Of a DNA stretch of 21,626 bases, positions 1 through 21,626 are shown piece by piece. The stretch spans positions 1 through 21,626 of the forward strand of contig JBLFWS010000045.1 in NCBI GenBank assembly GCA_047611865.1. Reading direction: 5' to 3'. The notes under the pieces were generated by a model. It was not told where the DNA came from. It ran no database searches and worked only from the letters and a program-made list of their open reading frames with translations. The position numbers were made by a program, and so were the translations under genes. Numbering within the stretch: position 1 is the first letter of the stretch; each line of letters starts with the position of its first letter. Source of the DNA: Chlamydiales bacterium (GTDB lineage Bacteria; Chlamydiota; Chlamydiia; Chlamydiales; JBDQID01).

Positions 1-10
1 TATATAAAAG

Positions 11-93
<83 letters not shown>

Positions 94-108
94 GAAAAAG
101 AGACCACC

Positions 109-137
109 AGATTATCCTCTATAGTCATAAGAATCAA
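109..137 (-). promoter_or_regulatory. Putative sigma66/sigma70 promoter of tRNA-Leu
   Basis: TTGATT (137-132), 17-nt spacer, TAATCT (114-109), 15 nt upstream of the tRNA 5' end. Confidence 0.55.
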
Positions 138-150
138 GAGGTTTTTCTGG

Positions 151-183
151 AAAACTTACCCCGCTACTGAAGTAGCGGGGTAA
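151..183 (-). terminator. Intrinsic terminator of grgA
   Basis: Perfect inverted repeat TTACCCCGCTACT (156-168) / AGTAGCGGGGTAA (171-183), 5 nt after the stop codon, followed by GTTTT on the minus strand. Confidence 0.8.
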
Positions 184-188
184 TTATT

Positions 189-1427
189 TTATGCTTCTGG
201 ATCGGCGCCTTGATTGGCTTTAAGGATCTCATCCTTGCGGACATCCTCATCAAGATCGTCGTTGATATCTTCTGACGACTCTAAAGTAGTAGGATAATCA
301 TCTTCGTCTTCATCCTCTTCTTCTTCAGTGTCAAAGTTATCTAACTCATCATCGAAAACTGTATCGTCGTCTTCATCTTCTTCCTCATCATCATCATCAT
401 CAGAAGCATCAAAAATTGTTCCAGGATGTGTATATCTGTCATCCTCGAAATCATCTTCTGATGAAGGTGGGAACCACATAGAAGGAAAGGCTGGACCGTC
501 ATCCTTGTTATTAACAAGCTCTTCTTTATGAGGGAAAACTTCAAGAGAGGTCTCTCCAGTTTTTTCACCTAAGAATTCTTGCTCACTAATGACATGCTCA
601 AGTCTTTCTGGTGAGACATTACCTTGTGGTAGTATCTCCGTAACGACTTCATTATTTTCTTCACCTTTTCGGACGTCAGAGCTAAATAGGCTCTTATCAT
701 CACTTACGACAGGCTGGTCCTTCTCGACATTTTTAGTGTCTCCGATACCGTACTGCTCTTTATATCTTTCGATACTCTCTGAGATCAACTTAGAGGGCGG
801 AGGCAGTAGAGTGTTTGTCCCAGTATAAGGCGTTCTGACACTCTGCTTTCTGGGCGCTCTTTCTGGGCGTGTAGTTTCACTGCGTGGGGCAGTAGTTTCA
901 CTGCGTGGAACAGGCTTAACCTCTGGCTCTTTTACTGCAGCCTTTGGTGTAACTTGATCAACGGCTCCGCCTTCTTGAGAATCGTCAGTCTCGTCTGTCT
1001 TTTCATCGCGTCCACCACGACGGCGACGTTGGCGACGACGTTCTCTCTTTCTATCACCTCGTGCAGAAGCACTCTCCTCAGACTCAACTTCTTTTTTCTC
1101 AGGAACTGCCTGTTCACGCCCACTCTTAAGTACGGCATCACGTCCACCACCAATTTTTATATTACGTTCGAGGGCGACATGTTTAACAACAATTCTGGTT
1201 TCTCTCACTTCCAGTACTTCGTAATCCGTAACAGGTACAAGGAAAGCTTTAGGTCGATCAGGGGATCGAAAGAAAAAAGCGTAACCAAAAGACACAACTT
1301 CAAGTGCGTCTACAAGGTGTTCCTCCTGACCACTAGCTTTACTGTTACGTACTACTAATTTATACCCCTCTTTGGAGGTTATGATCGTCTCTATAATGGG
1401 TTCTCGTGTAAAATTCACTGACTTCAT
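189..1427 (-). CDS. grgA: GrgA (CT504)-like chlamydial transcription regulator with a long acidic C-terminal tail
   Basis: N-terminus FTREPIIETIITSKEGYKLVVRNSK...FLVPVTDYEVLEVRE, a central K/R-rich stretch and the LLPPPSKLISE motif match the GrgA family as I recall it. Position after gapA matches CT504-CT505 synteny. The start could be the GTG at 1418. Confidence 0.85.
   Translation of the reverse strand: MKSVNFTREPIIETIITSKEGYKLVVRNSKASGQEEHLVDALEVVSFGYAFFFRSPDRPKAFLVPVTDYEVLEVRETRIVVKHVALERNIKIGGGRDAVLKSGREQAVPEKKEVESEESASARGDRKRERRRQRRRRGGRDEKTDETDDSQEGGAVDQVTPKAAVKEPEVKPVPRSETTAPRSETTRPERAPRKQSVRTPYTGTNTLLPPPSKLISESIERYKEQYGIGDTKNVEKDQPVVSDDKSLFSSDVRKGEENNEVVTEILPQGNVSPERLEHVISEQEFLGEKTGETSLEVFPHKEELVNNKDDGPAFPSMWFPPSSEDDFEDDRYTHPGTIFDASDDDDDEEEDEDDDTVFDDELDNFDTEEEEDEDEDDYPTTLESSEDINDDLDEDVRKDEILKANQGADPEA
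871..908. repeat. In-frame tandem duplication with 21-bp period inside grgA (PRSETTA-PRSETTR)
   Basis: GTAGTTTCACTGCGTGG at 871-887 and 892-908. Confidence 0.9.
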
Positions 1428-1452
1428 CCATTGTTATAATTTTTTCGTTCCC

Positions 1453-1564
1453 GCAATAAGACTCCGATACAACACCCCAAGTAGTAGGTGTGCTTTTTTT
1501 CGATCTCGATAATTTGCATGTCATCCAATTAAGATACATTTTTTGTTACCGGCTCTCTTATTGC
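1453..1564 (-). ncRNA. Candidate structured RNA (grgA leader or sRNA)
   Basis: 9-bp outer helix 1453-1461/1556-1564, second helix 1464-1472/1543-1552, inner hairpins 1472-1491 and 1518-1539. G-U wobbles form only on the minus strand. Confidence 0.45.
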
Positions 1565-1658
1565 AATTGAGTAGACCATCATACAACATTATATTCGATA
1601 TATGTGGTCTTTCTATATTTGTTATTACTTGTGGAACTAACAAAACCCGCAAACATTT

Positions 1659-1683
1659 ATGAAGCTAGAGTATCTAGCCTCAC
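1659..1683 (-). terminator. Hairpin downstream of gapA (no immediate U tract; weak terminator or stabiliser)
   Basis: UGAGGCUAGA-UAC-UCUAGCUUCA, a 10-bp stem with one G-U, 15 nt after the stop codon. Confidence 0.45.
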
Positions 1684-1697
1684 AGCACCTTCAAAAG

Positions 1698-2747
1698 CTA
1701 TTTAGAACCGCAACCGGCGGTTTGATGTTTTGTATTTGAAGATTCCACAGAGCCTATGTATTCTAGTAGATCTACGACACGAGCAGAATAGCCCATTTCG
1801 TTGTCATACCAGCATACAAATTTATAAAACGTTTCGTTTAGAGCTATCCCGGCGTCCTTATCAAAAATTGACGAATAGGTGCTTCCTACAAAATCGGTAG
1901 AAACTACCGGTTCATCACAGTAGGCTAAAATTCCTCTCATAGGACCCTCAGCTGCTGTTTTTATAGCTTCACAAACTTCTTCATAGCTTGTGGCACGTGA
2001 CAATTTTACTGTCAGGTCTACTACAGAAACGTCTGCTACGGGTACTCTCAAAGCCATTCCTGTAATTTTCCCTTTCAATTCGGGTAAACACAAAGCAACG
2101 GCTTTCGCTGCACCTGTTGATGCAGGAATAATGTTTTGGTATGCACTACGGCCACCGCGCCAATCCTTTTTAGAAGGACCGTCAACACATGGCTGAGATG
2201 AGGTTACAGCGTGTATAGTGGTCATTAGACCTTCCTCTATACCAAAACTATCTAACAAGACTTTCGCTACAGGCGCAAGGCAATTAGTTGTACAGGAGGC
2301 ATTAGAAACAATCGTATCCTTTTCAGGGTTAAAAGTTTCGTTATTTACTCCCATTACAATAGTAGGGATATCCCCTTTTGCAGGCGCTGAAATTACAACT
2401 CGTCGTGCTCCGGCTTCTAGATGCTTTGAAGCAGACTCTCGATCGAGGAAAAATCCTGTAGACTCTACAACGAAATCAATTCCAAGGGAGCCCCAGGGTA
2501 GTTTGGCAGGATCTTTTTCTGCACAAACTACGATCTTTTTACCATTAACGATTAATGAGTCTTCTGTAGATTCAACAGTTCCATCAAATCTACCATGTGT
2601 GGAGTCATATTTGAGTAGGTAAGCTAGATGTTTTGGTTCTACCAAATCATTGATAGCTACTACATTAATATCATCACGATTAATTGCATTTCTAAATACT
2701 AGGCGACCAATGCGACCAAATCCATTAATTGCTATACTCTTAGCCAT
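1698..2747 (-). CDS. gapA: Glyceraldehyde-3-phosphate dehydrogenase, type I
   Basis: INGFGRIGR, catalytic [21 protein letters not shown]; Shine-Dalgarno (SD) GGAGG. Confidence 0.99.
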
Positions 2748-2782
2748 GTATTTCCTCCATAATGTACGGCACTGAAAGAACC

Positions 2783-2811
2783 ATCATATCCAAGCGCCTC
2801 CTGAAAGTAAA
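2783..2811 (-). promoter_or_regulatory. Putative sigma66 promoter of gapA
   Basis: TTTACT (2811-2806), 17 nt, TATGAT (2788-2783). Confidence 0.5.
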
Positions 2812-3004
2812 GAGTGAATCACCCAACAAAAGAAGGAAAATCTCCGAAAATTCAAAGTATATTTTGTATATCCAATTTCGAAGTAATGAGACACTACGCT
2901 TAAAGAACTCTTAGGCACTAAGAGTTAGACAAGTAGGCCTGAAGTTACTTTCATTAACCCTAGGATAAGATCCAGTGTTGAATTCAAGCCGTAAGCATGA
3001 AGGT

Positions 3005-3033
3005 AAAAAAAAAGCGGCCTGTAAGCCGCTTTT
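3005..3033 (-). terminator. Intrinsic terminator of the ribosomal/alpha operon
   Basis: AAAAGCGGC-TTACAG-GCCGC followed by a run of 9 T on the minus strand, downstream of rplQ. Confidence 0.9.
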
Positions 3034-3081
3034 CTAACTGGGTGAAGTACATCAGTTAATGATTACTTACCAGATAAACTC

Positions 3082-3510
3082 TTACTCTGCAAGATACTCA
3101 ATAAAACATCTTTCGGCACCATCACCAGCACGATTACCTTTTTTAATGATACGAGTGTAACCACCTTGTCTTTCAACAAAGCGAGTTCCAAGTTCATCAA
3201 AAAGCTTGCTGATAACAAGACGATCGTCGTTGTATGCACTAGTGTCACCATCTCTGGCAGCACGAGCTTCCTTACTAGATAACGAGTTAAAGCGAATCAT
3301 TAGGCGACCAATAGCATCTCTTCTGCTAGCCAGAGTATTTTTCTTAGCTAGTGTGATCATGCTATCCGCATAACGTCTTAATTCTTTAGCCTTAGCAACA
3401 GATGTCTCAATACGCTCGTGCGTAATAAGAGATTTGAGCATATTGGCTAATAGACAGCGCGTATGCGAACAATTACTAGCTATCTTAAATGTTCTTTTTC
3501 TATGTCTCAT
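3082..3510 (-). CDS. rplQ: 50S ribosomal protein L17 (with chlamydial insertion)
   Basis: [29 protein letters not shown]; insertion [21 protein letters not shown] typical of Chlamydiae. Confidence 0.98.
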
Positions 3511-3530
3511 TGTAGTCTATATCCTCTATA

Positions 3531-4619
3531 CTACTTCCCAAGCACTTCTTCACGATGTTTGGTTACAATACTTTTAACGTTTTCACGCGTGACATTGTAC
3601 TTGTTCAAATCCATGCCAAGGTTAAGTCCCATCTCGAAGAGTTTGGCCTTAATCTCATTAAGTGATTTCTTACCGAAGTTTCTAAACTTTAACATCTCAG
3701 ACTCGGGCTTGATAACAAGCTCCGCTATGCTTTCAATATCTGCACCATTCAGGCAGTTAGAAGCACGTACTGAGAGTTCAATTTCGTCTATACGCATGGT
3801 AAGCTTTAACATCATTTCATCACGGTCACTCTCTTCCTGAGAAGAACCTTCTTCGAAAACGATGCTATGAGTTTTGATACGGTTAAGGACATCAAAGTGC
3901 TTAATTCCAATTTGAGTAGCAAAAGAAAGGGCTTCTTGTGGAGAGATCCTTCCATCTGTTGTAACTTCTAGAACCAAGCGGTCGTAATCTGTATCTTGTC
4001 CTACACGTGTATTTTCAACAAAGTAATTCACCAGTCTGACAGGAGAGAAGCTTGAATCGATGACAATTTCATCAATAAGCTTATGTTCAAATTCGTGTCT
4101 TTCTGATGGAACATAACCTCTACCAATGGCCACTTTTAAGTCCACTTGACGAACACATGGTTTCGTGACAGTGAAAATATGCAGGTCTGGATTAATAAGG
4201 TCGTACTCGCCAGCTGTTATCAAATCTCCCAAGGTTACTTTACGAGAGCCAAGTTCTGTAAGCTCTTCTTCAGTAACTTCGAGTGTAGTTGTAATAATTC
4301 TGGGCTCCCTGGAAAAATTTTCTTCTTCCACTGGAAGTCTACGTAGAAGAGCATTTTTAAGATTAAGGATGATATTAGTCATATCCTCAATAATGCCATC
4401 TACAGCCATATATTCGTGTGTCACACCTTCAATACGAACTGAAACAATCGAAGGGGCTTCCAAAGCTGTTAGAAGCATACGACGCATTGAACTACCAATT
4501 GTGTGGCCGAAACCTCTTTCAAATGGTTCTGCAATAATGCGAGCAAATGTTGGCGTAGCGCTTTCATCGTCAATCTTAATCTGCTCAGGGATTTCAAATT
4601 TGCCATATACGACTGACAT
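3531..4619 (-). CDS. rpoA: RNA polymerase subunit alpha
   Basis: EPFERGFGHTIG, GRGYVP, FSPV, ELSVRASNCL, NFGKKSLNEI; SD AGGAG. Confidence 0.99.
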   Translation of the reverse strand: MSVVYGKFEIPEQIKIDDESATPTFARIIAEPFERGFGHTIGSSMRRMLLTALEAPSIVSVRIEGVTHEYMAVDGIIEDMTNIILNLKNALLRRLPVEEENFSREPRIITTTLEVTEEELTELGSRKVTLGDLITAGEYDLINPDLHIFTVTKPCVRQVDLKVAIGRGYVPSERHEFEHKLIDEIVIDSSFSPVRLVNYFVENTRVGQDTDYDRLVLEVTTDGRISPQEALSFATQIGIKHFDVLNRIKTHSIVFEEGSSQEESDRDEMMLKLTMRIDEIELSVRASNCLNGADIESIAELVIKPESEMLKFRNFGKKSLNEIKAKLFEMGLNLGMDLNKYNVTRENVKSIVTKHREEVLGK

Positions 4620-4641
4620 AAAACTAAACTCCTGTGGGCTC

Positions 4642-4804
4642 TTGTTGTGATTCCATACCGCTTACATTAATGTAACGGAGACTTTCCTGATTGGGATCTG
4701 TATATTCCCAAATCGAGGCCGGCTTCCTCTTGAAGCCTTTTCATCTTTAGCCTCTATTCATTCCCATCACCATACAGGGATGGAATCCATTTTTTCCACA
4801 ACAA
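4642..4804 (-). ncRNA. Candidate multi-branch cis-regulatory RNA between rpsK and rpoA
   Basis: Nested helices 4642-4649/4797-4804, 4649-4656/4780-4787, 4658-4678, 4689-4714, and 4715-4754 enclosing 4721-4737. Confidence 0.5.
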
Positions 4805-4834
4805 CGTGAAATATTTCGCTGATGTATACTCTAC

Positions 4835-5236
4835 TTAGACGCGACGACGCTTTGGTGGTCTGCATCCATTATGAGGTACTGGAGTCTTATCTCTGATTAT
4901 GCTAACGCTCAAACCAGCACTAATTAGTCCACGAACAGCAGATTCTCTACCGGCACCAGGACCTTTTAGATTAACTTCGACCTCTTTCATCCCCATTGAA
5001 GCAGCAGATTTACCGGCTGACTGAGCAGCAACAGTAGCAGCGAAAGCTGAGGATTTCCTGGAACCAGAAAAGTTTACCTTTCCTGCAGATGCCCAAGATA
5101 CCACGTTGCCAGCTGGATCGCTAATGCTGATAATGGTGTTATTGAATGTAGCTTTTACACTAACAATCCCAGTAGGGATGTTACGTAAAACCTTCTTCTT
5201 AACTTTCTTTGTCTTGTGTGAGGATTGCTTAGCCAA
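4835..5236 (-). CDS. rpsK: 30S ribosomal protein S11 (TTG start)
   Basis: [50 protein letters not shown]. Confidence 0.99.
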
Positions 5237-5300
5237 AGCTTTCTCTCCTTACTATCTCATTAAGTTAATATACTGTTCAAACCACTTTCAAGCGGCAACT

Positions 5301-5669
5301 TTATTTCTTCTTACCAGGTATCGCTCTTCGCTTACCCTTACGAGTTCTAGCGTTTGTGCTGGTTCTCTGTCCGCGAACGGGCAGTCCAGTACGGTGGCGA
5401 ACTCCACGGTAACTGTTGATGCTCATCAGTCGTTTGATGTTATTTTGTACTGTTCTTCTGAGATTACCTTCGCAAACGTAGTCAGTTTGAAACGCTGCAT
5501 TTAGGCGCGCAATATCATCTTCTGTGAGGGTCTTAGCATGCATGTCAGGATCTAAACCTAGCTTGCTAATTACATCATTTGAAAGGTGACGACCAATACC
5601 ATAAATGTAGGTAAGGGCGATTTCTAATCTCTTGTTATCAGGTATGTCTATACCAATTACGCGAGGCAT
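5301..5669 (-). CDS. rpsM: 30S ribosomal protein S13
   Basis: IALTYIYGIG, YRGVRHRTGLPVRGQRTSTNART. Confidence 0.99.
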   Translation of the reverse strand: MPRVIGIDIPDNKRLEIALTYIYGIGRHLSNDVISKLGLDPDMHAKTLTEDDIARLNAAFQTDYVCEGNLRRTVQNNIKRLMSINSYRGVRHRTGLPVRGQRTSTNARTRKGKRRAIPGKKK

Positions 5670-5703
5670 TGGATTCTCCCATAATTTTTAAAAATGCACG
5701 ATT

Positions 5704-5732
5704 ATTGTATCTAATTTTCCCTTAAAGATCAA
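5704..5732 (-). promoter_or_regulatory. Putative internal sigma66 promoter for rpsM-rpsK-rpoA-rplQ
   Basis: TTGATC (5732-5727), 17 nt, TACAAT (5709-5704), 34 nt upstream of the rpsM ATG. Confidence 0.65.
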
Positions 5733-5782
5733 CGCATTAGTTTATTGGCAACTATATTCAAGCAACAAAGGGAAAATTAATT

Positions 5783-7156
5783 TTATCTTCCACGCACCTT
5801 ACCACGTTTCATAAAGCCATCATAACGCTTCATGAGAAGATGCGATTCAATTTGTTTCATCGTATCAAGTGCCACACCGACAAGAATCAATAAAGGAGTT
5901 CCACCGAAGAAATAAGTAATTCTTTGGTCTACTCCCATAAGCTTCCCTACCAGGGAGGGGCAAATGGCAACCGACGCCAGAAAGGCTGCACCAATAAAGG
6001 TGATGCGATTCATAGTATAGTCCAGGTAATCTTGCGTAGGTTTCCCCTGCTTAATTCCCGGTATAAAGGCTCCATTCTTTTTCATATCAGAAGCAATTTG
6101 CTCCGGATGAAACTGTGTTGCAGTCCAAAAGTACGTAAAAAATACGATGAAGCCTACAAAGCAAAACATATAAAGGGGCGTTCCTGGGATTAACATCGAA
6201 GTTATATCACCAATAAACGTTCCCTCACCAAGGAACTGACCAATTGTTGCTGGAAACATCAAAAGTGATGAGGCAAAAATCACTGGGATAACCCCAGCAT
6301 AATTGATTTTCAAAGGGATATAGGAGCTCCCTCCACCTTGAACCTCACGTCTTCCGACGATACGCCTTGCATACTGGAGCGGAATTCTCCGCTGTCCTTG
6401 AATAATAAGTATTGTTGCTACAATTACGAGGACAAAGATGCCTGATAAAACTAGCATTTGTGAAAAGGCAAGCTGACCGGGTTCTTGCGAGTCGAGGTTC
6501 AGCTGCGATAAGATCACACCGAAAGTTGTCGGGAGTGAGGATACAATACCTACCGTAATGATTAAACTCATTCCGTTCCCAATACCTTTTTCAGTGATTT
6601 GCTCACCGATCCACATGAGGAACACTGTTCCGGTCGTCATAGTACATATGACAATTATATAGAACAGCCATGCTCCACCAAGTAATTGATCATCTAGCAG
6701 TTCGCTGGCTATAATGCCTGGTCGAGTCGAATTTAAATAAATTGCAGACTTCGCGAACATACCAGACTGAAAGACCGCTAGTCCCAGAGTTAAAATCCGG
6801 GTCCATTTGATCAATTTTCTTCTTCCACCTTCAGGATTTTCACGAAGTTCCCTCTGAAGGCCAGGAAGTAATGTCATCAACAGCTGCATCATAATTGATG
6901 CAGATATATAGGGCATAACTCCCAAAGCAGTGACAGTCATCTGGGCGAACGCGCCACCCGTGAACATATCAACTAGCTGGAATAAATTCTGTCCGCCACC
7001 ACTTTCATATCTGAAATACGCGGCAGCAATTTCACTGTTTATCCCAGGTACTGGTACAAATCCGCCTATTCTACACGCTGCTAAAAGCAACAATGTCATG
7101 ACAATTTTTGTTTTCAGTTCTGGTATCTGAACGATGCGTTTAAAGGTCTCGATCAT
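5783..7156 (-). CDS. secY: Preprotein translocase subunit SecY
   Basis: [42 protein letters not shown]; multiple hydrophobic segments; follows rplO. Confidence 0.99.
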
Positions 7157-7196
7157 GTTACATCACTTGCGGTTGAATAGAGCGTTACAGATCTAT

Positions 7197-7230
7197 AAAT
7201 AAAAGAACATGAGCTTAAACTCATGTCCTT
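7197..7230 (-). terminator. Terminator/attenuator-like hairpin between rplO and secY
   Basis: AAGGACAUGAG-UUUAAG-CUCAUGUUCUU followed by UUAUUU on the mRNA strand. Confidence 0.55.
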
Positions 7231-7246
7231 CATAGCTGGTATGTAT

Positions 7247-7699
7247 TTATGCAACTACTTTGTAGTCTATACCTAGCTTCTCAAGTTTAGCTCTAGCTCC
7301 GGAAGAAATGGCGTTTACTTCGATACCAACTTTTCTTTCTAGATCACCATCACCGAGTATTTTTACACCGTAGCAATTTCCATTAATAAAGCCGTGCATC
7401 CTCAAAGAATCTTCATTCACAACTTCGCCGTCAGCAAAGAGAACATTGATCTGTCTAAGATTGATAGATACAAGTTTCTTTTGAAAGCGTACGTTGCTAA
7501 ATCCTCTCTTAGGAAGCTTGCGATAAAGAGGAAGTTGTCCACCCTCATTACCAAGACGCCTTTTATAACCAGATCTTGCTCCCGCACCGTTGTTCCCACG
7601 GCCACATGTTTTACCCATTCCACTACCAGTTCCTCTGCCGACTCGCTTAGTCTTAACATGATCACGGTAGGTATTTTCTAAGGTATGTAAGCTTGTCAT
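7247..7699 (-). CDS. rplO: 50S ribosomal protein L15
   Basis: KRVGRGTGSGMGKTCGRG, EGGQLPLYRKLPKRGF; start overlaps the rpsE stop (TAATG). Confidence 0.99.
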   Translation of the reverse strand: MTSLHTLENTYRDHVKTKRVGRGTGSGMGKTCGRGNNGAGARSGYKRRLGNEGGQLPLYRKLPKRGFSNVRFQKKLVSINLRQINVLFADGEVVNEDSLRMHGFINGNCYGVKILGDGDLERKVGIEVNAISSGARAKLEKLGIDYKVVA

Positions 7700-8199
7700 T
7701 AAACTATGCCTCTCATCTTCAAACTTTCTTCACGGTTTCTTAGGCTTGCTAGGGCTTTAAAAACTGCACGAACCTGGTTCATTGGGTTGTTCCCACCAAG
7801 GTTTTTTGCAACTATGTCTTTAATCCCAGCTAGTTCTAGTACTATACGCACTTTTGAACCAGCGATCACACCTGAACCGATAGGAGCGGGTTTTAATAAA
7901 AGTCTTACTCCACCTTCTTCAACGAGTACTTCGTGAGGAATGGAAGTTCCTTCTGTTTCAAAACCAACGAGACCTTTTCTTGCGTTCTCGGAGCTTTTAC
8001 GAATAGCTTCCGTAAGCTCATTTGCTTTGGCAAAGCCGTAGCCGACTTTTCCTTTGCCATCACCAACAACGATAAGTGCGGAAAAACTGAACTTACGTCC
8101 ACCTTTTACAACTTTCGCACAACGGTTGATGAAAAGAACCTTTTCCTCAAGACCATCGTTGCTCTTGTCAGACTTCTTTCCTTCAGTATACTTTGCCAT
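7699..8199 (-). CDS. rpsE: 30S ribosomal protein S5
   Basis: INRCAKVVKGGRKFSFSALIVVGDG, LELAGIKDI. Confidence 0.99.
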   Translation of the reverse strand: MAKYTEGKKSDKSNDGLEEKVLFINRCAKVVKGGRKFSFSALIVVGDGKGKVGYGFAKANELTEAIRKSSENARKGLVGFETEGTSIPHEVLVEEGGVRLLLKPAPIGSGVIAGSKVRIVLELAGIKDIVAKNLGGNNPMNQVRAVFKALASLRNREESLKMRGIV

Positions 8200-8220
8200 T
8201 TCTGAGCCTATACGCTAAAT

Positions 8221-8592
8221 TTAAAATTGTAACCCTGCGGAGCGTGCTCCATCAGCCAATTCGGACACGATGCCTGTATACTTGGCAGCGCCACGGTCAA
8301 AAATAACCTTTTGGATGTCCTTTCCCTTAGCAATAGCACCGATGTGCTCACCAATCTGGCGAGCTACACTGACGTTTTTATTATTACCGTCAGCTTTTCG
8401 GAATTCCTTGGCTATTGTAGAAATACTTCCTAGGGTTACTCCATTTTCGTCATCAATCAATTGAGCATAAATCCCAGTGTTTGATTTGACAACGCAAAGT
8501 CTTGGCTTCTGGCTATCCCCACGCAGGTTTTTACGGACTTTCATAGTCCTCTTGAAACGCTTAATTCGATTTTTCTTCAGGGTATTATTCAT
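8221..8592 (-). CDS. rplR: 50S ribosomal protein L18
   Basis: PRLCVVKSN, IYAQLIDD, FDRG, ARSAGLQF. Confidence 0.98.
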   Translation of the reverse strand: MNNTLKKNRIKRFKRTMKVRKNLRGDSQKPRLCVVKSNTGIYAQLIDDENGVTLGSISTIAKEFRKADGNNKNVSVARQIGEHIGAIAKGKDIQKVIFDRGAAKYTGIVSELADGARSAGLQF

Positions 8593-8619
8593 AGCCTTTC
8601 CTTGTGACTTTATAGCCTA

Positions 8620-9159
8620 TTACGACTTAGCAGTTTTACCAGCTTTACGACGAACATACTCACCACGATAGCGAATACCTTTGCCTTTGTAAGGTTCTGG
8701 AGGACGTTTTGCACGAATTTCTGCTGCAAATTGTCCAACTTTCTGCTTATCAATTCCCGTTAGGGTTAATACAGTGTTTTTCTCAACTTTGATTTCAATT
8801 CCATCAGGAATATCCATTAAAGTTGGATGTGAAAATCCTACTTGTACGTCAAGTTGTCTACCTTTTACAGCAGCACGATATCCAACACCTTGCATTTCCA
8901 GGACTTTTTCAAATCCGTTCGTCGTACCTGCAACCATGTTATTGATCAAGGCACGGTGCAAGCCGTGAAATTTAGAATTATCACTGTCATCGCCAATCAG
9001 GTTCACTGTTAAAACTTCTGCTTCAATAGTTACGTCTACGCAATCCATCAATTCAAGTTCGAGCGATCCCTTAGGGCCTTTAACTGTTAACAGTTTTCCC
9101 ACAAGCTTAGCTTCACTACCCTTAGGTAGTACAATGGGTTCTTTTCCTATCCTAGACAT
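8620..9159 (-). CDS. rplF: 50S ribosomal protein L6
   Basis: MSRIGK, GVGYRA, RPPEPYKGKGIRY. Confidence 0.99.
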   Translation of the reverse strand: MSRIGKEPIVLPKGSEAKLVGKLLTVKGPKGSLELELMDCVDVTIEAEVLTVNLIGDDSDNSKFHGLHRALINNMVAGTTNGFEKVLEMQGVGYRAAVKGRQLDVQVGFSHPTLMDIPDGIEIKVEKNTVLTLTGIDKQKVGQFAAEIRAKRPPEPYKGKGIRYRGEYVRRKAGKTAKS

Positions 9160-9177
9160 CTGTCATTGCTCCTTTGA

Positions 9178-9576
9178 CTACCAGACGTAACAGAGAAGTT
9201 CTCCACCAATCTTCTTCTTTCTCGCTGAGATGCCGTCCATAATCCCTTGGGATGTGGATAACACTGCTATTCCCATGCCACCAAGGACACGCGGAATTTC
9301 ATGGTGCTTAACATAACGTCTACAGCTTGGCTTTGAGATACGCTTCAGTCCATGAATAACGGATTTTCTTCCGTCAGCATATTTAATGAATACGCGTACA
9401 CAGCCTTGATCTTTATCTTTGCGAACCAAAAAGTCTTGAATAAACCCTTGATCTTTAAGAAGCTGTATAACACTCAACTTTACGTTGCTCAAAGGTACAT
9501 CAACATAACGGTGTTCTTGCTTACACCCATTACGAATTCTGGTTAACATATCAGCGATTGAATCACTTGGTCTCAT
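9178..9576 (-). CDS. rpsH: 30S ribosomal protein S8
   Basis: IADMLTRIRN, ISKPS, STSQGIM, GGELLCYVW. Confidence 0.99.
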   Translation of the reverse strand: MRPSDSIADMLTRIRNGCKQEHRYVDVPLSNVKLSVIQLLKDQGFIQDFLVRKDKDQGCVRVFIKYADGRKSVIHGLKRISKPSCRRYVKHHEIPRVLGGMGIAVLSTSQGIMDGISARKKKIGGELLCYVW

Positions 9577-9597
9577 GGAATCTCTCCATCCTATAAC

Positions 9598-10134
9598 TTA
9601 CTTTTTAAAAGGAATCCCTAACAATGATAATAGCTCAAGGCCTTCAGCATCAGTATTTGCACTTGTTACAAATGTGATGTTCATTCCTTGTGTGCGTTTT
9701 ACATCGTCAAGATTGATCTCAGGAAAAATTTGTTGGTCATCAATACCGAGAGTATAGTTTCCACTTCCGTCCAACTTCAAAGGAAAACCTCTAAAGTCAC
9801 GAATCCGAGGACTCACAATATTATTGAAACGATAGAGAAAATCCATCATTCTTTTTTTCCGTAAGGTAACCTTGAGCCCAATAGGTTGTCCTTCTCTGAG
9901 CTTAAAGTTAGAGATCGATTTTTTTGCATTCATTGTCACAGGCTTTTGCCCGGAAATCAAGGATATTTCATTAATACAATCTTGGATTGCATTTTTGTCC
10001 TTAGTTACTTCTGCAATACCCATGTTGATAACTATTTTATCAAGCTTAGGAATATCCATTGAGTTTTTATACTCAAACTTCTCTTGCAGAGCAGCCTTGA
10101 CTTCTTCTTTATATTTTTTTTGTAATACAGTCAT
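9598..10134 (-). CDS. rplE: 50S ribosomal protein L5
   Basis: [33 protein letters not shown]. Confidence 0.99.
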
Positions 10135-10152
10135 GGTTCACTTCACCCCTAC

Positions 10153-10470
10153 TTATTTCACTGAACGGTGAGTTACGGCTTTGTCTCCGTCCATATAGTA
10201 TAGTTCACGCTCGCCTGAATCGTTTTCACGAATCTTTAATTTCACAGGCTTGCCTTCACTATTACAAACTCTTACGTTTGAAACATGGATGGGACTTTCA
10301 ATTTCTATGATCTGCCCTTTTTGGTTACGTTGAGCTTTAACATGTTTCTTACGAACATTTAAACCCTGTACCAAGACACGATCTTTATCTAAAGATATTA
10401 CGGAACCAGTACGGCCTTTTTCATTACCTGAAATTGCCATTACCTGGTCGCCTTTTCTAATCTTGCTCAT
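10153..10470 (-). CDS. rplX: 50S ribosomal protein L24
   Basis: IRKGDQV..ISGNEKG KOW motif, ESPIHVSNV. Confidence 0.98.
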   Translation of the reverse strand: MSKIRKGDQVMAISGNEKGRTGSVISLDKDRVLVQGLNVRKKHVKAQRNQKGQIIEIESPIHVSNVRVCNSEGKPVKLKIRENDSGERELYYMDGDKAVTHRSVK

Positions 10471-10488
10471 TTTATATTACCTTGTTCA

Positions 10489-10854
10489 TTATATGACTTC
10501 GGGGGCTAAGGAACATATTTTGATGTATCCTCGATCTCTCAACTCTCGAGTAACCGAACCAAAAATACGAGTACCTTTTGGGTTGCCCTTTTCATCGATG
10601 ATGACACAAGCATTATCATCAAACTTCAGCTCGCCATCGCCTCGGCGTACACACTTTTTTGTTCTGACAATAACAGCTTTAACAACTGAGCCTTTCTTAA
10701 CTTGAGACTCAGGTTTCGCCTTCTTAACAGAACATACAATCACATCACCGACGTGGGCATAGCGGCGTTTGGAGCCTTTGAGTACCTTGATACACTTAAC
10801 GCGTTCAGCGCCTGAGTTATCCGCTACTACGAGCTCACTTTCTTGTTGAATCAT
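10489..10854 (-). CDS. rplN: 50S ribosomal protein L14
   Basis: MIQ, VADNSGA, FDDNACV, GTRIFG, SLAPEVI. Confidence 0.99.
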
Positions 10855-10879
10855 GATGAATGTACTCCTATATGCCTAA

Positions 10880-11125
10880 TTATTTTACCACGCACCAGCG
10901 CTTAAGCTTGGAGAGTGGTCTAATTTCCATAATGGAAACTTCGGCACCTTCTATCAGCTCATTGGATTCATCATGTGCGTAATACTTGCGTGATCTAACG
11001 ATCACTTTTTCGTATTGTTGGTGACGAATTTTCCTATCCACGCGAACAACAACTGTTTTGTCCATTTTGGAGGAGACTACGACACCAGTCTTAATTTTAC
11101 GTTTCGTTTTCAGTTGATTTTCCAT
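10880..11125 (-). CDS. rpsQ: 30S ribosomal protein S17
   Basis: [27 protein letters not shown]. Start moved to the ATG at 11125 (SD GAGG; avoids overlap with rpmC). Confidence 0.97.
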
Positions 11126-11132
11126 TAGGACC

Positions 11133-11333
11133 TCAAGCTGACAATTGTTTTTCACGCAATACTGTCAGTACACGTGCGATATTCTTTTTTGTTTCGCGCA
11201 ACATATGTGGCTCATCCAACTTTTTTTCTAAGCTTTGCTGATTTCTCTGAACAAAAACTTTTTTGTTTAAGTCCACATATAATGCTTCTAACTCTTCTGG
11301 GGACTGATCCCTAAATTCTTGTGCTTTCGCCAT
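11133..11333 (-). CDS. rpmC: 50S ribosomal protein L29
   Basis: 66 aa between rplP and rps[11 protein letters not shown] motif. Confidence 0.95.
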
Positions 11334-11336
11334 GAT

Positions 11337-11756
11337 CTAAACTCTCTCTAGTCTGTCTACAAAACGGGTTTTCAGGGGTAGTTTTGCTGCTGCACGAGCA
11401 AGACCTTCTCTGGCCATCTCTCTGGTAACGCTTCCTACTTCAAATAGAACTCTACCAGGACGTACTACAGCAACCCAATGACTTGGGGCACCTTTACCTT
11501 TACCCATACGAACTTCCGCAGGCTTCTTAGAAATTGGCTTATCTGGGAAAACTTTAATCCAAACTTTTCCACGACGGCTGAAATATCTATTAATCGCTAC
11601 CCTGCAAGCTTCAATTTGCTGATTAGTAAGACGGCCTCTATCGAGAACCTGCATACCAAAATCACCAAATTCAACAAAATTACCACCCTTGCTCAATCCG
11701 GCATGTTGGCCTTTTTGCTGCTTGCGGTGCTTAGGTTTCTTTGGCATTAGAGACAT
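11337..11756 (-). CDS. rplP: 50S ribosomal protein L16
   Basis: [32 protein letters not shown]. Confidence 0.99.
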
Positions 11757-11758
11757 GG

Positions 11759-12403
11759 TTAAACTCCAGCTTTTACAGTTTTCGTTTCACCGCGATTGAT
11801 CCAGACTTTTACACCGATTGCTCCGTATGTGGTCTGTGATCTAGCTGTGCCGTAATTAATATCAGCTCTAAGAGTATGCAAAGGAGTTTGACCTTCTTTG
11901 TACCATTCAGCTCTAGCAATTTCTGCACCGCCTAAACGTCCTGAAACCTGAATTTTAATTCCAACTGCACCAGCATCCATTGTGCTTTGCAGTGCTTTTT
12001 TCATAGCACGTCGGAAAGCAACTCTGCGCTCCAATTGTCTTGCGATATTTTCAGCAACTAGCATTGCATCAAGATCGGGTCTTTTAATTTCTTCGACTTC
12101 GATCCAAACTTCTTTTCCAGTCAGCTTGCTCAATTCTTTCTTTAGAGTTTCAATCTCCGCACCCTTCTTGCCAATTACGAGACCTGGACGGGCGGTGTGT
12201 ATTGTTATCTCTACTTTTTCACTCATTCGGCGAATCGTAATTTCAGATGCTCCCTGGCAGGAAGATTTTTTCCTGAGGTGCATGCGAATTTTAGCATCTT
12301 CGCCAATAAGATTTCCAAACTCTAACTTGTTTGCATACCAAATGGATTGCCAATCTTTTTTAACAGCGAGGCGGAATCCCTTCGGAGAAACTTTCTGACC
12401 CAT
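11759..12403 (-). CDS. rpsC: 30S ribosomal protein S3
   Basis: [35 protein letters not shown]. Confidence 0.99.
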
Positions 12404-12414
12404 TACTTCACTCC

Positions 12415-12750
12415 TTATTCACAGCCAACGACGACTGTAAAGTGACTGGTTCTTTTCAATATTGGTACACGTCCACCGCGGTTTTTGGGTTTCGCACGCT
12501 TAAGGGTTGGCCCTTCATCGACACGAACTTCCATGACCTTTAAATCTTCACGTCTAGCATCAAGATTTACTTCCGCATTAGCCACAGCACTGTCTAAAGT
12601 CTTCTTCAGAAGTTTACCACCTTTTAGGGTGCTATACTGAAGTTGAATACTGGCGTCTGTTACCGTTTGGTTGCGGATTAGTGCCGCTGCATAACGCGCT
12701 TTGCGTGGACTAATACGTACGTATTTTGTTACAGCTCTAGTTTTGCGCAT
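12415..12750 (-). CDS. rplV: 50S ribosomal protein L22
   Basis: [29 protein letters not shown]. Confidence 0.99.
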
Positions 12751-12762
12751 AAAATGGTTTCC

Positions 12763-13026
12763 TTATTTCTTAACTGGGTGACCTTTAAAAAGGCGTGTAG
12801 GAGAAAACTCGCCCAGTCTATGTCCAACCATGTTTTCTGATACAAATACTGATATAAATTTGCGTCCATTATGCACATCGAAGGAATGTCCAACCATATC
12901 TGGAATGATCATGGAACGACGGGACCAAGTTTTAATTGGTTTTTTAGTACCTTCTTCATTTTGTTTGAGTACTTTACTCAACAAGTGATGGTCAACAAAA
13001 GGACCTTTTTTCAACGACCTGGCCAT
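12763..13026 (-). CDS. rpsS: 30S ribosomal protein S19
   Basis: [31 protein letters not shown]. Confidence 0.99.
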
Positions 13027-13028
13027 AT

Positions 13029-13871
13029 CTACTTCCTGCGATCTTTGACTATGAGTTTAGTGGATTTCTTCTTCGCTCTTGTGCGATAGCCTTTAGTTTG
13101 CATTGCCCATGGAGTTTGGGGAACGTAACCATTGTGCCTTCCTTCTCCACCACCGTGCGGGTGATCACAAGGGTTCATGGCAGTACCACGAACTGTAGGG
13201 CGAATACCTTTCCAGCGATTACGTCCTGCTTTACCTTCAACCCTAAGATTGTGTTCGGAATTCGAAACTGTTCCGTAAGTAGCGCGGCAATTTTCATTTA
13301 CCATGCGAACTTCACCAGAAGGCATTTTCAGTGTTGCATATCCTTCACTACGAGCCATCAGCTGAGCTGATAAACCTGCAGAACGGACAAACTTCCCACC
13401 ACGACCAGGCAACATTTCAATGTTGTGGATAATGGATCCAAGAGGCATATCTTTAAGGGACTTACAGCAACCAACTTTGTAGGGTGCATCAGGTCCACTA
13501 GAGATAGTTACTCCAGCTTCCAAACCTTTCGGAGCGATGATATAGCGTTTTTCTCCATCCACATAGAATAGCAAGGCAATATGAGCAGTTCTGTTAGGAT
13601 CGTATTCTATAGAAGCTACCTTTGCTGGGATGTTGTCTTTATCACGCTTAAAGTCAATTATTCTATAGTGCCGCTTGTGTCCACCGCCGCGGTGACGACA
13701 AGTGATGTGACCTTTGTTGTTGCGGCCGTTCGTACGAGTCTTCGTAAGCAGCAACCCTTTAGTCGGCTTTACTTGCGCTTTAGTCGTAGTATTCTTCCTG
13801 GTCAATTCATCTTTGCAAGGAAGAACTAGCTGGCGCATGCTCGGTGTAATTGGACGAAATTTCTTAGGCAT
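13029..13871 (-). CDS. rplB: 50S ribosomal protein L2
   Basis: [34 protein letters not shown]. Confidence 0.99.
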
Positions 13872-13891
13872 TTTAATTCAACCCTGTCCCA

Positions 13892-14239
13892 TTAAATGTT
13901 ATCAATCGTGTCGCCTTTTTCCATGGTAACAATGGCTTTCTTGAAAGCCTTTGTTTTCCCTGGTCTGCCGCGGCGACGCTTTGCTTTGGGCTTAACGTTA
14001 ATTGTATTCACAGCAACAACTTTAACGTTTTGCTCGCTGTAAATTTCTTCAACAGCACTAGCAATTTCAATTTTGTTTGCCTTGGTATCGACAATAAAAA
14101 CGTATTTAGGCAATTCACAACGCTTAACGCAGCGATTGCTTTCAGAGTCTTTCAATCCTTCAAGGACAGTACATTTTTCTGTCGCGTATCGGGAAAGAAC
14201 AACTGAATAAGGGTTATTACCTGTATCATTCTTGCTCAT
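13892..14239 (-). CDS. rplW: 50S ribosomal protein L23
   Basis: TEK, ANKIEI, VNTIN, KKAIVT. Start moved to the ATG at 14239 (SD AGGA), just after the rplD stop. Confidence 0.95.
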   Translation of the reverse strand: MSKNDTGNNPYSVVLSRYATEKCTVLEGLKDSESNRCVKRCELPKYVFIVDTKANKIEIASAVEEIYSEQNVKVVAVNTINVKPKAKRRRGRPGKTKAFKKAIVTMEKGDTIDNI

Positions 14240-14249
14240 ATCTACTATC

Positions 14250-14939
14250 CTATTGTCGTTCCAGCCAGGATTTGAGTTCTGGCAGCGCTTTTTCTGTGAT
14301 AACAATATTCCGTGCCCACGTAACATCGTAGCCACTTACGTTGCTGGCCAGAGAAAATGCCGTGTTTTGAATATTGCTTATGCTTTTAACGAAGTTATCG
14401 TGCTTATCGCTAGAAACAGTCACTCGCGTCACTTGTCCTTCGCCTTCTACTTCGTCGTACTGGGAATCACTGAGGAAAAGTATTTTTCCTTTCAGGTCCA
14501 GTGCTTTAATAAAGCCGGCTACAGTTTTTGTCTGTGGAGTTCCTAAAGTATCATCTTCAAGAATGATGGCATTACCATCTTTCATTTTCTCAGAGATTAA
14601 CTTTCGAATAGCCAGTCTTCTTTCTTTCTTATTGATTCGAACGTGCTGATCAAACTTTGGCCTAGGTCCGAAAACAACACCACCACCTCTAAACTGAGGA
14701 GATACGAGGCTACCCTGACGAGCACGGCCTAGTTTCTTCTGAGGATGCGGCTTCTTGTTTGTTGCCTTAACTTCAGCACGAGTCTTTGTGGATGCTGACC
14801 ATTGTCTTGCATTCGCGCGGACGGCTACGATGTAGTCCTTGATCATTTGGGGGTTTGCTTCAACATTAAGGAAAGTTTCCTCAATCGCAACATCTCCCAA
14901 CTGCTCGCCTTTCAGGTTGTATTTCTTTAGCGTACTCAC
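14250..14939 (-). CDS. rplD: 50S ribosomal protein L4 (GTG start)
   Basis: TKTRAEV, QKKLGRARQGS, RGGGVVFGPRP, INKKERRLA. Confidence 0.99.
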   Translation of the reverse strand: MSTLKKYNLKGEQLGDVAIEETFLNVEANPQMIKDYIVAVRANARQWSASTKTRAEVKATNKKPHPQKKLGRARQGSLVSPQFRGGGVVFGPRPKFDQHVRINKKERRLAIRKLISEKMKDGNAIILEDDTLGTPQTKTVAGFIKALDLKGKILFLSDSQYDEVEGEGQVTRVTVSSDKHDNFVKSISNIQNTAFSLASNVSGYDVTWARNIVITEKALPELKSWLERQ

Positions 14940-14955
14940 AGGGTCATCCTTTTAC

Positions 14956-15618
14956 TTAAATTTTCTTTACAGCTTTCGTGATCGTCACAAGGCTTCCCTT
15001 GCTGCCGGGCACGGCGCCCTTCAGGATAAGTAATCCTTTTTCCGCATCAACACGAAATACTCTAAGGCTTTGTATTGTTACCTTTTTATTTCCCATCTGG
15101 CTTGGCCTAGGGCCACCAGGTAAGCATCGTCCTGGAGTAGAACGCATTCCGGTCGAACCAGCATGTCTGTGAAATTTGGAACCGTGAGCGGCAGGACCAC
15201 CACTGAAACCATACTTCTTGATTACACCCTGATAACCTTTACCAATTGAAGTCGCGGAGACATCAACGAATTGGTCTTTACCAAATACGTTAGCGCCAAA
15301 TTCCTGACCTACTTCAAATTCCTCTACATTTTCCAAGCGAGATTCAGTAAGAAAGCGACGAGGTTCAACGCTTCCTTTAGCATAGTGCCCACGTAGAGGC
15401 TTGCTAACTCTTGCTTCTTGTCTACGAGGATCCTTTGCTGTCACCTTTTCAAAACCAGACTGAACAGCGGCATAACCATCTGTTGACTCTGTTTTAATCT
15501 GTGTAACAACATTCGGCTCTACTTCGATGACTGTACATGCTACTGCACGACCACTGTCGTCAAATAACTGTGTCATTCCACGTTTCTTACCCATTACTTT
15601 GAGCGTCTTGAGCGTCAT
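14956..15618 (-). CDS. rplC: 50S ribosomal protein L3
   Basis: GKKRGMTQ, DGYAAVQ, GKGYQG, HGS..HRHAGS, KGAVPG; SD AAGGA. Confidence 0.99.
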   Translation of the reverse strand: MTLKTLKVMGKKRGMTQLFDDSGRAVACTVIEVEPNVVTQIKTESTDGYAAVQSGFEKVTAKDPRRQEARVSKPLRGHYAKGSVEPRRFLTESRLENVEEFEVGQEFGANVFGKDQFVDVSATSIGKGYQGVIKKYGFSGGPAAHGSKFHRHAGSTGMRSTPGRCLPGGPRPSQMGNKKVTIQSLRVFRVDAEKGLLILKGAVPGSKGSLVTITKAVKKI

Positions 15619-15639
15619 AACTTTAATCCTTCCATTTGT

Positions 15640-15768
15640 TCGCTAGCACCTGCGTATTTAGGCAGGCTGGAGGTATCCAGGGCATTCCCTAATACGATCA
15701 AAAATGATAATGATTTTTAGCTTGAGTACTTTAAGTCTCGACTTTTGAATTCGATCAGTAAAGCTAAA
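15640..15768 (-). promoter_or_regulatory. Candidate structured 5' leader of the rplC operon
   Basis: Hairpins 15649-15666 and 15667-15680, alternative helix 15653-15662/15688-15696, upstream helix 15716-15723/15761-15768. Confidence 0.45.
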
Positions 15769-15774
15769 GAGGAT

Positions 15775-15804
15775 AGACTAGCAGAGCCCGATATTTTTTC
15801 ACAA
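15775..15804 (-). promoter_or_regulatory. Putative sigma66 promoter of the rplC operon
   Basis: TTGTGA (15804-15799), 18 nt, extended -10 TGC-TAGTCT (15780-15775), directly upstream of the structured leader. Confidence 0.45.
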
Positions 15805-16337
15805 TAGAAATCTTCAATTGATGCTAAAACATGAGTAAATATCGGTTTTATTGTAGTAAGTCTGACTTTCTTTTTAAGCATAATTCGTAAAAATCAATTT
15901 ATATGGTTTTTTTTGGCGTCTTTTACGGTATTATTTGGGTTTAAACCTGAAAATACCGTCAAATATTCCCATTTCTCTTTAAATTCCAAGCACCCCCTTT
16001 TTCTAAGTCGCTTATCGTAGGGCACCTAGTCTATATAAACAACTTTCCGTGTAGCTCAGATACCAGGAAAACAATTTAAGTCCTATTTTATTAACAAAAA
16101 ACAGAGTTATTTACAAACATTAACAATAAAACATAGTAAATAAATTAAAATTAACAATATTTAATTGTTTAAATATATTTTTTAACTGAACGTTACTTCT
16201 GCCAAATGAATAATTACCGAGATAACTATATCCTGGCCTTTTGAATAGACTCATTTATCGCAAAATCTAAAGACGGGTAATGAAAACGATGAACCTGAAT
16301 GCACGAGCAGTATAATCTTTTATTTAAAGACCAAAAT

Positions 16338-17282
16338 CTAGAAAATAAAGGAAAGGTCCTGAACCGAAAAGCCTCTGACAAACTCAGCTGCTTCCATGGC
16401 TTTTTTGCCTTCTAGCTGAAGCTCTAGTATATTTAGAGATTTTTCACCACATGCAACCACTAAGCCTTCACTTCCAAAATTCAGGATCTCACCAGCTTGT
16501 GACCCAGAGTCTTCATTTAGAAGCGTTTTTCGTATTTTCAAGCGTTTTTGCTTACCGCGGACTTTGATTTGACACCAAGCTCCCGGGCGAGGAGTGACTC
16601 CTCTCACCAGATTATGTAACTCCTGAGCCTTTCGATCCCAAATAAGTTCACAATCACTGGTTTCAATTTTTTTAGCATAAGTGGCCGAGTCATGATCTTG
16701 TGGCTGCCTTTCTACATCTCCCTTTTCAAAAGCACAGATCACCTCATACAAAGCTTCCGAACCAAGAGTACACAAGTTCTCCTCTAACTCCCCATAGGTC
16801 ATATTCTCCCCTACAGGAGTCTTCACCACTTTGATCATATCGCCCGCATCCATCTTTTTAGCCATATGCATAATGGTTATCCCCGATTCTAACTCCCCTT
16901 CCATAATACAACGCTGAATAGGAGCTGCACCTCTATATTTTGGAAGTACACTCCCATGAACGTTGATACACGCTATTTTTGGCATATCCAGGAGGTTTTG
17001 TCTGATAATCTCCCCAAAGGCCACAACTACAAACAAATCCGCATCAAGGGCTTGTATTAGGGCCGCAGCCTCAGGATCAGACGCCTTTGCCGGTTGGGAA
17101 ATCGGGATATCTAAGGATTGTTTAAGCACGGATTCTTTTACTGGACAAGGTGTTGGGGTTCCCGATCGGCCTTTCGGACGATCAGGCTGGGTTACCACTC
17201 CAACAATATTGACACCCTTACTTAAAAGGTAATCAAGGGTTTTTGCTGCAAATACAGGTGTTCCAAAATAGACTACTCTCAT
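16338..17282 (-). CDS. fmt: Methionyl-tRNA formyltransferase
   Basis: FGTP.FA, VTQPDRPKGR, NVHGSVLPKYRGAAPIQ, MDAGD, TYAKKI; start overlaps the lpxA stop (ATGA). Confidence 0.99.
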   Translation of the reverse strand: MRVVYFGTPVFAAKTLDYLLSKGVNIVGVVTQPDRPKGRSGTPTPCPVKESVLKQSLDIPISQPAKASDPEAAALIQALDADLFVVVAFGEIIRQNLLDMPKIACINVHGSVLPKYRGAAPIQRCIMEGELESGITIMHMAKKMDAGDMIKVVKTPVGENMTYGELEENLCTLGSEALYEVICAFEKGDVERQPQDHDSATYAKKIETSDCELIWDRKAQELHNLVRGVTPRPGAWCQIKVRGKQKRLKIRKTLLNEDSGSQAGEILNFGSEGLVVACGEKSLNILELQLEGKKAMEAAEFVRGFSVQDLSFIF

Positions 17283-18163
17283 GTGGTCGCTGCACTCAAA
17301 TTCTTGAGCTCTTCCACTTCATCCACTTGAGCGCCTTCTTCAGGGGTTTGTGCTATTCCTTGAAGTCCTATAAGCCCTCTACGAGACTCTCTTGCGAAAC
17401 GTAGCCAATGGCGGACTTCAGGCAAATCTTCCACTTCCCTCTCAGTCTTATCCAAAGCTTCATCCAACCTGAGCCCGGAACGATAGAGCAACTTGAAAGC
17501 TTTAGCCAAAGCTTTACGAGCTTCAAAGGAAAACCCATGCCTTTTCAGGCCAACTGTGTTCACGCCCCCAAATTTGTATGGGATACTCCCCCCTACTGTA
17601 TAGGGTAAAACATCGTGGGTGACTCTACTCATACCACCAACCATCGCATATCGACCAATTCGGGAAAATTGGTGTACAGGTGTCATTCCACCAATAATGG
17701 CGTAATCCTCTACCTGAACGTGACCAGCTAGAGTTGCGTTGTTACTCATTATCACGTGATTGCCAAGCTCGCAATTGTGTGCGATGTGACAATAGGCCAT
17801 GATCAGGCAATTATCGCCCACTCTAACCTCTGAACTCTCCCCACATGAAGCGTTAATGGTAACAAACTCTCTGATTTCACAGTTCTTCCCGATGATTACA
17901 TAAGTTGTCTCACCACGGTATTTAAGATCCTGTGTTTTGGTCCCTATGCTTGCTGAGGGCCATATAACAGTTCCCTGACCAATTGTCGTGTTACCGTCTA
18001 CATAAACGAAGGACTTTATCACTACATCGTCTTCAATAGTAACGCTACCATTGATTACGGCATATGCTTCGATTGTGACATTACGACCAATTTTTGCTCC
18101 GGGATCAATAATTGCACTCGGGTGAATATTCGAATCTTTTTTTTGATCTTCTGTAGCTGACAT
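17279..18163 (-). CDS. lpxA: UDP-N-acetylglucosamine acyltransferase
   Basis: Hexapeptide repeats, IHPSAII, QDLKY, HIAHNC, LAGHV, VHQF, N.VGLKRHGF. Confidence 0.98.
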   Translation of the reverse strand: MSATEDQKKDSNIHPSAIIDPGAKIGRNVTIEAYAVINGSVTIEDDVVIKSFVYVDGNTTIGQGTVIWPSASIGTKTQDLKYRGETTYVIIGKNCEIREFVTINASCGESSEVRVGDNCLIMAYCHIAHNCELGNHVIMSNNATLAGHVQVEDYAIIGGMTPVHQFSRIGRYAMVGGMSRVTHDVLPYTVGGSIPYKFGGVNTVGLKRHGFSFEARKALAKAFKLLYRSGLRLDEALDKTEREVEDLPEVRHWLRFARESRRGLIGLQGIAQTPEEGAQVDEVEELKNLSAATT

Positions 18164-18195
18164 GCGCTTCTTATTTTTTCGAGGTTAAAAACTTC

Positions 18196-18669
18196 TTATA
18201 TCTGACTTTTGTCGAGAAAGGCAAAACCTATTTCCGCCTGAACAGCCAGCTTATCGCCTACCATAGCTTTTGCTTCAATGCGTCCGCCCTTACTGCTAAA
18301 ATGCAGTCCCTTTACATGGAGCATGAGAATATCTCCGGGCTTGACTGGATTACGAAATTTTGCGTTGTTAACATTAAGAAAGACGGCAATCTTATCGGTA
18401 GCGCCTTTCTTATGCACCAAAATGCCCCCTGCTTGAGCCAATGCCTCAAGGATGAGAACTCCTGGCATAATAGGAGCTCCTGGAAAATGCCCTTGAAAAA
18501 ACTGTTCATTTGCCGTGACATTTTTTTGAGCCAATATCGTTCCTTCTTCCAAATTCATTTCCAAGACTTTATCAACGAGTAGGAAAGGGTAGCGGTGAGG
18601 GAGGAACTCCAAAACTTCTTTGAATTCAAAAAGAGCTTTCGAGGCTAAAGAATTCGTCGGAGCAGTCAT
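18196..18669 (-). CDS. fabZ: 3-hydroxyacyl-ACP dehydratase
   Basis: LPHRYPFLLVD, FFQGHFP, PIMPGVLILEALAQ; start overlaps the lpxC stop (TAATG). Confidence 0.99.
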   Translation of the reverse strand: MTAPTNSLASKALFEFKEVLEFLPHRYPFLLVDKVLEMNLEEGTILAQKNVTANEQFFQGHFPGAPIMPGVLILEALAQAGGILVHKKGATDKIAVFLNVNNAKFRNPVKPGDILMLHVKGLHFSSKGGRIEAKAMVGDKLAVQAEIGFAFLDKSQI

Positions 18670-19517
18670 TAACTATTCTCCATAGTAATTTGATTATAAA
18701 GTTTTTTCGCCAAAGCCACATTACTCTTGTGACCAGAACGAATTGCGATAATGTGGGCATTAAATGGAACACCCACGAGAGAAAGATCTCCTATTAGATC
18801 GAGAACCTTGTGTCTAACCATTTCATCGGGAAAACGCAGGCCTTCCTTACTCAAAATGACATCATCTTTGACAACCACAGCGTTATCCAAGCTCCCGCCT
18901 TTAATCAATCCTCGATCTATTAGAAAGGAAATTTCTTCATAGAGAGAAAATGTTCTACAAGTTCCAATTTCCTCCTTAAAAATTTTTTGATTGATTACTG
19001 AAGAGAAATACTGAGAACGGATAGCTTCGGCTTCTGGATAATGAAGGGTATAACTAATACGGTAGTCTGCTGAAGGCAGGGCTACCATATGAACATGCCC
19101 ATCAGAAAGGTATACTGGGTGTTTTAGAGAAACTACTGATTTTTCAGAACTTTGCTCCGTAATTCCAGCCTCCTCTATCATTTCCAGAAATGGTGCTGAG
19201 CTACCATCTCCAACTGGAGGTTCTGATCCTGAAACTTCGATGATCAAGTTATCTATTTCGCAGGATCTAACTGCAGCTAGAACATGTTCTATAGTGTGGA
19301 TGCGAACATCCCCAATACCAATATTCGTGCTACGGGATGTATCTTGAACATATTCAACGGTTGCCGGGATTTCCGGAGTTCCCGAAATATCTGTGCGCCG
19401 AAATAGAACACCTGTATCTTCTTTTGCTGGACAAAAGCGAAGTTCGACACTTTCGCCAGTATGGAGGCCGATACCGGAGAGTGAAGACTCTCCTTTCAGT
19501 GTTTTTTGCTTCCTCAA
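18669..19517 (-). CDS. lpxC: UDP-3-O-acyl-N-acetylglucosamine deacetylase (TTG start)
   Basis: GIGLHTG, TIEHVLAA, DGSS, GGSLDNA, RHKVLDLIGD zinc motifs; SD GAGG. Confidence 0.99.
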   Translation of the reverse strand: MRKQKTLKGESSLSGIGLHTGESVELRFCPAKEDTGVLFRRTDISGTPEIPATVEYVQDTSRSTNIGIGDVRIHTIEHVLAAVRSCEIDNLIIEVSGSEPPVGDGSSAPFLEMIEEAGITEQSSEKSVVSLKHPVYLSDGHVHMVALPSADYRISYTLHYPEAEAIRSQYFSSVINQKIFKEEIGTCRTFSLYEEISFLIDRGLIKGGSLDNAVVVKDDVILSKEGLRFPDEMVRHKVLDLIGDLSLVGVPFNAHIIAIRSGHKSNVALAKKLYNQITMENS

Positions 19518-19780
19518 AAGTTACCTCTTACCATTCTTAAGGAATGACTGTGCTTTACTCTTTTACGCGACCAATTCCTTATTGAAACGATCACTAAGCT
19601 GATACCACAGGATTACTTTTTTAATCAAGTCCTTGATTATCAACTGCTTGCAAGCGTCCTAGTAAGTTACTTAAATACTAGAGACAAGTGTTTCAAGAGT
19701 ATGACAAATAAAAGGCGAATCTTATCCCACTTCGCGATTTAACTAAAGTCAAAACATAAAAAAAATCAGTTCAGATAAAC

Positions 19781-21463
19781 TCAAGTGACTTTTCTTTTCC
19801 TAAACATACGAATAGAAAAAAATAATAAAACATTTACAAAAGAAAATGTAATAATGGGAATATCTCCCCACTTTGAATATATTGTTTGATGCGAATATCT
19901 AGGAAGCGACAGTAGCAAAACATCTTCTTTCCAAAGCTCACCATGTGTTAGCAATACCCGGCCCAGGCTATCAACAGCACCTGTTATACCCACGTTTGTT
20001 GAGCGAATGAGAGGAATCCCATTTTCTACTGAACGAACTAAACCATGTTGAAAGTGTTGACTTGCCAGTGTTGAGTGAGGAAACCAAACATCATTGTGCA
20101 TACTAATCAACAATTCTGCCCCAAGAAGACGATTCTCCCTCATACGGTGACCATAAATTTCCTCCGAACATATGGCGATTCCAAAAGGGACCTTCTGTGA
20201 CGTCAAAAAAACTTTCGCACTCTCTCCCGTATCAAACGAACCCTGAATTCCGTATTTAGCTGCAATAGACGCAACCCAGGGAAAGGGTATGTATTCTGAC
20301 CCTGGGATAAGAATTTGTTTTTCATACCTTCCGTAAGCCTTTACATTTGGACTGAAGTGAAAGGCTGCATTGTAACTTTTTCTAATCCCAGCGCCTTCCC
20401 GGTCAGTATCATCTAACCCTACAATCAAGTCGGCTCCAAAACAGTTCGAAATCGCCTGCGCCCAATAGGCATTGCTTACCTGCCAAATTTGATTTCCATT
20501 TTGATCTTTTACTTGTACTGAAAATGGCTCTTCTAGAGGCGGAAGTTTCTCTAAAAATGACTTGCCTAGGATAGCTTGAAAGGTTTGCTGTACTACTGAA
20601 GCCGGATAAAAAGGATTTTTTGCACCAAAAGCTACTAAACTTTCGGGGAACACTATTACCTCGACATTATCCAGATTGTACTTTTTCAATAACACAAGAA
20701 TATCTTGCCATTGAAGAAATGCTTGAATATATGGGTTATTTTGATTTGGATTGGGCATCTTCTCATCAGGAGTAAGCGCAGTATGAACTAGTGCCACAGA
20801 CATTTTCTTGCCACTCTCCTCCATTTTCTGACTATGATGCCTACTGTGAAACCACCCAAAAGTATAAGGCAATACGATTATCAACAAGCAAACTATAGCC
20901 CTGGAAATCTTTAAACCCCCTCTCCACAATCTTAGAACCAACAAGTTTGTAAATATTACCCAAAAACTTAATCCGTATATACCAAGGAGAGATGCTACTT
21001 GTAAGGAATAATGATTTGCCGTTAATGCCATTGCAGACGGATTCCAGAGGAATCCCGTGAGAAGAAACAGCCTGGACCACTCCATTAGGACCCAAAAGGA
21101 CGCACCTCCAAATACCTGCCCAAGAGTCAACCTTCCTTTTCCGACAAACAAAATTGTTAAAGCTGCAAATTGGCAAGCCATTCCCAGACAAAGGATTAAA
21201 AGCAGAGCATAAATGTACGGCCCCTGGTAATCCGTTGCTGTCATCCATGAAAGCTGAACCATTTGAACTGCTGTAAACCACACACCAGACCATACAGCTC
21301 GCATAAATTTAGACTCAACTTTACTAAGTGACTCCCAGAAAAGAACGTAAGCAAAGCTTGCCGCTATAAATGCGAATATAGGAACACTGACTGCCTGTCC
21401 TAAAGCTACGAAAAGGAACGCTAAACTGGCATAAAGCCATTGCCGTCTTGATTTGAAGTCCAA
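19781..21463 (-). CDS. lnt: Apolipoprotein N-acyltransferase (TTG start, exact start uncertain)
   Basis: N-terminal transmembrane segments plus nitrilase domain: FPES, YNAA, YEK..LIP..EYIP, ICSEE, NDVWF, RSVENG; chlamydial lnt-lpxC synteny. Confidence 0.95.
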   Translation of the reverse strand: MDFKSRRQWLYASLAFLFVALGQAVSVPIFAFIAASFAYVLFWESLSKVESKFMRAVWSGVWFTAVQMVQLSWMTATDYQGPYIYALLLILCLGMACQFAALTILFVGKGRLTLGQVFGGASFWVLMEWSRLFLLTGFLWNPSAMALTANHYSLQVASLLGIYGLSFWVIFTNLLVLRLWRGGLKISRAIVCLLIIVLPYTFGWFHSRHHSQKMEESGKKMSVALVHTALTPDEKMPNPNQNNPYIQAFLQWQDILVLLKKYNLDNVEVIVFPESLVAFGAKNPFYPASVVQQTFQAILGKSFLEKLPPLEEPFSVQVKDQNGNQIWQVSNAYWAQAISNCFGADLIVGLDDTDREGAGIRKSYNAAFHFSPNVKAYGRYEKQILIPGSEYIPFPWVASIAAKYGIQGSFDTGESAKVFLTSQKVPFGIAICSEEIYGHRMRENRLLGAELLISMHNDVWFPHSTLASQHFQHGLVRSVENGIPLIRSTNVGITGAVDSLGRVLLTHGELWKEDVLLLSLPRYSHQTIYSKWGDIPIITFSFVNVLLFFSIRMFRKRKVT

Positions 21464-21475
21464 CTTGGAAGCCTT

Positions 21476-21625
21476 TTACAATCCTCCCGGAGGCCCTATT
21501 TGGAGAGGACCATCTGGAGGGCCAGTTTGAGATCCGCCCGGACCCGTTGGTGATGCTCCTGTAGGAGGACCCGTTTGAGGTCCACCAGGACCCATTTGAG
21601 GTCCACCAGGACCCATTTGAGGTCC
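21476..21625 (-). CDS. 3' end of an unknown Gly/Pro-rich repeat protein (truncated by the window edge)
   Basis: Open frame GPQMGPGGPQMGPGGPQTGPPTGASPTGPGGSQTGPPDGPLQIGPPGGL*, stop TAA at 21478-21476, 12 nt before lnt. Gly and Pro codons vary at third positions, as expected for coding sequence. Confidence 0.75.
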   Translation of the reverse strand, partial: GPQMGPGGPQMGPGGPQTGPPTGASPTGPGGSQTGPPDGPLQIGPPGGL

Positions 21626-21626
21626 A
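21566..21626. repeat. 21-bp tandem repeat, at least 3 copies, running off the window
   Basis: AGGACCC(G/A)TTTGAGGTCCACC at 21566, 21587 and 21608 (partial); degenerate copies continue down to about 21480. Confidence 0.95.

Follow-up and report, generated by a model that had tools for sequence, protein, structure and literature searches.

What occupies the gap between rpsK and rpoA in a chlamydia whose rpsD is missing from its usual place there, and does the RNA transcribed from this gap act as a switch, as an initial annotation of the locus had proposed? The window analysed here, a stretch of 21,626 nt from a Chlamydiales bacterium (3.6-Mb genome; assembly 95.5% complete, 272 contigs), has the S10-spc-alpha cluster of ribosomal-protein genes on its - strand, with a gene order and proteins that we take to be of the chlamydial type, in agreement with the initial annotation. 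rpsK, a 133-aa ORF encoding S11 (4835..5236, - strand) with matches in 38 of 40 related genomes, is followed on the same strand by a spacer of 215 nt (4620..4834), by rpoA, the ORF for RNA polymerase alpha (3531..4619), and, 20 nt after the latter, by rplQ (3082-3510). The absence of rpsD from this site, pointed out earlier, was borne out when the gene was found on another contig, where its upstream region shows no similarity to the element. The structured element (4642-4804) thus occupies a position 5′ of a ribosomal-protein operon part, upstream of rpoA-rplQ; its first helix begins 30 nt after the rpsK stop codon, and its end lies 8 nt from the AGGAG Shine-Dalgarno site of rpoA (4633-4629, - strand), matching the distance of about 8 nt given at first. 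Similar Shine-Dalgarno sites are seen at the same place in related spacers. An assembly artefact is argued against by a contig of 221 nt that a different study produced (run X5, record 9, depth 3.4) and that corresponds to 4570-4790 with zero differences.

Two further structures were observed in the vicinity. Immediately past the start codon of rpoA, a hairpin of 5 bp (4600-4618, - strand; probability 0.63 at 37 C) raises the cost predicted for opening this start region. In the rplO-secY spacer (7157-7246, - strand; spacer z -2.7), the sense strand has a 13-bp hairpin and then a U-rich run just before secY, an arrangement that is terminator- or attenuator-like.

All helices named in the initial annotation were located on the - strand, i.e., in the mRNA sense, within the 215-nt spacer. 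P1 (4804-4797 with 4649-4642; 8 bp) closes the domain, and the long-range P2 (4787-4780 with 4656-4649; 8 bp) has base 4649 in common with it, so that a single 3′ arm (4642..4656) serves both helices. The segment 4780..4787 has two partners, namely 4656-4649 in the long-range P2, which is minor, and 4768-4762 in the local hairpin P2b (4762..4785; 4785-4779/4768-4762), which is dominant, reaches a probability of 0.91 at 37 C and forms first in step-wise folding. The firmest part of the domain (4715..4754) consists of P3 (4754-4749/4720-4715) and P4 (4737-4732/4726-4721), both firm, which are separated by a one-sided A-rich bulge of 11 nt (4748-4738). The hairpin P5 (4689..4714; 4714-4706/4696-4689) has a probability of 0.56-0.74, the hairpin P6 (4658..4678; 4678-4671/4666-4658) a moderate one, and a possible mini-hairpin of 3 bp in the linker between them (4679..4687) reaches 0.12-0.16 at 37 C and 0.47 at 10 C. 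In a 261-nt context at 37 C, pairing probabilities were 0.92-1.0 for P3/P4, 0.55-0.74 for P5/P6, 0.33 for P2 and 0.16 for P1, the 5′ arm of which (4797..4804) ranged from 0.16 to 0.35 at this temperature. The description of the spacer as almost fully nested was overstated, since the fold originally drawn contains 43 pairs in 163 nt, with 53% of the bases paired.

On the mRNA strand, 4642-4804 folds at -50.3 kcal/mol (z=-3.45), and none of 200 shuffles folds as well; the whole spacer, the ends of which were not picked by eye, gives z=-2.2, with 6 of 200 shuffles as good. The + strand yields z values of -4.45 and -3.24 for the same two stretches. The element therefore beats its shuffles (0/200), but its level is common among the spacers of its own genome, where 56 of 166 co-oriented spacers of 150-280 nt reach z <= -2.2 (crude gene calling; 166 of 170 such spacers folded, 20 shuffles each). 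Because so many comparable spacers fold as well, folding energy says little here and, taken alone, is unremarkable in this genome.

Selection on the structure is indicated by comparison with one relative, an 18.6-kb marine contig (run X7 record 17) that is ~91% identical and spans 4200-5300, a range over which public contigs from 4 of 8 sequencing runs were compared and the relative differs by 98 other letters and 5 gaps. The comparison of stems and loops covers 4642-4743, with the 5′ arms of P1, P2, P2b and P3 lying outside, and uses the first 40 of 96 substitutions, which are in place order to 4743 and should thus be complete up to that point (they include 7 of the 11 by which run X8 record 25 differs); the indels are complete, and none falls in 4744-4834. 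With the stems of the initial annotation, set before the relative's data were seen, 2 of 65 stem places had changed vs 13 of 37 loop places (Fisher p=2e-5), and the contrast persisted when P6 was left aside (0/49 stem vs 10/32 loop places; p=3e-5). The adjacent rpoA has a synonymous divergence of 0.175 (17 of 97 sites), given which the probability of zero change in 49 stem places is 8e-5, and the loop substitution rate is 0.27. The contrast is found within G/C places (1/35 stem vs 5/9 loop) as well as within A/T places (1/30 vs 8/28). Without recourse to hand-drawn stems, the computed pairing probability on the - strand averages 0.29 at changed places vs 0.57 overall (permutation p=0.0008; 1 of 123 circular shifts as low).

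The individual helices follow the same pattern. The 3′ arm of P3 and both arms of P4 are unchanged in the relative, the P4 loop is changed at 2 places, and the P3/P4 bulge is altered in sequence with its length of 11 nt kept through one insertion and one deletion. The P5 stem is unchanged while its loop carries three indels, and all five gaps of the 1.1-kb stretch sit in loops of the element. Both stem changes of the test fall in P6, the 3′ arm of which is unchanged and the 5′ arm of which, read by hand, retains 7 of 8 pairs by shifting its register by 2 nt. Positions 4687 and 4679 both differ, so that the outer G-U pair of the mini-hairpin becomes C-G; this was noticed afterwards and is the sole two-sided change, lying in a weak 3-bp hairpin, while the stems of this one relative are otherwise invariant. 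At the level of sequence, the invariant stems are to be read as constraint and not as covariation, and the element is an RNA structure apparently under selection on the evidence of one relative. That the loop sequences are not kept is expected if shape counts more than binding sequence.

A small protein gene, i.e., a 25-codon ORF with its ATG at 4744, was rejected on account of changes at 4742-4743 that remove the ATG in the relative and three indels at 4697-4704 that shift the frame; ORFs of 7-8 codons at 4790 and 4773, beyond the compared range 4642-4743, displayed nothing remarkable. An anti-Shine-Dalgarno pairing (4789-4782 with 4632-4625) had a probability of 0.76 at 10 C in one folded stretch and of 0.00 in a longer one, was further weakened by the relative's change at 4626, and was likewise rejected. 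A loop-loop pairing of 4777-4771 with the P5 loop is possible by eye, and the P5 loop changes in the relative.

The relative's changes do not fix the working strand, because the + and - folds fit them equally well: none of 123 circular shifts matches the contrast obtained with the + strand fold, and three G-U pairs weakly favour the mRNA strand. The selected function might reside on the antisense strand, where P4 with a T tract, possibly joined by P2b with a second T run, would stop antisense transcription from rpoA into the ribosomal-protein genes or end a small antisense RNA. Along with the + strand contrast, this reading draws on a terminator-like match on the + strand at 4721-4737, on the slightly better folding of that strand (z -4.45) and on the relative's changes at 4742 and 4743, both of which add T to the tract. 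However, the hairpin and the T-rich tract that follows it (4721..4748, + strand) score d -10 in this genome, below the terminator line; two terminator-like matches occur in the region vs 0.8 +/- 0.8 expected, and a consensus scan revealed no antisense promoter near rpoA. Moreover, P3, P5 and P6 are left unexplained, and the U-G pair of P3 becomes an A-C mismatch on the + strand. An antisense role is thus considered unlikely.

The proposed switch rests on the two mutually exclusive pairings of 4779-4787. Both are possible, but the long-range fold is minor and has no predicted output: in nearest-neighbour predictions over 4570-4834, made without proteins or pseudoknots, its share of the ensemble is 0.077 (37 C) and 0.001 (20 C), as against 0.91 and 0.996 for the local P2b fold. 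To open the rpoA ribosome-binding site, a predicted 7.1 kcal/mol is needed in the long-range fold, 6.7 kcal/mol in the local fold and 7.0 kcal/mol without the element, and since these costs are nearly equal, the two folds lack a predicted output. No sense-strand intrinsic terminator (a hairpin and then a U tract) was found, so that the predictions disclose no expression platform tied to the fold, at either the ribosome-binding site or a terminator, and the reading of the element as a switch is weak.

A protein could nonetheless be the missing partner. In this explanation the element would be a protein-binding leader of rpoA-rplQ, with S11, S13, L17, S4 or alpha as the ligand, the binding of which would shift P2b to P1+P2 or the reverse and thereby change translation, decay or read-through. 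The site is the same as that of the Bacteroidia and Flavobacteria S4 leader candidates, ahead of (rpsD)-rpoA-rplQ, and, in the accessible portion of the source, leaders of this kind mostly have a narrow range, and these two candidates do not mimic rRNA (PMC7247131). Within the element, one-sided A-rich bulges recur at two places (P1/P2 and P3/P4), the relative carries the 3′ arm 4642-4656 without change, and the gap between the local and long-range folds, ~3 kcal/mol in the 163-nt piece, would be within reach of a bound protein. Against this stand the ribosome-binding-site access predicted to be the same in both folds, the lack of a sense terminator and the variation of loop and bulge sequences, the usual contact points, in a relative that is 91% identical. 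With rpsD on another contig, any feedback exerted by S4 at this site would leave the gene for S4 itself uncontrolled. The assembly contains no rRNA, and the sequence-level comparison with the 16S and 23S rRNA of another chlamydial family revealed no excess similarity and no convincing mimicry: the best local score of the element was reached by 13 of 300 shuffles for 16S and by 166 of 300 for 23S, and fewer 8-mers were common to the element and the rRNA than in shuffles. A protein-binding leader is, on balance, conceivable but doubtful. The specific form, a new alpha-operon leader class and the first ahead of rpoA in Chlamydiota, in which alpha, L17, S11 or S13 would pick P2b or P1+P2 and set the decay or read-through of rpoA-rplQ, is more doubtful still.

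An S4 leader of the Firmicutes or Fusobacteria type was also considered and rejected. In the accessible portion of PMC7247131, these leaders carry a GUAA 5′ of a hairpin, with a GCU loop in Firmicutes, whereas the single GUAA of the present element (4665-4662) lies in the wrong context, within the 3′ arm of P6, which is paired; a GUAA is also present in 57% of shuffles. The known-leader list of that source, as far as accessible, names Chlamydia once, for S15, and the accessible part of PMC9514032 provides general operon context only.

The question of how widely the element occurs was addressed by searches at several levels. As the initial annotation had expected of a new element, Rfam returned no match: nothing in the window reached the gathering score of Rfam 15 except one tRNA, and no family matched 4500-4950 even at E <= 10. 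BLAST against 400 scored genomes of the phylum (one further genome was not scored) gave no credible homolog; 91 non-self genomes had matches at E <= 0.1, all of them fragments of <=44 nt, with a best E of 2e-4. A covariance model, which as a single-sequence model is insensitive and may miss distant homologs, gave one match at E 0.013, about the level of chance and with helices not kept, among 148 other scored genomes, no credible homolog among 96 loci (95 rpsK-rpoA and 1 rpsD), and a best E of 4.3 among 28 further loci. A gapped pattern run over GTDB had 74 matches, none of them in named chlamydiae and none scoring with the model, and plasmids and viral contigs held no homolog. In a metagenome scan with RpoA, the best relative was 67% identical and no congener appeared, and a look through sequencing runs listed none of RNA that carried the sequence. 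As far as these searches reach, the element is confined to a narrow lineage.

The suggestion of a general chlamydial leader is not upheld by the spacers themselves. The only other genome of the family has a 67-nt rpsK-rpoA spacer of unrelated sequence, and 100 related spacers, taken from 28 related genomes (29 non-self loci, one without rpoA) and from 72 of 80 metagenome loci (8 without rpsK), have a median length of 31.5 nt (range 13-426), with 17 of them at least 80 nt long. In one family (f31), 11 of 28 spacers measure at least 116 nt, and none resembles the element; one is an inverted repeat that is near-perfect. When 28 non-redundant spacers of at least 80 nt were folded, that of the window included, 25 had a negative z and 11 a z <= -2; a compaction test, in which the exterior path of the fold was compared with shuffles, showed no consistent pattern across the 28. 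Short, unrelated or structured inserts elsewhere, together with the lack of a homolog, imply that inserts without mutual relationship, with a tendency to fold, have entered this gap repeatedly.

Several of these spacers deserve description in their own right. Two related spacers of 152-155 nt (L219:1888-2039 and L100:1338-1492) share their last ~25 nt, and in each of them a long-range stem encloses several hairpins (z -3.0 and -5.2), so that their architecture resembles that of the element while the sequence is unrelated; their two-sequence alignment gave no common fold. In the 129-nt spacers of two species of one genus (L015 and L228), the few differences appear, by eye, to lie mostly outside the predicted stems, a pattern that echoes in another lineage the stem conservation of the element. 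The longest spacers comprise L016 (G004) with 426 nt and L019 and L117 with 256 nt each, beside L118 with 146 nt; folding is strong in L016, L019 and L118, with z values of about -2.5 to -6, and weaker in L117. The 328-nt spacer of L226 (G370) is a near-perfect, MITE-like inverted repeat with arms of ~65 bp and a z of about -16.

The presence of such a repeat in the same slot of another chlamydia bears on the possibility that the element is the relic of a mobile hairpin element or of an intron piece in a tolerant slot, without a specific role, the stems of which would be kept either because unfolded inserts are mildly selected against or because repair is biased toward hairpins. The slot accepts unrelated inserts, as the long spacers of family f31 attest, and the window's own genome is rich in multi-copy hairpin repeats: 22 of its 40 best-folding spacers have further copies. 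Several long hairpin repeat families of this genome (G000), with ~10 to >100 BLAST matches each, are exemplified by C1:37178-37427, C113:4602-4876, C9:28075-28314 and C115:8820-9002. The element resembles the MITE, REP or REPIN-like repeats of the genome in its paired ends and its intergenic position just after a stop codon, but differs from them in being single-copy and in having a terminal pairing of only 8 bp, which is unique in the genome. The BLAST check for dispersed mobile copies, called for at the outset, detected one copy only; neither nhmmer nor the covariance model (next best E 0.32) retrieved a second one from the genome, similarity to 12 repeat families did not rise above shuffles, and no target-site duplication was seen in the flanks. 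The stems are, furthermore, kept far tighter than synonymous sites, and a relic without a role appears distinctly unlikely.

The paired ends (P1), as found in many discrete RNAs, could also point to the 5′ leader of a separate rpoA-rplQ transcript started at an internal promoter, or to a small RNA cut from the message. A long, highly expressed rpoA 5′ UTR is described for Mycobacterium tuberculosis in the accessible part of PMC3207917. On the other side, P1 is weak, the Rfam search named no family at E <= 10, and a consensus scan of 4500-5400 disclosed no sigma-70-type promoter on the - strand. We regard this explanation as very unlikely.

The best explanation, to which we assign a probability of roughly one half, is a constitutive cis-acting fold that shields a ribosome-free gap or marks the protected end of a processed piece. 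The setting would be the inside of a long S10-spc-alpha transcript, gene order suggesting co-transcription across the gap. Growth of the gap in this lineage from ~30 nt to 215 nt would have left a ribosome-free stretch in a heavily used message, which may fold during transcription into P2b, P3/P4, P5 and P6, with P1 closing loosely. Such a fold could hide single-stranded RNA from RNase E and Rho; alternatively, it might form the protected end of a processed piece, either the upstream ribosomal-protein mRNA or the rpoA-rplQ mRNA. In both cases initiation at rpoA would be left unchanged by the fold. The genome encodes RNase III, RNase E/G and Rho, and on the sense strand C is rarer than G (35 vs 54). 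The element presents a feature of systems in which RNA is selectively processed and stabilized, i.e., a stable structure between genes without a U tail, provided that gene order is a guide to co-transcription. According to the accessible portions of PMC4423207 and PMC5927463, stem-loops that lie between genes and lack U tails shield the processed pieces of operons and are acquired in one lineage at a time. In favor of protection, the other long chlamydial spacers at this site, though unrelated, tend to fold; against it, a domain of four to five hairpins with a length-kept bulge exceeds the needs of simple protection. The RNase processing site that the initial annotation had listed among its alternatives comes close to this explanation; the switch that it proposed was not supported.

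Taken together, the element is real, single-copy, undescribed and narrow in range, and it is apparently selected; the early emphasis on a switch and on generality among chlamydiae held up in neither respect. No description of a chlamydial rpsK-rpoA RNA was found in the literature searched, the coverage of which excludes most subscription papers. The element is best classed as an undescribed, lineage-restricted intercistronic fold that is probably ordinary in kind: were protein binding true, it would be a new leader, and were message protection all that it provides, it would be ordinary. The element bears on how chlamydiae, whose S4 is encoded outside the operon, keep ribosomal proteins in balance with RNA polymerase alpha, and a true leader would imply feedback on alpha in a lineage whose operon S4 has left. 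It appears that a multi-hairpin RNA under selection can emerge in the rpsK-rpoA gap of one lineage only, and the gap thus offers a small natural case of new cis-acting RNA structures born in conserved operons.

Among known systems, the E. coli rplL-rpoB intercistronic region contains an attenuator and an RNase III site. It resembles the present locus as a structured gap that leads, within one transcript, from ribosomal-protein genes to an RNA polymerase gene; here, however, there is neither a sense-strand terminator nor a continuous ~20-bp duplex for RNase III. The S4-Bacteroidia and S4-Flavobacteria candidates are nearest by position and similar in their narrow range and, at the level of sequence, in showing no rRNA mimicry, but, in the accessible part of PMC7247131, they are single hairpins ahead of rpsD that are backed by covariation, whereas the element has a multi-branched fold, no Rfam match and an rpsD located elsewhere. 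The closest working likeness is to selective RNA processing and stabilization in Clostridium cellulolyticum (PMC4423207) and differential operon decay in E. coli (PMC5927463), as far as the accessible portions of these sources describe them. The stem-loops of these systems, like the element, lie within a polycistronic message between genes of large complexes, have no U tail, and are gained and tuned per lineage, and RNase E is present in the genome studied here. They differ in being single stem-loops with a mapped processed end, whereas the element is a multi-hairpin domain of ~165 nt known from sequence, and the genes that flank it include ribosomal proteins needed one to one (compared with the accessible parts of PMC4423207 and PMC5927463).
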